Source of the DNA: a virus
DNA: 64,000 nt
IMG/VR virus record: IMGVR_UViG_3300023184_000035
Coordinates: 64,001 to 128,000 of that record
Direction: 5' to 3' (one strand)
How positions within the stretch are numbered: position 1 is the first letter of the stretch; each line of letters begins with the position of its first letter. The position numbers were made by a program, and so were the translations under genes. The notes beneath the pieces are model-generated. The model was not told where the DNA came from. It did not search any database and worked only from the letters and a program-made list of their open reading frames with translations. Positions 1 through 64,000 of the stretch are shown piece by piece.

Positions 1-91
1 GCAACGTAACACAGAAGTGTTTAAAGAAATGGACAAAAACTCTGAACACATATCGTTGTATCCGGATCCCACTGCACAGTAATAAACGGCG

Positions 92-99
92 TATAAATA
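92..99 (+). promoter_or_regulatory. T4-type late promoter TATAAATA
   Basis: Exact TATAAATA upstream of ORF 133, followed by hairpin aaaagcggct-tctg-agccgctttt (99-122). Confidence 0.55.
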
Positions 100-132
100 A
101 AAGCGGCTTCTGAGCCGCTTTTCTCACTTTAT

Positions 133-702
133 ATGATCACCGAAAACGAAACAGTTCAAACCCACAGTCAAGCTCTGCAAGAAAATGGCATGTACGTTTT
201 CATGGGCGAAGTCAATGACGAAAATATCTGTCCCATTGTGGAATGGATCTTGCATGAAAACTTTGTGGTCAAGAAAAAACGCAAAGAACTGCTGTTGATG
301 ATTTGTTCGGAAGGTGGAGAAATGGGCGCTGCCTTTGCCCTGATAGATGTCATGCGTAGCAGTATCATACCAATCAAAACTGTGGGCCTGGGCATGATAG
401 CCAGTGCAGGGCTGTTGATCTTCATATCTGGCACTCCCGGTCGCAGGGTGCTCACACCCAATACTTCAATTCTCAGCCATCAATTCAGCTGGAGCAATGA
501 AGGCAAGGCACATGAACTGTTTGCCACCATGCGAGAATTTGAACTCACACAACAACGCATGTCCTCACACTATCAGTTATGCACAGGACTAAGTGAAGAA
601 GAGATCAAGAAGCATCTGTTGCCACCACATGACATATGGCTGTCAGCAACAGAAGCCCTGGGTTTAAATGTGTGTGATCACATTTCAGAACTCACACGTT
701 AA
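133..702 (+). CDS. clpP: ClpP-like protease, divergent paralog
   Basis: ICSEGG, IASAG (Ser), LSHQ (His), HDIWLSATEAL (Asp) match the ClpP catalytic layout. Confidence 0.85.
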   Translation: MITENETVQTHSQALQENGMYVFMGEVNDENICPIVEWILHENFVVKKKRKELLLMICSEGGEMGAAFALIDVMRSSIIPIKTVGLGMIASAGLLIFISGTPGRRVLTPNTSILSHQFSWSNEGKAHELFATMREFELTQQRMSSHYQLCTGLSEEEIKKHLLPPHDIWLSATEALGLNVCDHISELTR

Positions 703-2300
703 CGACTGCGGCGTTCCCTACCCAACACATCAGCACTCATTTTGGGTTCACTCTTGGCCTTGGCAGCCTTGGCACCTGGACCAGTTAGACGTTTGTTGGT
801 AACTTGATCCAATTCATCTGCACCCATGTTGTCTACCATTTCGCCAGCGTCACTGTCTCCAGGTGCATCAGTGGTGGAACTCTTTTCAGTGTTGGCCACA
901 GCCTTGGGTTCTTTGTTGATGCTGAATACCAACTTGCCACCTGAGCTGGAAGTTGAACTGTAGCTCTTCTGTGCTTCCAGTGTGACGTTGGTAAACAACT
1001 TGCTGGGCCATATGGTATTGAATTCTAGCACAAACTGACCATCTTTGGTTTTCTTGGCTTCGGTATACATTTGCACAAACGCGGAGTTGTTGAGAATGTC
1101 AGCGGCTGCTTCTGAGAAATTGGTCTTGGTGTTGATCTCATTGCACACCTTATATGCAATAGAACTCACCAGGTGATTGAGTGGAACAACTTTGCTGGGA
1201 TCATCTGCTGAGCGGTCTTTGTACAGTGTCTTTAGATTTTTTGATATTTTGACATCATCTATGTTGAATTTTTTAACACCAGCATACTGTGCCAGCGACA
1301 TCACTTGTGGAATTTCTGCTTCAGAAATAATGCCATATTGCACTGCTAGATTCAACGGACCAGAGTCATGATTACCATTGTGAATGGTCTTGAGCACAGC
1401 AATGGGTTCGGCATACTTCTTGGCAAACTGTGTCATGCCAGCTGCTTCTAACTCTTGCACAGCCTTCAACAAGTTCACTGAGCTGGCCATGGCACCTTTG
1501 GCACCCTTGCTGGACAACTTGATCTGTTTGCCTTCGGGGCTGATCAACAACGAATCATATAATTCGCCGCTAACGTGTTCGTTAAAACTCACAACACAGT
1601 CAGAGAATCCATTTCGGCCCATGAACAATGCGGCTGCTTCTCCAGCATTGCCTCGAACTTGGCCGCCATTGATCAGCACAGCAGGCTGCAACATTTCGCA
1701 AAAGTAGTCACGGAACCCAGTGAAGTCCATACTACCACCATCCACAGCCACAGGGAATGTGGGAGAATTTACTATGGTAGTGGCTGCTTGATATTCTGTG
1801 CTTTGGTCGCCAAACTTGGCACCAATCTGTGCCAGTATACTTTCAGGAGTTTGACTCTTGAAATTGGTCAACACATCACTGGGCTTGTATCCGGCTTTTT
1901 CTTTGGATCCACGAGCGTCAGTTTGGCTAAACTCGCCTGGAATGTCTTTGGTCTGAAAAAATGTATTTTGTGTTCTAACTGGTTTGATTTCTTTGGTGAA
2001 CTTGGCCAGATATCTAGTGCCCACAGCAGTGTCAAAGGCTGCAATACCAAATGCTCGCAAGCCTGCATTGGGCTGATTGATCACTTCAATTGGATGCCCG
2101 GCCTGCTTTTCTACCCGTTTAAACGCAGCCATGGTAGCTTCGGGAGTTTCATAACTGCCAACTTTGGGGTAAAAGGTCAGGGACTGGAATTCAATTTTGT
2201 CATCCGCAGTGTCGCCCCGGGAATATACTTCGCCTGGATCGCGGGCACTGAGGCCACGGCTCTCAGTTAAGTTATCGAATAAATTGAGTAAGTCGCGCAT
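699..2300 (-). CDS. Putative internal virion protein, possible PD-(D/E)xK-like fold
   Basis: 533-aa ORF; leader [13 protein letters not shown]; [19 protein letters not shown]; TAAGTA upstream on minus strand. Confidence 0.5.
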
Positions 2301-2351
2301 TGGTGTTTTCCAAGAATTGTGTTATACTTATGCTTTCAACAAGGAGACCCT

Positions 2352-2945
2352 GTGCCAAATTTAGTACCCATAGTTTTAGAACACACTGCCAAAGGTGAAC
2401 GCAGTTATGACATTTACAGTCGCCTGCTCAAAGATCGTGTGATCATGCTGGACACAGAAGTTTCAGAGCACTCAGCCAGTTTGATTGTGGCACAACTGCT
2501 GTTTTTGGAAGCAGACAATCCTGACAAGGACATTTCGCTGTATATCAACTCACCGGGCGGAAGTGTCACAGCAGGCATGGCCATTTACGACACCATGCAG
2601 TTTATCAAGTGCGATGTACATACCATTGTGATGGGGCAGGCCTGTAGCATGGGATCTCTGTTGGCACAAGCAGGTGCACCAGGCAAGCGTTACATGTTGC
2701 CCAATGCCAGACACATGATTCACCAACCGTCAGGCGGCGCACGTGGGCAAGCAACAGACATGTTGATTCAAGTGGAGGAAATTTTGTCCATGAAGAAAAA
2801 TTTAACAGGTATATATGTTAAACACAATTCAGCCAACAAAACCTTTGAACAACTCACAGCAGACATGGAACGTGACAACTTCATGAGTGCAGAACAAGCA
2901 GTTGCATACGGATTAGCTGACAAAGTTATAGAAAACCGTAAATGA
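2352..2945 (+). CDS. clpP: ATP-dependent Clp protease proteolytic subunit
   Basis: [47 protein letters not shown]; GTG at 2352 after AAGGAG. Confidence 0.95.
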
Positions 2946-4222
2946 CCTTAAAAACTAATTTTTGCTCAAGTCCCTGGATTCACATGAGAATCACAAACTC
3001 GGGCAATTATGAGTTTTGTCGTTGGTCTGATGAGCATACCAATATCAACATACGTGAGCACACCCCACTAGAGTTTTTTCAAACGCACATGGCACCTGTT
3101 CGCAGTGCCATGTTGCAAGGTGAGCAGGTGCCTGCTTGCAAAGACTGCCGCCACATGGAGCAACGCCACAAGGTAAGTGGCCGTCAGCGGCAGTTGTTGA
3201 AAACTGGTATTGCTTTGGACAATTTTGAAAAGTCCATGCGCAGTAGCACATACTGGTCAGCATTTGCACAATCCAACTTTACCTCTGGCACAACTGATCT
3301 CAGTCCTGTGGATTGGCAAATTGATCTAGGCAACCATTGCAACAGTGGGTGCGTGTATTGTGCCCCAGAAAGTAGCAGTAGGCTCTCACAAGAATTTAAA
3401 AAATTAAAAATCTCACAGGCAGAACCAGCACCAAATTGGGCAACTGATCCAGAGTTGATAGATCAATTTGTTGCCTGTTTGACCAATACCAATCGACTGG
3501 CATACCTGCATTTTCTCGGCGGCGAAACCGTAATCACTCCAGCATTCAAGATCATACTAGAAAAACTCATTGCTGCCAAACTCAATCACAAAGTCAGCAT
3601 TGGGTTTACCACCAACTTGACTGTGTGGGACCAGGGCATTGTTGACTTGTTGACACAATTTGATCAAGTGCATCTGGGCATGAGTATTGAATGTTTTCAT
3701 GCTGTAAATGACTACGTGCGCTGGCCCAGCTCGATCAAATCAGTTGAGACCATGTTGTTGCAATGGATTGCATTGGGGCAACAGCACCGCTGGTACATGT
3801 CTTTGAGAACCACACCCACAGCACTGACCATACCTTACTTGATCACAGTGTATGATTTTGCACATCGGTACAATGTTGGGATTGAAAGTTGTAATTTTTT
3901 ACACAATCCAAAATTTCTTAGAATGAGTGTATTGCCCATGCAGTATCGGCAGGTGATTGCTGATCGAATACAAGCCTGGGTTGATCAACAAAATGTTTTT
4001 TCTACCACGCAATTAACCAATTTAAGAGACCCCAATCAACTGCATTTGCAAATCACACAAGATGCCATGAGTTATGTTGATTATTTGCGTACTGCCCCGG
4101 ATGAAACACATCTGCTGCCCGAATTGGTGGCATACTTGAAATTGCTTGAGTCCTCAAGATCCAACAGCATACTTGATTGTGAGCCCGAATATGAACACAT
4201 TCTCAGATCTGCAGGCTACTGA
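2942..4222 (+). CDS. Radical SAM protein with N-terminal twitch/SPASM-like Cys cluster
   Basis: CNSGCVYC motif, FLGGE; N-terminal CSSPW...C...CKDC. Confidence 0.85.
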
Positions 4223-4625
4223 GTTTGATTTAGATCTGCGCTTGCAGGTACGGGCAATAGGTCGGCCCAGATTGAGAATTTCAATCAATCAAGATATTGT
4301 GTATCATGACATTTTAACACACACGTTTGATCTCAACCGTCAGTTGCCGTTGTTGCAACCTTTTGCGGTGACAATTGAATTACTGGATAAAGATTACAAC
4401 AGCGCTCAAGAAACAGCGGTAGTGATCGAGCAGTTGTCTATTGATCAATTTGAATTGGTACCAGCCTGGACTCAATTGGCCACGTATACCAATGATCACC
4501 AGTACACTGATCCTACAAATTATCTAGGGTTTGTGGGCACATGGCAGTTGCTGGTTGATTGCCCATTCTATCAATGGGCACACACCATGACCAATCAGGG
4601 CATGTTGTTGCAGATAGGTCAGTAG
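4191..4625 (+). CDS. Hypothetical protein
   Basis: ORF overlapping the radical SAM end; ATG 4191. Confidence 0.6.
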   Translation: MNTFSDLQATEFDLDLRLQVRAIGRPRLRISINQDIVYHDILTHTFDLNRQLPLLQPFAVTIELLDKDYNSAQETAVVIEQLSIDQFELVPAWTQLATYTNDHQYTDPTNYLGFVGTWQLLVDCPFYQWAHTMTNQGMLLQIGQ

Positions 4626-4711
4626 TAGTAGCGGTAGCCTTTGCGATATGCATCAGCCTGTTGCTCACGATTGGCAATAACTGCGTCAACCAGCCGTTTT
4701 AAAAATTTCAT
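4619..4711 (-). CDS. Small hypothetical protein (30 aa)
   Basis: MKFLKRLVDAVIANREQQADAYRKGYRYY; ATGA overlap with the upstream minus-strand ORF. Confidence 0.45.
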   Translation of the reverse strand: MKFLKRLVDAVIANREQQADAYRKGYRYYY

Positions 4712-4872
4712 ATCACACCTTGACGTTGTTGTTCATATTGATACTGGCGTTGCAAGTGTTCAATGTCCGCGGCATTTTGTGGGTTGCGGTTGGCAATGTA
4801 ATTTTCCATTCTGCTTTGATAGCTGTTGCCGGGGAATATCTCCGCCAGGCGGTGTAGTAGGTTTGCTAACAT
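4708..4872 (-). CDS. Small protein, DUF3563-like (54 aa)
   Basis: MLANLLHRLAEIFPGNSYQSRMENYIANRNPQNAADIEHLQRQY...; GAGG RBS and TAAATA upstream; not in the ORF track. Confidence 0.55.
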   Translation of the reverse strand: MLANLLHRLAEIFPGNSYQSRMENYIANRNPQNAADIEHLQRQYQYEQQRQGVI

Positions 4873-4950
4873 AATTTTTCCTCTGTGTTTGCATTGATAT
4901 TTATCTCATGGTTTCTACTGAGTACTACTTTAGCACTGGTTTTGGGGTGG

Positions 4951-4979
4951 TTGACCAATAATTCCCCAAGTGTTATAAT
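4951..4979 (+). promoter_or_regulatory. Early sigma70-type promoter
   Basis: TTGACC-17-TATAAT. Confidence 0.85.
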
Positions 4980-5010
4980 TGTCACATACAAACAAACAAA
5001 GGAGTATTGT

Positions 5011-5235
5011 ATGGACATCCGAGTCAAAGCAGCCGCTATTGTAGCAGGTATCACTGTTGGTACTGTGGTGGGCATCAGAGCAATCCACGCCGCTGCCACC
5101 TACATTGGATCAGAAAATACACTGAAAGTATTAGGTTTTGGTGTGTTAGCATTTTTGTTTTACCAACTGTATACTTTGGTACTAGAACACTTGGTGCGTC
5201 AAGAACGTTATAAAGAAATGTCAGATCGCGGTTGA
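5011..5235 (+). CDS. Small membrane protein
   Basis: AAGGAG RBS; two hydrophobic segments. Confidence 0.7.
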   Translation: MDIRVKAAAIVAGITVGTVVGIRAIHAAATYIGSENTLKVLGFGVLAFLFYQLYTLVLEHLVRQERYKEMSDRG

Positions 5236-5260
5236 CCAATAATTGCCCAAATGCTATAAT
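5232..5260 (+). promoter_or_regulatory. Early sigma70-type promoter
   Basis: TTGACC-17-TATAAT with TGn extension. Confidence 0.85.
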
Positions 5261-5290
5261 ATGGACATATTGTAACAAAAGGAGTTGGAA

Positions 5291-5617
5291 ATGATTGCAC
5301 TTGAAAACATTGAATCAATTCACAATACTGCTACTGCTGCCGCACAACGAGCAGAAGCTGACTTCCGTGCCAAACACGGCGAGCCCGGCTATTGTGGCTT
5401 TGCCTGGGTCAAGGTAAGCGAAAAAGCTTCTACCAAACTGGGCCGTGCGCTGAAAACTGTGGGCTTCCGTAAATCTTATAATGGTGGACTGGACTTGTGG
5501 AACCCTGGTGGCAGTGGTACTCAAAGCATGGACATCAAAGAAGCGGGTGCAGAAGCCTATGCTGAAGCCTTGCGTGGCTTTGGCATCAATGCGTATGCAT
5601 GTTCACGTGCCGACTAA
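5291..5617 (+). CDS. Hypothetical phage protein
   Basis: AGGAG RBS; YCGFAWV and QSMDIKEAGAEAYA motifs. Confidence 0.75.
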   Translation: MIALENIESIHNTATAAAQRAEADFRAKHGEPGYCGFAWVKVSEKASTKLGRALKTVGFRKSYNGGLDLWNPGGSGTQSMDIKEAGAEAYAEALRGFGINAYACSRAD

Positions 5618-5626
5618 GGAGTTGAG

Positions 5627-5899
5627 ATGCGTACAAAAACAGTGTTTCATGGATTGAAAAATTCTCAAAAAGTTCGTGTGATTTTCAAAGGTGACGGATC
5701 TGAAAATGATATCGGGATGTATTTGACAGTCAAACAAATTACCGAACAATTTGCAACAGTCAATGCCCGTTCATTGTGCTTTGATGCAATGTACGAATTG
5801 GTTCAAATGCGCTTCCTTGCAGAGACTGGTAAACAGCCGGTCCCAACTGGCCTTGGAACTACAATTCGTGGCAAACAAATTCAAGTTGATTTAATTTAA
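5627..5899 (+). CDS. Hypothetical protein
   Basis: AAGGAG RBS, operon context. Confidence 0.7.
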   Translation: MRTKTVFHGLKNSQKVRVIFKGDGSENDIGMYLTVKQITEQFATVNARSLCFDAMYELVQMRFLAETGKQPVPTGLGTTIRGKQIQVDLI

Positions 5900-5908
5900 G
5901 GACTAATC

Positions 5909-6064
5909 ATGGAAAATAATTCAATCCGTTGGAACGTGCCTTACACTGCGTGGCAACCCATGTTGAACTATGCTCAAACAAAGGAACAAGCGATTGAGCA
6001 AAAACTGGCAACAGAAGATCTCTCTGAGGCTCGTACAGTGTTAAAACGGATCATGGCATTATGA
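5909..6064 (+). CDS. Small hypothetical protein (51 aa)
   Basis: AAGGA RBS; fills the gap and has an ATGA overlap with the next gene. Confidence 0.6.
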   Translation: MENNSIRWNVPYTAWQPMLNYAQTKEQAIEQKLATEDLSEARTVLKRIMAL

Positions 6065-6411
6065 AATGGTTTGCTGAAACTACAGAATGGCCCGGTGTCA
6101 CTGCACCCAACCATGTGTATCTCTTGGATGACTCAAAGAGCAAGATGTTTGCCTACGTAAAGTTTGGCACAGGACTGCCTGAAAAATTCAGCAAACCCAT
6201 TCGCATTGACATCCGTGGCCGCAAGTTCAAACTCAATCCCGAGCAGTTTGCAATCGACGTTGAGGCCGAAGTGCCAGAAGGTCGTGTGATTGAAGTGCAA
6301 GGCAGCAAGGGCGATGTGTACAAGGTCACAGAACTGCGCGGCCAGTACTCATGCACTTGTTCGGGATTCAAATTCCGTGGTGACTGCCGACACATTCGAG
6401 GTGTGCAATGA
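6061..6411 (+). CDS. SWIM zinc-finger protein
   Basis: C-terminal YSCTCSGFKFRGDCRHI. Confidence 0.75.
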   Translation: MKWFAETTEWPGVTAPNHVYLLDDSKSKMFAYVKFGTGLPEKFSKPIRIDIRGRKFKLNPEQFAIDVEAEVPEGRVIEVQGSKGDVYKVTELRGQYSCTCSGFKFRGDCRHIRGVQ

Positions 6412-6752
6412 TTGATTGGCGAACTGATGATCTGCGAAACATGGGCATGGAACTGTCTTTGGAAACGCAACAAAGCATTGAGAGTTATTTGCTCCGTGGT
6501 TGGGCTCCTGGCGGCTACGTGACAGCCATGTTGGCGCACGATTACGAACGTGCATTTGCATGTGCAGACATTGCCAATCGACAAACCATTTGGGTGCTGT
6601 GGCGCTGGATCACAGACTATGCACCTCCACTGTGTCATGGCAGTTACAAAGCCGTTGACATGTGGCGTGATGATGTGGGTGGTTGCAGAAGCAATTATGT
6701 AAAAAAGGTAGAACAAACCGCCATGTGGAAAAAATTAAAAACTGTGGCCTAA
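6408..6752 (+). CDS. Hypothetical protein
   Basis: Coupled ORF; PGGYVTAMLAHD...AD. Confidence 0.7.
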   Translation: MIDWRTDDLRNMGMELSLETQQSIESYLLRGWAPGGYVTAMLAHDYERAFACADIANRQTIWVLWRWITDYAPPLCHGSYKAVDMWRDDVGGCRSNYVKKVEQTAMWKKLKTVA

Positions 6753-6848
6753 AACACCCAAAAAAGCCTGGAAATATCCGGGGTTTGTCGCTTGCTACTT
6801 AAATATTTGTCCGCAAACTATGAAGTTTGTTTTTTAAAGGAGTCTTAA

Positions 6849-7079
6849 ATGGACAAAGCGTTTGAAATGGCCTCAGGCCTGTTGGGTCACGTAGTTGATC
6901 TTGGTGTTAAGTTGATTGCAGTTGGTGTTGTGCTCCAAATCTTGTTTGGTGCCGCAGTGCCGTTTTTGGCAATCGATGTTGTGACTAGCATAGTCAAATT
7001 GGTAACTGCACTGGGCAGTCAAGGTTTGGTTGGACTGGTTTCAATTGCAGTGATCTATTGGGCCTTCAACAAGAAATAA
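6849..7079 (+). CDS. Small membrane protein
   Basis: AAGGAG RBS, hydrophobic; TAAATA upstream. Confidence 0.75.
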   Translation: MDKAFEMASGLLGHVVDLGVKLIAVGVVLQILFGAAVPFLAIDVVTSIVKLVTALGSQGLVGLVSIAVIYWAFNKK

Positions 7080-7097
7080 ACTTCTTGCCAGACTCAT

Positions 7098-7123
7098 AAA
7101 AAAACCACCCTAGGGTGGTTTTT
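7098..7123. terminator. Bidirectional intrinsic terminator
   Basis: aaaaaaaccacc-ctag-ggtggttttt between convergent genes. Confidence 0.85.
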
Positions 7124-7128
7124 CTTTG

Positions 7129-7356
7129 TTACGCAGCGTCTATAAACTTCTTGAGTTCTTCGGCCTTGGCCACAATATCCGTACTGGACGGAAAATCTGG
7201 CATGGTTGGGTACGGAAGGATTCCACGATTGGCATCATTCAGTTTGGAATGATATTCATCGCTGAGTCGACTACGTTGTTCGTAGACTGGCGCTTGGAGG
7301 ATTTCTTTGGCCAGGGTGAGAAGTTCGAGACGTATCTCGTAAGGTGTTTTGCTCAT
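7129..7356 (-). CDS. Hypothetical phage protein
   Basis: MSKTPYEIRLELL...; AAGGAG RBS; TAAATA upstream. Confidence 0.75.
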   Translation of the reverse strand: MSKTPYEIRLELLTLAKEILQAPVYEQRSRLSDEYHSKLNDANRGILPYPTMPDFPSSTDIVAKAEELKKFIDAA

Positions 7357-7524
7357 ATTTTTCTCCTTGTGTGTATGTGTGTTTAACACGAGCTGTGACT
7401 TTCATCACGCAAATATTTAGTCTGGCAAAACTCATGCCCAAAATTTCTTGCATTACAACACAAACCCATGTATACTTGTGGAATGCTGTGATGCAACAGC
7501 TAATTTTATTTAAAGGAGTATTTT

Positions 7525-7791
7525 ATGCATTTCAATCCCGAAACCAAAACCTACAAACTGTTCCATGCCTTGTACAATGGCGAAGCAGTGACTGCCAGCC
7601 AAGCACAACACCGCTTTGGCATCAAGAACATCTCGGCTGAAGTTAGCCGTGTTCGCCAAGCTGGTTATGCAGTTTACGCCAACAGCCGCAAAGCTGGTAA
7701 CGGCGTCAAAGTCACTGAGTATGCAATTGGCAAACCCAGCCGCAAGCTGATTGCTGCCGGTTACAAAGCAATGGCACTTGGTTTGGCCTAA
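7525..7791 (+). CDS. Putative winged helix-turn-helix DNA-binding protein
   Basis: VTASQAQHRFGIKNISAEVSRVRQAGY; own TTGCAT-17-TATACT promoter and AAGGAG. Confidence 0.6.
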   Translation: MHFNPETKTYKLFHALYNGEAVTASQAQHRFGIKNISAEVSRVRQAGYAVYANSRKAGNGVKVTEYAIGKPSRKLIAAGYKAMALGLA

Positions 7792-7828
7792 ACCAACTCG
7801 CTGTCCAATTCACACTGGACACTACGAC

Positions 7829-7855
7829 AAAACCCTGCAACCAGCAGGGTTTTTT
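7829..7855 (+). terminator. Intrinsic terminator fused to a downstream promoter
   Basis: aaaaccctgc-aacca-gcagggtttttt. Confidence 0.8.
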
Positions 7856-7856
7856 C

Positions 7857-7885
7857 TTGACCGATAATTCTGTATCGTGTATAAT
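7857..7885 (+). promoter_or_regulatory. Sigma70-type promoter, probably leaderless transcript
   Basis: TTGACC-17-TATAAT; ATG 5 nt downstream, no SD. Confidence 0.75.
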
Positions 7886-7890
7886 ACACT

Positions 7891-8349
7891 ATGATTAAAG
7901 AACTCTTTCAACGTTGGGATCGGCACCGTGTGATCATGGACCGTGTGAATGGCGAACCTTATTTGGAACGCTACTACGTGTTCCTCAAAGATCGCAAGCG
8001 TTTTCCATTCAACATCTTTGTGCATAAATTTTTGAAGTCTGATCCGGACGATGTGCATGATCATCCCTGGCCCTACTTCACTGTCATATTAAAGGGTGGC
8101 TACTGGGAATGGATTCCAGTGTTCAACACACGTGGCGAGAAAATACATGAATATTGTGTTTGGCGCAGACCTGGCAGTTTTAGATTTTCTGGTGCCAACA
8201 CCTATCACAGAATTGAATTGGATCCAGCAGTAGAATGTTGGACACTATTCATGCCCGGTCGTAAACAACGTGACTGGGGATTCCTGGTCAAGAACAAATG
8301 GGTGCAATGGCAAGATTATTTGGCCTTGCGCAAGAGTCAATCAACTTGA
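7891..8349 (+). CDS. Cupin-fold protein
   Basis: HDHPW...GGYWE...HRI motif. Confidence 0.7.
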   Translation: MIKELFQRWDRHRVIMDRVNGEPYLERYYVFLKDRKRFPFNIFVHKFLKSDPDDVHDHPWPYFTVILKGGYWEWIPVFNTRGEKIHEYCVWRRPGSFRFSGANTYHRIELDPAVECWTLFMPGRKQRDWGFLVKNKWVQWQDYLALRKSQST

Positions 8350-8359
8350 AAGTAAATAT

Positions 8360-8767
8360 ATGACAGACATAGGACAGTTTCTCATGGAATTTGGCGACTT
8401 TTTGATTTATGCTGGCATTGGTTGGTTGCTCACCAGCCTGACACTAATGGTATTGGGAATGTTTGTGCGTTGGTATCTTGAACGCCGAATCGGCCAGGAA
8501 CTAAACTCTGTGGGACAGGCCCTAGACGAAGAAAAGTTAATTGCACTCACAGTGGAGGTTGACCAAAATCAATATTTCTGTTACAATTCACTCACAAGTG
8601 ATTTTGTTTGTCAAGGTTCAGACTTGAAGGAAATACGTGAACGATTTCGTGAGAGATATCCTGACAAAGATGCAGCCATATATGACGGCGACGAGTCCGC
8701 AGTGACCACACTAAAATCGCAACTCAAAGATTTAAAGAAACAAAATGAAAATAGCATTAGCATCTGA
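8360..8767 (+). CDS. Hypothetical membrane-anchored protein
   Basis: N-terminal hydrophobic helix; FVCQG motif. Confidence 0.65.
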   Translation: MTDIGQFLMEFGDFLIYAGIGWLLTSLTLMVLGMFVRWYLERRIGQELNSVGQALDEEKLIALTVEVDQNQYFCYNSLTSDFVCQGSDLKEIRERFRERYPDKDAAIYDGDESAVTTLKSQLKDLKKQNENSISI

Positions 8768-9578
8768 CGTACACCTGGAATTTGGTGACCTAGACTTTGA
8801 CAACACAGACAACGCTGACGTGTTGATCTTGGGCGGTGACATCTGTGTGGGCAACGACATCACACAACGTGATCCTTACAACACCATGGGCGAAGAATAT
8901 CGTAGCAATCGTTATCATGATTTCTTTCAACGATGCAGTGCTAGATTCCCGCATGTGATTTTCATTGTGGGCAATCACGAACATTATCATGGTGACTTTG
9001 CCAAGACTGTGCCGCACTTCAAAGATGTCCTGGGTTATTTGACAAACCTGCATGTTCTTGAAAAAGAAACTTTTGTGCTGGATGATGTCACATTCATTGG
9101 CGGCACCTTATGGACCGACATGAACCGGCGTAGCATTCGTACCTTGCATGAGATTTCACGCATGATGAACGATTTTCGTTGTGTAGACAACAGTGCCAAA
9201 AGCAGTGATCAGCGTGGTTGGAATCCTCGCTTCTCCACAACAGACGCCGCAGATGATCATGATGCCATGCTGGAATACATTCGCCTAGTGATCGAAGGCA
9301 AGTTTGATCAGAAGTTTGTGGTGGTGGGACATCATGCGCCCAGCAGACTCAGCACACACCCAAGATATGCCCATGAGTCCATTATGAATGGTGGCTACAG
9401 TTCGGAACTGGATGACTTTATTCTGGATCATCCACAGATCCGGTTGTGGACACATGGTCACACTCACGAGGATTTTGACTACTGCATTGGCAGTACTCGA
9501 ATCCTGTGCAACCCAAGAGGTTACATCAACTATGAAGAAAGGGCAGATCAATGGCGACTGAAAACAGTGGAAGTGTAA
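8745..9578 (+). CDS. Calcineurin-like metallophosphoesterase
   Basis: SDVH, GGD, GNHE, HHAP, HGHTH motifs. Confidence 0.92.
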   Translation: MKIALASDVHLEFGDLDFDNTDNADVLILGGDICVGNDITQRDPYNTMGEEYRSNRYHDFFQRCSARFPHVIFIVGNHEHYHGDFAKTVPHFKDVLGYLTNLHVLEKETFVLDDVTFIGGTLWTDMNRRSIRTLHEISRMMNDFRCVDNSAKSSDQRGWNPRFSTTDAADDHDAMLEYIRLVIEGKFDQKFVVVGHHAPSRLSTHPRYAHESIMNGGYSSELDDFILDHPQIRLWTHGHTHEDFDYCIGSTRILCNPRGYINYEERADQWRLKTVEV

Positions 9579-9760
9579 AAAACTGGTTGCGTTATTCGGG
9601 ATTCAGTGTTATACTAATAGGAAATCCTTGTCATTGGAGTTGGCTGCCTTGGGCACGACAGGAAGCCAATGACGGATGGCCCAGCCCTAACGAACGCACA
9701 TACAGCGTGGGTTGGATTTTTTTAACTTTGAGAATATGGATTGATGATGGAAGCTGGTAA
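9551..9760 (+). CDS. Trp-rich small hypothetical protein
   Basis: ORF tiling the operon. Confidence 0.55.
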   Translation: MATENSGSVKNWLRYSGFSVILIGNPCHWSWLPWARQEANDGWPSPNERTYSVGWIFLTLRIWIDDGSW

Positions 9761-9953
9761 AACAAAAACTCGTTTTGACATGGAACAAGAAATCATGCAG
9801 GCCTGGCAAGTGCTGGATGATATCAAGATGTTGAGTGCTCGTGAGGGCACTGAGAAGGAAGACTGGGACGCAGTGTATCGACTGTATCAAATACGTTTTG
9901 AAACGCTGTTTGAAACATTTGAACAACTGATCAAAGCAGGCACTATACTGTGA
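9744..9953 (+). CDS. Hypothetical protein
   Basis: RFDMEQEIMQAW; operon tiling. Confidence 0.7.
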   Translation: MMEAGKTKTRFDMEQEIMQAWQVLDDIKMLSAREGTEKEDWDAVYRLYQIRFETLFETFEQLIKAGTIL

Positions 9954-10147
9954 TGCGCAGAATGATCCTGACCCGCCATCAGTGGGAACAGGTAAGTGTG
10001 TGGTTGGCCTTGAATCAACAGGTGAACGAAATAGAGATTGTGGAATCAAAGACCACAGGTATTGGACTGGATCACACTGCCAAGTTCTTTTACAAAGAAC
10101 ATATATTGTTGAGTGAGATGGACATAACTGATACATCAACTTGGTAA
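9950..10147 (+). CDS. Hypothetical protein
   Basis: Coupled ORF ending DITDTSTW. Confidence 0.65.
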   Translation: MMRRMILTRHQWEQVSVWLALNQQVNEIEIVESKTTGIGLDHTAKFFYKEHILLSEMDITDTSTW

Positions 10148-10156
10148 GGATCTGAA

Positions 10157-10378
10157 ATGATTAGTGCAGTACTATTTTTAATTGCCTTAGTGGGCTGGGG
10201 GTGGCTGGTGTTTGGAAATCATTTTACATGGGCAGAGCGCCGTAAACAATTATGTAGTATCGGTGAACACTGGTTGACCGGCACGGGAACGATTTGGCAT
10301 AACAAGCACGGCGAGTACTTCACTGGACGGCATTGTTGTGCCTGCGATTATTGGGAAGTCACAAAGGTTGAAGAATGA
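10157..10378 (+). CDS. Small membrane-anchored protein with Cys/His cluster
   Basis: AAGGA RBS; TM helix then C..H..CCAC. Confidence 0.6.
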   Translation: MISAVLFLIALVGWGWLVFGNHFTWAERRKQLCSIGEHWLTGTGTIWHNKHGEYFTGRHCCACDYWEVTKVEE

Positions 10379-10503
10379 AAATGTATAAACACAGCAATGG
10401 TAAAATACATTTCTATCCTGAGCATATTCCCCAAGGATGGGTGGTGTTCCTGGACCCAAGAACATTTGAATCAGTATGGCGTAGGATTCGAGGTAGACAA
10501 TGA
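10375..10503 (+). CDS. Small hypothetical protein (42 aa)
   Basis: MKMYKHSNGKIHFYPEH...VWRRIRGRQ; ATGA overlaps at both ends. Confidence 0.5.
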   Translation: MKMYKHSNGKIHFYPEHIPQGWVVFLDPRTFESVWRRIRGRQ

Positions 10504-10733
10504 CTCCAGAGCAACAGATCAAAGCCGCTGAAGAATGGGCTAGACTCAGAGTAGAAGCTGCCGAAGCTGATCGTGACTATGCACTAGGCTTGGCCAGTGC
10601 CGCACACCTGGAATTGATGCAGGCCATCAAGTATGGATTCAATCCCAAGTCTGCACACAGTACGCTGATCAGCATTGGTAAACTGAGCCCAAGGCTAAAT
10701 CAAATAAGAGAAGCATATGAACGAAAAGTTTAA
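10500..10733 (+). CDS. Hypothetical protein
   Basis: GAGG RBS, operon tiling. Confidence 0.6.
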   Translation: MTPEQQIKAAEEWARLRVEAAEADRDYALGLASAAHLELMQAIKYGFNPKSAHSTLISIGKLSPRLNQIREAYERKV

Positions 10734-10929
10734 GCAACTGGCTCTCGAGGCCAAGATGGCGACTGCTGATTTTGATGCGGGCTCATACTATGTGGCCACA
10801 CCAGACCGCATGCAACTGTTTGCCGAGCTGATTGTGCGAGAATGTGCCCTTGCCGGTTTAGAAACTCACGGTAATTATGATGTTCATGATGACATTTTGA
10901 AACATTTTGGATTTGGAGTTGAAGAATGA
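10717..10929 (+). CDS. Small phage protein (FAELIVREC type)
   Basis: MNEKFKQLA...FAELIVREC...ILKHFG..VEE. Confidence 0.7.
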   Translation: MNEKFKQLALEAKMATADFDAGSYYVATPDRMQLFAELIVRECALAGLETHGNYDVHDDILKHFGFGVEE

Positions 10930-11285
10930 GCAATGAAATCACAACAGAAATGCTGGACCGCAAGATTGCATGGTGTGAGCAAAACGCATTTTGGGGTCGA
11001 GGTTCTGCCATACAGCGTATGCAGGATTTCTACTTTGAAAAGACCCGTGACACAGTGAATGAGCCTTGGCCTGAAAGTTTTACCCTGGACGATCTTGCCA
11101 AAGCATTGAATGTGGAACGTGTGAGTTATAGAATCTACTATAGCCGAGATAATCTTACATTGAGACTGTTTGTGTTCCGTGCCCACTGCACCGAGTCTGA
11201 AGAGCAAAAGATGTTGGCCCTGGGATTTGTACATGCCAAAGACGGCGACACTGAAAATATACCTAACAAGGAACTTGTAGAATGA
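10926..11285 (+). CDS. Hypothetical protein
   Basis: Coupled ORF. Confidence 0.65.
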   Translation: MSNEITTEMLDRKIAWCEQNAFWGRGSAIQRMQDFYFEKTRDTVNEPWPESFTLDDLAKALNVERVSYRIYYSRDNLTLRLFVFRAHCTESEEQKMLALGFVHAKDGDTENIPNKELVE

Positions 11286-12007
11286 AAATTTACATCAGCG
11301 GATATCGAGATCATTGGATCTCACCTTACACCATGTTGGACTATGTGTTCTTCTGGACTGACTGGTCCAAGTGTTCTCGTTGGACTACGGAACAAGCACT
11401 TGAAGATTATCGCCGAGAAAAATCCCAGTTTGTGGAACGTCCTGACTGGTGTGAAACATGGAGTGACCGTCTTACACCCGTCAGTCAGGCCATCATGTGG
11501 GTGCTGGATCGTGTGCATCCAGCCATCAACTACATCAAGATTGACCGCTACGATACCTGGAGCATGGATTCGACCTTGAGTCCCATTATCCTGCCCATGC
11601 TGAAACAACTGAAAGAAAAAAAGCATGGCGCACCGTTTGTGGATGACGAAGATGTGCCCGAACACCTGCGTAGCACCGCCGCCCCGCCCAAAGAAAACGA
11701 ATATGATACTGATGATCACCACTTTGCACGTTGGGACTGGGTCATGGATGAAATGATCTTTGCATTTGAGTGCAAGGTAGATAACTCATGGGAAGATGCT
11801 TTCCGTGAAGGTGAACATGACCTACTTTGGATACCAGTAGACAAAGACGGCAATGAAGTGCCCAAAGGTGAACACAAGTATTATCAAATGGGCAAAGGTC
11901 CCAAAGACACCTACAAGTGCGATTACGAAGGCATGAAAGTGGTACAAGCACGTATCAGCAATGGTTTCCGACTGTTTGGCAAGTACTACGAAGGCCTGTG
12001 GGACTGA
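11282..12007 (+). CDS. Hypothetical phage protein
   Basis: KIDRYDTWSMD...WDWVMDEMIFAF...GFRLFGKYYEGLWD. Confidence 0.75.
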   Translation: MKIYISGYRDHWISPYTMLDYVFFWTDWSKCSRWTTEQALEDYRREKSQFVERPDWCETWSDRLTPVSQAIMWVLDRVHPAINYIKIDRYDTWSMDSTLSPIILPMLKQLKEKKHGAPFVDDEDVPEHLRSTAAPPKENEYDTDDHHFARWDWVMDEMIFAFECKVDNSWEDAFREGEHDLLWIPVDKDGNEVPKGEHKYYQMGKGPKDTYKCDYEGMKVVQARISNGFRLFGKYYEGLWD

Positions 12008-12282
12008 TGTTCGGCACCAACTACAACGATCACAGAGCGGCTGCTGGATTTGCTGAAAAGAGTCAACGGGAAGCTGATGCATTCTTTTATTACAAAGCCG
12101 CCTGGACCCTACAGTTTGCATGGAGGCCACATCGTTGTGAACTTACCAAGAAAATTATTTGGTTGCAGTCGGCCTATCAAGGCTGTGCCAGTTACGGTGA
12201 TCCGAGTGAAGCAGTATATGAATATCGTTGGCATGATCGCCATGAACATTTGATTTGGGTATTAAAAGGACCATATGGGTGA
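12007..12282 (+). CDS. Hypothetical protein
   Basis: FAWRPHRC...IWL motif; TGATG coupling. Confidence 0.6.
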   Translation: MFGTNYNDHRAAAGFAEKSQREADAFFYYKAAWTLQFAWRPHRCELTKKIIWLQSAYQGCASYGDPSEAVYEYRWHDRHEHLIWVLKGPYG

Positions 12283-12529
12283 TACAGCATTTGAAAATAT
12301 GATGTCGGATTTGATGGACAGGGATGCCAGAGTGGAACGACAACACAGTATTTCTGAAACAGATTATCATATGTGGCAGAGAGCATTTACATTTGAAGGT
12401 ATCAAGGGTCAACGATACGGACAGAGTTTTTGCAATCATTTTGACATCACAGACTATGTGCTGTTTTACAAAATAGATTGGGAAAGTGCTGACCAACACA
12501 TAAGGACAGTGTATCTTGACCAGTGCTGA
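12275..12529 (+). CDS. Hypothetical protein
   Basis: AAGGA RBS; GQRYGQSFCNHF. Confidence 0.65.
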   Translation: MGDTAFENMMSDLMDRDARVERQHSISETDYHMWQRAFTFEGIKGQRYGQSFCNHFDITDYVLFYKIDWESADQHIRTVYLDQC

Positions 12530-12743
12530 TCACCCACATGGCCTGACACTAGATTGGGTACCGACAGATATCATAGAACTGTGGAACCAGCGCATGGCCC
12601 GAGTAGTAGAACTGTTTGGCTTGCCTGGTGATAGATATGTCACAGACATCAATGTAAATGAAATGACCTTTTGGTTCCGCGACGCCAACGATGCACTGCT
12701 GTTTAGATTGTGCCATGGAAACAGTAGACTACGTACGGCTTAA
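12516..12743 (+). CDS. Small F-x-F...F-x-L family protein
   Basis: TFWFRDANDALLFRL. Confidence 0.6.
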   Translation: MTSADHPHGLTLDWVPTDIIELWNQRMARVVELFGLPGDRYVTDINVNEMTFWFRDANDALLFRLCHGNSRLRTA

Positions 12744-12942
12744 TTGTGGTTCTCAACAGGCCTTGGCCTACAAGCATCAGTTGGATATTGACGGACTCAT
12801 AGTCAACCAAGACTATACCTGGCGATATCAAAAACCTGTGTACGATGAGTTTGCCTGGACTGATTCGGAAGTCAGCAATGTCACATTCACATTCCGAAAT
12901 CCCATGTTGGCCACATTCTATCAGTTAAAGTGGTGTCGGTAA
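12715..12942 (+). CDS. Small LRW-family protein
   Basis: TFTFRNPMLATFYQLKW. Confidence 0.6.
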   Translation: METVDYVRLNCGSQQALAYKHQLDIDGLIVNQDYTWRYQKPVYDEFAWTDSEVSNVTFTFRNPMLATFYQLKWCR

Positions 12943-12949
12943 ATATCCC

Positions 12950-13741
12950 ATGCGATATTTACTATTGACCCTGCTATTCACAGCAACCACAGCACTAGCA
13001 CGTGAGCCCAGTGTTTACGTATACAACGAAACCTCAGATCAAATTGAATACCAACGCAACTCAACAGAGTATCGGCCCATTGCCAGCATCACCAAGTTGA
13101 TGACAGCCATGGTGGCCCTGGACCACAGCAAAGACCTGTTTCGTCAGCTGCCACTCAACACCACTGTCAAAAGCAACTTGCCACGTGGCACATACACACG
13201 CCAAGAACTGTTTACGGCCATGCTGGTGCGAAGTGACAATGCAGCCGCAGAAACCTTGGCTGGGGACTATCCCGGTGGTAGGAAAGAGTTCGTTTGGCGC
13301 ATGAATCAACAGGCCAAGGAGTGGGGCATCAATGCTGTATTCCGTGACCCCACTGGCTTGGACGCACACAACATGGCCACTGCTGGCGATGTGGGCACCA
13401 TGGCTGGGTATGCCGCGGGCTACTGGGTCATACGTGATGCTAGTGTTAAAAAGACTGTGGCCTTTGAACGCAAATTCAAGAAGCGACTACGCACAATACA
13501 ACTCAACAACACCAATAGACCCATACTAATGGAGTTTGATGAAATCATTGCGTCAAAAACTGGTTTCACCAATCCAGCAGGATACTGTGTTGCCCTGGTG
13601 GTAGAACATCAAAAACAACGGCGAGTAATTGTGGTTCTGGGTGAGCGCAACAAATCACGCAGAATAGACACTGTGCAGGACATCATGTACAATCATGTGC
13701 TGGATCAAAATTTGCAGGATCCAAGTTATATCAATAATTAA
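12950..13741 (+). CDS. D-Ala-D-Ala carboxy/endopeptidase (peptidase S11, PBP7-like)
   Basis: Signal peptide; SITK (SxxK), SDN (SxN), KTG. Confidence 0.92.
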   Translation: MRYLLLTLLFTATTALAREPSVYVYNETSDQIEYQRNSTEYRPIASITKLMTAMVALDHSKDLFRQLPLNTTVKSNLPRGTYTRQELFTAMLVRSDNAAAETLAGDYPGGRKEFVWRMNQQAKEWGINAVFRDPTGLDAHNMATAGDVGTMAGYAAGYWVIRDASVKKTVAFERKFKKRLRTIQLNNTNRPILMEFDEIIASKTGFTNPAGYCVALVVEHQKQRRVIVVLGERNKSRRIDTVQDIMYNHVLDQNLQDPSYINN

Positions 13742-13746
13742 AGTTA

Positions 13747-13980
13747 ATGCAACTGTTAACTCAAGGCACCATACGTCTCAGCGCAAGTTTCACTCACGCA
13801 CAAGAAATTGCCCGACCTTTTGGCCAAATTGATCGAATCATAGAGTGGTGCAAGACCGAACTCATTGGCGACTGGCGCTGGCAAGTGGTCACAACCAGCA
13901 GTGACCGTGCCCCGGGACGCTACATTTTCTACTTTGACTCAGACCGTGACGCTGCCGCGTTTGCACTGTTCTGGTCCTAA
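13747..13980 (+). CDS. Small LRW-family protein
   Basis: IEWC...YIFYFDSDRDAAAFALFWS. Confidence 0.65.
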   Translation: MQLLTQGTIRLSASFTHAQEIARPFGQIDRIIEWCKTELIGDWRWQVVTTSSDRAPGRYIFYFDSDRDAAAFALFWS

Positions 13981-14053
13981 AACCAATACTTTTTACTGCT
14001 TGACTGAATATTCCTGATCTGTTAAACTACAGGCATACGTTAGGAGTTGAAGA

Positions 14054-14323
14054 ATGAAAGTGATCAAACTCAATCGGCGATTCAAAGTACACAAGGCACG
14101 AGGTCATGAAGTGGCTGTGAAGTTTGTCAGCTATTTTGAGGCCAGAGAGTTGGAACTGGTGTGCCGGGCTCGACTGGGCGAAAACTTCATATGGAACCCA
14201 GAAGGCACCTGGTACGGGTGGTATGGAAAGAAACGCTACGGTCACTATGCCCCACCATATTTCATCTCATTTCAGAAACAATCAGACTTGACTTTTGCGT
14301 TGATGTGCTTGACCAATAAATGA
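14054..14323 (+). CDS. Hypothetical protein, possible LRW-family relative
   Basis: AGGAG RBS; promoter TTGACT-17-TAAACT at 14000. Confidence 0.65.
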   Translation: MKVIKLNRRFKVHKARGHEVAVKFVSYFEARELELVCRARLGENFIWNPEGTWYGWYGKKRYGHYAPPYFISFQKQSDLTFALMCLTNK

Positions 14324-14337
14324 ATCTACTGTATAAT
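14309..14337 (+). promoter_or_regulatory. Early sigma70-type promoter
   Basis: TTGACC-17-TATAAT. Confidence 0.8.
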
Positions 14338-14364
14338 AGCGGTATTGTATTGCAAAGGATTGAA

Positions 14365-14601
14365 ATGAATGACTGGGACCGTAATAACCTGCATTTTATT
14401 CTGGATAGTGATGAGGCTACCCTAGAGGATTTTTATTCCTGGGCCACAGAAGATGACCTGGCCTATGCCCTGAGTCTTGTGCGTGAAGCCAAAACAGAAC
14501 TGCTGTTGCAAGAAGCCGACATCTTGGATGAAATGTTGATCGCGGCCACAGAGGATGATGTGTCAGAAGCCAGCGCCATGTTAAAGCAATTTCAACTATG
14601 A
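14365..14601 (+). CDS. Acidic hypothetical protein
   Basis: AAGGA RBS before ATG 14365. Confidence 0.65.
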   Translation: MNDWDRNNLHFILDSDEATLEDFYSWATEDDLAYALSLVREAKTELLLQEADILDEMLIAATEDDVSEASAMLKQFQL

Positions 14602-14930
14602 GTCATCAGTTTTTGATCATGTGGTGCAATGAAGGTCTTGAGTGTTGCATAGATGTCACAGAAGACCAACAACAACGCATGTGGGAACGGCTCAAAGGTC
14701 AGCCACTTCGTGAGACTGCTATTCCCAACTACAATCATTTGTTGCTACGTGCTAGAGTCAATAGCCAACGCCACTATGAGGTCTATACTTGTGAGGCCAC
14801 AGATGGCATCACTGCTGAGGATATCAAGGAAATGTTCGAAGCCAGCCCGCAGACTGCGGCTGACACAATTCGACGCCTGGGACACTGTTTGCACAGTGAC
14901 CGGGCCACAAACAAGGTGTTGATCACCTGA
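14598..14930 (+). CDS. Hypothetical protein
   Basis: MWCNEGLE...RARVNSQRHYEVY. Confidence 0.7.
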   Translation: MSHQFLIMWCNEGLECCIDVTEDQQQRMWERLKGQPLRETAIPNYNHLLLRARVNSQRHYEVYTCEATDGITAEDIKEMFEASPQTAADTIRRLGHCLHSDRATNKVLIT

Positions 14931-14938
14931 AAGAACGT

Positions 14939-15126
14939 TCCGCTTGGTTCGCGGATACTGTGACCCGCAGGATGAGAAGTGAGGTGACTCTCAAGGGTGG
15001 TACCACTCCTACCGAAGTGGCGCTGGCAATGCGAGAACGGACCCTGTCGGGAAGCGGGTGGAAGGTGTGTGAGATTTGCGGGGCAACCCAAGAGATGATA
15101 CACTAAATTACCGCCGGGGGTCGCAG
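14939..15126 (+). ncRNA. Putative structured non-coding RNA
   Basis: GC-rich intergenic; closing helix ctgtgaccc/gggtcgcag, nested stems, GNRA loops, G-U pairs. Confidence 0.65.
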
Positions 15127-15228
15127 AGCATTTTGAAAAAACATATGGTTGACATACAATTAAAAATGTATTAAACTATAAGCATGTTGGTAACAACATA
15201 CATCAATCTTTTTTTAAGGAAATAAACT

Positions 15229-15441
15229 ATGTCAGATAAAAATTATGTTATTGTTGCACGTATCAAAGGCACACGTCAACACGTAACTTCCTTCTCTAAT
15301 AATGTCAACCAGCGTATCAAACGCCTAAAAGATGACATTCTCAAACAACAGGACGAGCGGTTTAGCATTTTTAAAAATGTTGATAGCAACATGATTGAAT
15401 TTGTGGTTGCACCTGTATCACGTTCTATTGAATGGGCTTAA
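15229..15441 (+). CDS. Small hypothetical protein
   Basis: Promoter TTGACA-17-TAAACT at 15149; AAGGA RBS. Confidence 0.6.
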   Translation: MSDKNYVIVARIKGTRQHVTSFSNNVNQRIKRLKDDILKQQDERFSIFKNVDSNMIEFVVAPVSRSIEWA

Positions 15442-15442
15442 C

Positions 15443-16201
15443 ATGACTAAAACAAACCACCGCGCTCTCGATGTTGAGCTTCAGCGACAACGTTACGGCG
15501 AAAACTCCGAACTGCTTAAAGGATTAGGATACAACACTGATGTCATGAACATCAAACGCATGTCCAAGGACCTAGCAACACAAGACACTTGGCGTTACAT
15601 GCAATCCAAGGATCTTGAAGATCTCAAAGACTGCATCACTGACTATGATTTGTATGAGTGGGCAGTCGGCACACAACTCAACAACAGTGGACTTGTTCTT
15701 GAGTTTGGCACTGCTACGGGCCGTACTCTAAATCAGTTTGCGCATTGGTTGCCGCACAACACCATCTATGGTTTTGACAGCTGGCAAGGGTTGCCAGAAA
15801 AGTTTAACGATTTGCCTGCTGGACACTTTGCACAAGAATTGCCCGAGGTGTTGCCAAACTGCAAACTAATACAAGGTTGGTTTGGTGCAAGACCCGCACA
15901 AGATCAATCCAGTATTCCAGAATTTACTGCGCAAACCTTTGCAAATGAACACAAGGAACCCATTGCATTGTTGCACTTGGATGCTGACTTGTATTCCAGT
16001 ACCAAGACAGTGCTGGATGTGTTTGCAAAACAAATTGTGCCAGGAACTGTGATTTTGTTTAACGAGTATTGGAATCATCCAACTTGGCTCAAACATGAAT
16101 ACAAAGCCTGGCAAGAGCATGTAAAAACTTTTGGACGTGATTACGAATATATTGGATATGCTAGTGATCATCAAGAAGTGGCAATTCGAGTAACCAAGTA
16201 G
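15443..16201 (+). CDS. Class I SAM-dependent methyltransferase, TylF/MycF-like
   Basis: LEFGTATG, GFDSWQGLP, GWF, HLDADLYSST, FNEY. Confidence 0.85.
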   Translation: MTKTNHRALDVELQRQRYGENSELLKGLGYNTDVMNIKRMSKDLATQDTWRYMQSKDLEDLKDCITDYDLYEWAVGTQLNNSGLVLEFGTATGRTLNQFAHWLPHNTIYGFDSWQGLPEKFNDLPAGHFAQELPEVLPNCKLIQGWFGARPAQDQSSIPEFTAQTFANEHKEPIALLHLDADLYSSTKTVLDVFAKQIVPGTVILFNEYWNHPTWLKHEYKAWQEHVKTFGRDYEYIGYASDHQEVAIRVTK

Positions 16202-16230
16202 TCGACCAATAAACACATTTGTCGTATACT
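16202..16230 (+). promoter_or_regulatory. Sigma70-type promoter of the three-gene cassette
   Basis: TCGACC-17-TATACT. Confidence 0.65.
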
Positions 16231-16326
16231 TGTTTCAAGCTAGGAAACTAGCTCAACGCTGACAATAAAAATAACGCAGTGACATAGGGTTGCTGTGTTA
16301 TATTTGTCACCAACAAGGAGTCTCTA

Positions 16327-17532
16327 ATGGCAACAGCCACACCTACCTACGCGGCACTGCGCAACGCAAAATACCGCAACACTTCCAGTCACTTTGTGGA
16401 CCTGGTACAACGTCTAAACGACACCATCAACAACCTTCCCAAGCGAGCTCAAACCAATTGGACTAGCAGTCTCAAGAAAGCCATTCAGTCGTTCAAGAAA
16501 AGTTATCCCAACGTAAAAAACTTCAGCGATCGCAAACTGTTTCGCTTGTGCAAAGCCTACGACATTCCACTCATGGACATCATGGTCGATACCACCATGC
16601 AACGTGAGCCGGACTTGCAGTGGATTTTGAAGATCATCACCAACTTCCGTGCCTATCAAGCACAACCCATGCAGGTGTTTGCCACAGCAGATGGTAAATG
16701 GGGTGCCTGGGATAGCCAGCACACTGCCCTGGCCATGTATTTGATTGCAGAACACGCACTGGGCTTGGACTTGACCACTGTCATGGTTCCAGCTAACATT
16801 TACGATGTCACCAGTCGTGCGGACCTGCGCAACTTGTTCATCAACATGAACACCACTACAGGCAAGAACGCTGGTAAAAAGCCCTTGGACATCATTGACA
16901 TCTATGAGCAAATGATCTATGGTGTTGAGGTAGATGGCGTTACTGAACAAGACTGGGTGGATGCGCACACCAAATGGCAACACCTGGCAGCAGGTGGCAT
17001 GTTTGTCACTGCGGAAAAGTTCAACAACACAGATGAAACCGGGGCAATCAGTCGTCTCAATGAGATCATGGACTCCAGTCCAGAAGTGGTGCGCCAATTT
17101 GCCGTGTACGGCAAATATGTGGTTGAGTCTCAAGACACAGTAAAAAATCCTCGCAGTATCAACAGCAAGGAAATTCCCATTATACTTGAGTTTTTGAATT
17201 TGTGTGAACAAAATCAAATCCGATACAGTGATGCAGTGATTGAAGATCTTGCACGACATTGCATTGACTTGTTTGACGCCAATTTTGACGCCAAAGGACC
17301 TTACTGGATTCAAGTACATGACGCCAACGTCAACGCCTACAACAAGGCTCACAAAGGTATCCCCAAGCACATGTGGCCTGAGGCTCCTCGCAATGCCAAG
17401 AACACACCGCAAGGCACTGCATTCTTTTGGCATCAGCTCATGAAGAGCTGGGTGCCCAATCAAGCTGCCGGCTTTAAGTTTCCCAAACAACCATTCAGTG
17501 TGTATACACCTGACGTCAAGGACCTTTACTAA
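16327..17532 (+). CDS. ParB/Srx-superfamily (DGQHR/DUF262-like) protein
   Basis: VDTTMQR...P...WDSQHT corresponds to the QR and DGQHR motifs; AAGGAG RBS. Confidence 0.65.
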   Translation: MATATPTYAALRNAKYRNTSSHFVDLVQRLNDTINNLPKRAQTNWTSSLKKAIQSFKKSYPNVKNFSDRKLFRLCKAYDIPLMDIMVDTTMQREPDLQWILKIITNFRAYQAQPMQVFATADGKWGAWDSQHTALAMYLIAEHALGLDLTTVMVPANIYDVTSRADLRNLFINMNTTTGKNAGKKPLDIIDIYEQMIYGVEVDGVTEQDWVDAHTKWQHLAAGGMFVTAEKFNNTDETGAISRLNEIMDSSPEVVRQFAVYGKYVVESQDTVKNPRSINSKEIPIILEFLNLCEQNQIRYSDAVIEDLARHCIDLFDANFDAKGPYWIQVHDANVNAYNKAHKGIPKHMWPEAPRNAKNTPQGTAFFWHQLMKSWVPNQAAGFKFPKQPFSVYTPDVKDLY

Positions 17533-18053
17533 TGAGCCACTTTTTATACATTCACCCCTGCATGGCTGGTACTCCCAATGTATGGAAAGTTGGTGTTACA
17601 AAAACACCTTACTCAGCAGTGCGTGGTCGTCAAAAGTACACCTGGACCAAGTTCGGTCTGACTGATTTGTACTTTGGTGATCCAGTTGACATAGCTAGAT
17701 TGGAACAAAGAGTCAAGAAAGAATTCAAACACTTGTCAGGCAAAGTACTTCAAGGCTATGGTATGGAACTGTTTCAAATTGACAAAAAAATATTGAAACA
17801 ATCAATCGCGTCCCATATTGAACGTGGTAGTTTGCGTGTGAAACAGTTTGCTCTCAAAGAGCCTTACACTGCGTCCAGTAGTGGGCATTGCCCTTTTGGG
17901 ATTCCTGGTGAGAGTGAAGCTGACCAATGGTTGCATGAGAAATTTGTGAAAATGTTTAAATCTCATCCAACTGGTCAAGTCATAAAAAAACGTGTATTTG
18001 CACGAAACATGTTCCCTGAATTATATGAATACAACTCTTTTAGAACGTCGTGA
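17532..18053 (+). CDS. GIY-YIG (T5orf172-like) nuclease domain protein
   Basis: FLYI...WKVGVT..P..R...LE...ELF. Confidence 0.6.
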   Translation: MSHFLYIHPCMAGTPNVWKVGVTKTPYSAVRGRQKYTWTKFGLTDLYFGDPVDIARLEQRVKKEFKHLSGKVLQGYGMELFQIDKKILKQSIASHIERGSLRVKQFALKEPYTASSSGHCPFGIPGESEADQWLHEKFVKMFKSHPTGQVIKKRVFARNMFPELYEYNSFRTS

Positions 18054-18585
18054 AGGCATTGCACAATTTGTGCAGACCAAGTACACCAACGTGGTACGCA
18101 ATGGGCTCAGTTACGACCAAACACGCGAGTGGGCGCACGCCGGTATCACTCGCTGTTTGGCTGAAATCAAGGCACTGCCCGCGCAAGACCAAGCCGCACG
18201 TCTCAAGCGCGATGAGCTGGAAAGCTATTTGCTTCGATACCACATCTACTGCATCAAACAAAACATTGGAGCACATTACCGTGAGGTTGGTGCTGCCAAA
18301 AAAGACTGTGACTTTGAGCATGTGATTCCCAAAGCAGTGGCACGTGAGCTTATGATCTATGATTTGATGACTGTGGATGAAGCATTGAACTTGCCAACTT
18401 GTCTGTTGCGAACAAAGAACCATGTCAAACTCAACAAAAAATCTGCCAGTACCACTCCAGACATTTGGGATTTTTGGGCTCGGTATCGTAACACGCTCAA
18501 GATCAAAATTGAAACACATGATGGCACCCCAGTGGACATGACAACATGGAATCTTGAAACGCATTATGAATATTTCAAAGGATAA
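18025..18585 (+). CDS. HNH-like (His-Me finger) protein
   Basis: DFEHVIP...LNLPTCLL..NH..LN. Confidence 0.55.
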   Translation: MNTTLLERREGIAQFVQTKYTNVVRNGLSYDQTREWAHAGITRCLAEIKALPAQDQAARLKRDELESYLLRYHIYCIKQNIGAHYREVGAAKKDCDFEHVIPKAVARELMIYDLMTVDEALNLPTCLLRTKNHVKLNKKSASTTPDIWDFWARYRNTLKIKIETHDGTPVDMTTWNLETHYEYFKG

Positions 18586-18590
18586 CTCCT

Positions 18591-18782
18591 GTGCAAAAAT
18601 CAGACATTGAACAACGCATGACCAAGCTCATGGCTCCTGTGGACCAGCAGATCATGATGTGTGATGACCGAGAAGACCTGCTCATGATGGCCTGTGCTAT
18701 GTTGCAACGTGTGGACGAAATATTCACAAAAGAGCTTGGTGAACGCGGGCGAGAACAAATGTTCCGGGAACAATTAAAGTAA
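18591..18782 (+). CDS. Hypothetical protein
   Basis: AAGGA RBS, GTG start. Confidence 0.65.
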   Translation: MQKSDIEQRMTKLMAPVDQQIMMCDDREDLLMMACAMLQRVDEIFTKELGERGREQMFREQLK

Positions 18783-18796
18783 TACTCAAGTATTAC
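18779..18796. promoter_or_regulatory. Palindromic putative operator GTAATACT-CA-AGTATTAC
   Basis: Perfect 8-bp inverted repeat; variants at 19354, 27285 and 4915. Confidence 0.45.
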
Positions 18797-18804
18797 CTTT
18801 TGTA

Positions 18805-18857
18805 ACCCTGCACTCAGCAGGGTTTTTCTTGACCAAATATTGCCCAAATGCTATAAT
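18805..18857 (+). promoter_or_regulatory. Terminator hairpin fused to an early promoter
   Basis: aaccctgc-actca-gcagggttttt then TTGACC(18829)-17-TATAAT. Confidence 0.8.
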
Positions 18858-18888
18858 ATGGACATATTGTAACAACAAGGAGTCAGCA

Positions 18889-19155
18889 ATGAAAGCACTC
18901 GACGCATACATTGACCAGCAAAACAGTTGGAACGCCATTTTTAATGGTGTCAAGTTTGAAATTCACACTAGTGAAGGTCGCAAACGTGTGGCGCAAAATA
19001 TTGATGCCGCACTGAGCCCCGAAAATCTCAGCTGTGACGGTGAACTGCCCCGTGCGCAAGTGCAAGCCCGTTATCGCTCACTCACAGCGGCTGCTCGGGA
19101 CTTGGTGCGCCTGGACCCCAGCGTGGCTCAGTTCATGTACGAATTTGGAGAATAA
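18889..19155 (+). CDS. Hypothetical phage protein
   Basis: LSPENLSCDGE; AAGGAG RBS. Confidence 0.75.
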   Translation: MKALDAYIDQQNSWNAIFNGVKFEIHTSEGRKRVAQNIDAALSPENLSCDGELPRAQVQARYRSLTAAARDLVRLDPSVAQFMYEFGE

Positions 19156-19156
19156 C

Positions 19157-19357
19157 ATGTGGACCATTGCTGTAATCTTTGCCAGCTCTGTGCAGAACAT
19201 AGGGCAGTTTGCAAATCAAGCCGAGTGCGACCGTGCCTTGGCACAGTTCCAAAAACCTGGCGTGGTAGCGGGTTGCATCAAACAACCTACCCCGGAGCAA
19301 AGCCTAGCACAGGCGCAACGCATGATGAATTCCTTTATCACCAGCATGGAAAAGTAA
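19157..19357 (+). CDS. Small hypothetical protein
   Basis: GGAG RBS; F.NQAEC...GCI. Confidence 0.6.
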   Translation: MWTIAVIFASSVQNIGQFANQAECDRALAQFQKPGVVAGCIKQPTPEQSLAQAQRMMNSFITSMEK

Positions 19358-19381
19358 TACTTTTTTAGTACTACATTTCGG

Positions 19382-19410
19382 TTGACCGAATATTCCCAAA
19401 ATGCTATAAT
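19382..19410 (+). promoter_or_regulatory. Early sigma70-type promoter
   Basis: TTGACC-17-TATAAT. Confidence 0.85.
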
Positions 19411-19440
19411 AATGGCATACAAAGCAAAAAGGAGCCTGCA

Positions 19441-19770
19441 ATGATTAAAGAAAAAGAACTCAACTCACGTGCCGCTGGTGTTTATGCATGGGCGGCTGCA
19501 CAAGACGCTCATCGCTACAGTGATGAGTGCCGCATGCGTTACACATCTGCGCAACGTGCCCGGGCTGAGACATTTAAAGATCTTGTAGAGATGGCATACA
19601 CCAATGTTCGTCCCGAGCCCACTTATCGTAAAAAGTTTGTGGTAATCAAAGTTGAGCACGGACAAGTCCGGGACCGTAAAATGGCACAAGAGATTGATGC
19701 TATTGTTGCCGAGCGCAATTATGAAAAAACTGTGACCCCACAAGGGTTTAACTTTCGTATTACTTTTTAA
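19441..19770 (+). CDS. Hypothetical protein
   Basis: Own promoter and AAGGAG. Confidence 0.7.
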   Translation: MIKEKELNSRAAGVYAWAAAQDAHRYSDECRMRYTSAQRARAETFKDLVEMAYTNVRPEPTYRKKFVVIKVEHGQVRDRKMAQEIDAIVAERNYEKTVTPQGFNFRITF

Positions 19771-19775
19771 AACGG

Positions 19776-19804
19776 TTGACAGGTAATAGCCGAAATGCTA
19801 TAAT
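19776..19804 (+). promoter_or_regulatory. Early sigma70-type promoter
   Basis: TTGACA-17-TATAAT (consensus). Confidence 0.9.
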
Positions 19805-19835
19805 ATGGACATATTGTAACAAACAGGAGTTGGAA

Positions 19836-20309
19836 ATGAGCACAAACAGTCGTATCGCAGTCATGCATGGCACAGTTTGCAAAAGCATCTACTGTCATTG
19901 GGACGGTTACTTGCACTTTAATGGACGTATCTTGCAAGAGAGCTACGACAGTTCCAAGGCCAATCACCTTGTGGCACTGGGTGACTTGAGCAGCCTGCGA
20001 GCCACGATTGGCGAGAAGCATGCGTTCAGTCAGTTTGAAGTTCCTACTGAAGAAGTAGAAGCATACAAGACGCTGACAGAAAACATGTGTACCTTTTACG
20101 GTCGCGATCGTGGCGAGAAGCACACTGAGCACAAAGTGGCAGTGAACTTCGAAACTTTCCTGGAACAGTGCAACATGTGCGGTGCCGAGTACTACTACAT
20201 CATGGAAGATGGTCAGTGGTACTATGGTAGCATGCACGAAAGCGATCCTTTCTACAAGCGCCTGGTGTTGTTGAGTGACGCACTGGAATCTGAAACGGTT
20301 GACCAATAA
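19836..20309 (+). CDS. Hypothetical phage protein
   Basis: MSTNSRI...SIYCHWDGY...FYGRDRGE. Confidence 0.75.
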   Translation: MSTNSRIAVMHGTVCKSIYCHWDGYLHFNGRILQESYDSSKANHLVALGDLSSLRATIGEKHAFSQFEVPTEEVEAYKTLTENMCTFYGRDRGEKHTEHKVAVNFETFLEQCNMCGAEYYYIMEDGQWYYGSMHESDPFYKRLVLLSDALESETVDQ

Positions 20310-20327
20310 TTCCCAAAGTGCTATAAT
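20299..20327 (+). promoter_or_regulatory. Early sigma70-type promoter
   Basis: TTGACC-17-TATAAT. Confidence 0.85.
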
Positions 20328-20357
20328 ACGAACATACAAAGCAAAAAGGAGTTGACA

Positions 20358-20582
20358 ATGCAAGACGCACAAGAGATCTATTACGGCATGTTTACAGATG
20401 CTGGCAATCAAGAAGTTGCCGCTATTGTAAAACACGCCAAGGCAAAACAACTTACGTGGGCACAGACTTACAAACTGTTGTCACAGTTGGCAATGGTTTC
20501 AGATTATGCTGAAGCCCTGGACACCATGGTGCGTGAGATGGTGTATGACGCAATCGGCGCTGATGGCCCTTTTTACATCTAA
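20358..20582 (+). CDS. Hypothetical protein
   Basis: YGMFTDAGN...EALDTMVRE. Confidence 0.7.
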   Translation: MQDAQEIYYGMFTDAGNQEVAAIVKHAKAKQLTWAQTYKLLSQLAMVSDYAEALDTMVREMVYDAIGADGPFYI

Positions 20583-20589
20583 GGAGACG

Positions 20590-20784
20590 ATGATGAAAAT
20601 ACGCAACGAATATTTGTGGCTGGTACTGTTGGTGGCTGTGATTGCAGGTGGTCCGCTGTTGAGCATCTGGGCCTTGAATACACTGTTTCCTGTGTTGGCT
20701 ATTCCTTACACCCTAGAGACCTGGGCCGCAATGGCCTTGGTTGGTGGCGTATTTCAAAGTTTGAAAATTGGTAAGAAAGACTGA
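20590..20784 (+). CDS. Small membrane protein
   Basis: AAGGAG; IWALNTLFP.LAIPYT..TW. Confidence 0.7.
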   Translation: MMKIRNEYLWLVLLVAVIAGGPLLSIWALNTLFPVLAIPYTLETWAAMALVGGVFQSLKIGKKD

Positions 20785-20785
20785 T

Positions 20786-21553
20786 ATGTTTGTAGATGTC
20801 TCTAACATGACAGCCCGCGAAATACAACGCCTGGGCCACGAGGACGATGAGGGGCCTGTGCAACGCCGGTGGAAGCCACGTACTACTGCCGGTGGTGGGC
20901 ATCGTGGCTACAGTGTAAGCGATGTGTGGGGTGCCGCATGTCATGCACAATGCATCAACGGTGTGTACGTCAAAGAAGATTTATGGGAATGGCCCTCAGA
21001 GTCAGCAACTGCTATGCAACTCAAACGCAAAAGCAATCGCAACATCATGATGGATGCATTAGAAAATCCTTTCATGATCACAGACGAAGATCGCTCAGCA
21101 GGCGAGCAGTGCATGAAGTTCATTTCTAATGACATGACGTTCCGCGCACTGCAAAACAAACTCACAGACTTTGACCGCAGTGTGATGAAGATCACTGCTG
21201 TGACAGATCGATTCTTTCCGCAGGCGCATAAATTAGAATTGGCCACTGTGGCTTGTTTGCCCAACAGTCATCAACGTGCCCTGACACGCATTGCGGAACA
21301 GGACAGACTCAATCAGACTGCTGGTTATATAGGTGCTGTGGGCGACAAGGTCACCATCAACGTGGACATTGTTCGCTGTGTATTCAGTCAGAAGTGGAAC
21401 ACCTACTACGCAACTGGTATCACCAGCAACAATGAAACAGTGTTCTTTTCCATCCGTGAACCGCTAAACACAGGCACCTTGCTGTCAGTGCAGGGCACTG
21501 TGAAAGCGCACCGGGATGGACAGACTCAACTCAACCGCGTGAAGGTGCTATGA
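20786..21553 (+). CDS. Hypothetical protein with C-terminal OB-fold-like domain
   Basis: YIGAVGDKV...GTVKAH...TQLNRVK. Confidence 0.65.
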   Translation: MFVDVSNMTAREIQRLGHEDDEGPVQRRWKPRTTAGGGHRGYSVSDVWGAACHAQCINGVYVKEDLWEWPSESATAMQLKRKSNRNIMMDALENPFMITDEDRSAGEQCMKFISNDMTFRALQNKLTDFDRSVMKITAVTDRFFPQAHKLELATVACLPNSHQRALTRIAEQDRLNQTAGYIGAVGDKVTINVDIVRCVFSQKWNTYYATGITSNNETVFFSIREPLNTGTLLSVQGTVKAHRDGQTQLNRVKVL

Positions 21554-21687
21554 GATTGGTGTTGGTTGTGTTTGCGTTGACAGGGTGTAGTGTGTTTCAC
21601 GACGCCCGAGATGAATTCAAGAAAGAAGTAACTGGTGTTCAATCAGAATTTGCTAGACTTTACAACAAGGAGAACTCAAATGAGTAA
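21550..21687 (+). CDS. Small lipoprotein (45 aa)
   Basis: MRLVLVVFALTGC lipobox; not in the ORF track. Confidence 0.55.
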   Translation: MRLVLVVFALTGCSVFHDARDEFKKEVTGVQSEFARLYNKENSNE

Positions 21688-21808
21688 GATTTTAATTGGT
21701 TTTGTGTTGGGATTGATTGTGGCTAGTGTGGGCTTCTCGGGCATTGCCCGAATTGCCGACCGAGGTGTCCAAACCATCCAAACACAGAGCAAAGAATTGG
21801 CCCAGTAA
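21680..21808 (+). CDS. Small membrane protein (42 aa)
   Basis: AAGGAG; MSKILIGFVLGLIVASVGFSGIARIAD. Confidence 0.6.
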   Translation: MSKILIGFVLGLIVASVGFSGIARIADRGVQTIQTQSKELAQ

Positions 21809-21937
21809 ATTGGGCAAATCAAATCTAAATTGTGCAAAAAGTGGTTGACACAGATACCGTTTTGTTGTATAATTTGGATATGCTGAAGCACAGCATGTTT
21901 CGTAATTTAACTTTAGGCAACTCAGAAAGGCAACAAA

Positions 21938-22294
21938 ATGTCAAATGACAAACTCTTTACCGTAGCAGGCACCGCAACTCACAAAGGCGTGACCAAGGTA
22001 CGCTTTGCAAACGACTTGGTGGCTCGCATCAAGATCCTGGCCAAGGCCGGCGCAACTGATGTCAACTTGGTGGAACTGCCCCAAGCTATGACCAAACTGC
22101 AAGCACTCAAGTACTTGCAAGAACAAGGTATCACTGCTGGTGATGCTGGCTTTGCTGTGGCCAACAAACTGGCTGAGAAAAGCAAAGTGGCCAAGAAAGG
22201 CGAAGTCAAAGTGTCTGCAAGCGGCACCAAGGCCAAGTCTAAAACTGCTCCTGCAACTGTTCGATCAGATGCAGTTGAAAGCACCAACGCCTAA
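21938..22294 (+). CDS. Basic Ala/Lys-rich hypothetical protein
   Basis: Promoter TTGACA-17-TATAAT at 21845; KVRFAND motif. Confidence 0.7.
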   Translation: MSNDKLFTVAGTATHKGVTKVRFANDLVARIKILAKAGATDVNLVELPQAMTKLQALKYLQEQGITAGDAGFAVANKLAEKSKVAKKGEVKVSASGTKAKSKTAPATVRSDAVESTNA

Positions 22295-22311
22295 TACAAA
22301 CAGGCTCCCAA

Positions 22312-22337
22312 CAACGCCGTCAATGACGGCGTTTTTT
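22312..22337 (+). terminator. Intrinsic terminator
   Basis: aacgccgtca-a-tgacggcgtttttt. Confidence 0.8.
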
Positions 22338-22366
22338 ATTGACTCGTCAATCGAGATAATTACTGT

Positions 22367-22627
22367 ATGCTGGAATTTGAAGATGACCCCATTTACGAAT
22401 ACGCCAAGACTGTGATGTTTCAAATCATGACAGTGCTGTACATGAACGGACGCACAGAAGCACACGTGGGTGCCATAATGCGGCTGTTGGGTGTGGATGA
22501 AGACCATGCTAGACTGCATGATGATGAACGCATTGAGCTGGACGAAAATTTTGCCCGGATGGCTGCGGAATTAAATATGAATGAGCTTGTGTCTGCTCAA
22601 GTCCCCCAAGGAACCACAATCCATTAA
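22367..22627 (+). CDS. Hypothetical protein
   Basis: TAATTA 4 nt before ATG, no SD. Confidence 0.65.
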   Translation: MLEFEDDPIYEYAKTVMFQIMTVLYMNGRTEAHVGAIMRLLGVDEDHARLHDDERIELDENFARMAAELNMNELVSAQVPQGTTIH

Positions 22628-22872
22628 TGTCTATCCCCACATACCGTGCAGTTGAACCACTGTACATTGTGATGTTGCGCAACAACCAAGCTGAGCCCAT
22701 GTTCAAGACTTGGATACGCCGACATCAAATTGAACATGCCAATGTCACTGGCAACCGAATGATGCTTCATCACCAGCAAGCCTTTGATCGATTTCTTGTG
22801 ACATGGACACATGAGTGGACTGCCATCACTGTGTGGGACACTTGGAACCGCAGACACATCTACATGGACTAG
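22627..22872 (+). CDS. Hypothetical protein
   Basis: TAATG coupling. Confidence 0.6.
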   Translation: MSIPTYRAVEPLYIVMLRNNQAEPMFKTWIRRHQIEHANVTGNRMMLHHQQAFDRFLVTWTHEWTAITVWDTWNRRHIYMD

Positions 22873-22954
22873 GCAGGAGTGCCAAATTCCTGTGTTTTTC
22901 TTGACATGCTGTGATAATGCATGTATAATTACTATTCATAACAAAGGAGTCATA

Positions 22955-23146
22955 ATGACCAATCATGAACAAATCGTAGCCGCTTACGACACATACATTG
23001 CGGAAAATGAAAAATTCACAGCCAAGGGTGTGAAAGCCGCGGCTGCCCGTGCTAGAAAAGCCTTGCAAGAAATGACCAAAGGTATCAAAGAGCGCAGAAA
23101 AGAAATCACAGCAGAGAAAGAAGCACTTGCGGCAGCACCCAAGTAA
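22955..23146 (+). CDS. Histone H1-like (Hc1 family) protein
   Basis: ENEKF..KGVKAAAARARKAL..M.K..KE.RKEI; promoter TTGACA-17-TATAAT at 22901. Confidence 0.75.
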   Translation: MTNHEQIVAAYDTYIAENEKFTAKGVKAAAARARKALQEMTKGIKERRKEITAEKEALAAAPK

Positions 23147-23295
23147 CGCTCAGCCTGAGATGCAGGAGTTACATTCGTGGCCCTTGCATCTCACTGCCGA
23201 CTTGCGGCAGCGACTGTTGGATGATAAAATGCGTCGAGCCCAGCATTACTGGCAGGCGCAGGAAAAAATCCGCAGTGCCAAAAATCCACAAAATC

Positions 23296-23784
23296 ATGGC
23301 AATCACAACTGATCAAATTCCCACCATAACCATAGATGAACTAAGCGATCATCTCGATCATCTAACCAGTGGCGTCAGCACCGACACCATAACCTGGGGC
23401 AACAGCTCAATCTGGAGCACAACCGGAACAGTGGTACCGGGCTATGGTGCTGCTATTGGTGGTCAAAATGCTTACACCTACGCAACCAATACCACTAGCC
23501 CTTGGATTAGCGTTAGCAATGGTGGCACTGGGTCAATCAACCCCAGTGCCAGCATAGAAATCAAAGGCGAAGACGCTGACATCAAGATCAATGGCAAAAG
23601 CATGGTGACCTGGATGGAGGCGGTAGAAGAACGACTTAACATACTCACACCCAATCCTGAACTGGAAAAAGACTGGGATGACTTGCGCAGACTGGGGCAA
23701 CGCTACAGAGCCTTGGAAAAGAAATGCAAGGAAAAAGCACAGATGTGGGCGGCCTTGAAAAAAGTACAACCTCGACAACCATGA
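23296..23784 (+). CDS. Hypothetical protein
   Basis: IKGEDADIKING...EERLNIL.PNPELE. Confidence 0.7.
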   Translation: MAITTDQIPTITIDELSDHLDHLTSGVSTDTITWGNSSIWSTTGTVVPGYGAAIGGQNAYTYATNTTSPWISVSNGGTGSINPSASIEIKGEDADIKINGKSMVTWMEAVEERLNILTPNPELEKDWDDLRRLGQRYRALEKKCKEKAQMWAALKKVQPRQP

Positions 23785-25166
23785 GCACATGGGCAGAGTT
23801 TTACAATCAAATCCGAGATCCTGCATGGCCTGACTGCAAACAAGAACATCAGTTCTCACAACTACCCGAACATATTCAAAAAGAATGCTGTGAAGTATTT
23901 GGGTATGTTCCGGGTGCATTTAAAAAACAATCCAAGCTGCCCAATCGGGTGTTTCCAATCAACACAGCAACAGCTTGTCAGTTAAAATGGAACTGGAGCA
24001 CAATATATCTTACCACAGAAGACACAGCCAGTTGTCATAGAACCACTCATCATAAATTTGACACTGACACGTTTGATTTTCACAACACGCCTAGTAAATT
24101 GCAAGACCGGCGGCACATGTTGGCGGGCAAATGGCCCGAACATGGTTGCGAATACTGTCGTGATATAGAGCAGGCAGGTGGACAAAGCGATCGTATTACC
24201 AATTTGGACTTCCCAGGTATACATGCGCCTCCTGAGCTAGATCAAGATCCTGTGGCGGTTGATGTTACTCCTCGTATACTAGAAGTATATTTCGACAACA
24301 CTTGCAATTTAAAATGCCTGTACTGTGGTCCTCACTTTAGCAGTCTGTGGGACGCTGAAAACATTCGACATGGCGCTGGGGCATTTGCCAAGAGTGCCAA
24401 TATTGAAAGCAACAAACAAAAGATATTTTCTTGGTTGAGGCAACATGGGCACAACCTTACAGTGTTCAATATTTTAGGTGGCGAGCCACTGTATCAAGAC
24501 GAACTTGATCAATGCTTGGATTTATTTGAGCAGCATCCTGCACCCGAACTTAAATTACAAATATTTACAAATCTCAATGCCAAGTTGAGTCGTGTAAAAA
24601 ATTTAGTTGAACGTGTTAAACAATTGATTGATCAGAACAAACTGAGAGAATTTGAAATAACTGCCAGTTTGGATTGCTGGGGTACACCGCAAGAATATGT
24701 GCGATACCCATTGGATCTCTCTGTATGGGAAAAGAACTTTGAATACTTGGTAGACCAACCTTGGATAAATTTAATTATTAACTCCACAGTGACACCACTC
24801 ACTGTAAAAACTCTACCTGATTTACTGCAAAGAATAAATCAGTGGAGTACAACTAGAAAAATATATCACTATCAAAATTCTGTCAACGGCCCCAGTTACA
24901 TGTTTATTGACATATTTGGCGGAATTTTTCAAAATGATTTTGATCAAGCCCTGGCCATCAAGCCAACTAATACTCCAGAAGAACAATCTAGTACTCAGTA
25001 CTTGAAAGGCATTGCACAACAAAGTTTGCATCGTGGCCCCAACGTGCCTGAAATAAAAAAACTTTTTAATTTTTTAAACGAAAATGATCGTCGACGTAAT
25101 ACCAGCTGGTCCACGGTGTTTCCTTGGCTGGTTGAAGAATTTGTCAAATATGATCTAAAAATTTGA
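23781..25166 (+). CDS. Radical SAM protein with an extra N-terminal module
   Basis: CNLKCLYC, LGGEP; twitch-like CQLKW..SCHRT..CEYC. Confidence 0.88.
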   Translation: MSTWAEFYNQIRDPAWPDCKQEHQFSQLPEHIQKECCEVFGYVPGAFKKQSKLPNRVFPINTATACQLKWNWSTIYLTTEDTASCHRTTHHKFDTDTFDFHNTPSKLQDRRHMLAGKWPEHGCEYCRDIEQAGGQSDRITNLDFPGIHAPPELDQDPVAVDVTPRILEVYFDNTCNLKCLYCGPHFSSLWDAENIRHGAGAFAKSANIESNKQKIFSWLRQHGHNLTVFNILGGEPLYQDELDQCLDLFEQHPAPELKLQIFTNLNAKLSRVKNLVERVKQLIDQNKLREFEITASLDCWGTPQEYVRYPLDLSVWEKNFEYLVDQPWINLIINSTVTPLTVKTLPDLLQRINQWSTTRKIYHYQNSVNGPSYMFIDIFGGIFQNDFDQALAIKPTNTPEEQSSTQYLKGIAQQSLHRGPNVPEIKKLFNFLNENDRRRNTSWSTVFPWLVEEFVKYDLKI

Positions 25167-25197
25167 CACACAATACAAATCATTATATAATGCTATT

Positions 25198-26010
25198 ATG
25201 ATACCCAAAACACCTAAACAACGCATCAAACACATCGTCAAGTGGATCCAAGACTATGCTCGCAAAGCAAAGATTAATACCTTGGTGGTGGGTATTTCAG
25301 GCGGCATTGACAGCTCAGTTGTGAGTGCCTTGTGTGCTCGAACTGGCTTGAAAACCATTGTGGTACAAATGCCCATTCGCCAGAATAAGAAACTGGACAA
25401 CTTGAGTTCAGCACACGCAGGCTGGCTGTTGAATCATGTGCCCAGCTTCAGCATCACGCACATGATCATGGATTTGACCCCAGTGTTCACAGCATTTGAG
25501 AAAAAGCTCACACCTTTTGGCGACAGTGAACTGGCATTTGCCAACAGCAGAGCCCGACTGCGCATGATGACCCTGTATCAAATTGCACAGAGTCATGGTG
25601 GCATTGTGGTGGGCACAGGCAACAAAGTGGAAGATTTTGGCGTGGGATTCTTTACCAAGTACGGTGACGGTGGAGTGGATATCTCTCCCATTGGTGACTG
25701 TTTGAAAACTGAAGTCTGGGACATGGGACGAGAACTTGGCTTGCTCCAGGAGATCATCGATGCCCCGCCCACCGACGGACTCTGGGCCGATGACCGTAAC
25801 GACGAAGATCAACTGGGCATGAACTACCCTGAACTGGAACGCATGATGAGCATTGACTTTTTGAAGCGAGCCAAGATCGTGGATTCAGACATGCCTGGCA
25901 GCGCCAAACTCAATGCTGACGATCGAAAAAAATTAAAACGTTATCAAGAACTACGTGCTCAGAACATGCACAAGATGATGTCTATCCCTGTTTGTACAAT
26001 GCCCCGTTAA
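25198..26010 (+). CDS. nadE: NH3-dependent NAD+ synthetase
   Basis: GISGGIDS, NSRARLRM, GTGNKVE, FFTKYGDGG, PTDGLW; promoter TTGACA(25163)-17-TATAAT, apparently leaderless. Confidence 0.93.
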   Translation: MIPKTPKQRIKHIVKWIQDYARKAKINTLVVGISGGIDSSVVSALCARTGLKTIVVQMPIRQNKKLDNLSSAHAGWLLNHVPSFSITHMIMDLTPVFTAFEKKLTPFGDSELAFANSRARLRMMTLYQIAQSHGGIVVGTGNKVEDFGVGFFTKYGDGGVDISPIGDCLKTEVWDMGRELGLLQEIIDAPPTDGLWADDRNDEDQLGMNYPELERMMSIDFLKRAKIVDSDMPGSAKLNADDRKKLKRYQELRAQNMHKMMSIPVCTMPR

Positions 26011-26084
26011 CTACAATGTTAATGGCAAAAACACACCATTTTGACAGTTTTTTGACAGCCTTACAGCTAGATCAAATAAGTAAA

Positions 26085-26395
26085 AGTGGTGGTAGAACAA
26101 CACATTGCAATCTAATAGGATCTTCTACTGCTGATTGGTATCTTGTCCAATTGAATAAAACAAGTACCCGTGACACCAAAAGAGGTTTGTCCAAGCCAAA
26201 TTGGTGTTCGAAAGAGACTCTCGGAAAGTCTCTTCGTTGACAACTAGAATTGGACAGGCTCATTTCTCAGGACGCGAGCTTGTCCCAAACGAGTATGCCA
26301 AGGAGGCCCGAGGTCTATCTATGCTCATCTCAACTGCACTTTTGTCAACGTGATCTACTCGGGACTCCGCGTATAGCCACGTATTGGCAAGAAAA
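26085..26395 (+). ncRNA. Putative large structured RNA / leader of the hydrolase gene
   Basis: At least six hairpins plus a 9-bp long-range complement cgttgacaa/ttgtcaacg. Confidence 0.65.
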
Positions 26396-26404
26396 GGAAA
26401 TCAA

Positions 26405-26980
26405 ATGAAAGTTAATACAAATCGGCCCAATGCATTGGCATCGTGGTCATCTCGAGTTATCAAACTACTGGGACTGTTTTTGGTCATGCTGGTGGTTTGG
26501 AATGTGTGCCAAAGCAGATTGGCCTCACTACGAAGCGACCGGGCAGCCGGCATGGTGGGCTATGTGTCAGCAGAAGACAAATTACGACAATTGGATTGCC
26601 TAACCCGCAACATCTACTGGGAAGCAGCCTCAGAGCCGTTTGAGGGCAAAGTGGCAGTGGCGCAGGTCACGTTAAATAGAGTAGAGAGCGGCAGATTTGC
26701 CAACACTGTGTGCGGTGTGGTCTATCAAAAGAACGTGTTCTATGAAAAGGTAGTTTGCCAATTCTCGTGGTTCTGCGAAGGCAATCACAAGGTCCGAGCA
26801 GTGTATCAGCCCATGTGGCAAGAAAGCGAACTAGTGGCCAAAAAAGTACTATTGGAGAACTTCCGATTGCCCGGCATGAAAAATGCGTTATACTATCATG
26901 CTGACTATGTAAATCCCAACTGGCACAAAGCCCGAATTGACAAAATTGGTCGTCACATCTTTTATGGAGAAAAATCATGA
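26405..26980 (+). CDS. Cell wall hydrolase, SleB/Hydrolase_2 family
   Basis: CLTRNIYWEA..EPFEGKVAVAQVTLNRV, CQFSW, YYHADYV.P.W, IGRHIFY; N-terminal TM. Confidence 0.92.
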   Translation: MKVNTNRPNALASWSSRVIKLLGLFLVMLVVWNVCQSRLASLRSDRAAGMVGYVSAEDKLRQLDCLTRNIYWEAASEPFEGKVAVAQVTLNRVESGRFANTVCGVVYQKNVFYEKVVCQFSWFCEGNHKVRAVYQPMWQESELVAKKVLLENFRLPGMKNALYYHADYVNPNWHKARIDKIGRHIFYGEKS

Positions 26981-27288
26981 ACGCCTGGCCCTTTAACTTA
27001 CAAATTGTTCGAGACTTTTTGAACAATCACCTGCACAAAATTTCAGCAGACACCCTGGGCTGGTTGGCAGCCATTGTGTTGCACTGTGCCACAATTCCTT
27101 CACTGCTGGCCTTGATGACTGGACTGAGTGATCGAGTGCCCAGCCTGGATGTGGTGGCGTTTCTTTGGGCAGGCCTAGTACTGCTGTTCCTGCGAGCCAT
27201 TGTGCTCAAAGATACCCTGAACATCATCACAATTGGTCTGGGGTTTATAGTGCAAGCCGGGCTCATGGCCCTGATCCTGTTTAGGTAA
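26977..27288 (+). CDS. Three-TM membrane protein (PQ-loop/SemiSWEET-like, or holin candidate)
   Basis: LGWLAAIVLHCATIPS, three hydrophobic helices, coupled to the hydrolase. Confidence 0.55.
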   Translation: MNAWPFNLQIVRDFLNNHLHKISADTLGWLAAIVLHCATIPSLLALMTGLSDRVPSLDVVAFLWAGLVLLFLRAIVLKDTLNIITIGLGFIVQAGLMALILFR

Positions 27289-27301
27289 TACTTCAGTAGT
27301 A

Positions 27302-27330
27302 TTGACCAATAATTGCAATCCTGCTATAAT
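27302..27330 (+). promoter_or_regulatory. Early sigma70-type promoter
   Basis: TTGACC-17-TATAAT. Confidence 0.85.
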
Positions 27331-27361
27331 ACAGCATGATTAGCAACTCTGGAGTACTGCA

Positions 27362-27754
27362 ATGACCATGCATCTTGAAGGCCCATGGCTCAGCATGAGC
27401 GGCAAAAAGCGCGGCAAAGTAAAGTTTCGCAACGCTGAAGAAGCCCGACGTGCTAGAGAACTTGATGAGTCATGGCGAGAACTGCTGAAACGTCAAGGCG
27501 TGGAAGCAGAGCAAAAGCGTCAGACTCGTGCTATGACAGCACCCCCACTAGATTACAAGCTGACCACACCCGTGGGTCGTACCAACACACATCACATTCC
27601 CAGCCGTGACACAGGTGGCAACGCCACACTGGCCGCACCCAAAGTTTACACAGGTACCAAGGTCAAGGGCATTGCTACCATGCACAAGTCAAATGCTGTG
27701 CCGGTGTTCTCGGACGAGGAGGCAGTAGAAATTTCAAGGATGCGCCGTGGCTAA
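27362..27754 (+). CDS. Hypothetical phage protein
   Basis: YTGTKVKGIATMHKSNAVPVF C-terminus. Confidence 0.75.
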   Translation: MTMHLEGPWLSMSGKKRGKVKFRNAEEARRARELDESWRELLKRQGVEAEQKRQTRAMTAPPLDYKLTTPVGRTNTHHIPSRDTGGNATLAAPKVYTGTKVKGIATMHKSNAVPVFSDEEAVEISRMRRG

Positions 27755-28055
27755 AATTAATCGTTGCACTTATTATTTTGAACTGCTGAAAAACCGTAGT
27801 GATGGTATCAATTCTTGGAAAGCCGGTGCATACTCAGCCGCAGGTTATGTGGGTGCATATTATGGCGGGCAAAGTAGACTGTCACATAACTGTGACAGGG
27901 TATGGATGCAAGGACCACGCGGTGGTGTCAAGATTATAAAAGATAGAATAAACTGGTACGGCGGTATGTATGGAAGATACATCACAAACAACAAAAAAGC
28001 CATGAAAGAGTTTGCCTGGATCAAACTGTCAGCACGGCCCTTGGAGTTAGGATGA
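27747..28055 (+). CDS. QGPRGGV paralog A
   Basis: VWMQGPRGGVKIIK...MKEFAWIKLSA. Confidence 0.65.
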   Translation: MAKINRCTYYFELLKNRSDGINSWKAGAYSAAGYVGAYYGGQSRLSHNCDRVWMQGPRGGVKIIKDRINWYGGMYGRYITNNKKAMKEFAWIKLSARPLELG

Positions 28056-28315
28056 CATATCATTACTACGGTGTCAAAGGTGACTTTGCATGGAAATTGG
28101 CAGTGGACAATAAATTGCGCTCAACCAATATCAACCACGTTCCCCGACTCATGCGTGAAAGCGATCAAGTGTGGTGTCAAGGTCCACGTGGCGGTGTGCA
28201 GTTGATCAAGGGTGCATACTGGAACTACTGGGCCACATACTTGCGCCGGGATTCAGAAAAAATGAAACAGTTTACTTGGGTAAAATTACGAGCAAGGGCA
28301 TTAAAACAATCATGA
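28052..28315 (+). CDS. QGPRGGV paralog B
   Basis: VWCQGPRGGVQLIK...MKQFTWVKLRA. Confidence 0.65.
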   Translation: MTYHYYGVKGDFAWKLAVDNKLRSTNINHVPRLMRESDQVWCQGPRGGVQLIKGAYWNYWATYLRRDSEKMKQFTWVKLRARALKQS

Positions 28316-28626
28316 ACTTTATAACATGGATTTTTAGACGAATCAAAAACAGTCAATCAGATTGGGTACGGGGTTATCACCGTTTGATCCTAGAGGAAAC
28401 ATTCCTGAGTATAGTGTTTACACTTGTGTGTGGAATTTTTTTGTATATTGTACCTGTGGGATTTCTGTTGATGCCCTACGTTGACCGTGCAGACACAGTC
28501 GTAACGATCATATGGGGTCTTGTAGCATCGGTTGTGATGTTCTATGTGTATCATTGGCTCATGGCCCTGCATGAAGTTTACCTGCTGGAAAGACAGAAAA
28601 CTTGGAACGCATTGTCCAGAAAGTAA
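28312..28626 (+). CDS. Two-TM membrane protein
   Basis: Two hydrophobic helices; ATGA coupling. Confidence 0.65.
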   Translation: MNFITWIFRRIKNSQSDWVRGYHRLILEETFLSIVFTLVCGIFLYIVPVGFLLMPYVDRADTVVTIIWGLVASVVMFYVYHWLMALHEVYLLERQKTWNALSRK

Positions 28627-28629
28627 AGT

Positions 28630-28893
28630 ATGATCTACTACAAAATTCGCAAGAAGTCAGACCCTACTCAGTTTCGCAAAAGTGATGGCTCTTACAATAG
28701 CTCAGGCAAAGTGTATGACACCCTGGGCAAACTCAGAGCCGTTATTACCCAGCACATGAACGCTCACAATGCGTATTTTCGCGATCAACTACAAGATTGG
28801 GAGTTTGTGGAATACGAAGTAGTCGAGCGTGAAGTCCGGCAACTGGTTGATGTTGTGGACAAGAAAAAGGTCTGGGAGATACTGAAGCGATGA
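28630..28893 (+). CDS. Hypothetical protein
   Basis: YYKIR...GKVY..LGKLR...WEFVEYEV. Confidence 0.7.
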   Translation: MIYYKIRKKSDPTQFRKSDGSYNSSGKVYDTLGKLRAVITQHMNAHNAYFRDQLQDWEFVEYEVVEREVRQLVDVVDKKKVWEILKR

Positions 28894-29177
28894 TCAAACA
28901 AGAATTTCCCAACATTTACAAAATGACATTTCCTGAACATGCCGCTATGGTGATGAGACTTAATCTTCCATACACTGCTTACATTGATGAGCACAAGCAT
29001 ATTGCGGCCGAAACATGGTGCCGACAAACATTTGGCAGCAGATGGAGCATTGCCAGCACCGCTGGTAAGGGTGGCGTTTGGGCATGCAGGCATGGCGGTG
29101 TGGGTCATCACTGGCAATATTTGTTTGGCTTTGCTGAAGAAAAATACAAGACATGGTTTGAATTGAGGTGGTCATGA
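28890..29177 (+). CDS. LRW-family small protein 1
   Basis: TWCRQTFG...FGFAEEKYKTWFELRWS. Confidence 0.7.
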   Translation: MIKQEFPNIYKMTFPEHAAMVMRLNLPYTAYIDEHKHIAAETWCRQTFGSRWSIASTAGKGGVWACRHGGVGHHWQYLFGFAEEKYKTWFELRWS

Positions 29178-29410
29178 ACAGCAAGCAAAGACGAAATCTT
29201 ACCCGTAAATTAAAATATCATATTACACTGGGATTTGATCCTGGAAATTATAATATTGAATTTGATGAAAATGTTGATAAAGCAATTGAATGGTGTATGA
29301 AGAAAACTACAGGGGCTTACCATATTGATAGTGACACCTACTTTGAAAAGGTTATTTTTAGATTTGAAAAAGAACGTGATGCGGTATTCTTTACGTTGAG
29401 GTGGGTATGA
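29174..29410 (+). CDS. LRW-family small protein 2
   Basis: EWCMKK...FRFEKERDAVFFTLRWV. Confidence 0.7.
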   Translation: MNSKQRRNLTRKLKYHITLGFDPGNYNIEFDENVDKAIEWCMKKTTGAYHIDSDTYFEKVIFRFEKERDAVFFTLRWV

Positions 29411-29664
29411 ATACGGAACAAAGACGCAAAGCAATCAAGAAAAATCATGCCACAATGTTTGGACATAGTGTATTGCTTGACAGTGTCAGAAGTGGCTGGG
29501 CAAGGACTTGGTGTGAACAACAGTTTGGAAAACGCTACGAGGCTGTGGACAACGAACAAGGGCGGTGGGCATGTTTCTGGGGCGGCAGAGACCATCCCAG
29601 TCATTACAGATTTCATTTTGCAGATGATCAAGATCGTATGTGGTTTGTGTTGAGGTGGTCGTGA
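29407..29664 (+). CDS. LRW-family small protein 3
   Basis: TWCEQQFG...FHFADDQDRMWFVLRWS. Confidence 0.7.
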   Translation: MNTEQRRKAIKKNHATMFGHSVLLDSVRSGWARTWCEQQFGKRYEAVDNEQGRWACFWGGRDHPSHYRFHFADDQDRMWFVLRWS

Positions 29665-29897
29665 TGTTGCTGGGACATGGCACAGTGTATGGCGCACAGT
29701 ATTATACTGTGGCTCCACCCATGGGCGGTACGCCCTGGCGTGATATGGAGGCCTGGTGCCAGGCGACATTTGGCGCCAGCACTGGCAGTATTTGGTCAGC
29801 CTGGCAGAAATCCAGCGAACGTTGGTATGTCAACAACAGCAAGTTTTGGTTCCGTGATGAAGCAGATAGAACCTGGTTCTTGTTGAGGTGGTCGTGA
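29661..29897 (+). CDS. LRW-family small protein 4
   Basis: AWCQATFG...FWFRDEADRTWFLLRWS. Confidence 0.7.
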   Translation: MMLLGHGTVYGAQYYTVAPPMGGTPWRDMEAWCQATFGASTGSIWSAWQKSSERWYVNNSKFWFRDEADRTWFLLRWS

Positions 29898-30052
29898 AGA
29901 ATTTATTGATAATGTATACTGTGTTGAGTTTGCAGGGCTGTGCTACAGCATTTGCAGTGGCCGATGTGGCTGGTGCCACTGTGGTGTATGCAGGAAAAAC
30001 TGTGGTCAACACAGTTGATGCCATCACCCCAGACATTGTAAACAAGAAATGA
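29894..30052 (+). CDS. Small lipoprotein (52 aa)
   Basis: GTG start; MKNLLIMYTVLSLQGC lipobox; not in the ORF track. Confidence 0.6.
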   Translation: MKNLLIMYTVLSLQGCATAFAVADVAGATVVYAGKTVVNTVDAITPDIVNKK

Positions 30053-30285
30053 AAAAGTACTACGGTGGCATGAACGGCACTCAGAATCCTGATTTCCCAT
30101 ACCAGGTGCGTGTGATCAATTTCACTACTGAAATGTTTGCGTGGTGTGAAGACTATGATGATCAAGGTGACCCGTTGTGTAGATTTCACGTGAACTGGGA
30201 TTTGTATGGTAACGATTATGATCGTGTGACATTTGAGCAGGCGGCGCCGGCCATAATGTTTGCACTGAGATTTGGACGAGCATGA
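30049..30285 (+). CDS. LRW-family small protein 5
   Basis: AWCED...VTFEQAAPAIMFALRF. Confidence 0.65.
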   Translation: MKKYYGGMNGTQNPDFPYQVRVINFTTEMFAWCEDYDDQGDPLCRFHVNWDLYGNDYDRVTFEQAAPAIMFALRFGRA

Positions 30286-30320
30286 GAAAGAAAAGTTTAT
30301 TAACTGCAAGAGGAGATTTT

Positions 30321-30740
30321 ATGGAAAACCCATTACCTTGGGAACAGCAAGAAGTATTTAGATTGTTAAAGGCACAGCCCGGCACCAGCTATCAAGAATC
30401 AGACGAAACAGGTCGACACATTTTTAGAGACTGGGTGCGCAACCTGTTGAATGTGAGCGAAATCACTGTGACGTTTGTCAAAGCAGATGGCAGTATTCGT
30501 GACATGCGATGCACCTTGGATGGTGATCGTATTCCGCCTCAACCCCCAAGAGCAGAAAAGCCGGCCAAAGAAGCACCTGTAGACGGCTTAAGGCAACATG
30601 GCTTCTTGGGAGAGGCTAAAGAAGTCACCAAACCCGAAGAATCGCACACCCAAAAAGTGTTTGACTTGGACGCAGGTGCCTGGCGCAGTTTCCGTTACGA
30701 TCGGCTCAAAAAGGTCACAGCCAGCATGAGTTTTGAATAA
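30321..30740 (+). CDS. WYL_2 / SH3-like beta-barrel protein
   Basis: VTFVKADGSIRDMRCTL...VFDLDAGAWRSFR; AGGAG RBS. Confidence 0.75.
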   Translation: MENPLPWEQQEVFRLLKAQPGTSYQESDETGRHIFRDWVRNLLNVSEITVTFVKADGSIRDMRCTLDGDRIPPQPPRAEKPAKEAPVDGLRQHGFLGEAKEVTKPEESHTQKVFDLDAGAWRSFRYDRLKKVTASMSFE

Positions 30741-30747
30741 GTAACGC

Positions 30748-30966
30748 ATGGCCAAAGAAGAAACAATCAGCATGGAGGGCAAGGTTCAAGAAATCCTGCC
30801 CAACACCATGTTTAGGGTATTGCTGGACGATGTCAACACAGAAGTAATTGCATATCTATCGGGAAAAATGCGCACACACAACATCAAGGTGTTGCTGGGC
30901 GATAGAGTTGCTATGGAGTTCAGTCCCTATGATTTGACTCGTGGCCGTATCACACGCCGTAGATGA
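30748..30966 (+). CDS. infA: Translation initiation factor IF-1
   Basis: [24 protein letters not shown]...SGKMR...[15 protein letters not shown]. Confidence 0.97.
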
Positions 30967-31688
30967 TAACAAGCACCACAAATCAAGTTCCGGAGTTGCA
31001 AGGGTTAATTCTCATTGACTGTTGGGAACCAAGCCAGAAAACCCGCCTGGTCATAAATCAATTCTATCAAAACATAATTGACAGCACTGTACAACACAAT
31101 TTTGTTTGTGTCATCAACAGCGGCAATAATATTTTGTTGGATTTAACAGATCACAGTTTTGCAAATTTGTTTTACCATCACTGCAACAACCGGTTGACTT
31201 GGCTGCCGGAACATTTACAACAACGACACAATCGTGTGATTGCCAACAGTTGTAGGTGGGCTGGTCAAAGTCACATCAACAAAGAATCACAAAGCAATTC
31301 TAGCTCTAGACTTTTACACAATCATTTCTTAACCCAGGAACGCGGAATCTACATCATGGATCCGTTGGATCTTGTGTTTCATAACCAATTGGTATTTTCA
31401 GGCCAGGTCAAAAATTGGTTAATTGTTGGCCGTAGTTGGCAAATGTGTGTTCACAGCAATGGCCTAGGGCTCAACAATCTAGCAGAATTATCCAGCAGGT
31501 TTGACTTGAATTTTTATGCCACAGATTACAGTTTTTTAAAAGAAGATAATGAAACCATGGCCACGCATGCGGATTTTGAATCTGATGAACTGGAGTGGGC
31601 AGTTGTGAGCAACTTTGGGTATCAATTGGTACCGTCAACCAAACGCAACCGATACTCTGAAATACTTGCTAAATATCTTTATGCGTGA
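30963..31688 (+). CDS. Hypothetical protein, possible cysteine-hydrolase (isochorismatase) fold
   Basis: LILIDCW near the N-terminus and [10 protein letters not shown] near the C-terminus. Confidence 0.45.
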
Positions 31689-32223
31689 ACACATCAACCT
31701 GGTAGAAGCCAGCACCAGACCGGCAAAATTAGAAACCACTCCCTTGCCCTACGGACCCAAGGACCTGGCACCTGTTATGAGTGCCGAAACCATTGATTAT
31801 CATTTTGAACATTTGGCCAAAGGGTATGCCAAGCGTTACAATGCCGGAGAAGGCAATGCAGATTTCAATCGCGCTGGTAGCTTTTTACACAACAAGTTTT
31901 TCCCGCAACTGCAACCGGTCAAGGGCGCCAACAGACCTCGTGGTGCTGCACTTGCGTTGATTGAAGAGCACTTTAAAACCTACGAAGATTTCAAAGAAGC
32001 AGTTAAAGCGACTGCCATGAAGATACAAGGCTCGGGATGGGTGTACTTGAGCACTGGTGGTGAAATCAAAACCATTGCCAACCATGCTGTGCGCACAGAT
32101 ATATGCGTGTTGATTGACTGGTGGGAACATGCTTGGGCCCTGGACTATCAGTCAGATAAAGAAAAATATCTAGATAACATCTGGAAAATAATAGATTGGG
32201 ACGTCTGTAACCAACGTCTGTAA
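31681..32223 (+). CDS. sodB: Fe/Mn superoxide dismutase
   Basis: LPY..DLAP.MSAETIDYH, LHNKFF, QGSGW, DWWEHAW..DY; metal specificity (Fe vs Mn) not determined. Confidence 0.9.
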   Translation: MREHINLVEASTRPAKLETTPLPYGPKDLAPVMSAETIDYHFEHLAKGYAKRYNAGEGNADFNRAGSFLHNKFFPQLQPVKGANRPRGAALALIEEHFKTYEDFKEAVKATAMKIQGSGWVYLSTGGEIKTIANHAVRTDICVLIDWWEHAWALDYQSDKEKYLDNIWKIIDWDVCNQRL

Positions 32224-32232
32224 GGAGTCAGC

Positions 32233-32475
32233 ATGTGGAGATATCTGTGGGTATTTGTACCCGTTGTGGCACATGCAGACATGAGCGAATGTATAAACAT
32301 TGCTGATCAGAACAAAAAAAATTACTGCATGGCTTCCTACAGCGGGAGTGCCGCTTTTTGCGATAAGATCAAAAGTTACGAATCAAGAACACAATGCATG
32401 CGAATGGTAATTGCCCGACAACGACAATCCGCATATCAAGTACCTAAACCACCCAAAAAGGAAGAAACAAAATGA
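32233..32475 (+). CDS. Secreted Cys-rich small protein
   Basis: Signal peptide (AHA), repeated C..I......C. Confidence 0.65.
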
Positions 32476-32792
32476 ACCTACAACCAGCTGCTATTAGTAA
32501 ACTGCAAGAACTTGTTGCCGAAGAAGGCAATCCCAACTTGATGCTACGTGTGTTTGTGCAAGGTGGAGGATGCTCAGGATTCAGTTATGGATTTACATTT
32601 GATGAAGCACAAAACGAAGATGATTTTGACTTTGTTTACGACTCTGTGAAAGTTGTTGTGGACGCAATGAGCATGCAGTATCTGCAGGATTCGGCCATTG
32701 ATTACAAGGAAGACGCCATGGGTGCCAGCTTTGTGATCAACAATCCACAAGCGGTGTCAACGTGTGGGTGCGGCAGCAGTTTTAGTGTTTGA
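32472..32792 (+). CDS. erpA: A-type Fe-S carrier, ErpA/IscA (HesB family)
   Basis: [31 protein letters not shown]. Confidence 0.93.
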
Positions 32793-32987
32793 ATTTAACC
32801 AGTTATCGTAAGTCTCTGCCAGCGGATCCACTAGTGTTTGTTTTCCTAGAGCATGCACAATCAATGGCAGGCCGGGAACAATTTTTTCTATTAAACCAGC
32901 ATGGTCAGCCACCAAAAGAAATAACTTGTGTGTCTCTGATGGACTCAGTTGTCCAATTGCTTCAGTAATTGTTTGTATATCGTACAT
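32757..32987 (-). CDS. Small hypothetical protein following the KIICT-domain gene
   Basis: ATG directly after the stop of the 638-aa gene. Confidence 0.5.
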
Positions 32988-32988
32988 T

Positions 32989-34905
32989 TTATTTCCGTTC
33001 AATTAATCTACCCAGTTCAGCAACAAGTTTAAACATCACAAACACTGGGATCAACATCAAGCCCTTGCCAAATCCTGCTGGCTTTTTGCTGGGGCCAAAC
33101 CATCGTTGCCACACACCCACTGCTTTACATATGGGAATACCAGCTGCCATGATCATGCGTCCGGTCAAACTGCCTTGTTCTTTTCTGCCAACTCTATAGG
33201 CCATTTCTTCTGCCCAAGGTGTAGCAATGTCTTGTGCCCAAGAGGTTGACCATTTGGCAGCAGCAACACTGAATTCTTCATCAGTCATCCAAGGCATCAT
33301 TTTGGGTCCACCACCACTCATCCAGTCTACAACAATCTCGGCCCATGCCCGATATCCATTGTAGATGTCAGGACGCACTTGTACCAGTTCAGCACCAAAT
33401 GCTTGATCAGCTTCGTATATATCTTGTGACATGAGGCCAAGTTCAAATAGTTTAGTACAGATGATCTTGCCACCTCCACCGCCACCTCCACCGCCACCAC
33501 CAATTCCAGCTCTTGGTTCCCAACCAAAATAACCAGCCACAGTGCTGAGTGTTGGTGCATAGTCATCACTGGCACCAATGATGTGAGTCCATGTCCCGTT
33601 GTATTTCACAAACACATTGCGAGATTCTTTCCAAACTCCGTTGACGTTTATATAGGCCTTTTGCACCGGGGTCCATGCATCGTCAAGTTTGACTTGATAA
33701 CTGGTGGGACTGAACTCTAGCACAGCATATCCGCCATTGCCAGAAATGGTGTAAACGCCACCTAATCCGCCTCGCCCATCATACCGAGGTAACCCAGCAC
33801 CGCCAGGTTTGAGCCCATTGGGCAGGTATGTGACGTCGCCTGCTGATCCGCCATACATGCCAGAATATCCGCCAGTATCCCCACCAGGGACAGTGCCACC
33901 ATTCCCAGCATTAACACCACCACCGCCACCACCGCCACCACCGCCATCACCTGTCCTGTTGGTACCATTTTGTCCGGCTGTGGTACCTGATTCTTGTCCT
34001 CGGTCACCAGGCGCATCTTGGCCAGTTGAGGCACCAACATTGCCACCGCCACCGCCACCGCCACCACCGCCGGCCACGGCCAACAACGTGAAATTTTTAA
34101 ACAGCAATGTGGCGCCGCCGCCGGCGCCACCAGCACCTGAACTGCCTGCTGGGCCAGCTGTGCCGCCGTAGCCACCGGAATATGATATATCTAGCACATC
34201 ACTATCAGTAATAGTCACTGCAATAGATGCTGGGCCACCAGTGTTGACTCCGCGTATTCTCACAGAATGATTGCCGGCTGGTATCAACACTTGACTGTTG
34301 TACACAGTGGGCCAATTGGTACCACTCAGTACTTCATTGCCATCCACATACACATTGAAGTAGTTGTCACATGTGCCGGTAAAGGTGTAAACTTTTGTGA
34401 AAGGGAAATTCACAATGGCACTGTGATCAAACACTGGTACATTGTACCAGTATGTGTAGTTACCACCACCCCAATTATAGCTGTATTGCCTTTTTTCTTC
34501 CCATACACCGTATTTGTTTAAAAAAGTAGGGTACACATTGAGTGAATACTTGTAGATTGATTGGTAGGGACCAAGAGATCCCAATAATTCAAGTGTGGTG
34601 AAAATTGTGCCGGTTGTGGTATAGCCAGGACCTGGAATACCTGGACGACTGCCTTGTCCAGCACCAGTGCCACCCGATTGCCCGCCGCCGCCCACGGCAA
34701 CATCTATTATGTCACCAGGTTCTACTGTGAATGTTTTTACCGAACACATGGCCCCGCAGCCATTTCCACCTCGATGACTGTCATTGCCGCCGCCGCCGCC
34801 ACCTCCACCCCAAAGATATGCAGTCACATTGGCTTGGAAGCCTTCTGGCATGACCAGACGTTGCAGGGTATCTGTAAACCCAGTTGCTCTAATTATTTCT
34901 GCCAT
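32989..34905 (-). CDS. Gly-rich tail-associated protein with a PA14-like insert and a C-terminal KIICT domain
   Basis: WGGGGGGG repeats; CDNYFNVYVDG..GNHSVRI; poly-G then KIICTKL. Confidence 0.7.
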   Translation of the reverse strand: MAEIIRATGFTDTLQRLVMPEGFQANVTAYLWGGGGGGGGNDSHRGGNGCGAMCSVKTFTVEPGDIIDVAVGGGGQSGGTGAGQGSRPGIPGPGYTTTGTIFTTLELLGSLGPYQSIYKYSLNVYPTFLNKYGVWEEKRQYSYNWGGGNYTYWYNVPVFDHSAIVNFPFTKVYTFTGTCDNYFNVYVDGNEVLSGTNWPTVYNSQVLIPAGNHSVRIRGVNTGGPASIAVTITDSDVLDISYSGGYGGTAGPAGSSGAGGAGGGATLLFKNFTLLAVAGGGGGGGGGGNVGASTGQDAPGDRGQESGTTAGQNGTNRTGDGGGGGGGGGGVNAGNGGTVPGGDTGGYSGMYGGSAGDVTYLPNGLKPGGAGLPRYDGRGGLGGVYTISGNGGYAVLEFSPTSYQVKLDDAWTPVQKAYINVNGVWKESRNVFVKYNGTWTHIIGASDDYAPTLSTVAGYFGWEPRAGIGGGGGGGGGGGKIICTKLFELGLMSQDIYEADQAFGAELVQVRPDIYNGYRAWAEIVVDWMSGGGPKMMPWMTDEEFSVAAAKWSTSWAQDIATPWAEEMAYRVGRKEQGSLTGRMIMAAGIPICKAVGVWQRWFGPSKKPAGFGKGLMLIPVFVMFKLVAELGRLIERK

Positions 34906-36570
34906 TTAAATTTGATACCAAATATCACCGTTATTGCCTCCTGAAGGAGCAAGGGTTGAAATATATCTTGTGCCATATCCATTGGAGTTGGCAGCAATTG
35001 ATATAGTTCTGTCGGCAGCTAATGTGCCTCCACCTGACAATCCTGTGCCAGCTGTAATTGACGTGCTGGTCCAGGCCGCTTGTAAATTTGATCTTGCTTC
35101 GGCAGCAGTAGCACCACCTGTACCACCAGCATTGACCAATATTGGAGTAATGCCTGTGATTGAGCCACCAGTTATCACAACTGAATTGGCATCTTGACTA
35201 CTCATGGTTCCCAGGTTGTCAAACACAGCAGTGATACCAAGATTGTCTCTAGCACCCAATGGAGTTGATGCACCGGTGCCGCCAGCAGTGACCGGGATTG
35301 GTTGATCCAATGAAACAACCTGTCCGCCAGTTATGGTTATTGCCCCTGATAAATTAACGCTGGAACTGCTTTGTGTGGCGATTGATCCAAGTCCAAGATT
35401 GTTTCGCGCCAATGCTGCATTGTTTGCACCGGTGCCACCACTGGCAACGGGTATGGGGTTGAACAGGCCATTGATGTTTCCGCCTGAAATTTCTACTGAG
35501 CTGGCATTTTGTACTGCCATTGTGCCCACAACGGTGACAGCGCCTGTTTGTAGACCAAGACTTGCTCTAGCATCAACTTGTGTGTTGCCGCCTGTTCCGC
35601 CACTGGCTATGGGAATAGGCGCACTTAATCCTTGAACTGTTCCACCAGTGATGTTTACTGCACCTTGATCTTGCTGGGCCATGCTGCCCAGCAAGCCGCC
35701 GGGATAACTCAAGGCATTGACCACAAATCCAGTTGTGGCCAGTTGTGTGTTGGCAGTGCCCAATCCAGGGGTTGGTGCAGTAGGAGCACCAGTAAACTGT
35801 GGACCAACTGTGACAAATTCTGTAGTGGCCAGTTGTGTGTTGGCAGTGCCCAAAGGTGCTGTGGGTGCAGTGGGCACACCAGAAAGTTGCACACTGTTGG
35901 TGACAAATGCTGTGGTGGCAATCTGTGTGGTAGCATCGCCTGACAGTGCTGTGGGTGCTGTGGGAGTTCCTAAAAATGCCGGGCTGGTTTTTTCAGTTTG
36001 TACAAATGCTGTGGTGGCAACTCGCTGAGTGTTATCATTGTAATTTGCTGTGGGTGCAATCACATTGCCTGTGAACACTGGGTTGATCTTGTTGTTCTGC
36101 ACAAAAGCAGTGGTGGCAATCCACGTGCTGTTGGTGGCAGTGGGTGCAGTGGGTGCAGTGGGAACCCCGCTCAGTTGCGGGCTATTTGTAACAAAACCAG
36201 TAGTGGCAATTTGTGTATTTGCTGTGCCCGAAGGTGCTGTGGGTGCTGTGGGCACGCCAGTGAATGTTGGGGATATTTTGGCAGCTTCTACGTAGTTTTG
36301 CGAGGCCAATACAGTCCAGGTATTGGCAGTATTGTACGCACTGATTAAGTCAGTGTTGGCATTATACCAAAGTTGCCCCAAAATAGGTTGTACTGGTGCT
36401 GTTCCATTGGCAAAATTTTCCAGCAAATACACGTAGTTTTCGTTCTGATATTCGCCGTAGTTGGTGACAGCTCGTCCCACTAGGGATAGATCAGTAGCTG
36501 TGGTGTTTACTGTACCGTCTCCCACAACGGCAACAATTTGTCCACGACTGTTATTGATGATGTATGACAT
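34906..36570 (-). CDS. Tail fibre protein
   Basis: Repeats FTGxPTAPTAxxGTANTQIATTxFV and IPIASGGTG...ARxNLG. Confidence 0.85.
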   Translation of the reverse strand: MSYIINNSRGQIVAVVGDGTVNTTATDLSLVGRAVTNYGEYQNENYVYLLENFANGTAPVQPILGQLWYNANTDLISAYNTANTWTVLASQNYVEAAKISPTFTGVPTAPTAPSGTANTQIATTGFVTNSPQLSGVPTAPTAPTATNSTWIATTAFVQNNKINPVFTGNVIAPTANYNDNTQRVATTAFVQTEKTSPAFLGTPTAPTALSGDATTQIATTAFVTNSVQLSGVPTAPTAPLGTANTQLATTEFVTVGPQFTGAPTAPTPGLGTANTQLATTGFVVNALSYPGGLLGSMAQQDQGAVNITGGTVQGLSAPIPIASGGTGGNTQVDARASLGLQTGAVTVVGTMAVQNASSVEISGGNINGLFNPIPVASGGTGANNAALARNNLGLGSIATQSSSSVNLSGAITITGGQVVSLDQPIPVTAGGTGASTPLGARDNLGITAVFDNLGTMSSQDANSVVITGGSITGITPILVNAGGTGGATAAEARSNLQAAWTSTSITAGTGLSGGGTLAADRTISIAANSNGYGTRYISTLAPSGGNNGDIWYQI

Positions 36571-36642
36571 TGATCACTCCAATTCCCAGTATTTAGCGGT
36601 GCGCAGAGTTTTGGTAAATACCATACTGGGACGAATCAAAAC

Positions 36643-39021
36643 ATGGCACAAGAAATCATCAACGTAGGGGTAGTAGCAAACGACGGGCAAGGCGACCCGA
36701 TACGATCTGCATTTACCAAGACCAACAACAATTTTAGTCAATTGTTTGCGGCTGGTGGTGTTAGTGGTATTTCAAACGGCACTAGTAATATCACAATTTT
36801 AGACAGTGGTGCCATCTTGATGAGCCCGCAAGGCACTGCTAACGTGATTACTGTAACCACAACAGGTGCCACTGTGACAGGCACACTGGTTGGTAGTCCC
36901 AATATTTCAGCCACAGGTAACGTACTTGCAGGGCAATTTTTCATTGGAAATGGTAGCCAATTATCAGGGGTAGTATCAACCGCAGCGGCTGCGCTGATCA
37001 CTGGCAGCACACTGAGTTCCAACGTGTTGACCAGCAGTTTGACCACTGTGGGCACCTTGGGCACACTCAGTGTCACGGGCAACATACGCGGAGGAAACAT
37101 CCTTACCCCTAATGATGTGGTTGCCACGGGCAATGTGGCAGGATCTAATTTCAACGCAGGATTGAACATAAATGCATCAGGTAACGTAACAGGTGGTAAT
37201 GTTATTGCCGCCAGCGCACTCAGTGTAGGCGGAGTTATCAGCGGTGCTGGCAATGTTGACATTGGCACACAGTATTTTATTGGTAACGGCAGCCAACTTT
37301 CGGGCATTGCTGTGAGTTCAAATGCAGCATTGTTGACCTATAGTACCTTGAGCAGTAATGTCACAATCAGCAGTTTGCAACAGCTGGGCAATCTCAGTTA
37401 TCTTGTTGTGAGCAATGCACTGGGCAATGGTACCATGGTGGTCAATGGTGGTATCACCACTGGAACTGCCATATCAGCCACTGGTAATATCACTGGTGGC
37501 AACATCAACACTGGTGGTGTGGTCAGTGCCACAGGCAATATCACAACTGGCACAGGCAACATTGGCGGCGGTAATTTGTCAGTTGGTGGCAACGTTATTG
37601 CTGTCAACATTGAAATTGGCACAGAAATAAGATCCCTGGGATATATCACCGCCGTGGGCAACGTGATTGGCAGTAACCTGGTCACTGCAGGATTTGTTAC
37701 CACAACTGGCAACGTGGTTGGGGGCAATTTAACCACTGCAGGTATTGCCAATGTTAACTCGTTACGAGTTCCCACAACTGCCAGTGTCACTGGCAACATC
37801 ACTGGCGGAAATGTATTAACAGGTGGGATAGTCAGCAGTACTGCCAATATCATTGGCGGAAATATCTTGACTGGTGGCATAATATCAGCCACAGGCAATG
37901 TCACAGCACCCAACTTTATTGGCAATGTGGTTGGTAATATTTCAGGTACTTTGTCAGCCCCAGGCGCCAATACACAAGTGGTGTTCAATGACACTGGCGT
38001 AGCCAATGCCACGGCAGGCATGGTGTTCAATAAAACATCAAATGCGTTTGCAATATCAGGCAACATCACTGGTGGTAATTTGATCACAGCTGGTGATGCC
38101 ACAGTGGGCGGTAATGTAGTTGCTGGAGGCACCAATACCTATCTTAACACAACCAACATTTACGCTGTAGATCCTATTGTGAGTTTTGGGCGCAATGCCA
38201 ACAATCAACCCTTGCTCAGCAGTGACAGCAAAGATCGCGGAACACAACTTTACTACTTTGCTACATCAGAAAAGAGTTCATTTATTGGGTATCAGGCCAG
38301 CACAGGCAATTTGATAGCCGCAGTACAGGCCACTGTCACTGGTGAAGTGGTCACAGTCAACAGTTATGGCAATCTTGTAGTGGGGACATTGTTGGGATCG
38401 GTGGTCAGTGCCACAGCCAATGTGATTGGTGGCAACATCAGCACAGGTGGTGTAGTATCAGCAGGCGGCAACATCACTGGTGCTAACTTGCTGGCAGCTG
38501 GATTAAGTTTGAGCAGCAACGTTATCAGTGCGCTCAATGTCACTGCCAATATTGCTGGCGGCAATATTCTAACACCAGGGTTGATTTCAGTTGCTGGCAA
38601 TGTCACTGGTGGTAACATATTAACTGGTGGATTGATCAGTGCCACAGGCAACATTACAGGTGGCAACTTGACTGTCAGTGGCAACACAGCCACAGTCACC
38701 ACCGCCAGTTATCAAATTGGCTACAGAGATTTGCCACAGAACACCAGTTTTGGTACCTTGGCGGCAACTGATGGTGGCAAACATTATTATGGGTCAGGCA
38801 CAATCACCATTCCTGGCAATGGCACGGTGCCATTTAATATAGGAACTGCTGTGCTGGTGATCGCTAGTGCATCAACCACAATCTCTCCAGCAGTTGGTGT
38901 GACATTGGTTCAAGCTGGTACTGGTTCAACAGGCTCAAGAACTTTGGCTGCTGATGGCATGGCCACCTTGGTAAAAGTTTCCACAAACACCTGGTACATC
39001 AACGGTACAGGGATAAGTTAA
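36643..39021 (+). CDS. Baseplate-attached fibre protein (T4 gp9/gp10-like N-terminus)
   Basis: INVG..ANDGQGDPIRSAF.K.NNNF; many GNITGGN repeats. Confidence 0.75.
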   Translation: MAQEIINVGVVANDGQGDPIRSAFTKTNNNFSQLFAAGGVSGISNGTSNITILDSGAILMSPQGTANVITVTTTGATVTGTLVGSPNISATGNVLAGQFFIGNGSQLSGVVSTAAAALITGSTLSSNVLTSSLTTVGTLGTLSVTGNIRGGNILTPNDVVATGNVAGSNFNAGLNINASGNVTGGNVIAASALSVGGVISGAGNVDIGTQYFIGNGSQLSGIAVSSNAALLTYSTLSSNVTISSLQQLGNLSYLVVSNALGNGTMVVNGGITTGTAISATGNITGGNINTGGVVSATGNITTGTGNIGGGNLSVGGNVIAVNIEIGTEIRSLGYITAVGNVIGSNLVTAGFVTTTGNVVGGNLTTAGIANVNSLRVPTTASVTGNITGGNVLTGGIVSSTANIIGGNILTGGIISATGNVTAPNFIGNVVGNISGTLSAPGANTQVVFNDTGVANATAGMVFNKTSNAFAISGNITGGNLITAGDATVGGNVVAGGTNTYLNTTNIYAVDPIVSFGRNANNQPLLSSDSKDRGTQLYYFATSEKSSFIGYQASTGNLIAAVQATVTGEVVTVNSYGNLVVGTLLGSVVSATANVIGGNISTGGVVSAGGNITGANLLAAGLSLSSNVISALNVTANIAGGNILTPGLISVAGNVTGGNILTGGLISATGNITGGNLTVSGNTATVTTASYQIGYRDLPQNTSFGTLAATDGGKHYYGSGTITIPGNGTVPFNIGTAVLVIASASTTISPAVGVTLVQAGTGSTGSRTLAADGMATLVKVSTNTWYINGTGIS

Positions 39022-39560
39022 TGAGTGGCATAATGACTGCCGTGGCAGGCAGCAGCAGTGATGCCATACTATATACAGCTGGCTTGTACGGGCCGTTTGG
39101 TGCCGATCCATTGCCCATCACTGGCAGTAGCACCAGTGCAGGTGGCAGCACAGTAACCATCAACCGTACCTGGATAGGCTATTTGCGTCCAGCGTCAACT
39201 GGCACCAATACCTTGACCATACAGTCCTTGTGGGATCAATACGTAATATATCTTGGCGGCACGTATGCATTTAATTGGGGAGGCAGTCCCAGCAGTATTT
39301 CCTATATTTGGGTTGGTGCCCTTGCCGAATCAGGTTATACTGTATTCAATGCCAATGCTGCATCAAGCAACAACACTGTTACCTATAGTCCCAGTCTCAC
39401 TGCCGGCAGAAATTATCCTGTGAGGTATCAATGGGCCGCCACGTTGCCATATAGTGCCTTTGCATACGCTGGTGCGTATCCAGGATACACCACAGGCAGT
39501 TGCAGTTTCAGTGCAAGCAACGGAACAGCCTACTACAATGCCTTGACCAATGGCTTCTAA
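39021..39560 (+). CDS. Putative fibre-tip / PA14-like protein
   Basis: WIGYLRP..TG, SYIWVG, LTAGRNYPVR. Confidence 0.55.
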   Translation: MSGIMTAVAGSSSDAILYTAGLYGPFGADPLPITGSSTSAGGSTVTINRTWIGYLRPASTGTNTLTIQSLWDQYVIYLGGTYAFNWGGSPSSISYIWVGALAESGYTVFNANAASSNNTVTYSPSLTAGRNYPVRYQWAATLPYSAFAYAGAYPGYTTGSCSFSASNGTAYYNALTNGF

Positions 39561-39595
39561 CACTACAATAAATATGTCAAAGGCACAATAAACAC

Positions 39596-42500
39596 ATGGC
39601 ACAACCTGTATGGATCACACCAGCTGGCAACTTGGGAATTATTCCTGAGGGCATATTCTATCAACAGACCTTGTCAGCCTACGACCCTGATCCTGCACCA
39701 GGCACAGAGTTGTATTATCAAGTGATTGCAGGTGTATTGCCTGGTGGTGTGCAGTGCAGTTTGTCAGGCTTGATTGCTGGTGTTCCGCAGGCACTGGCCA
39801 GTGTGGAAGGCGTACCATATCCGGTTAATCGCAACGTCACCAGCAAATTTACAGTTCGTGCCTATACGTTTGATGAAGCCACTGGCCGAGTACTACGCAT
39901 TGCTGACCGAACATTCAACCTTACTGTGTCGGGTAACAACACTCCTGAGTTTATTGCGCCAGCTGGCAGCTTTGCCACAAACAATTCAGCCACATTTGTG
40001 GCAGCAATTTCAGGATATGAACTCACTGTAACGTCAGTTTCAGCAGGTGCGCTGTACTTGGGCATGGTCATACGAGGCGCCGGTGTCGCACAGGGCACAA
40101 CAATCACAGCGTTTGGAACAGGTACCAGCGGAGCAGGAACATATACTGTGGACATCAGCCAGACCAATGCTGGTACGGACATGACTGGTTGGATTGGCGT
40201 ATACTATGATGGCGACCATGTAGATTTACAATTTGAATACACCAATGTAGATCCAAATGAAACTGTGACTATTCGTGTTGTAGGAGGACAAATTCCTCCA
40301 GGCTTGACCTTGAGCTCAACAGGATTGCTTAGTGGTTACATTGAGCCAGCTATTAATGTTACTGAACAATCAGGTTATGATTTGACCCCTGCAAGCACTC
40401 TGCCATTTGACTTTGTAGTTTCTGCCATCAGCAAGAATTATCAATTTACACTGGAAGCCAGTGATGGAAAAAGCAGTACATTAAGAACATTCACAATATA
40501 CGTGTATAATCGCAGTGATAATACTGCGGATACCACAACTATCACAGCCGACAACACCTTTGTCACAGCCGATCAAGGCACAGATCGTAACCCATTCTTG
40601 GTCAATGCCTTTCCATCAAATCTTGGCAGCATACGTGCTGACAACTATTTTGCGTATCAATTCCGGGGCAACGATTACGACACAGTGGATCTCACGTATT
40701 CAATCTCAGTAAATGAAGGTATTGGACTACCACCTGGGCTAGTGCTGGATGCCACATCAGGTTGGTACTATGGGTATGTACCCAATCAGGGCTTGACTGA
40801 AATTACCTACAGTTTTAATATACAAGTCAGTCAAACTGACGATCCTACTATTGCCAGTCAGTTATATCCGTTTACTATAACTGTGACAGGTGTGAGTGAT
40901 GATGAGGTCACTTGGCTCACTCCCGCAGATCTTGGCAGCATTGAAAACGGTTCCACAAGTTTGCTCAATATTGAAGCCATTAACAATGGTGGCCGTGAAC
41001 TAAGTTACAGACTGGAAAGTGGTGGATACAACCAATTACCACAAGGGTTGACCTTGTTAGAGACTGGTGAGATTGCTGGCCGATGTACTTTTAACACCTT
41101 TAGCGTTGACTTGGGATTTACAACATTTGACAAGAGTCAGAGTGTGGCGTCGGGCATTCAAGAAACCACGTTTGACAGCACTTTTGTGTTTACGGTAAAT
41201 GCATTTGCCAAAGATCCCAGTCAGTTTTTGTACACAGTGGGCGGTGTAAACATCATCAGTGGTGGTACAGGTTACAGCAGTGTAACACCACCCACAGTTG
41301 AATTCAGCCTGCCTGTTGGTAGTACAGCCGTGCAAGCAGTGGCCGGCACAGTAGAAGTCACTGGTGGAGCCATTACAAATATTCCTCTTGTGACAGGTGG
41401 TGCAAGCTACACTGAACCTGCTACAATAACCATTACTCAAGGATTTGGTGGCACAGGAGCCATACTTGAATCAGAAATGTTTCGCACCGGCAACCGTGAT
41501 GTTATCTCGGTGTTTAAAACATTCACCCTACGAGTTGTAAGAGCCTACAACTATCCCTATCAAAACTTGTTCTGTGTGGCCATGCCGCCTCCTAATGATC
41601 GTGTGATATTAAACGAGCTGTTAGACGATCCAGTAATTTTTGATCCCACATATATCTACAGACCTGATGATCCTAACTTTGGGGTAGCCACACAAGTAGA
41701 ATACGCACATGTTTATGGACTTGCACCAGATACCACAGACACCTACGTGGCCAGTTTGTATCTCAATCACTATTGGAAAAATCTTGTACTGGGATCAATA
41801 AAGACCGCACAGGCCTTGGATGCGGATGGCAACATCATATACGAAGTTGTATACAGTAGTATTATTGACAATTTGGTAAATGCCGCTGGGGCTAGTGTGT
41901 CCAAGATTGTGAATTTGCCATACACCATTATTGACCCACTAGATGGAAGTACACAGATCACTCAGGTATACCCCAACAGTCTTGTGAACATGAGAGATCA
42001 AGTTATTGATGTTGTGGGGCAAATTTCAAGTAAATTACCACTGTGGATGACCTCAAAACAAACCAATGGTAGTGTGTTGGGATTCACACCTGCTTGGGTT
42101 ATTTGTTACGCCAATCCTGGTAGAGGCAAGCAAATTGCCTACTATATACAAGAATATTTTGGTCAGCAGTTAAACTTGATTGATTTCAAGGTTGACCGAT
42201 ATGTCATGGATCGTACACTGAGCAAAAACTGGAACCCAGCGACACAAAGTTGGACTCCCAAGGGCAGCCTCACTACATTTGACTTTTACAACACCACGGG
42301 TTATGTGAATCTTGGCACTGTGGAGTGTGCTACAAACTTGGCCTACGATGATATTAACTATAGAACTATAGATGAAATAAATGCCTTGGGTGGTATTGAT
42401 GGCCTAACTTGGATTGCAGTAAGTGGTCAAGCGCCGCCATCGGGCACCAAGGTTGTGATACGAAATGGTAGTAAGTTGATATTTGTCAATCAAGAAAACT

Positions 42501-43213
42501 ACGGCAACTACAATAGTGTAGATGATGCCTGGCAGCAATATACCACAACATATGACGCAGTGGGATTTAGTCCTGAAGTAGCAGGTGAAAATTTTGACGA
42601 GAGCTACACAATTTCTGGCGGGCAAACAGTACAGTGTACTGTTACCACAGCTGCCACTGATCGAATCACCTGTACCAGCACCACCGGCATGGTAGCAGGA
42701 GATACCATATGGTTTACTAGCACTACATTTGGTGATGTCACTGCCTTCAACAACAACAACCAAATCTACTACATCTACGACGTGCCCAACAGCACTCAGT
42801 TTAGAATTGCAGAAACAGTGGATGCAACATCACCATTGGCTCTCAGTAATGACTCTGGTGACATGACTGCCAACTGGGGCGATTATAGAATGGGCATTTG
42901 GGAAGTCAGCATTGGCGGTGTGGACAACAACATTGTCACACTGTCACTGTTGCAACAAACTGCACCCAATGATTATCTAAGAGTCACTCAAGGTGAAACT
43001 TACAACACTGCCCAGTTGTATAGACCCACCACACCAGGACCTGCACTGACCTTGATCAATTGGCAACCATTGATCACTGCTGTGACAGTAATTGGCAATG
43101 AAACCACATTCGACCAGGCCAGCATGCAGTTTATTGCGCCTGTTGATATGTACGATACCAGCGATGCGCTGGATAAATATCTCGTATTCCCCAAGAGCGA
43201 TATTTTGGTGTAA
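39596..43213 (+). CDS. Large virion structural protein with putative Ig-like domains
   Basis: WITPAGNLG, repeated LPPGL.L...G.I.G units. Confidence 0.75.
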
Positions 43214-43225
43214 CAAGGACAACAC

Positions 43226-44725
43226 ATGACCAGCAGTATTAACCCAAACACAATTGACGGCACTTATCCAATTGCCGGACAAGACAACAATTCACAAGGT
43301 TTCCGTGACAACTTCACACAGACCAAAGTTAATTTTACCTATGCGGCCCAAGAAATTGACGACTTGCAAGCCAAAGCAGTGCTCAAAGCAGCTCTGACTG
43401 GTACCGTGCTGGACAACAACATGGCGGACAATTTGATCTATGCTGCCAAGATACAGGATTTTTCAGCTGTCAAAGTTGCTGTTACCCCCACAGGTGGTGT
43501 GCTGACAATGAATTATGCATCAGCACACTATCAAAGTTACAGTACTGCCAGTGCCGGTAGCATCACCCTGGCGTTCTCTAATTTCCCACCTGCAGGTGCA
43601 TATGGGTACATGAAATTGCAAATCACCGTGACCGACATAACTTACACATTGACTTTGCCTTCTTCAGTCAGTTTGGGTATTTCGGGAATTCAAGGTATTA
43701 GCCCAGGCACAGCCGGCGTCACAAATACCATTACATTTGGTGCCACAGGAGTTTATGAATTTGGATTTGGCAGTTATGATGGCGGCAGCACCATTACTAT
43801 ATTTGACTTGAACCGTGCGTTGACAAACTTCACCGGGGCCAATATCGCCACAGTCAACGTTACTGCTTCAGGTTATGTCAGTGCCACAGGCAACGTGCAA
43901 GGTGGTAACATTCGATCAGTAGGCTTGGTCAGCATAACCGGCAACATCAGTGGTGGCAATGTCAACACAGTGATTGTTAGTGCCACAGGCAACGTGCAAG
44001 CCGGTAACCTTCGTACCGGTGGATTGATCAGTGCAACTGGCAACGTCACTGGCGGTAACATCGTTGGATTCTCAAGACCCAGTACAGGTACTGCAACTGT
44101 TCCTGCAATTTTGTTGACATCTGGCACCAATCTGACCACTGCCGCAGCCGGCGCCATGGAATATGATGGTACTGTGATGTATGGTACTCCCAGTGCCAGC
44201 AATCGTGGTGTACTCAACACAGCACATGTTATTGTGTTAGCTTCTAACAATACCATAACTGACAATGCTAGTGCTCAAGCAGTATTCAACGTTGGTACTG
44301 GTGGATTAGGCACCATTACATTACCAGCCAGTACCTCCTACATCATGGAAGCAGTGTATTACCTCACTCGAAGTGTGGGCACAAACAGCCACACATTGAG
44401 CACACTGTTTGCTATTGGGGGTTCATTGACCAGTATTGCTTATGTGGCTGAGACCACCAGTACCACTGGCAACGTTCTGGGTGCAGTCAGTAGAATATAT
44501 GGTACAGCAGCCACAGCTCTTGCTGTGACCGCAGCTAGTAGTTCAGCTACAGAGAACATCACTGTTGTGATTCGCGGCATTGTACGCACCAATGCAGCCG
44601 GAACGTTTACTCCGCAGATCAAATATGATGTTGCACCCGGTGGTGCTCCTATAGTATTGGCCAACAGTTATTTCAAATTGATCCCAATTGGCAATAACTC
44701 CGTGACTTTTGTGGGCAACTGGTAA
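43226..44725 (+). CDS. Virion fibre/baseplate protein
   Basis: YPIAGQDNNSQGFRDNF; GNV.GGN repeats. Confidence 0.7.
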   Translation: MTSSINPNTIDGTYPIAGQDNNSQGFRDNFTQTKVNFTYAAQEIDDLQAKAVLKAALTGTVLDNNMADNLIYAAKIQDFSAVKVAVTPTGGVLTMNYASAHYQSYSTASAGSITLAFSNFPPAGAYGYMKLQITVTDITYTLTLPSSVSLGISGIQGISPGTAGVTNTITFGATGVYEFGFGSYDGGSTITIFDLNRALTNFTGANIATVNVTASGYVSATGNVQGGNIRSVGLVSITGNISGGNVNTVIVSATGNVQAGNLRTGGLISATGNVTGGNIVGFSRPSTGTATVPAILLTSGTNLTTAAAGAMEYDGTVMYGTPSASNRGVLNTAHVIVLASNNTITDNASAQAVFNVGTGGLGTITLPASTSYIMEAVYYLTRSVGTNSHTLSTLFAIGGSLTSIAYVAETTSTTGNVLGAVSRIYGTAATALAVTAASSSATENITVVIRGIVRTNAAGTFTPQIKYDVAPGGAPIVLANSYFKLIPIGNNSVTFVGNW

Positions 44726-44770
44726 TCCAAACTCGTTGACTTTGTTCAGCGGATCGCGCTATAATATACT

Positions 44771-45007
44771 ATGGAACATCCGCTGATAGGCTCACTTGAA
44801 GAACAAACGCTAGAAGAACTTGGCGCCAAAATCAATGAACTAGGCAAAAAATTGGGCATTGCTGCCCGCACAGGAAATGGACATTTGTGTAATCAAATAC
44901 GCATGGCCATGGAAAACTATCAAAACATGTATCAAACCCGGTTGCAAGAGAGTTATAAAAAGGCTCAAGGCGACTCAAACTTCGACGACAAGATAAACAT
45001 CCAATGA
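44771..45007 (+). CDS. Hypothetical protein
   Basis: TTGACT-18-TATAAT then ATG after 5 nt (leaderless). Confidence 0.7.
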   Translation: MEHPLIGSLEEQTLEELGAKINELGKKLGIAARTGNGHLCNQIRMAMENYQNMYQTRLQESYKKAQGDSNFDDKINIQ

Positions 45008-45606
45008 ACGTTAGATTACAATATGACATGGATTTCCTTGCAGGAATCTACTACGACGAGCGACTGCAATTAAACAGTTACTCCATCAGCATGAGTTTGT
45101 TGACCAAGACCACAGATGCACTCAACACCAATATTGCCATGGACCGACTCAAAATGTTTATGCATGGCGAATTGGCCAATACTGTGTTCGTCAATCAAGC
45201 ACTGCAAGAACGTGCAGAAATGTTGCAAATCATGGGTGTGAATGTGACAACCCTGCCCGAAGAACCAGTAGACCAAATCGTGGGCATGATGTTATACTAC
45301 AAGCTCAATGCCATCATGGAAGGACGCATGAGTGTGACCCGACTGGATCTCATGAGTGCATTGGGCGACAGTGTTTGGTACCAGCATGATGCTGAGGAAG
45401 ACTCACCGGGCCCATTCAGAGCCGAAGGTTGGTGGCATGAACCCAGTGTGCAGCATGACACTGTGGTTCAGGGAGATGCAGGAGACAATGTGGTCAAAGT
45501 TGTGCCCAACGCTTGGATTGAATACGGACTGACCTGGCCCGAAAACACACCTGAACCCACTGCCAACACTGTGGTGTTTGCCAATTTCACAAAAAATGAA
45601 GACTAA
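45004..45606 (+). CDS. Hypothetical protein
   Basis: Coupled; LPEEPVDQ...KLNAIMEG. Confidence 0.7.
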   Translation: MNVRLQYDMDFLAGIYYDERLQLNSYSISMSLLTKTTDALNTNIAMDRLKMFMHGELANTVFVNQALQERAEMLQIMGVNVTTLPEEPVDQIVGMMLYYKLNAIMEGRMSVTRLDLMSALGDSVWYQHDAEEDSPGPFRAEGWWHEPSVQHDTVVQGDAGDNVVKVVPNAWIEYGLTWPENTPEPTANTVVFANFTKNED

Positions 45607-46108
45607 TCAATACGGCGAAATTATATATGACGAGAGTGATCTTGTGAACATGGTCATGAGCGGTGCCACCATAGAGTGCTTGCAAGGCATGCTGGTTGAG
45701 CCAGGTGTGAATTTAGAAACAGCGTCGGCATACCTAGAACAAGTTCCTGAACTGGTTGAGTATGCATTCACAGACATGACTGTGGAAGAGTTTGATCAAA
45801 TGAAACAAAACTCCTGGCACATGCCTGACGAGTATAAAAATTTAGACATTGCTGAATACATTTTGAGTCTGTGTGATTCAGACGCTCGACTGCAACGATG
45901 CGGTGAAGAACTGTTGCTGTTCCAAGAACGCAACTTGTTTGATCTGTTGCGTTATCTCAAATATCTTGTGGACACATTAAAATCCAACCGCATGATTTGG
46001 GGTGTAGGACGTGGCAGTTCAGTGGCCAGTTACGTGTTGTATCTCTTGGGTGTGCATAGAATTGATTCAATGTTCTATGATTTAGATGCTCGTGAGTTCC
46101 TGCGTTAA
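45596..46108 (+). CDS. dnaE: DNA polymerase III alpha fragment (split DnaE)
   Basis: WGVGRGSSVASYVLYLLGVHRIDS..YDL...EFLR. Confidence 0.8.
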   Translation: MKTNQYGEIIYDESDLVNMVMSGATIECLQGMLVEPGVNLETASAYLEQVPELVEYAFTDMTVEEFDQMKQNSWHMPDEYKNLDIAEYILSLCDSDARLQRCGEELLLFQERNLFDLLRYLKYLVDTLKSNRMIWGVGRGSSVASYVLYLLGVHRIDSMFYDLDAREFLR

Positions 46109-46130
46109 ATAAAATTTTAGGAGTAAGACA

Positions 46131-46358
46131 ATGACCAAAGACGTTTATAAAAGTGCTAGAGGCAAAGCAGTTGACATGGGCGCACTGCGTTTGAAAAACG
46201 AAAAAGAACGTGCAGTGGGCAACATGAAGGTCAACGCTCGCGGCGATGCTGTAGATGACAAAAATGTTCCAGTACACAGCCGACCACAACAGGTGCACAA
46301 ACAATATCAACAACAGGTTCAGGCAAAAACCGCCAGCCACAAATGGGATCTAGATTAA
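46131..46358 (+). CDS. Hypothetical protein
   Basis: AGGAG; AVGNMKVNARGD. Confidence 0.7.
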   Translation: MTKDVYKSARGKAVDMGALRLKNEKERAVGNMKVNARGDAVDDKNVPVHSRPQQVHKQYQQQVQAKTASHKWDLD

Positions 46359-46741
46359 TGAAGGCAGCATATTCAGCACACCAAATCACACGTGAAAAAT
46401 TTCACGCACTCAATGATTCAGTCATAGTAGAAGACATGGAATTTGATGTCAGGATCACACAAACTGGTCTTATCTTGCCCAGTGACAACGGCAAGAGTTC
46501 AGGCATTCGTCCACGTTGGGGTCGGGTGTATGCTGTTGGTCCCGAGCAAACAGATGTGCGTGTGGGCGAGTGGGTGTGTGTGGCACATGGACGTTGGACC
46601 CGCGGTATTGACATTGAAGATGGTGATGTCAAACGCACCATCCGCAAAATTGATCCCAAAGACATCTTGATCTCAGCAGATGAACGTCCCAATGACCTCA
46701 CATTTTCAGACGCTATTCATGTGGAAAAGAAAGAATGGTGA
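46358..46741 (+). CDS. groES: GroES-like co-chaperonin
   Basis: ALNDSVIV..TQTGLILP..G.V.AVGP...V.VGE.V. Confidence 0.8.
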   Translation: MKAAYSAHQITREKFHALNDSVIVEDMEFDVRITQTGLILPSDNGKSSGIRPRWGRVYAVGPEQTDVRVGEWVCVAHGRWTRGIDIEDGDVKRTIRKIDPKDILISADERPNDLTFSDAIHVEKKEW

Positions 46742-46968
46742 TCCGGACCTGGAACGCAGATACCATTATTGGTCAACTTCAACAATGTTATTTTGCTGTT
46801 AATGATCCCCACCTAGACGGTTTTACCGGATGGCATTGCAAAAAAGACTTGCTTCGTGTAAAATTAGCACTGGACGACATGTTAGAAAAGTCCCCAACCT
46901 TTGCTGGTGAGCAAGAATGGTTACTAGAGCAAGAACAAGACAAGATGTGGAAGGTATTAAAATCATGA
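46735..46968 (+). CDS. Hypothetical protein
   Basis: DGFTGWHCKKDL...PTFAGEQEW. Confidence 0.65.
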   Translation: MVIRTWNADTIIGQLQQCYFAVNDPHLDGFTGWHCKKDLLRVKLALDDMLEKSPTFAGEQEWLLEQEQDKMWKVLKS

Positions 46969-47135
46969 TAGAAATTCAACCCAAAGACCCAAGTCGTAGA
47001 CATTTCTACGCAAGTATGATCAAGAGCATTGTGAGATTGGGTGCGTGTGCAGCACTGTACACCGGCGACTATGCCACAGCAGCCATCATGCTGTTCACTG
47101 CTGAAATGATTGGTATTGCTGAGGAACTGGTGTGA
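46965..47135 (+). CDS. Small membrane protein
   Basis: HFYASMIKS.VRL...AEMIGIAEELV. Confidence 0.65.
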   Translation: MIEIQPKDPSRRHFYASMIKSIVRLGACAALYTGDYATAAIMLFTAEMIGIAEELV

Positions 47136-47332
47136 ACATCCGTTGTGAAAAGTGTGATGCTGAGTTTGAATGCGGCGCCCACACTGGACACTGCTGGTGC
47201 TTTGGCTTGGATCACATTACTCCTGACAATCGAGGCACAAACTGTTTGTGCCAATCCTGTTTGCAACAACTAATAGACAAAAAAAATGAAAGAACTCTGG
47301 ACCGAAAAGTACCGCCCGACTACACTATCTGA
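47132..47332 (+). CDS. Cys-rich CWC family protein
   Basis: CEKC..FEC....CWC...CLCQSCL. Confidence 0.75.
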   Translation: MNIRCEKCDAEFECGAHTGHCWCFGLDHITPDNRGTNCLCQSCLQQLIDKKNERTLDRKVPPDYTI

Positions 47333-48209
47333 TTATGTGTTTCGAGATCAAGCACAGCGAGAGCAAGTAGAAAGTTGGGTCCGGTCGGGTGCTATTCCGC
47401 ACTTGCTTTTTAGCGGATCACCTGGCGTGGGCAAGACCACCTTGGCCAAGATCTTGATCAACGAACTGGGCATTGACCCATTTGATGTGATGGAAATCAA
47501 TGCGTCAAGAGAAAACAACATTGATACCATTCGAGCCAAGATCACAGGCTTTGTTCAAACCATGCCATTCGGCGATTTCAAGATTGTGCTATTAGATGAA
47601 GCTGACTATATTACCCCAAATGGACAAGCGGCTCTACGTGGAGTCATGGAAACTTATGCGTCAACTGCTAGGTTTGTTCTTACTTGTAACTACCCCAATC
47701 GTGTTATCCCTGCTTTGCACAGCCGTTGCCAAGGCTTTCATATCGAGCGTGTGGATGTAACAGAATTCACTGCCAGAATGGCCACCATACTGGTGACAGA
47801 GAGTGTGGATTTTGACTTAGACACACTAGACAGTTATGTCAAGGCCACTTATCCAGATCTGCGAAAATGTATCAACCTGTGCCAAATGAACACCGTGGAA
47901 GGTCGACTCAGTGCGCCACACGGAGACGAAGGTGGTGCAACATCTGACTATTTGTTGGCGGCTGTGGACTTGTTCAAACGTGGCAAACTGCGTGAAGCAC
48001 GTACCTTGCTGTGTCAAAATGTGCGCAGTGAGGACATGGAAGCCTTGTTCCGTTGGATGTACGACAACTTGGACTTGTGGGGCACCACTCCAGAACATCA
48101 AGACCAAGCCATTGTGATCATACGCAACGGGGCTGCCAACAACAGTCTTGTGGCAGATCACGAAATTAACCTGAGTGCCACCATAGTTGAACTCTGTCAA
48201 ATCTCTTGA
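47286..48209 (+). CDS. Clamp loader ATPase (RFC small subunit / gp44-like)
   Basis: LWTEKYRP, GSPGVGKTT, LLDEAD, SRC. Confidence 0.93.
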   Translation: MKELWTEKYRPTTLSDYVFRDQAQREQVESWVRSGAIPHLLFSGSPGVGKTTLAKILINELGIDPFDVMEINASRENNIDTIRAKITGFVQTMPFGDFKIVLLDEADYITPNGQAALRGVMETYASTARFVLTCNYPNRVIPALHSRCQGFHIERVDVTEFTARMATILVTESVDFDLDTLDSYVKATYPDLRKCINLCQMNTVEGRLSAPHGDEGGATSDYLLAAVDLFKRGKLREARTLLCQNVRSEDMEALFRWMYDNLDLWGTTPEHQDQAIVIIRNGAANNSLVADHEINLSATIVELCQIS

Positions 48210-49332
48210 GCCAGTAGTAGATCCCAACAACAGAATTAGTTTTTTGTTGGATTGGGAACTCACATTAAAATGCAACTTAGATTGCAGTTATTGTGCTAGT
48301 GGCGTGGATTTTTTTCATGATAATTCAACCAGTCACCCACCACTGGCAGAGTGTTTAAAAACTGTAGATTTTATGTTTGAGTATGCGGACATGTATATGT
48401 CAACTAAACCTAAATCATTGCGTCAGGTTATACTCAATGTGTATGGTGGAGAGAGCCTGCATCATCCAGATATAGTGCCTATATTAGAGCAGGTGCATGC
48501 ACGTTACAAGCAATATCGTGATCGATGGAACCTCACCATTACCACAACAACAAATGCTGTTGTTAGTGACAAAAAATTTGCAAAAATTATTCCGTTGATT
48601 GACGAATTTACCACAAGTTACCATACTCAAGCCACAGACAAACAAAAACAACAATTCAAAAAAAACTTGTTGGCTATCAAGGCTGCAGGACGCAGGTTAA
48701 AATGCATTTTGTTGATGCACCCTGAGCCTGACCTGTTTGCGGATGCAAATTCCATGATGGCCTGGCTAAACACCAATGATATTCGATACCTGCCCAGGGC
48801 GTTGGACCATATTAAAGATCAGGTTGAATTCAACTACAAGACCACACAAGTTGTATGGTTTAAAAATTTATACAAAAATAAAAGTTTTAATTCCGCAAAT
48901 CAATTACCTGAACTAACACAAGACACAGACAACAATACTGACTTGTCTGATTCAGGACGAGCTTGTTGTGGTGGAAGACAACTGCATCAAGATCAAAATT
49001 ACAAAACCAGAGATTTTTTTGTTGCGAACCGATTTCCTGATTGGCATTGTAGTGTAAATCATTTCTTCTTGTATATCAAACAATACACTGGTGATGTTTT
49101 TGTGAACAAAGATTGTAAAATGAATTACAATGGCTCCGTGGGCCCAATTGGAAATTTAAAACAAGCTGATCAATTACTGACTGAAACAAAGAATTACGTT
49201 GATACTGATACCATGCCAGTTATACAGTGTAAAAAATTACAATGTTTTTGTGGACTGTGTGCGCCAAAAGCTGCCAGTAGAAGCGAGTATGACATAATTA
49301 TTAACAAATATTTTACAAAGAAAACATCATGA
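48187..49332 (+). CDS. Radical SAM protein with C-terminal Cys cluster
   Basis: CNLDCSYC, YGGE; C-terminal C...CFCGLC. Confidence 0.85.
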   Translation: MNSVKSLEPVVDPNNRISFLLDWELTLKCNLDCSYCASGVDFFHDNSTSHPPLAECLKTVDFMFEYADMYMSTKPKSLRQVILNVYGGESLHHPDIVPILEQVHARYKQYRDRWNLTITTTTNAVVSDKKFAKIIPLIDEFTTSYHTQATDKQKQQFKKNLLAIKAAGRRLKCILLMHPEPDLFADANSMMAWLNTNDIRYLPRALDHIKDQVEFNYKTTQVVWFKNLYKNKSFNSANQLPELTQDTDNNTDLSDSGRACCGGRQLHQDQNYKTRDFFVANRFPDWHCSVNHFFLYIKQYTGDVFVNKDCKMNYNGSVGPIGNLKQADQLLTETKNYVDTDTMPVIQCKKLQCFCGLCAPKAASRSEYDIIINKYFTKKTS

Positions 49333-49619
49333 GATACTTATTGCTAACCTACTACACCAAACCTGATGGCAAAATTGACGAAGTCATGGCTGTGGCTAAA
49401 AATTTGAAACAGCGCGACCATCAAACTTGCAATGTTATACTTGACTTTAAAACCCTGAGTGTGTTAAAATGCAGCATGGGCGGAACACAAGTACCAAGAG
49501 ATTTTGATAGAATCACAGCATACTATCATCAACACTATGCCTCAACAATAGAACGATTATTCAAAGAGAACGGATACGAAGTTGAAGTCAACACACAAAA
49601 AGAACCTGATCCTGGTTGA
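49329..49619 (+). CDS. Hypothetical protein
   Basis: TYYTKPDGKIDE...NVILDFK. Confidence 0.7.
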   Translation: MRYLLLTYYTKPDGKIDEVMAVAKNLKQRDHQTCNVILDFKTLSVLKCSMGGTQVPRDFDRITAYYHQHYASTIERLFKENGYEVEVNTQKEPDPG

Positions 49620-50175
49620 TGCTGATGGCGTACTTTTGGATTGGGAATACGCATTCTCAATCTGGATGGAAGAACACGGATTTGCCAAACGCGACGGACA
49701 CCAATTTGAATACGATATTGGCAACAGATATGGCATAGATCGGGAACAAGGCAAAAAACTGATCAAGATGTTCAACGAATCGGCTGCAATTGGATTCTTG
49801 CCACCGCTACGTGATGCCATGTACTACGTGAAACGCCTGCACGAAGAACACGGCTATGTATTTCACTGCATCACCAGCTTGAGCACTGATGTCAACGCTG
49901 GCCGACTGAGAGAAATGAACTTGCGCAAACTGTTTGGCAAGACTGCGTTTGAAGGAGTGACTTGTTTGGCCACTGGTGCCGACAAAGACTCAGCCTTGGA
50001 ACCTTATGCTGGGTCCTATCTCTACTGGGTTGAGGACAAGCCAGAAAATGCTGACCTAGGCCACCGCATGGGCCTCAGGAGCATACTAATGGAACACGGG
50101 CACAACATGCATCATGAGTGCCCGTATCCGGTGGTTAAAAATTGGCGGGAAATCTACGAAATTATCACCTCCTAA
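49582..50175 (+). CDS. HAD-superfamily 5'(3')-deoxyribonucleotidase-like protein
   Basis: LVDADGVLLDW, WVEDKPEN. Confidence 0.85.
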   Translation: MKSTHKKNLILVDADGVLLDWEYAFSIWMEEHGFAKRDGHQFEYDIGNRYGIDREQGKKLIKMFNESAAIGFLPPLRDAMYYVKRLHEEHGYVFHCITSLSTDVNAGRLREMNLRKLFGKTAFEGVTCLATGADKDSALEPYAGSYLYWVEDKPENADLGHRMGLRSILMEHGHNMHHECPYPVVKNWREIYEIITS

Positions 50176-50906
50176 ACTGCGTAGAGTTTCAACACTGACC
50201 CAATGATGCTGTGACGTTGTACATCACGTGTTTGCATTTCGCACACAGCAATTCCTGCGACTGGCGTTTGAGCCAATTTCGCACATAGATCAAACAATCC
50301 GTTGTCTCCTTGAGCACGGTCTGCTTGATCCACATCTCCTGTGATCACTATCTTGGAGTGTTGTCCAATGCGTGTCATCAGCATCTTGACCTGTGCTGGT
50401 GTGGCATTCTGCATTTCGTCTGCGATGATCCACGAATTTTTGAAGGTCCGGCCTCTCATGTATGCCAGAGGAGATATTTCCAGAATCTGATCTTCAATCA
50501 TGGCCAAGATGTCTTGTGGCCTATAGTATTCACGCATGACGTCCAGTAAGGGACGAGTCCAAGGTTCCATTTTGGCAACCAAATTGCCGGGAAGAAAGCC
50601 ATGACTTTCACCCTCCACACCCACTGCGGGTCTTGTCAGCACTATTCGATCGCATACTCCTTCTCTTAGATTTTTAACAGCGGCCAGCATTGCCAGGTAC
50701 GTTTTACCTGTTCCAGCGGGTCCTGCTGTAACGACAATGTGTTGAGCTGGATCTTGCAGGGCCATGACCAAGCGTTCTTGATTTCGTGTTCGAGGGATCA
50801 AGTCAATGCGGCGAGGTTGTGCTCGCGGCGCTGAGTTAAATGCTATGGTGTTTGCTACTTCCAGGTTCATACGTTTTTGTGCTTTTGTTGCTCGTTGTCT
50901 ACTCAA
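50172..50906 (-). CDS. phoH: PhoH-family ATPase
   Basis: GPAGTGKT, LTRPAV, GFLPG, YMRGRTF, DEMQN, TGD..Q.D; TTG start after AGGAG. Confidence 0.95.
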   Translation of the reverse strand: MSRQRATKAQKRMNLEVANTIAFNSAPRAQPRRIDLIPRTRNQERLVMALQDPAQHIVVTAGPAGTGKTYLAMLAAVKNLREGVCDRIVLTRPAVGVEGESHGFLPGNLVAKMEPWTRPLLDVMREYYRPQDILAMIEDQILEISPLAYMRGRTFKNSWIIADEMQNATPAQVKMLMTRIGQHSKIVITGDVDQADRAQGDNGLFDLCAKLAQTPVAGIAVCEMQTRDVQRHSIIGSVLKLYAV

Positions 50907-51073
50907 GTGTGATTCTCCTAAGCCCTGTAGGGCCAGGTATTTACGGTCAAAGATTTGACAATAACTGAGTGGTATTTTCAAATAGTTGGTCACTAAATAC
51001 TGACCTGGCTGCATAAAAGTGTCACGACTCAAGACTGTTGTGTGCTCTCAACAACTTTGGTAAATAATGCATT

Positions 51074-51685
51074 ATGCAAACCAAAAACATTCACGGCATC
51101 AACGACAAAGAACTGTTTAAAAATCACGAAGATTATTGGCAGGTCGCTGACAACATCCGCGACATATACATGAGTGACGGCAGTTTGACCACACTGTTGG
51201 ACTTTGAACGTGTGTTAGATGACATGGATATCTACGCATTTAAAAACTGGGAAATTGGTGAACTAGTTGCTGGTCCTGAAATTAGCAAGTACACTGTGAC
51301 TGTGACATTCATGTGGCCTGAAAAAATGATGCCCGATCCACGTGGAGCCAAACGTTTATTGCCGTTTGACTGCAAGGTCAATTACAAAAAACAAAAGATC
51401 AAAATACCCATCAAGATCAGTGATCCCAGCGATTACATTCCTGGTACCAAAAAAGCACGAATCATTGAAAAACCTGTGTGGTTGGTGGAAATTACCATGC
51501 CCAAACGACTCATGAGTGAGATCCGCACAGGTGCAGTAGAAATGGAAGATCAAGACATTGACCTTGATGAACTAGACGCAGCCTACGAGCAGGATCTAGA
51601 CAAAGAAGACACACAAAGCGATTCAAAGGCACAAGATGCACAACAAAACCTCGAACAAGACCTTGCCCCAGTCCCAGCTGCTTGA
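51074..51685 (+). CDS. Hypothetical phage protein
   Basis: LLDFERVLD..DIY...NW, MPDP.G; TAAATA upstream. Confidence 0.75.
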   Translation: MQTKNIHGINDKELFKNHEDYWQVADNIRDIYMSDGSLTTLLDFERVLDDMDIYAFKNWEIGELVAGPEISKYTVTVTFMWPEKMMPDPRGAKRLLPFDCKVNYKKQKIKIPIKISDPSDYIPGTKKARIIEKPVWLVEITMPKRLMSEIRTGAVEMEDQDIDLDELDAAYEQDLDKEDTQSDSKAQDAQQNLEQDLAPVPAA

Positions 51686-52205
51686 AGGACTACAGTATCG
51701 TGACCTAGAAGGCATGATGAAACCCACTATCCACGTGGACGAATTTTCAGGCAAAATGGGCGATGACGAAGACATCATCGTACTCAGCTTCTTTGTGCGT
51801 GACAAACAAGCAGCCAAAGATCTAGTGGCCTGGTTTGAAAAAGGCTATGACTTCGTGCTGGATGCTGACCGCTCACCAGGCGAAATCAAACCGTCACGCT
51901 TCTTGGTATACGTGGAAATGCGCAGACGCAGTGCCGCACCACAGTATGTGGCAGAACTCATAGATGACTTGGCCACACTTACAGAACATGAACTTGAAGA
52001 CTGGCACATGCGCTACGATGGCCAAACCATGCCGTTTTCAGAAGAAGCATTTGCAAAAACTGTGCCGTTGACTCCAGATGATTACCGTAAAACACATGAG
52101 ACGGATCTAAACGAGTGGCGCACAGCCGCTGGACTTCCAGTTAAAAAGATTCATGATACCAAGCGTGACCTTAAAGAACTACAATCAGCAGCAGGTATAC
52201 TATGA
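51636..52205 (+). CDS. Hypothetical phage protein
   Basis: DEFSGKMG.DEDIIVLSF..FEKGYDFVLDAD. Confidence 0.75.
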   Translation: MHNKTSNKTLPQSQLLEGLQYRDLEGMMKPTIHVDEFSGKMGDDEDIIVLSFFVRDKQAAKDLVAWFEKGYDFVLDADRSPGEIKPSRFLVYVEMRRRSAAPQYVAELIDDLATLTEHELEDWHMRYDGQTMPFSEEAFAKTVPLTPDDYRKTHETDLNEWRTAAGLPVKKIHDTKRDLKELQSAAGIL

Positions 52206-52579
52206 GAATGCGCGACATCATCATGGAAGGTGAAGAGGCCAAGAATGTCACGATAAACATTCCCATCACAATCACCATTCCTGCAGGCGGTGGCATGCCC
52301 ACAATTGGTAGTATAGCAGCGGCAGCAGACCCCAAGGACTTGCCTGATGAAACTATCATGGTTCCGCCCTTGCAACAAGAGCTAGAACTGATGAAACAAC
52401 AAGGCGGCAAAAAGAGCAAGATCATCAATCAAATTGTATCAGACAACGGAGCAGGCGGCCGAATGAGCGAGGCCAGCGAGGCCGAACAAGAATACGCCAA
52501 ACGCAATTACTTTAATCTTGCTGAAGATTTTGACGAACTGGCTGGAGAATTTGATCGCTTAGCCGAAGACCAGGAGTAA
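52202..52579 (+). CDS. Putative head-associated protein
   Basis: Leader MRMRDIIME; MVPPLQQELELMK. Confidence 0.55.
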   Translation: MRMRDIIMEGEEAKNVTINIPITITIPAGGGMPTIGSIAAAADPKDLPDETIMVPPLQQELELMKQQGGKKSKIINQIVSDNGAGGRMSEASEAEQEYAKRNYFNLAEDFDELAGEFDRLAEDQE

Positions 52580-52582
52580 TCC

Positions 52583-53230
52583 TTGTCGTTTATTCAAAAT
52601 CTTTTTACCAGCAGAGACAACAACGCCAACTCAGCCACATATGTTGGACAAGCGGATCGTCTTTGGTGGGATCCAGTAACCAACCAATTTTACTACAGTG
52701 ATGGCAACACCGCTGGGGGATTCCCTGTGGGAGGCGGCAGCGGCAACGCCGAACCAGCTGGCAGCAACACACAAATACAATTCAACAACAACGGCAGTTT
52801 TGGTGCCAGTGCAAATTTAACATTCAACAATGCATCCAATGTGTTGTCCTTGGGTGGTTCAGTAACAGCCACAGGCAATGTCACAGCCAATTACTTTGTG
52901 GGCAACGGTAGTCAATTGACTGGGCTTCCCTCGGGCGGCAGCAATATCACTGTACAAAATCAAGGCAGCATACTGACCACAGCGGTCAATACCATAAATT
53001 TCACCGGTAACGGGGTTGTGGCCAGCAATGTGGGCAATGTTGTAACTGTCAGCGTTTCTGGCGGTGGTGGCACATTGCCCAGCCAGGCTGGCAATGCCGG
53101 GAAGATTTTGAGCACAGATGGGGTCAACCCATTGTGGGAAACCATGCCTGGAGTGTTTGGTCTTGTGATAGACGGAGGCGATGCTGCCTTTGCAAGTTTG
53201 GATTTTATCATTGATGGAGGACCGGCATGA
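52583..53230 (+). CDS. Virion fibre adaptor protein
   Basis: YYSDGNTAGG; PAGSNTQIQFN; C-terminal IDGG twice. Confidence 0.6.
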   Translation: MSFIQNLFTSRDNNANSATYVGQADRLWWDPVTNQFYYSDGNTAGGFPVGGGSGNAEPAGSNTQIQFNNNGSFGASANLTFNNASNVLSLGGSVTATGNVTANYFVGNGSQLTGLPSGGSNITVQNQGSILTTAVNTINFTGNGVVASNVGNVVTVSVSGGGGTLPSQAGNAGKILSTDGVNPLWETMPGVFGLVIDGGDAAFASLDFIIDGGPA

Positions 53231-54138
53231 CCGCAGGTGCAACGATTAAACTACGCAGAGATACTTCTGCAAACTGGGCGACAGCCAACACAGTGTTGGC
53301 CATGGCTGAACCTGGACTAGACACCACAGTCAACTCAATCAAATACGGTGACGGGACCACAGCCTGGAACAATTTACCATATTCTGGTATTGTGCCCACT
53401 GCTACAGGCAATCTAATCCCGGCAATTGGTAATACTTACTCTCTAGGCAATGTAACAAATCCCTGGGCTGGGTTGTACATCAGTGGAAATACCATCTATC
53501 TTGGCAATGTAGTTTTAGAAGCCACGGGCAACGCACTTGTAATAGACGGTAGTGTTGTGACCCCCGACGGCGGCAATGTTGTATACGACCAAATATCTGC
53601 CACGGGCAATATTACAGGTCCAAATATCAGTATCAGTGGCAATGTTACCGGCAACTATTTTTCGGGAAATGGCGCAGGATTAACCAGTATAACAGCCTCA
53701 AATGTTGGTGTATTAACTTCTCTCAGTGTAACGGGCAATATTGACACTGGCAATTTACTCACCGCTGGGCTGGTATCAGCGGCTGGCAATGTCACAGCCA
53801 ACTATTTTGTGGGCAATGGCAGTGCATTGACCAGTGTTATGGCCGATCGTGGAGCAGATCTCAACAACTGGGACAGCATGACCCAAATGGGTGTGTATAC
53901 GGTAAATAGAGCTAGTTGGTCAGGTACAGTGGGAACACCGTTGGACAGTCAGGTTTACGTGGGATTGGTAGAAGTAATGAATAGTACAGGAACTGCGTTG
54001 TCGCAGGTATTTTACCCAGGAACAGTGGAATCAGGTAATGTCAAGATACAGTGGAATCGTACGTACTGGTCAGGAACATGGAGTTCATGGCTCAAAATAG
54101 TCAATGATGATCAAGTGGTGGTGGGTGGTGCGTATTAA
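53227..54138 (+). CDS. Fibre protein with Mtd-N-like N-terminus and knob-like C-terminus
   Basis: IKLRRDTSANW..N.VL..EPG.DT....K.GDG.TAWNNLPY; C-terminal W.R....WSSW. Confidence 0.7.
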   Translation: MTAGATIKLRRDTSANWATANTVLAMAEPGLDTTVNSIKYGDGTTAWNNLPYSGIVPTATGNLIPAIGNTYSLGNVTNPWAGLYISGNTIYLGNVVLEATGNALVIDGSVVTPDGGNVVYDQISATGNITGPNISISGNVTGNYFSGNGAGLTSITASNVGVLTSLSVTGNIDTGNLLTAGLVSAAGNVTANYFVGNGSALTSVMADRGADLNNWDSMTQMGVYTVNRASWSGTVGTPLDSQVYVGLVEVMNSTGTALSQVFYPGTVESGNVKIQWNRTYWSGTWSSWLKIVNDDQVVVGGAY

Positions 54139-54157
54139 GTTATAGGAAAAAGAAGAA

Positions 54158-56806
54158 ATGTCAAATACAATTTTATTAAAAAAATCAAGTACAGCCAACA
54201 GCGTACCATTAGCAGCTAATCTTGCATTGGGTGAAGTTGCCCTTAACTACACTGATGGTAATTTGTTCTACAAAGACGGCGGCGGCACAGTCAATCTCCT
54301 GGTCAGCAACAAATTTGTATCTGTTACAGGCAACATCACTGGTGGTAATTTGGTCACGTCAGGTGTGGCCAATGTGGGCAGTTTGAGCACTGCTGGCAAC
54401 ATCACAGGTGGCAACGTCAACGGTGGGGCAAATGTTTTTGCTACCACACATACAGGTACCACAGTTTCAGTAACAGGCAACATTACTGGTGGCAATTTAA
54501 TCACATCAGCAGCCATTAGTGCCGCTTCAGTCAGTGCAAGTGCAAATATCACCGGTGGCAACTTGAATGCTGCTGGATTGAGTTTGTCAAGCAACGTGGT
54601 CAGCGCATTAAACTTGAGTTCAAGCCTGACGGCGGCCACTACAATTTCAGCTGTGGGCAACATCACTGGTGGCAATTTGAATGCCGCTGGCCTGAGTTTA
54701 TCAAGCAATGTGATCAGTGCATTGAATGTTACTGCCAACATTGCTGGTGGCAACATCACAACACCTGGATTGATCAGTGCCACTGGTGACATCTCTGGCG
54801 CAAATATTACCACAGCAGGCCCCAATGCCACAATTGGTTCTTCAACAGCCAATGCCACTTACAACATTGGTACAGGTGCAACCACCACAGGTCTGCTGAA
54901 AAACATCAACATTGGCACCGGTGGTCTTGCCAACTCTACCACCACTGTTGCTGTTGGTCCCACACTGGGCAATGCCACTGTAACAACTTCTGCCAACACC
55001 ACAGTGGCCATTGCCAACACTTCTGGTTTGGCACTGAGTGTGGCTGGTAATGTAACTGCCAATTACTTTATCGGTAATGGGTCACAGTTAACCGGACTAA
55101 CGCCCAACAAGATTTTTAACGGTACCAGTGAAGCCAACATTGGAACTTCAAGTGGTAATGCCAATATTTCAATTGGTGGCACAAGCAATGTGGCTGTGTT
55201 TACCACGGCAGGGTTGAATGTCACCGGCATTGTTAGTGCATCGGGTAACATCACTGGCGGTAACCTAAATGCCAGTGGCTTGAGCCTAAGCGGCAATGTG
55301 GTGTCACCACTCAACGCCTCATCAAGTATTGCAGCCGGCACCACTGTTAGTGCTGTGGGTAACATCACTGGTGGCAACATCATTACAGGTGCAGCCGTAA
55401 GTGCTGCCTCAGTCAGCGCCAGTGGCAATGTCACTGGTGGTAATTTGGTCACAGCGGCTGCTGTAAGTGCTGCCTCAGTCAGTGCTTCGGGCAACATCAC
55501 TGGCGGTAACCTAAATGCTGCTGGACTGAGCCTGAGTTCAAACGTAGTATCAGCACTGAATTTAAGTTCAAGTTTGACGGCTGCAACAACCATCAGTGCT
55601 GTGGGCAATATTACTGGTGGTAACTTAAATGCTACCGGATTGAGTCTCAGTGGTAATGTTGTTTCAGCAATCAATTCAACTTCTGCTATCACAACCACTG
55701 CCAACATCACTGGTGGCAACATTGTCACAGGTGCGGCGGTCAGTGCTGCTTCAGTCAGTGCCAGTGGCAACATCACTGGTGGCAATGTCAACACCAATGT
55801 GTTGTCAGGCACCGGGACCACAATCAAATCTTCAGGTGCATTGAATCTCAGTGCTACCGGAAACATTGTGGTCAACAGCCAATACATCAATGGTTTATTA
55901 GATCCTATACAAAATCAAGACGCAGCCACCAAAGGCTATGTTGACAGTGTGGCGCAAGGTCTTGATCCCAAAGCATCAGTGGTATACGCCACAGCCGCAG
56001 CCCTAAGTGCATACACTTACAACAATGGCTCATCAGGTGTTGGCGCAACCATTACAGCCAACAGCAACGGCGCACTCAGCATCGATGGATCAACTCCCAG
56101 TGCCGGCGAACGTGTGTTGGTTAAAAATGAAACATCAACCAACCAACCCTACAACGGTATCTATGTTGTAACACAGGTTGGTAGCGGTAGTTTGCCGTTT
56201 ATATTGACCAGATCAACTGACTTTGATACCGGCACAGAAGTTCCAAGTTCGTTTGTGTTTGTTGAATTTGGCAGTACCCAAGCCGACACTGGTTGGGTGT
56301 GTACCACAAATTCACCAGTCACCATTGGTACTACCAACATTGTATTCACACAGTTCTCTGGTGCAGGTACATATACTGCCAATACCGCAGCTGGCCTGGT
56401 ACTAAACGGTTCGGTATTTTCTGCAAAAACTGACAACACAACCACTGCATTTGACGGTTCAGGCAACATCATTGTCAAAGCCAGTGCGCAGTTGACCACA
56501 CCCAACATTGGTGCCGCTACTGGTACCAGCTTGAGCGTAACAGGCAACATCACCGGTGGTAACCTAAATGCCACTGGATTGAGTTTGAGTGGCAACGTTG
56601 TTAGTCCGATCAACACAACGTCTACAATCATTACCACTGCCAACATCACAGGTGGCAACATAATTTCTGTAGCAGCATTCAGCGGTGTTAGTGTCAGTGC
56701 CAGCGGCAACGTAACTGGCGCCAACATAAACGGTACCACTGGAGTTTATTCAAGTGGTGTACAGGTCTTAACTATCAATGATACTGTAGATGGTGGCACC
56801 TACTAA
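54158..56806 (+). CDS. Long fibre protein with GNITGGN repeats
   Basis: GEVALNYTDG; DAATKGYVD; RVLVKNE...NGIY; ends DGGTY. Confidence 0.75.
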   Translation: MSNTILLKKSSTANSVPLAANLALGEVALNYTDGNLFYKDGGGTVNLLVSNKFVSVTGNITGGNLVTSGVANVGSLSTAGNITGGNVNGGANVFATTHTGTTVSVTGNITGGNLITSAAISAASVSASANITGGNLNAAGLSLSSNVVSALNLSSSLTAATTISAVGNITGGNLNAAGLSLSSNVISALNVTANIAGGNITTPGLISATGDISGANITTAGPNATIGSSTANATYNIGTGATTTGLLKNINIGTGGLANSTTTVAVGPTLGNATVTTSANTTVAIANTSGLALSVAGNVTANYFIGNGSQLTGLTPNKIFNGTSEANIGTSSGNANISIGGTSNVAVFTTAGLNVTGIVSASGNITGGNLNASGLSLSGNVVSPLNASSSIAAGTTVSAVGNITGGNIITGAAVSAASVSASGNVTGGNLVTAAAVSAASVSASGNITGGNLNAAGLSLSSNVVSALNLSSSLTAATTISAVGNITGGNLNATGLSLSGNVVSAINSTSAITTTANITGGNIVTGAAVSAASVSASGNITGGNVNTNVLSGTGTTIKSSGALNLSATGNIVVNSQYINGLLDPIQNQDAATKGYVDSVAQGLDPKASVVYATAAALSAYTYNNGSSGVGATITANSNGALSIDGSTPSAGERVLVKNETSTNQPYNGIYVVTQVGSGSLPFILTRSTDFDTGTEVPSSFVFVEFGSTQADTGWVCTTNSPVTIGTTNIVFTQFSGAGTYTANTAAGLVLNGSVFSAKTDNTTTAFDGSGNIIVKASAQLTTPNIGAATGTSLSVTGNITGGNLNATGLSLSGNVVSPINTTSTIITTANITGGNIISVAAFSGVSVSASGNVTGANINGTTGVYSSGVQVLTINDTVDGGTY

Positions 56807-56824
56807 AATAAGTAGTAGAGCACC

Positions 56825-58687
56825 ATGACAAACACAGTATTAATCAAACGTTCTGGCACAGCCAATTCAGTCCCGCTTGCAGGCAATCTGCAAGCGGGCG
56901 AGCTGGCCATCAACTATGCTGACGGCAATTTGTTCTTCAAGAACAGCGCAAACGTAGTAACTTTGATTGCCAGCACTCAATTTGTTTCAGTAGCTGGCAA
57001 CGTAACCGGCGGCAACATCACCACTGGCGGATTATTAACTGCCACAAATCAAATGGTGATTGTGGCGCCCAGCCCCACATCAGAAGGCGGTCAAATTGTT
57101 CTGGCCTGGGCCAACATATCAGGCATCACTGGACAGGCCAATTCAACTTGGAATTTGGATGTAGATTCCAGCAACAACTTCAGAGTATTCTCTCAAAATG
57201 CCACAGGCGTGGCAAATGTTGTTTTGAGTTTGAATTCTGCAAGTCAGGTGGCCAGTTTTGGGGGTAATGTCAGCGGTTCATATTTCATTGGTAACGGTTC
57301 AGCTCTTACTGGTATCACGGCCACAGCAGGTGCTGCCATCACCAACGGCACATCAAATGTCACAGTGGCCGCCAACAGCAATGTCACAGTAGGTGTAACT
57401 GGCACCACCGTTGCTACGTTTGCATCAACAGGTGAATACGTCACAGGATTGATCAGTGCTACTGGCAACGTGACCGGCAACTACATCTTGGGCAATGGTG
57501 CGTTGTTGACTGGTGTTATCACAAGTGTGGCCAACATCAATTTAGGAACCAGCAACGTCACTGTAGTAAGTTCAGGTGGCAATGTCACAGTAGGGGTGGG
57601 TGGCACTGGCAATGTGGCAGTGTTTGCTACTACTGGTGAATACGTCACAGGATTGATCAGCGCAAGCGGTAATATAACTGGTGGTAATCTAAATGCTGTG
57701 GGTTTGAGCCTAAGTTCAAACGTTGTATCTGCACTAGTGTCAGCAGCCAACATCACCACAACTGCCAATATCTCTGGTGGTTTTATACTGGGCAATGGGT
57801 CACAGTTGACTGGAATTGCCACCGGGAGCAGCACCAAAATATCCAACGGTACCAGCGAAGCCAACATTGGTACCAGTGCCGGCAATGCCAACATCACCAT
57901 TGGCGGTGTGTCAAATGTGGCAGTGTTTACCACCACAGGACTGAACATAACCGGCAACATCAGCGCATCAGGCAACATATCTTCGGGCCTGTTCTTTGGT
58001 GGCGGCAACATGGGCCTGGACACCGAAGCAGTCACACAGACGTTTAACTTTGGCAATCTCACTGCTGGGGTAGACACAATCTATGCCTTGAATGTGGTAA
58101 CTGCGCCAACTGACGCTGTGAACGGTGTCAACATCATTGACTACAGTATTGCCAATACCAAATTGGCCAACAGCATAGTGTTGACCACTCCCAACATTGG
58201 TGCTGCAACCGGCACCGGCCTAACTGTCACTGGCAATGTCAATGCTGCTGGTCTCACAGGCACCACAGCATCAGTCACAGGCACAGTATTTGCTGATAGA
58301 ATCACCACAGTGAGCGTCCCGCAGGTGCTGAATGACATCAGCAATCAATGTGATGGGGCAAAAATGATATTTCCTTTACAGGTTGATCAAAGCAACATCA
58401 CCTCAGCCAACATCACAGACAGCAAAAATCTGCAGGTGGCAGTGAGTGGCTTAGTGCTGTCGCCCTGGGTCAATACCCAAACCTGGCCCTGGTTCCAGAC
58501 TTTTGCTGGATTTCCTTTGCGCAGTCCTGGATATCGTGTGACTGCAGACGCAACTTCAGCAAACGTGACATTTTACCGATCTCCAGCACAAGGATCACAG
58601 GTAGTTCTCACCATCATAAATAATTCATCTACTGCACAATTAAGGAAATATCCATATAGTGCTACCACCATAGCACTGGGAGATTGA
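56825..58687 (+). CDS. Fibre protein with GNITGGN repeats
   Basis: N-terminus paralogous to 54158; ends IALGD. Confidence 0.75.
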   Translation: MTNTVLIKRSGTANSVPLAGNLQAGELAINYADGNLFFKNSANVVTLIASTQFVSVAGNVTGGNITTGGLLTATNQMVIVAPSPTSEGGQIVLAWANISGITGQANSTWNLDVDSSNNFRVFSQNATGVANVVLSLNSASQVASFGGNVSGSYFIGNGSALTGITATAGAAITNGTSNVTVAANSNVTVGVTGTTVATFASTGEYVTGLISATGNVTGNYILGNGALLTGVITSVANINLGTSNVTVVSSGGNVTVGVGGTGNVAVFATTGEYVTGLISASGNITGGNLNAVGLSLSSNVVSALVSAANITTTANISGGFILGNGSQLTGIATGSSTKISNGTSEANIGTSAGNANITIGGVSNVAVFTTTGLNITGNISASGNISSGLFFGGGNMGLDTEAVTQTFNFGNLTAGVDTIYALNVVTAPTDAVNGVNIIDYSIANTKLANSIVLTTPNIGAATGTGLTVTGNVNAAGLTGTTASVTGTVFADRITTVSVPQVLNDISNQCDGAKMIFPLQVDQSNITSANITDSKNLQVAVSGLVLSPWVNTQTWPWFQTFAGFPLRSPGYRVTADATSANVTFYRSPAQGSQVVLTIINNSSTAQLRKYPYSATTIALGD

Positions 58688-58694
58688 GGAAACT

Positions 58695-61600
58695 ATGTCA
58701 AAACACGTTATTATCGAAAGTTACGGATTAAACCCAGCCACTAAAACGGTCACAGTCACCGGCAAAAACATCCGCAAAGAACAACTGCTGTTGATCACCA
58801 ACGTAACTGCCAATGCCAGTTATCAAGGCACAGTGATCTACAATTTCTCAGATCCCAATCTTGGTGCCACATCATACACCACCAGTGTCAGTACCGACAC
58901 TGGCCTAGAAACCACAACCGTTGTGTTGAGTTACAACACAGCGTCAATGTTGAGCACAGACAAACTGGCCATCATGACCGAGGAAAGTTATCAGGAAATC
59001 ATGCCGGATGAAACCCTGCGCGATCCCGTGGACAAACTGCGTGTGAGCACACCACAGGCCTTGATTGACACTGACTTTGAATACGGTTTACAGCCCACCA
59101 AATGGGAACAGCTGAACCTGTTGAACAATCGTCCCACAGGGTTTTATGATGTTACCTCACCTGCCACAATTTCCAACGTGGCTGCGTCAGGCAACACTGT
59201 CACCGTCACAGGCAGCATTGCTACTTTTACCGCCACCATTGCCACCAACACCCTGACTGTGACTGCTTTGAGCTCAGGCCTAATAGGCAACGGCATGGTC
59301 ATCACCGGTGCAGGTGTCACTGGCAACTCTGTAGTCACCGCTTTAACTGGCAATTCGTCAGGCGGCATTGGCACATACACCTTGAGTCAAAGCAGCACTG
59401 TAATCAGTCCAGTCACAATGACAGCTACACCGGCCACAGGCACACCGGTGTTTGTGCAAGGCACCCTTGACACCAACTACGCAGACGGTTGGTGGACTGT
59501 GCAGACCAGTTCGGGCACTGCATTCACCTATCAAACCTTGGTCAATCCTGCTGCTGCCTTGTATGATTCACAGAAAACTTATGTGTTCCCTGGTGCTTGG
59601 TTCACCGGTGCTGTGTATCCCATGGCTGCTGGCAACATTTCCAACGTGGGCAATGTGCTCACCATTACCACAACTTACAATCATGGTCTACGTGTGGGTG
59701 ACGGCGTGGCCATTGCCAACGTCACTGCATCGGCCAATGCGCCCAACGGACCATTCACTGTGGTGGCAACTCCCACCACAAACACATTCACAGTGAACAC
59801 AGCCAACACTCCTGGCACCAGCATCACTGCCACAGCCAACAACAGCATTTTCCCAAGACCCCTGGGCTACACACAACAACGTGCGTTTGACGGTGGTGTG
59901 CAGTTCACAAACTTGGTGCCATATCATGGTTATCAAGTGATTCGCCAAACTCGACGATACTTCCGTTATCAGTCTGGCAAAGGTATTCAGTTCTCAACAG
60001 GCAGTATTTTAAAACCTGCCTTGTCCCTGACCACAATGACCAGTTCAGGCACCACTGTCACAGTATCTTGCCAACAACCACACGGCTTGTTGCCCGGAGC
60101 AGGTATCAAGGTTGTGGGTGCTGCACAGACCGCCTACAACGGCACAGGCACAGCAGGTGGCAGCACTTACACAGTGGTCACAGTGCCCACACCCAGTAGT
60201 TTCACATACACTGCTGACTCAACTCCTTCGGCCAGTCCAGCCACATCCTCATCAGCAGGCAACACAGGTATTATTGTGAGTCCCACGGCCTGGTATGGCA
60301 GCAGCAACAGACTGGGCATGTTTGACAGCCAAAACGGTTTTTACTTTGAATTTGACGGACAAACCCTGTATGCTGTGAGACGCAGCAGTACCACTCAGTT
60401 GTCAGGCCTGGTCACTGCCACCAATGGTTCAGATTCCATCACTGGCAGCAACACCAAATTCAGCACACAGCTCACTTCGGGTGATTTCGTTGTTATTCGT
60501 GGACAAAGTTACATTGTCAACGCCATCATTAGTGACACATCAATGACTATAAGTCCTGAGTATCGTGGTGCCACCACAGTGGCCAACAGCACTCAGATCA
60601 GCAAGACCATCAACACTAGAACTGCGCAGAGCAGTTTCAACATTGACAAAGTGGATGGCACAGGTGCCAGTTTGTTCAATCTGGACTTGACCAAGATGCA
60701 GATGTTCTACGCTGACTATTCTTGGTACGGTGCTGGTGCCATCAGATACGGATTTAAAAACAACCGCGGTGAAGTCATATACTGCCATCGCATGCCCAAC
60801 AACAACTTGAACACCGAAGCATTCATGCGTTCAGGTAACTTGCCGTCGCGCTATGAGACCAATACCTTGCCAATATACACAGCGTTGACTGCTTCTGTGA
60901 GCAGTGCGCTGACCACAGGTGCCACAATCAGCGTGGCAGATGCCAGCACATTTCCCTTGGCTGGCAACATACGCATAGTTGAAAGCAAAGCCACAGGTGG
61001 CAATGTGGAAATCATCAACTATTCCACACGAAGCAACACTGTGTTGACTATTGGTTCAGCAGGCACAGCAGGACGTGCGGTGACTGGCGGCGCAACAACA
61101 GCACAGACATTCACTTATTCAGCCACATCACCCACAGCGGTAGAATTGTACAGTCCGCAAACTGCCAGCACAATCAGTCACTGGGGATCATCAGTCATCA
61201 TGGACGGACGCTACGACGATGACCGATCATTTGTGTTCTCGGTGGGTTCTTTGGCTCCTGTTGCCAACGTGGCACAGAACGTGCGACAGCCTATCATGAG
61301 TGTTAGATTGGCACCCAGTGTGGACAACGGCCTAACTGGTCTGATTGGTGTGCGTGAGATTTTGAATCGCATGCAGTTGACACCGCGTGGTATTGACTGT
61401 TACACTTCAGGCACTGCTTACCGCATTGACTTGTTGTTGAATGCTAGACTCAGCGGGGGCACCTGGACCAGCGTGGGCGGATCCAGCTTGGCACAGTACA
61501 TATTCCACACTGCTGGACAAACAGCCGCAGCCGGTGAGGTTATCTACTCATTCTTTACCAACACAGGATCAGCCACCAGTCAAGACTTGGCCTTGGTGCG

Positions 61601-61772
61601 TGACATTGGCACCAGTATTTTGAGTGGTGGTAATACCACCACTGCCAGCGTGACTCAGGCCAATTTGTATCCAGATGGACCGGACGTGCTGACTGTTTGC
61701 GCTACCAATATCACTGCAACTGGCACCAATACCATCAACAGTCGTTTGAGTTGGACAGAAGCACAGGCATAA
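58695..61772 (+). CDS. Large virion structural protein
   Basis: LLLITNVT..VIYNFSDP; DPVDKLRVS; RQTRRYFRYQSGK. Confidence 0.75.
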   Translation: MSKHVIIESYGLNPATKTVTVTGKNIRKEQLLLITNVTANASYQGTVIYNFSDPNLGATSYTTSVSTDTGLETTTVVLSYNTASMLSTDKLAIMTEESYQEIMPDETLRDPVDKLRVSTPQALIDTDFEYGLQPTKWEQLNLLNNRPTGFYDVTSPATISNVAASGNTVTVTGSIATFTATIATNTLTVTALSSGLIGNGMVITGAGVTGNSVVTALTGNSSGGIGTYTLSQSSTVISPVTMTATPATGTPVFVQGTLDTNYADGWWTVQTSSGTAFTYQTLVNPAAALYDSQKTYVFPGAWFTGAVYPMAAGNISNVGNVLTITTTYNHGLRVGDGVAIANVTASANAPNGPFTVVATPTTNTFTVNTANTPGTSITATANNSIFPRPLGYTQQRAFDGGVQFTNLVPYHGYQVIRQTRRYFRYQSGKGIQFSTGSILKPALSLTTMTSSGTTVTVSCQQPHGLLPGAGIKVVGAAQTAYNGTGTAGGSTYTVVTVPTPSSFTYTADSTPSASPATSSSAGNTGIIVSPTAWYGSSNRLGMFDSQNGFYFEFDGQTLYAVRRSSTTQLSGLVTATNGSDSITGSNTKFSTQLTSGDFVVIRGQSYIVNAIISDTSMTISPEYRGATTVANSTQISKTINTRTAQSSFNIDKVDGTGASLFNLDLTKMQMFYADYSWYGAGAIRYGFKNNRGEVIYCHRMPNNNLNTEAFMRSGNLPSRYETNTLPIYTALTASVSSALTTGATISVADASTFPLAGNIRIVESKATGGNVEIINYSTRSNTVLTIGSAGTAGRAVTGGATTAQTFTYSATSPTAVELYSPQTASTISHWGSSVIMDGRYDDDRSFVFSVGSLAPVANVAQNVRQPIMSVRLAPSVDNGLTGLIGVREILNRMQLTPRGIDCYTSGTAYRIDLLLNARLSGGTWTSVGGSSLAQYIFHTAGQTAAAGEVIYSFFTNTGSATSQDLALVRDIGTSILSGGNTTTASVTQANLYPDGPDVLTVCATNITATGTNTINSRLSWTEAQA

Positions 61773-61799
61773 CCGGCATAACAAGGATAACAATAAAAA

Positions 61800-62876
61800 A
61801 TGTCAACACAAGTACAATTTAGACGTGGCACCGCAGCAGAAAACAATGCTTTTACCGGAGCATTGGCCGAAGTCACGGTCAACACCACTGACAATACCTT
61901 GCGTGTGCATGATGGCGTCACTGTTGGTGGATTCACCATGGTTGGACTTGCTGCCACACAAACGTTGACCAACAAAACTCTGACCAGTGCTGTGCTGACC
62001 ACTCCCAATATTGGTGTGGCCACAGGTACCAGTTTCAGTGCAACAGGTGCCATCAACACTGCCACCACTGTGAGTGCCACAGGCAACATCACAGGTGGTA
62101 ATGTCAACACTGGTGGAACAATATCTTCCACAGGCAACATTGTTACCAGTGGGTTCTTTGTGGGCAACTTCTCATCAGGCACAAATTTAACGCTGGGCAA
62201 TGTCACACTGGGCAACATTATCAATGTCAATGCCAGCGGCACAGGCAACATTGGCAACACCACTGGATATTTCAACAGTGCATTTGTGCAAAATATCACA
62301 TCTGTCACGGTCAGTGCCACAGGAAACGTCAACGCAGCCAACGTGAACATAACTGGCACAGCCGCTGCCGGTTCAGGTGTGTTGATTGTGTCTGGTAACA
62401 TACAAACTACCACAGCCAACAACACTTCAAACATTGGCAATGTCAGCAACTATTTCAACACAATACATGCCAAAGCCACCACAGCACAATACGCTGACGT
62501 TGCAGAATTGTATACAGCCGACGCTGCCTATGCTCCTGGCACAGTGTTGATATTTGGTGGTGAACAGGAAGTCACTGCCAATATCACCAGTCACAGCACT
62601 GCAACAGCAGGAGTAGTTAGTAAAAACCCCAGCCATTTGATGAATGCTGGTCTACAGAGTGATTATGTTGTGGCAGTAGCACTGTTGGGGCGAGTATCAT
62701 GCCAAGTGCAAGGCACAATTCACAAAGGTGAGTTGCTGGTGGCCAGTGACACCACAGGTGTTGCACAACGACTAGATCCTGCACAATATCAACCTGGTTG
62801 CATAATTGGCAAGAGTTTGGAAAACTATGACAGCACCACTGTGGGCATGATTGAAGTTGCTGTGGGTGTCAAGTAA
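61800..62876 (+). CDS. Fibre protein with a C-terminal intramolecular-chaperone-like domain
   Basis: QVQFRRGT; YADVAELY...PGTV..GVVS.NP..VALLGRV...IIGKSLE. Confidence 0.75.
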   Translation: MSTQVQFRRGTAAENNAFTGALAEVTVNTTDNTLRVHDGVTVGGFTMVGLAATQTLTNKTLTSAVLTTPNIGVATGTSFSATGAINTATTVSATGNITGGNVNTGGTISSTGNIVTSGFFVGNFSSGTNLTLGNVTLGNIINVNASGTGNIGNTTGYFNSAFVQNITSVTVSATGNVNAANVNITGTAAAGSGVLIVSGNIQTTTANNTSNIGNVSNYFNTIHAKATTAQYADVAELYTADAAYAPGTVLIFGGEQEVTANITSHSTATAGVVSKNPSHLMNAGLQSDYVVAVALLGRVSCQVQGTIHKGELLVASDTTGVAQRLDPAQYQPGCIIGKSLENYDSTTVGMIEVAVGVK

Positions 62877-63392
62877 TCAGCGAATCCACTCGCAGTAGAT
62901 TCTGTTGTTTGAATCCTGTTGCATGTCTGCTACCCAAAATCCAAACTGACCAGCATATTGGGTCAACAGTTCTGGTGTCCATAAAAAGAAATCAATCTCT
63001 CTGCACTGCTCATTGCCATGATCCTGACGTCCAGGATTGCAACGCCAGTAGATTCTAGCATGCGGAGTCAACAACTTGGTCACACATTCAATTTGTTGTA
63101 GTATGGTCTCTTCTGTGCCAAAGTTTATACTGCCCAAACAAAAAGCCACATTGAAATGAATATTTGATTTAAATTCTTCAATGGTGCATTGGTAGTCAGC
63201 AGAATCAAACGCAGGGTCAATTCCGGTCAAATTGGCAATACGCCCACGAAACGGATTTGGACCACAACCTATGTCTATCACTGATTCTCCAAGTTTTATC
63301 TTTTTACACAACGCCCATCCAGAATACTCATATTGGTCTATGTTTGAGTGCCAATGTGTGCTGAAATATTTGTCCAGGGTGTGTTGATCCAT
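62877..63392 (-). CDS. Class I SAM-dependent methyltransferase
   Basis: VIDIGCG, GIDP, FCLGSINF. Confidence 0.8.
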   Translation of the reverse strand: MDQHTLDKYFSTHWHSNIDQYEYSGWALCKKIKLGESVIDIGCGPNPFRGRIANLTGIDPAFDSADYQCTIEEFKSNIHFNVAFCLGSINFGTEETILQQIECVTKLLTPHARIYWRCNPGRQDHGNEQCREIDFFLWTPELLTQYAGQFGFWVADMQQDSNNRIYCEWIR

Positions 63393-63408
63393 ATAATTAA
63401 TTATACAC
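63393..63408. promoter_or_regulatory. Palindromic bidirectional promoter, TAATTA core
   Basis: 16-nt divergent gap; TAATTA (63398-63403) is 5 nt from each ATG. Confidence 0.55.
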
Positions 63409-63984
63409 ATGCTTCCCAACAGAATATTTTTAACAGGCGTACCTGGTTCACGCTGGTCAGGTATTGCACAGACCCTGGAGTCTATTCCTGAGTTCAACAC
63501 AAGTGATCGCACACCCGAGCGCACATATACACATCACAGTTATACCGGACACCAAGGTGCATACTTTGGACCAGGCATGGAACTGGAATGTAAATTAAAT
63601 GACCAGTACATTGATGCAGCCTGGACTGAACCTGGCGGCACACGATTAGTCAAAAGTCATGACTGGGCCTATGTATTGCCACAAGTTGAGCATTACTTTC
63701 CCAAGGACTGGATCATGTTGGTGTATCGTCCAGACATGGCAAGTTATGCCTGGTGGCACGAAGCTGGCGGGTTTCAGATCAAGTATCCTTGCTATGATGC
63801 TTACCAGGACAGCACAGGCATGCTGGCAGCCATCACAAGACAAAATCAGTGCATACTTGAATATGCACACCGTAAGAATGCCACTTGGCATCACTTTACT
63901 CCTGAGTGGGTCAAAAGTACATTTGGACATCAAGTTGAAATTAAAAAGACTTTTCCAGATATTTTAGTAACGGTGTTTAAATGA
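63409..63984 (+). CDS. P-loop sulfotransferase-like protein
   Basis: IFLTGVPGSRWSG, VKSH, LVYRP. Confidence 0.55.
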   Translation: MLPNRIFLTGVPGSRWSGIAQTLESIPEFNTSDRTPERTYTHHSYTGHQGAYFGPGMELECKLNDQYIDAAWTEPGGTRLVKSHDWAYVLPQVEHYFPKDWIMLVYRPDMASYAWWHEAGGFQIKYPCYDAYQDSTGMLAAITRQNQCILEYAHRKNATWHHFTPEWVKSTFGHQVEIKKTFPDILVTVFK

Positions 63985-64000
63985 GAGATCATGTTTGGTA

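Follow-up and report, generated by a model that had tools for sequence, protein, structure and literature searches.

A conserved structured RNA of about 200 nucleotides encoded in the tRNA arrays of uncultivated jumbo phages

The window analyzed here, a 64,000-nucleotide stretch of viral DNA that corresponds to bases 64001-128000 of a 148-kb IMG/VR viral contig (42% complete by CheckV), contains at positions 14933-15130 of its + strand a gene for a conserved, multi-stem RNA of ~198 nt, whose putative mature ends were placed from the adjoining tRNA genes in homologous loci. Across more than 200 contigs the internal loops of this RNA barely change, and compensating changes preserve its helices. 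It is very probable that this is a real gene for a structured RNA that acts in trans, and the reading that we favor, with a probability of roughly 55%, is that of a single-copy gene for a stable, independently folding, trans-acting RNA of ~200 nt, a figure in which a scaffold or decoy function is included.

A first-pass annotation of the window had proposed an RNA at 14939-15126. A conserved multi-stem RNA does lie there on the + strand, with the somewhat wider boundaries given above, and its interpretation as a stand-alone, structured non-coding RNA stands, although two of the long-range helices that had been drawn for it are wrong.

The RNA gene and its surroundings in the window

The RNA locus is richer in GC (0.55-0.60) than the DNA around it, in which the GC content falls to 0.22-0.34 directly downstream, and it is flanked by the stop codon of a 110-aa ORF (14598-14930) and by a σ70-like promoter sequence. 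The earlier statement that the next gene has its own promoter agrees with the consensus match at this second site (15149-77, Table 1), and a GGTTGAC motif is likewise found 3' of the RNA in three related contigs (L002-L004). Judged from sequence, the promoter-like site upstream at 14309-14337 could drive ORFs 14320-14601 and 14598-14930 together with the RNA; no canonical terminator was found after the RNA on the + strand of the window. The neighboring ORFs (14320-14601, 14598-14930 and 15229-15441) match nothing in Pfam or PHROGs. When the whole 148-kb record was searched with covariance model R1, which describes the RNA family, the sole match was at 14930-15130 (210 bits).

Two reading frames that overlap the RNA were considered as coding sequences and rejected, as the 48-aa frame at 14960-15106 is kept in only 2 of 71 homologs and the minus-strand ORF at 14783-15103 is interrupted by stops in 55 of 71. 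Folded alone, the window RNA has a minimum free energy of -75.6 kcal/mol, with z-scores against shuffled sequences of -2.26 on the + strand and -1.25 on the - strand; since this is only modestly better than the shuffles, the window alone could not settle whether an RNA is encoded here, and it is covariation among homologs, not single-sequence folding, that provides the evidence for a conserved RNA. The + strand assigned in the first-pass annotation is upheld by that covariation, by G-U pairs, by the broken reading frames and by the orientation of the tRNA genes in 107 homologous loci, where 1640 of 1640 lie on the strand of the RNA.

Other features of the window were observed in passing. A D-alanyl-D-alanine carboxypeptidase gene (12950-13741, +; Peptidase_S11, E 1e-37) encodes a cell-wall enzyme that is unusual in the early region of a phage. 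A TylF/Methyltransf_24-type methyltransferase (15443-16201, +; phrog_6608, E 4e-35) has homologs of 71-85% identity in many related contigs (L005-L013), and R1 found no copy of the RNA beside the methyltransferase homologs of L005-L017 or elsewhere in those contigs, which are fragments. A 173-aa ORF (17532-18053, +) has weak matches to T5orf172/MUG113 (GIY-YIG-like) and phrog_681 (endonuclease) and is a candidate for a further free-standing homing endonuclease. No Pfam match was found for eight ORFs of 499-1205 aa at 32989-61772 or for a ninth such ORF at 699-2300, which places this phage group at a distance from characterized phages.

Distribution of the RNA family

The ORF upstream of the RNA led to three related contigs, all of which contain the RNA at 75-80% identity with compensatory changes already visible. 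Three scans of IMG/VR then defined the family: a scan with the 20-nt core GTCGGGAAGCGGGTGGAAGG returned at least 120 contigs; a scan with an independent 3' motif, AATTACCGCCG(N6)GCAGAGCA, also returned at least 120 contigs, of which 57 were new and had a differing core; and a scan for variants at G15113 added 36 more, while a comparable scan for variants at U15109 gave no match. In total the family comprises at least 215 viral contigs, with 199 full-length copies and 147 distinct sequences, and several of the contigs are 320-365 kb in length, with one of 525 kb. All of these sets were collected with motifs of the family, so the invariance of a collecting motif is partly circular, a bias that the two reciprocal scans lessen and do not abolish.

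The RNA is a single-copy gene wherever copy number could be counted. In five other phage records, 146-347 kb in length, R1 found exactly one copy apiece. Two of these records are 95% and 100% complete; the 100%-complete genome is 346,856 bp long with terminal repeats, and the two near-complete genomes that were checked are 332 and 347 kb. Three members of the family were searched with BLASTN against the 50,697 phage records of GenBank, without a match. Among 185,579 species genomes, the 20-mer core occurred only at five Streptomyces sites, but these are partial local matches (mostly 54 nt) with scores of 15-18 bits, and they are therefore attributed to chance in GC-rich DNA. Literature searches by topic and by motif strings recovered no description of the RNA, though an IMG/VR catalog of 8,495 unnamed candidate RNAs (PMC10690425) may include the family. 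As far as these searches reach, the family was previously uncatalogued and is confined to uncultivated jumbo phages.

Secondary structure and covariation

The fold consists of five hairpins (H1-H5), a loop-to-strand pseudoknot (PK1), a kissing contact between H1 and H3, a long 3' rod and a single-stranded tail (Table 1). The final model was counted on A5, an alignment of 100 Infernal-aligned matches (83 distinct sequences), in which 97.9% of the cells are paired, as compared to 78.8% in shuffles and 35-44% when the partners are slid. A covariation analysis of homologs had been suggested in the first-pass annotation, and on A5 both sides change in 35 of the 47 pairs; none of 500 shuffles reaches any of these measures. 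In an independent MAFFT set, A3, 97.2% are paired as compared to 84.3%.

Table 1. Elements of the RNA and nearby promoter-like sites, in coordinates of the window
Feature	Position	Strand	Observation
Promoter-like site	14309..14337	+	TTGACC-17-TATAAT, 11/12 matches; consensus match only
H1 hairpin, 5 bp, 7-nt loop	14939..14955 (14939-43 with 14951-55)	+	5/5 pairs covary; 100% paired on A5
H1-H3 kiss	14947..14949 with 14986-88	+	14947-14988: GC 86, AU 51 (147 sequences); GC 35, AU 27 (A5)
H2 hairpin, 4 bp, loop GACCC	14958..14970 (14958-61 with 14967-70)	+	3/4 pairs covary; CG 48, GC 25, others
PK1 5' strand, H2 loop ACCC	14963..14966	+	pairs with 14995-98
H3 hairpin, loop UGAC	14979..14994 (14979-83 with 14990-94)	+	14981-92 and 14982-91 each show 3-4 pair types
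PK1 3' strand, GGGU of first GGGUGG copy	14995..14998	+	99.1% paired
GGUA linker, nearly invariant	14999..15002	+	pairing with 15109-12: no covariation, 15 mismatches; pairing with H4-loop ACC: hinted at by one sequence
H4 hairpin, 8-nt loop with conserved ACC	15003..15020 (15003-07 with 15016-20)	+	4/5 pairs covary; 100% paired
H5 hairpin CGC/GCG, loop with GCAA	15021..15037 (15021-23 with 15031-33)	+	15023-31: CG 62, UA 18
Lone pair U15030-A15037 by H5	15030, 15037	+	UA 71, CG 9, no exception
H6, base of 3' rod	15040..15045 with 15117..15122	+	6/6 pairs covary; 100% paired
Purine-rich internal loop GUCGGGAA	15046..15053, opposite C15115-G15116	+	limited variation: U15047C, C15048U, G15050U/A, A15052G
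P-B 5' strand GCGG(G)UG, second GGGUGG copy	15054..15060	+	pairs with 15109-14
H7 C-stem	15065-69 with 15099-103	+	4/5 pairs covary
K-turn	bulge 15070-72; G15073.A15098, A15074.G15097, U15075.U15096	+	NNN-GA / GA signature
P-B 3' strand UACCGC within invariant AAUUACCGCCG	15109..15114	+	invariant in 123/123 sequences selected on the other strand
Conserved single-stranded 3' tail GCAGAGCA	15123..15130	+	GCAGAGCA in 137/147 sequences; ..AAAGCA in 5
Promoter-like site of next gene, ORF 15229-15441	15149..15177	+	TTGACA-17-TAAACT

Six of the nine helices drawn in the first-pass annotation agree with this model, one had the wrong register and two, both long-range, were wrong. The hairpins tccgc/gcgga, ccact/agtgg, cgc/gcg and gtgtgt/atacac correspond to H1, H4, H5 and H7; the helix gcgg.tg/taccgc is P-B, exactly as had been proposed, and in it the pair 15055-15113 covaries (CG 54, UA 19, AU 9, no exception); and ggg-GCAA-ccc is the local tip (GCAA at 15083-86) of a distal arm whose length after the K-turn varies from 11 to 55 nt among homologs. 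A hairpin was also rightly seen at H3, but its stem is displaced from the gag-GTGA-ctc register first given. Covariation contradicts the closing helix ctgtgaccc/gggtcgcag, as its 5' side belongs to the local hairpin H2 and its 3' side to H6; it also contradicts a pairing of agggt with accct, since the former region pairs with the H2 loop and 15041-45 is part of H6.

Covariation extends to the tertiary contacts. In PK1, C14965-G14996 becomes A-U in three sequences and A14963-U14998 becomes G-C in six, and a second 5' subtype appears, by eye, to form the kiss from ACG with CGU. Within the rod, the internal loop between P-B and H7 reads GAAG/UAAAU in the window and UAUAAU in most homologs. Above it, at 15065-75 / 15096-103, the sequence has the C-stem, 3-nt bulge and tandem sheared G.A / A.G pairs of a predicted kink-turn; of 145 unique sequences, 96 have the NNN-GA / GA signature, that of the window being one of them, and about one-third of the members lack it. 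Many homologs read GUGAUGA ... CUGA at this site, the exact consensus of the C and D boxes. Conservation of the RNA is highest in the rod's two internal loops, in the junction GAUGAGAAGU and in the 3' tail; a pairing partner was found neither for the internal loop GUCGGGAA nor for the tail.

About one in ten members (L040, L041, L042, L045, L073, L083, L110, L111, L129 and L135) carry an extra structured insertion of ~60 nt before H4, between the equivalents of window positions 15002 and 15003, which resembles the expansion segments of large functional RNAs.

Several other pairings were tried and rejected. The first model paired GGUGGUA (14996-15002) with UACCGCC (15109-15), which would make H6 pseudoknotted; this helix is preferred by RNAfold and RNAalifold, is compatible with A3 and scored well, but it never varied, and on A5 it shows no covariation and 15 mismatches. 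With the 3' motif held fixed, only AGCGGGUGG of the core stays invariant. In the divergent homolog L189 the first GGGUGGUA is changed to GGACCUUA and the change is compensated in the H2 loop, so that PK1 is kept (GGUCC with GGACC) and GGUGGUA/UACCGCC is destroyed. In addition, 36 of 36 natural variants in which G15113 is replaced by A or U have C15055 replaced by U or A to match, with the first GGGUGG copy unchanged, which indicates that the partner of UACCGC is the second copy, GCGG(G)UG. Because of the compensation in L189, the G15113 variants and the mismatches on A5, the GGUGGUA/UACCGCC helix was rejected. Pairing of the 5' leader ACGUU with GAUGA (14971-75) had no support, and a pairing of GGU (14999-15001) with the H4-loop ACC, which is invariant and hinted at by L189 alone, was left out of the model.

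Association with tRNA arrays and probable relocation in the lineage of the window

In most contigs the RNA is found inside arrays of 20-28 tRNA genes, and several of the scanned loci also contain a permuted tmRNA and one contains GOLLD. A tRNA gene lies within 12 nt of the RNA in 74 of the 107 loci with full context. Where the tRNA is upstream (56 loci), its CCA ends at the equivalent of 14932, and it is tRNA-Tyr in 29 of these 56; where it is downstream (36 loci), it starts 2-9 nt after the tail GCAGAGCA. The downstream neighbor varies, and can be tRNA-Ala, Ile, Cys, Leu or Thr, another structured RNA or an ORF.

The other RNAs recorded at such loci (L039:10928-11336, L030:3150-3572 and L061:6170-6449) are GOLLD, at 160 bits, and permuted two-piece tmRNAs with the tags ANDEQFALAA or ANDEKFLMAA, a tmRNA type that hints at proteobacterial hosts. 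Two units of L018, one of 79 nt with a 16-bp closing stem (L018:1428-1506) and one of 158 nt with a closing stem of ~20 bp (L018:1509-1666; UUUUUAUAGUCAAGCAUCGAU...), are conserved, strongly folded RNAs that lie directly 3' of the element in many arrays; their joint z is -5.96, and neither Rfam nor ARAGORN calls them.

The lineage of the window differs in its arrangement. ARAGORN found no tRNA or tmRNA in the window or in its 148-kb record, and in the close relatives G001 and G003, 33 and 28 tRNAs lie ~100 kb away from the one copy of the RNA that each carries. In L008-type relatives the homolog of the 110-aa ORF is followed directly by the promoter, without the RNA, so relative to these phages the RNA is an insertion between that ORF and the next promoter. 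Together, the distant arrays of the close relatives and the RNA-less L008-type locus suggest that the gene moved out of an array with every structural feature kept. Relocation with the structure intact speaks for action in trans, and it speaks against the RNA being a spacer, a signal for processing or a regulator in cis.

These arrangements suggest how the RNA may be made. In most phages it would be transcribed within the tRNA array and freed by the nucleases that mature the flanking tRNAs, with RNase P cutting at the 5' end of the next tRNA and with endo- and exonucleases trimming at the CCA of the tRNA before it; where the gene lies in an array, such processing by tRNA-maturation enzymes is probable. 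In the lineage of the window, the gene would instead have come to lie at the 3' end of a small operon of protein-coding genes. Since the RNA of this lineage appears to work away from an array, it can be tested as an isolated gene.

In two loci the RNA gene is associated with a homing endonuclease of the GIY-YIG/NUMOD3 type: L077 has a 178-aa ORF (L077:1481-2017, +; phrog_314, E 2e-14) inserted after H2, and L109 has a remnant (L109:1081-1228, -). In both, a duplicated H1-H2 5' module lies upstream, followed by the endonuclease and then by a complete RNA gene with a variant 5' domain. By analogy with segB in the T4 tRNA cluster, this layout looks like intron-less homing into a conserved target, and as the target of such an enzyme the RNA gene is counted as conserved and under selection.

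Candidate functions

The nearly invariant internal loops of a trans-acting RNA may be bound specifically by a partner. The likeliest partner is a protein or RNA that functions in translation or tRNA metabolism, and the RNA would then serve as an RNP scaffold or as a decoy. That it is such a binding scaffold or decoy rather than a catalyst is a tentative proposal, given somewhat less than an even chance. Invariant internal loops would suit a catalyst, or an RNA that binds a small molecule, equally well. A broader proposal, which we regard as possible but rather doubtful, is that the RNA represents a new functional class (a ribozyme, or an RNA that binds tRNA, the ribosome or a defense protein) that is deployed with the phage tRNAs and tmRNA to seize or protect host translation. 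If so, this compact, pseudoknotted fold of ~200 nt would represent an RNA architecture that is new and has a defined biochemical activity; and if the RNA is catalytic, or binds a translation or defense factor, a part of the 'phage translation island' would be explained by a concrete mechanism.

A ribozyme, acting as a phage catalyst of tRNA processing or RNA repair or as a self-cleaving unit that helps to cut the array transcript, would be in keeping with the complex pseudoknotted fold, with the nearly invariant unpaired segments GUCGGGAA, GAUGAGAAGU and GCAGAGCA, with a length within the size range of small natural ribozymes, and with a position among 20-33 tRNAs and a tmRNA that need heavy processing. 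This is unlikely, however, because there is one copy per genome and not one per junction, because a gene that has moved 100 kb from the array and kept every feature would not be cutting its own array in cis, because the sequence of H6 is free to vary in a way that the P4 helix of RNase P is not, and because no Rfam ribozyme (RNase P, group I/II, HDV-like, hammerhead, twister or others) matches at E<=10. The tRNA-array context also invites the idea of a direct tRNA binder, either a T-box-like sensor of tRNA 3' ends or a decoy for host anticodon nucleases and other tRNA-targeting defenses; tRNA arrays are treated in the literature as putative anti-defense units (PMC12803027). In addition, the two GGGUGG motifs recall the T-box UGGN, and T-box stem I has a K-turn. 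We consider this idea improbable, since both GGGUGG copies are held in PK1 and P-B and neither is free for NCCA in the ground-state fold, which weakens T-box-like binding; moreover, the RNA has no RF00230 or tRNA-like match, no terminator or other expression platform and no conserved anticodon-like loop, and its H1 loop varies freely.

The intergenic position directly upstream of a gene in the window, and the close abutment to tRNAs in arrays, could point to a cis element, one that controls the downstream gene as a riboswitch or attenuator or one that serves the array transcript as a spacer or for its processing; this is very unlikely given that the downstream neighbor changes between loci, that a promoter-like site separates the RNA from the next gene in the window, that the RNA has no expression platform, that it is present in a single copy among 25-33 tRNAs and that its full structure survives relocation. 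Least probable is a degenerate self-splicing intron or another mobile-element RNA retained through a homing endonuclease: the GIY-YIG ORF that interrupts the gene in L077 and L109, the GNRA loops and the pseudoknot are what one would expect of it, but the endonuclease is absent from nearly all loci and its layout fits intron-less homing, the flanks are complete tRNAs and not split exons, there is no group I/II match, and the helix order with P-B is unlike the P3-P7 core of group I introns. Our preferred reading remains a single-copy, trans-acting RNA, with binding to a component of the translation or tRNA machinery as its candidate activity.

Comparison with known RNA classes

The RNA was compared with the 4227 models of Rfam 15, a search also foreseen in the first-pass annotation, at gathering thresholds and then at E<=10. 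The whole window has no match at gathering thresholds; at E<=10 the RNA has no match, as the window region gives only noise outside the element and L018, a typical member, gives one spurious microRNA match. That the search itself works is seen from the tRNA, tmRNA and GOLLD matches that it returned in the arrays. The earlier view that the RNA does not resemble tRNA, tmRNA or RNase P RNA holds: ARAGORN calls no gene at the element in the window, and in other loci it never calls the element though it calls the flanking tRNAs.

RNase P RNA models give no match at E<=10. RNase P RNA is marked by the sequences CR-I to CR-V and by a universally conserved P4 helix; H6, the only long-range helix of the present RNA that is placed comparably, varies freely in sequence. 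A group I or group II intron was considered and rejected, as no Rfam model matches, the flanking tRNAs are complete and the 3' domain is a nested rod with P-B.

In T-box RNAs a UGGN bulge pairs with the NCCA of tRNA, and stem I contains a K-turn. The present RNA shares with them motifs of the GGGUGG type, a connection to tRNA biology and a K-turn within a long irregular helix. It differs in that it has no RF00230 match and pairs both of its GGGUGG motifs internally, in that it is not in the 5' UTR of an amino-acid gene and has no terminator or antiterminator (the place of an expression platform is taken by a tRNA within 2-9 nt or by a promoter), and in that the tmRNA type of these phages suggests proteobacterial hosts. 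The kink-turn that the window RNA and about two-thirds of the members share with box C/D RNAs is a structural motif and not a sign of family membership, and no L7Ae-family protein was found in five phage genomes.

Small structured RNAs are also known from other phage tRNA islands. The Y RNAs of bacteria and phages, which go with Ro60/Rsr (YrlA, RF02553; PMC4201824), are of this kind, but the present RNA lacks a stem that joins its 5' and 3' ends and has no YrlA match; Ro60/TROVE (PF05731) is absent from five phage records, four of them 95-100% complete, in a search in which control genomes were positive. The T4 tRNA cluster offers a closer parallel of arrangement, with rnaC (species 1, 139 nt) and rnaD (species 2, 119 nt), stable RNAs that likewise have no assigned function and lie beside tRNA genes on the same strand, and with the GIY-YIG homing endonuclease segB within the cluster. 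The present RNA is larger, has another fold and occurs in jumbo phages with 20-33 tRNAs; searched against the T4 cluster with filters off, R1 scored at best 5.9 bits, so no homology to rnaC or rnaD was detected.

The RNA equipment of jumbo phages includes tRNA sets that are nearly complete, tmRNA and, as with GOLLD, large orphan RNAs. The present RNA adds a widespread, strongly constrained and single-copy component to this toolkit. It resembles GOLLD (RF02032) and ROOL as a phage-associated, structured RNA encoded near tRNA genes, and GOLLD itself lies in the same array of L039. GOLLD and ROOL are described in a cryo-EM study as much larger RNAs that form homo-oligomeric complexes (PMC12286853), whereas the present RNA of ~200 nt matches neither model and gives no sign of oligomerization. 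With this size and a well-determined secondary structure, it is better suited to probing, to crystallography or cryo-EM and to pull-downs than are the ornate RNAs of 500-800 nt.

Follow-up and report, generated by a model that had tools for sequence, protein, structure and literature searches.

An uncatalogued, pseudoknotted leader RNA family preceding endolysin genes of freshwater jumbo phages

The window analysed here, a 64,000-nt stretch of viral DNA, contains a conserved, non-coding, structured RNA on the plus strand at 26088–26404, between a late-promoter-like box and the Shine-Dalgarno sequence (SD) and start codon (26394/26405) of a gene for a cell-wall hydrolase. This RNA is a member of a real and uncatalogued family of ornate leader RNAs belonging to endolysin genes of jumbo phages, for which a role in translational control is the function we infer. 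We consider it probable that the segment is the 5' leader of a late endolysin mRNA, with two domains folded compactly and acting on the initiation of hydrolase translation, and its most likely role would be to set the timing or the amount of the lysis enzyme.

The locus and the distribution of the RNA

The source is an IMG/VR virus record of 148 kb with an estimated completeness of 42%, and the phage is therefore a jumbo phage. The RNA is located in a 394-nt gap (26011–26404) between a nadE-like NAD synthase gene (25198–26010) and a Hydrolase_2/SleB-type endolysin gene (26405–26980, plus strand), the putatively regulated gene, whose product matches PF07486 (1.5e-25) and PHROG 938, "endolysin" (2.5e-20), and from its sequence probably carries an N-terminal hydrophobic membrane anchor. 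The SD (AAGGAAA) and the hydrolase ATG at 26405 lie within 26394–26407, most relatives having AAGGAGAA as the SD, and the start codons of 54 homologs are TTG in 31, ATG in 22 and GTG in one, TTG being a weak codon. Overlapping the end of the hydrolase gene is an ORF of 103 amino acids (26977–27288, plus strand) that resembles a multi-pass membrane protein, matches no Pfam or PHROG family, and may encode a holin partner. It is found directly 3' of the hydrolase in 79 of 80 related loci, with identities of 65–95%, and the single locus without it, L065, has almost no downstream flank. The 5' neighbor differs among relatives (nadE, a radical SAM gene, or orf187), and the hydrolase and the membrane protein ORF are the only gene neighbors conserved near the RNA.

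Homologs of the RNA are present in well over 100 uncultivated freshwater jumbo-phage contigs. With the hydrolase protein as query, 80 viral loci were recovered, of which 18 share the whole upstream block of ~370 nt by iterative nhmmer searching, and ~32 others share only its first ~70 nt, which contain a small hairpin and a CTAAGTA box. The closest upstream blocks are 88–94% identical at the nucleotide level, which is above the identity of the proteins (94% nucleotide vs 77% amino acid identity in L005). Scanning IMG/VR with the most conserved word gave 58 contigs and a second word gave seven more, while a motif scan of metagenomes gave at least 120 matches; most homologs were gathered through a motif inside the RNA, and the collection is biased to that extent. 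A Hydrolase_2 gene is directly 3' of the RNA in 57/57 viral contigs with enough flank and, among the matches listed, in 97/97 metagenomic contigs with enough flank, two sets that overlap partly and together account for 154/154 informative contigs among the matches listed. The original prediction, made from the window sequence, had tied the RNA to the cell-wall hydrolase gene, and this association is fully upheld. The RNA also precedes a second type of Hydrolase_2 protein, which has a cleavable signal peptide and is 32–35% identical to the enzyme of the window. The covariance model described below detects exactly one copy in the record of the window and in each of five related records (225–337 kb), one of which is a complete 337-kb genome without an RNA copy at another locus. 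When the region was compared by blastn with 50,697 records of phages, no match was obtained, from which we take it that no cultured relative carries the RNA. Three motif matches in metagenome-assembled genomes of unrelated bacterial phyla were considered as a clue to the host and set aside, as only one of them, on a 2.4-kb contig, fits the model.

When mapped on a tree of 102 hydrolases, the presence of the RNA requires two changes, compared with 34 when labels are shuffled, which argues that gene and RNA have been passed on together and that one or two clades have lost the RNA. The same tree rejects a patchy mobile insert between promoter and gene, and the RNA-less form looks like loss. About half of the related phages have no RNA, and three lineages (L096, L119, and L084) have the RNA without any 5' domain; the RNA is thus dispensable for making the enzyme, and the ~190-nt 3' domain is taken to be the functional core.

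Covariation and the structure of the two domains

The core consensus was annotated by hand on an alignment of 49 sequences and converted to a covariance model, which was used to realign 54, 61, and 100 distinct sequences. This procedure replaced RNAalifold on the raw MAFFT alignment, from which only three helices were recovered because the variable stems were misaligned in it. In the 100-sequence core alignment, which is fitted to the model and so favors the structure, 90.7% of cells pair, compared with 28–42% when partners are slid by one to three columns; compensatory changes occur at 23/40 pairs (581 cells), and 0/500 shuffles reach any of the five measures. For the 5' domain, 44 sequences were aligned by plain MAFFT, independently of any structure, and 91.2% of cells pair vs 24–45% for slid partners, with compensatory changes at 16/20 pairs. 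Judged by sequence comparison, this covariation is in our view decisive for a structure beyond chance, and it bears out the original prediction of a genuine large pseudoknotted RNA on the plus strand, for which the collection of homologous leaders had been proposed; the leaders collected do covary. Many G-U pairs, some of them invariant (in H4 and H6), assign the structure to the plus strand, since they would turn into C-A mismatches if the minus strand were the RNA.

A different origin, as a gene for a small protein, as the remains of a decayed gene, or as a fold arisen by chance, would account for the stop-to-stop open frames of ~110 codons found in several relatives, and the sequence of the region by itself folds only modestly better than its shuffles (z = -2.3). 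Such an origin is nevertheless extremely improbable, because in three-frame translations the conserved nucleotide blocks shift frame and meet stops among divergent homologs, the substitutions within helices are compensatory and have no codon pattern, and nucleotide conservation exceeds that of the neighboring protein, as in L005.

All of the complementary segments listed in the original prediction are present where it had placed them, and six of the pairings correspond to helices of the comparative structure. In the 5' domain (26088–26207), the pairing ggtagaa/ttctact is the P1 hairpin, TGGTAGAA/TTCTACTG (26090–26097/26123–26130), which has compensatory changes at 7/7 pairs and pairs in 97.9% of cells (~98%) in the MAFFT alignment A3; in most relatives P1 contains an inner hairpin, P1a, which the clade of the window does not have. 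P1 is followed by an H-type pseudoknot, whose stem 1 is ATTGG/CCAAT (26134–26138/26147–26151, compensatory at 3/4 pairs), whose stem 2 is TATCTTGT/ACAAGTA (26139–26146/26160–26166, compensatory at 5/5 pairs), and whose loop 3 is the A-rich TGAATAAA (26152–26159). The predicted pairing ggta.cttgt/acaagtacc is retained as stem 2 of this pseudoknot, except for its "gg", for which stem 1 is the more likely place. The topology recurs in relatives with other sequences, for example ACGG/CCGU with GGCCAG/CUGGUC and a CAAAG loop. The P3 hairpin, ACACCAA/TTGGTGT (26173–26179/26201–26207), had also been foreseen, and while limited to some lineages, that of the window included, it covaries within the clade, being CACTG/CAGTG in L005 and L006. 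Its conserved loop, TTTGTCCAAG (26186–26195; variously written UUUGUCCAA), projects TGTCC (26188–26192), which can pair with GGACG (26270–26274) in the loop of the core hairpin H3. P3 is present exactly where the H3 loop has GGAC(A/G), both features being found in 19 unique sequences and both missing from 30, and the pairing is kept by double changes, as with CGUCC/GGACG in L076 and UUCUA/UAGAA in L055, a co-occurrence and compensation that indicate the proposed kissing loop between the two domains.

The core (26205–26404) comprises helices H1–H7. H1, predicted as aagagact/agtctctt, is the hairpin AAGAGAC/GTCTCTT (26212–26218/26228–26234), whose AGAG/CUCU pairs do not vary across 100 sequences, and there is covariation at its two upper pairs (GC/AU/GU and AU/CG/GU/UA/UG). 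Its loop, TCTCGGAAA, contains CGGA at 26222–26225. The loop word TCGGAA is invariant in the 54 sequences of alignment A2, an invariance that is partly built in, as the sequences of A2 and A5 were largely collected with a pattern containing TCGGAA, and it is TCGGCA in a subgroup that was found via a different motif. H2, CGTTGACAA/TTGTCAACG (26235–26243/26342–26350), is a long-range helix that pairs in 93.8% of cells and closes a multiloop holding H3, H4, and a variable stretch; its pair 32/183 is A-U in 56, G-C in 21, and G-U in 20 sequences, and L154 has one U-A to A-U swap. This is the complementarity cgttgacaa/ttgtcaacg, which is a real helix, with A-U, G-C, and G-U alternating at one pair, but which had been thought to form a pseudoknot; it is instead a nested helix, because the closing helix that it would have crossed is unsupported outside the clade of the window. 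H3, foreseen as ggacaggctc/gagcttgtcc, is GGACAGGCTC/GAGCTTGTCC (26252–26261/26276–26285), with compensatory changes at 9/9 pairs and GGACG within its loop (26262–26275); in L006 the stem is GGACAGGGTC/GACCTTGTCC. The conserved junction GAGTATGCCAAGG leads into the H4 hairpin (together 26291–26316), formed by AGGCC (26304–26308) and GGTCT (26312–26316) around CGA. H4 is near-invariant, with a G-U pair retained in 97/100 sequences and changed to A-U in L011, and for this reason covariation says little about it. In other homologs a hairpin H5 (GCCCA-UCC-UGGGC) has compensatory changes at 5/5 pairs; the clade of the window has no H5.

That closing helix (tgccaa-ggag-cccgag/ctcggg-ctcc-ttggca), which had been described as closing just before the ribosome-binding site, proves to be specific to the clade of the window, which has 8–12 members. 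In other homologs the corresponding segments are taken up by H4, H5, and the H6/H7 pseudoknot, and within the clade itself the CTCC and TTGGCA parts vary without compensation. What is left is a clade-specific alternative helix, GGAG and CCCGAG with CTCGGG and CTCC (26302–26305 and 26307–26312/26358–26363 and 26365–26368), which would compete with H4 and takes the place of H5, and for which there is no informative variation within the clade. The mutually exclusive pairing of ttgtccaatt (26143) with aattggacag (26248) is likewise clade-specific and not conserved; its TTGTCC/GGACA words are accounted for by three other features, namely the stem of H3, the strands of the pseudoknot, and the kissing pair of the P3 and H3 loops.

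The 3' end of the core is an H-type pseudoknot in which a strand 5' of H7 pairs with the H7 loop to form H6, a stem of four base pairs. In the window H6 is GCGT/ACGT (26369–26372/26379–26382) and H7 is (A)GCC/GGC (26375–26378/26386–26388), the latter having compensatory changes at 5/5 pairs. H6 is in register in 46/54 sequences, among which there are 15 C-G to G-C swaps, and the other eight, which are the clade of the window, are one column off (GCGU/ACGU). A register-free check found a complementary 4-mer at the position of the H7 loop in 92/100 sequences, in nine combinations that include GCUG/CAGU, GGUG/CACU, GCGU/ACGU, and GCCG/CGGU. A fifth H6 pair (A199-U205) was unsupported, and a 5'-3' pairing of CAGCGGAGG with CCUCCGCUG, attractive in some relatives, was abandoned as a core feature, as its 5' partner is absent in the clade of the window and in homologs without the 5' domain. 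Immediately 5' of H6, the strand TCCG (26366–26369) is complementary to CGGA of the H1 loop and pairs with it in 97.9% of cells; three of the pairs are near-invariant, and the fourth is A-U in 51 sequences and C-G in four that belong to a single lineage, found through a different motif. We regard this proposed tertiary helix as plausible, with moderate to weak support from such variation. Together with the preceding C, the strand contains CUCC, an anti-SD-like word. The H6/H7 pseudoknot is 5–6 nt from the SD in the window and ends 1–6 nt before it in all homologs, so that the 3' end of the structure is at a fixed short distance from the SD with no terminator between, consistent with the original view of a leader that closes just before the ribosome-binding site, and no conserved helix includes the SD.

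Expression context and models for the function of the leader

The late-promoter-like box AATAAGTA (26075–26082, plus strand) reads CTAAGTA in most relatives, and 44 homologs have this box unchanged at the 5' boundary of the RNA, in agreement with the proposal that the RNA starts right after TAAGTA. From the position of the box, the transcript would start at ~26087–26089, about 6 nt past the box and where P1 begins. TAAATA/TAAGTA boxes are also found 5–40 nt before several structural-gene starts in the window, in genes without an SD, and these boxes and AATAAGTA presumably represent promoters resembling the T4-type late promoters. Loci without the RNA keep the CTAAGTA box, which there abuts the ATG directly, without an SD. 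Perfect sigma-70 consensus promoters precede nadE (25163–25191) and an ORF at 27362. No terminator-like site was found in the leader or between the RNA and the hydrolase gene, nor was any promoter found in that interval; an internal sigma-70 promoter at the invariant TTGACA of H2 was considered and rejected, there being no conserved -10 element 17 nt downstream. Metatranscriptome contigs from four studies cover the leader, though contigs of this kind are silent on the start, end, strand, and level of a transcript and may derive from DNA carry-over, and they are given no weight for the transcript boundaries.

A working model for the translational leader would begin with transcription ~6 nt after the T4-type box, giving an RNA that starts at P1. 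In the fully folded state, (C)UCCG 5' of H6 would dock on CGGA of the H1 loop and H6/H7 would form, and the docked fold would present an unpaired SD at the margin of a rigid platform, with translation on. If the fold were unlocked, CUCC could pair with GGAG of the SD and turn translation off; in the clade of the window CUCC would instead join the GGAGgCCCGAG/CUCGGGaCUCC helix. The state would be picked by a trans factor, either a small ligand or a phage or host RNA-binding protein that reports late infection. The on/off switch is a model, as the covariation bears on the pseudoknotted state only. CUCC precedes H6 in 32/54 sequences, and RNAfold ensembles pair it with GGAG of the SD, such that the probability of an unpaired SD is <0.3 in about half of 49 homologs, but there is no covariation behind this pairing, and both pairing words are conserved for other reasons. 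The SD of the window itself (AAGGAA) is predicted by RNAfold to be 88% unpaired, suggesting that sequestration may not operate in its clade. The lower H1 stem and H2 are conserved in sequence, as they might equally be if a protein bound there or if their task lay outside translation. The conserved junctions and tertiary contacts favor an aptamer-like fold, while the invariant helix sequence favors protein recognition.

The nature of the trans factor separates two readings, each of which we regard as possible but doubtful. If the RNA were a riboswitch sensing a metabolite or an ion, the core would be its aptamer and a ligand-locked H6/H7 fold would free or hide the SD; synthesis of the lysis enzyme would in that case be coupled to a small molecule that signals late infection or the state of the cell wall. 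The highly conserved junction and loop nucleotides amid covarying helices, the constant core with its variable periphery, and the pseudoknot that abuts the SD are what such a sensor would be expected to have, and there is precedent in the pseudoknotted ydaO/c-di-AMP RNA that precedes cell-wall hydrolase genes. A covarying, aptamer-like structure in a 5' UTR is indeed what we find, its 5' UTR status resting on the promoter-like motif. On the other hand, no Rfam riboswitch was matched, even at E≤10, the ~190–320 nt exceed the size of most aptamers, the invariant helix sequences of H1, H2, and H4 are more typical of protein or tertiary recognition, and the neighborhood has no gene that hints at a ligand, the upstream nadE not being conserved. 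Those same helices could instead be the face on which a phage or host protein binds, as in a translational operator, and the 30S subunit would be trapped on the pseudoknot platform or its entry blocked, in the manner of S15 on rpsO and gp32 on its own leader. Sequence-specific recognition is suggested by the invariant paired AGAG...CUCUUCRUUGACAA and the near-invariant loop UCGGAA (UCGGCA in one subgroup), and the H-type pseudoknot directly 5' of the SD and the common weak TTG starts fit as well; yet there is no candidate protein, the neighbors beyond the hydrolase and the 103-residue membrane protein are not conserved, and two pseudoknots with a kissing loop exceed the known protein operators. 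The more specific idea that the ~190-nt core serves as aptamer in a riboswitch of a new class, or is itself a new ribozyme, timing an exported endolysin through a small-molecule signal of the infected cell, is speculative and on balance unlikely; if true, there would be an RNA-based lysis clock beside the holin, found only in uncultivated freshwater jumbo phages.

Two further readings dispense with switching or with the hydrolase altogether. A rigid 5' structure might constitutively protect the late mRNA and present its SD, acting as a stabilizer or translation enhancer. This would suit the prediction of an open SD for the window as well as for several relatives, the covariation that backs a single fold, and the RNA-less relatives, in which the late box stands against the ATG without an SD, so that the RNA arrives together with the SD. 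For stabilization a simple 5' hairpin would suffice, however, and so many unpaired nucleotides that do not vary, along with the tertiary contacts, imply that the RNA does something more specific, which makes this reading rather improbable. The original prediction had offered a large phage noncoding RNA as its alternative, and this we also judge to be less likely than a leader: a stand-alone ribozyme, decoy or anti-defense RNA, or processed small RNA that merely shares the hydrolase promoter has quite a low probability. Its size and ornateness are like those of orphan large RNAs, and among the metatranscriptome contigs that cover the leader, one run has a 398-nt contig across 26026–26421 with a depth above that of the coding-region contigs, which gives weak encouragement, since contigs cannot show ends or levels. 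Against this, the adjacency is strict and exclusive to Hydrolase_2 genes of two types, the spacing to the SD is fixed, the RNA has no terminator of its own and is co-inherited with the hydrolase gene, and the complete 337-kb genome holds it at no other locus.

For a phage, the timing of lysis is central to fitness, and holins and promoters are usually credited with controlling it. A large, conserved leader with tertiary structure, coupled to the site where ribosomes bind the mRNA of an exported endolysin, would bring RNA into the lysis control of jumbo phages as a further layer. The family is well populated, at more than 100 distinct sequences in the analysis and more than 130 unique ones collected, and its two pseudoknots, its kissing loop, and the modular build of its periphery make it ready for structure probing, cryo-EM, and searches for ligands or proteins. 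An unannotated 400-nt gap of a viral contig thus turns out to be a functional element, and the covariance model allows such gaps to be labeled.

Comparison with known RNAs

The Rfam search that had been proposed for the region matched no family: the 4227 models of Rfam 15 gave zero matches at the gathering threshold in the whole 64-kb window, and at E≤10 within 25900–26500 there was only a chance minus-strand match to the lncRNA model TUG1_2 (15 bits vs a threshold of 90). No tRNA or tmRNA genes were found, and full-text searching of the literature found no description of this RNA. Several uncharacterized structured RNAs are known from comparative genomics, including the lysM, NLPC-P60, and Peptidase-S11 motifs, some of which are beside peptidoglycan enzymes, and the large ornate RNAs GOLLD and ROOL, known from phages and lakes. 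No Rfam model for any of these reaches threshold on the phage RNA, and GOLLD and ROOL are stand-alone RNAs of 500–800 nt, whereas the phage RNA is a leader adjacent to an SD.

The ydaO-yuaA RNA, the c-di-AMP riboswitch (RF00379), is a large pseudoknotted leader upstream of bacterial genes for cell-wall hydrolases and remodeling enzymes, and in this respect it resembles the phage RNA, which is a large pseudoknotted leader before a cell-wall hydrolase gene. However, RF00379 gave no match at E≤10, its double three-way junction with pseudo-two-fold symmetry and any internal duplication are missing from the phage RNA, its helix order differs from that of H1–H7 with an H-type pseudoknot on the SD side, and its context is bacterial and not phage. 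As no Rfam 15 family matches, the ydaO/c-di-AMP class is excluded.

In T4 gene e, a small hairpin hides the ribosome-binding site in early transcripts, and late transcription starts inside it from a TATAAATA-type late promoter. The phage RNA shares with it the tie of lysis-enzyme translation to mRNA structure and a late promoter, but in T4 the late promoter is inside the hairpin that holds the ribosome-binding site, whereas here the late-type box is ~320 nt upstream and the whole RNA would be in the late transcript; occlusion of the gene e type is also not found, since no conserved helix holds the SD. With its two pseudoknots and kissing loop in a fold of 190–320 nt, the leader is far more elaborate than the gene e hairpin, as had been anticipated. 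In the leaders of rpsO, which binds S15, and of T4 gene 32, an H-type pseudoknot at or near the SD governs access or entrapment of the 30S subunit, and the H6/H7 pseudoknot of the phage RNA, adjacent to the SD, has the rpsO-like arrangement. Those operators are ~40–80 nt long and bind the protein encoded downstream, whereas the phage pseudoknot is one module of a 190–320-nt fold. The phage RNA would work most like the pseudoknot operators of ribosome-binding sites and has a biological logic like that of T4 gene e, while it is a member of neither group.

Promoters and the block 5' of the structured leader

Boxes of the form TAAATA/TAAGTA lie 5 to 40 nt 5' of the starts of structural genes that have no SD, at window positions 12930-12949, 36610-36642, 39560-39595, 43185-43225, 51055-51073 and 56800-56824, and they look like a T4-type late promoter set, whereas early-type genes are instead provided with perfect TTGACA-17-TATAAT promoters (window 25163-25191 and 27302-27330). 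A block of about 70 nt (window 26018-26087), which contains a GTTAATGGCAAAAAC..CCATTTT hairpin and the CTAAGTA box, is kept 5' of the hydrolase whether or not the locus has the RNA. In the RNA-less loci the ATG directly adjoins GAGTAAGTAAAACTACC with no SD, which suggests that the late mRNA of the hydrolase would be nearly leaderless there.

Genes flanking the RNA and its occurrence in RNA runs

The radical SAM and nadE genes (window 23724-26010) form a variable cassette between orf187 on one side and the hydrolase on the other, and because this cassette is present, absent or swapped among related phages, the two genes resemble auxiliary metabolic "moron" genes. In some relatives the RNA is followed by two Hydrolase_2 genes in tandem (L092:4877-6139; L110:5520-6761), with the signal-peptide type directly 3' of the RNA and the membrane-anchored type following it. 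Overlapping the hydrolase stop is a gene for a 103-aa putative multi-pass membrane protein (window 26977-27288), a candidate holin or pinholin, which had no Pfam or PHROG family matches and is 90-95% conserved within the clade, compared with 77-88% for the hydrolase. Two RNA runs labelled "marine metagenome", X17 and X18, contain roughly a quarter of the words sampled from window 26000-26700, which may be a matter of habitat or of labelling; outside these runs the element is freshwater.

Other hydrolase leaders among the relatives

A divergent subgroup of the RNA (loci L151, L153 and L155-L157) differs in the 5' domain and has a plain hairpin in place of the H6/H7 pseudoknot at the 3' end. In these loci a consensus sigma-70 promoter also precedes the CTAAGTA box by approximately 90 nt, and for this reason the RNA may be present in both their early and late transcripts. 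A third kind of hydrolase leader is found in an RNA-less clade, in L014, L017 and L038 at about 2870-3000, where hairpins that overlap and are alternatives to one another (CCCCTGAGAAAAA.../TTTTTCTCAG/CTGAGGGG) come after a consensus sigma-70 promoter, a predicted layout that resembles an attenuator.
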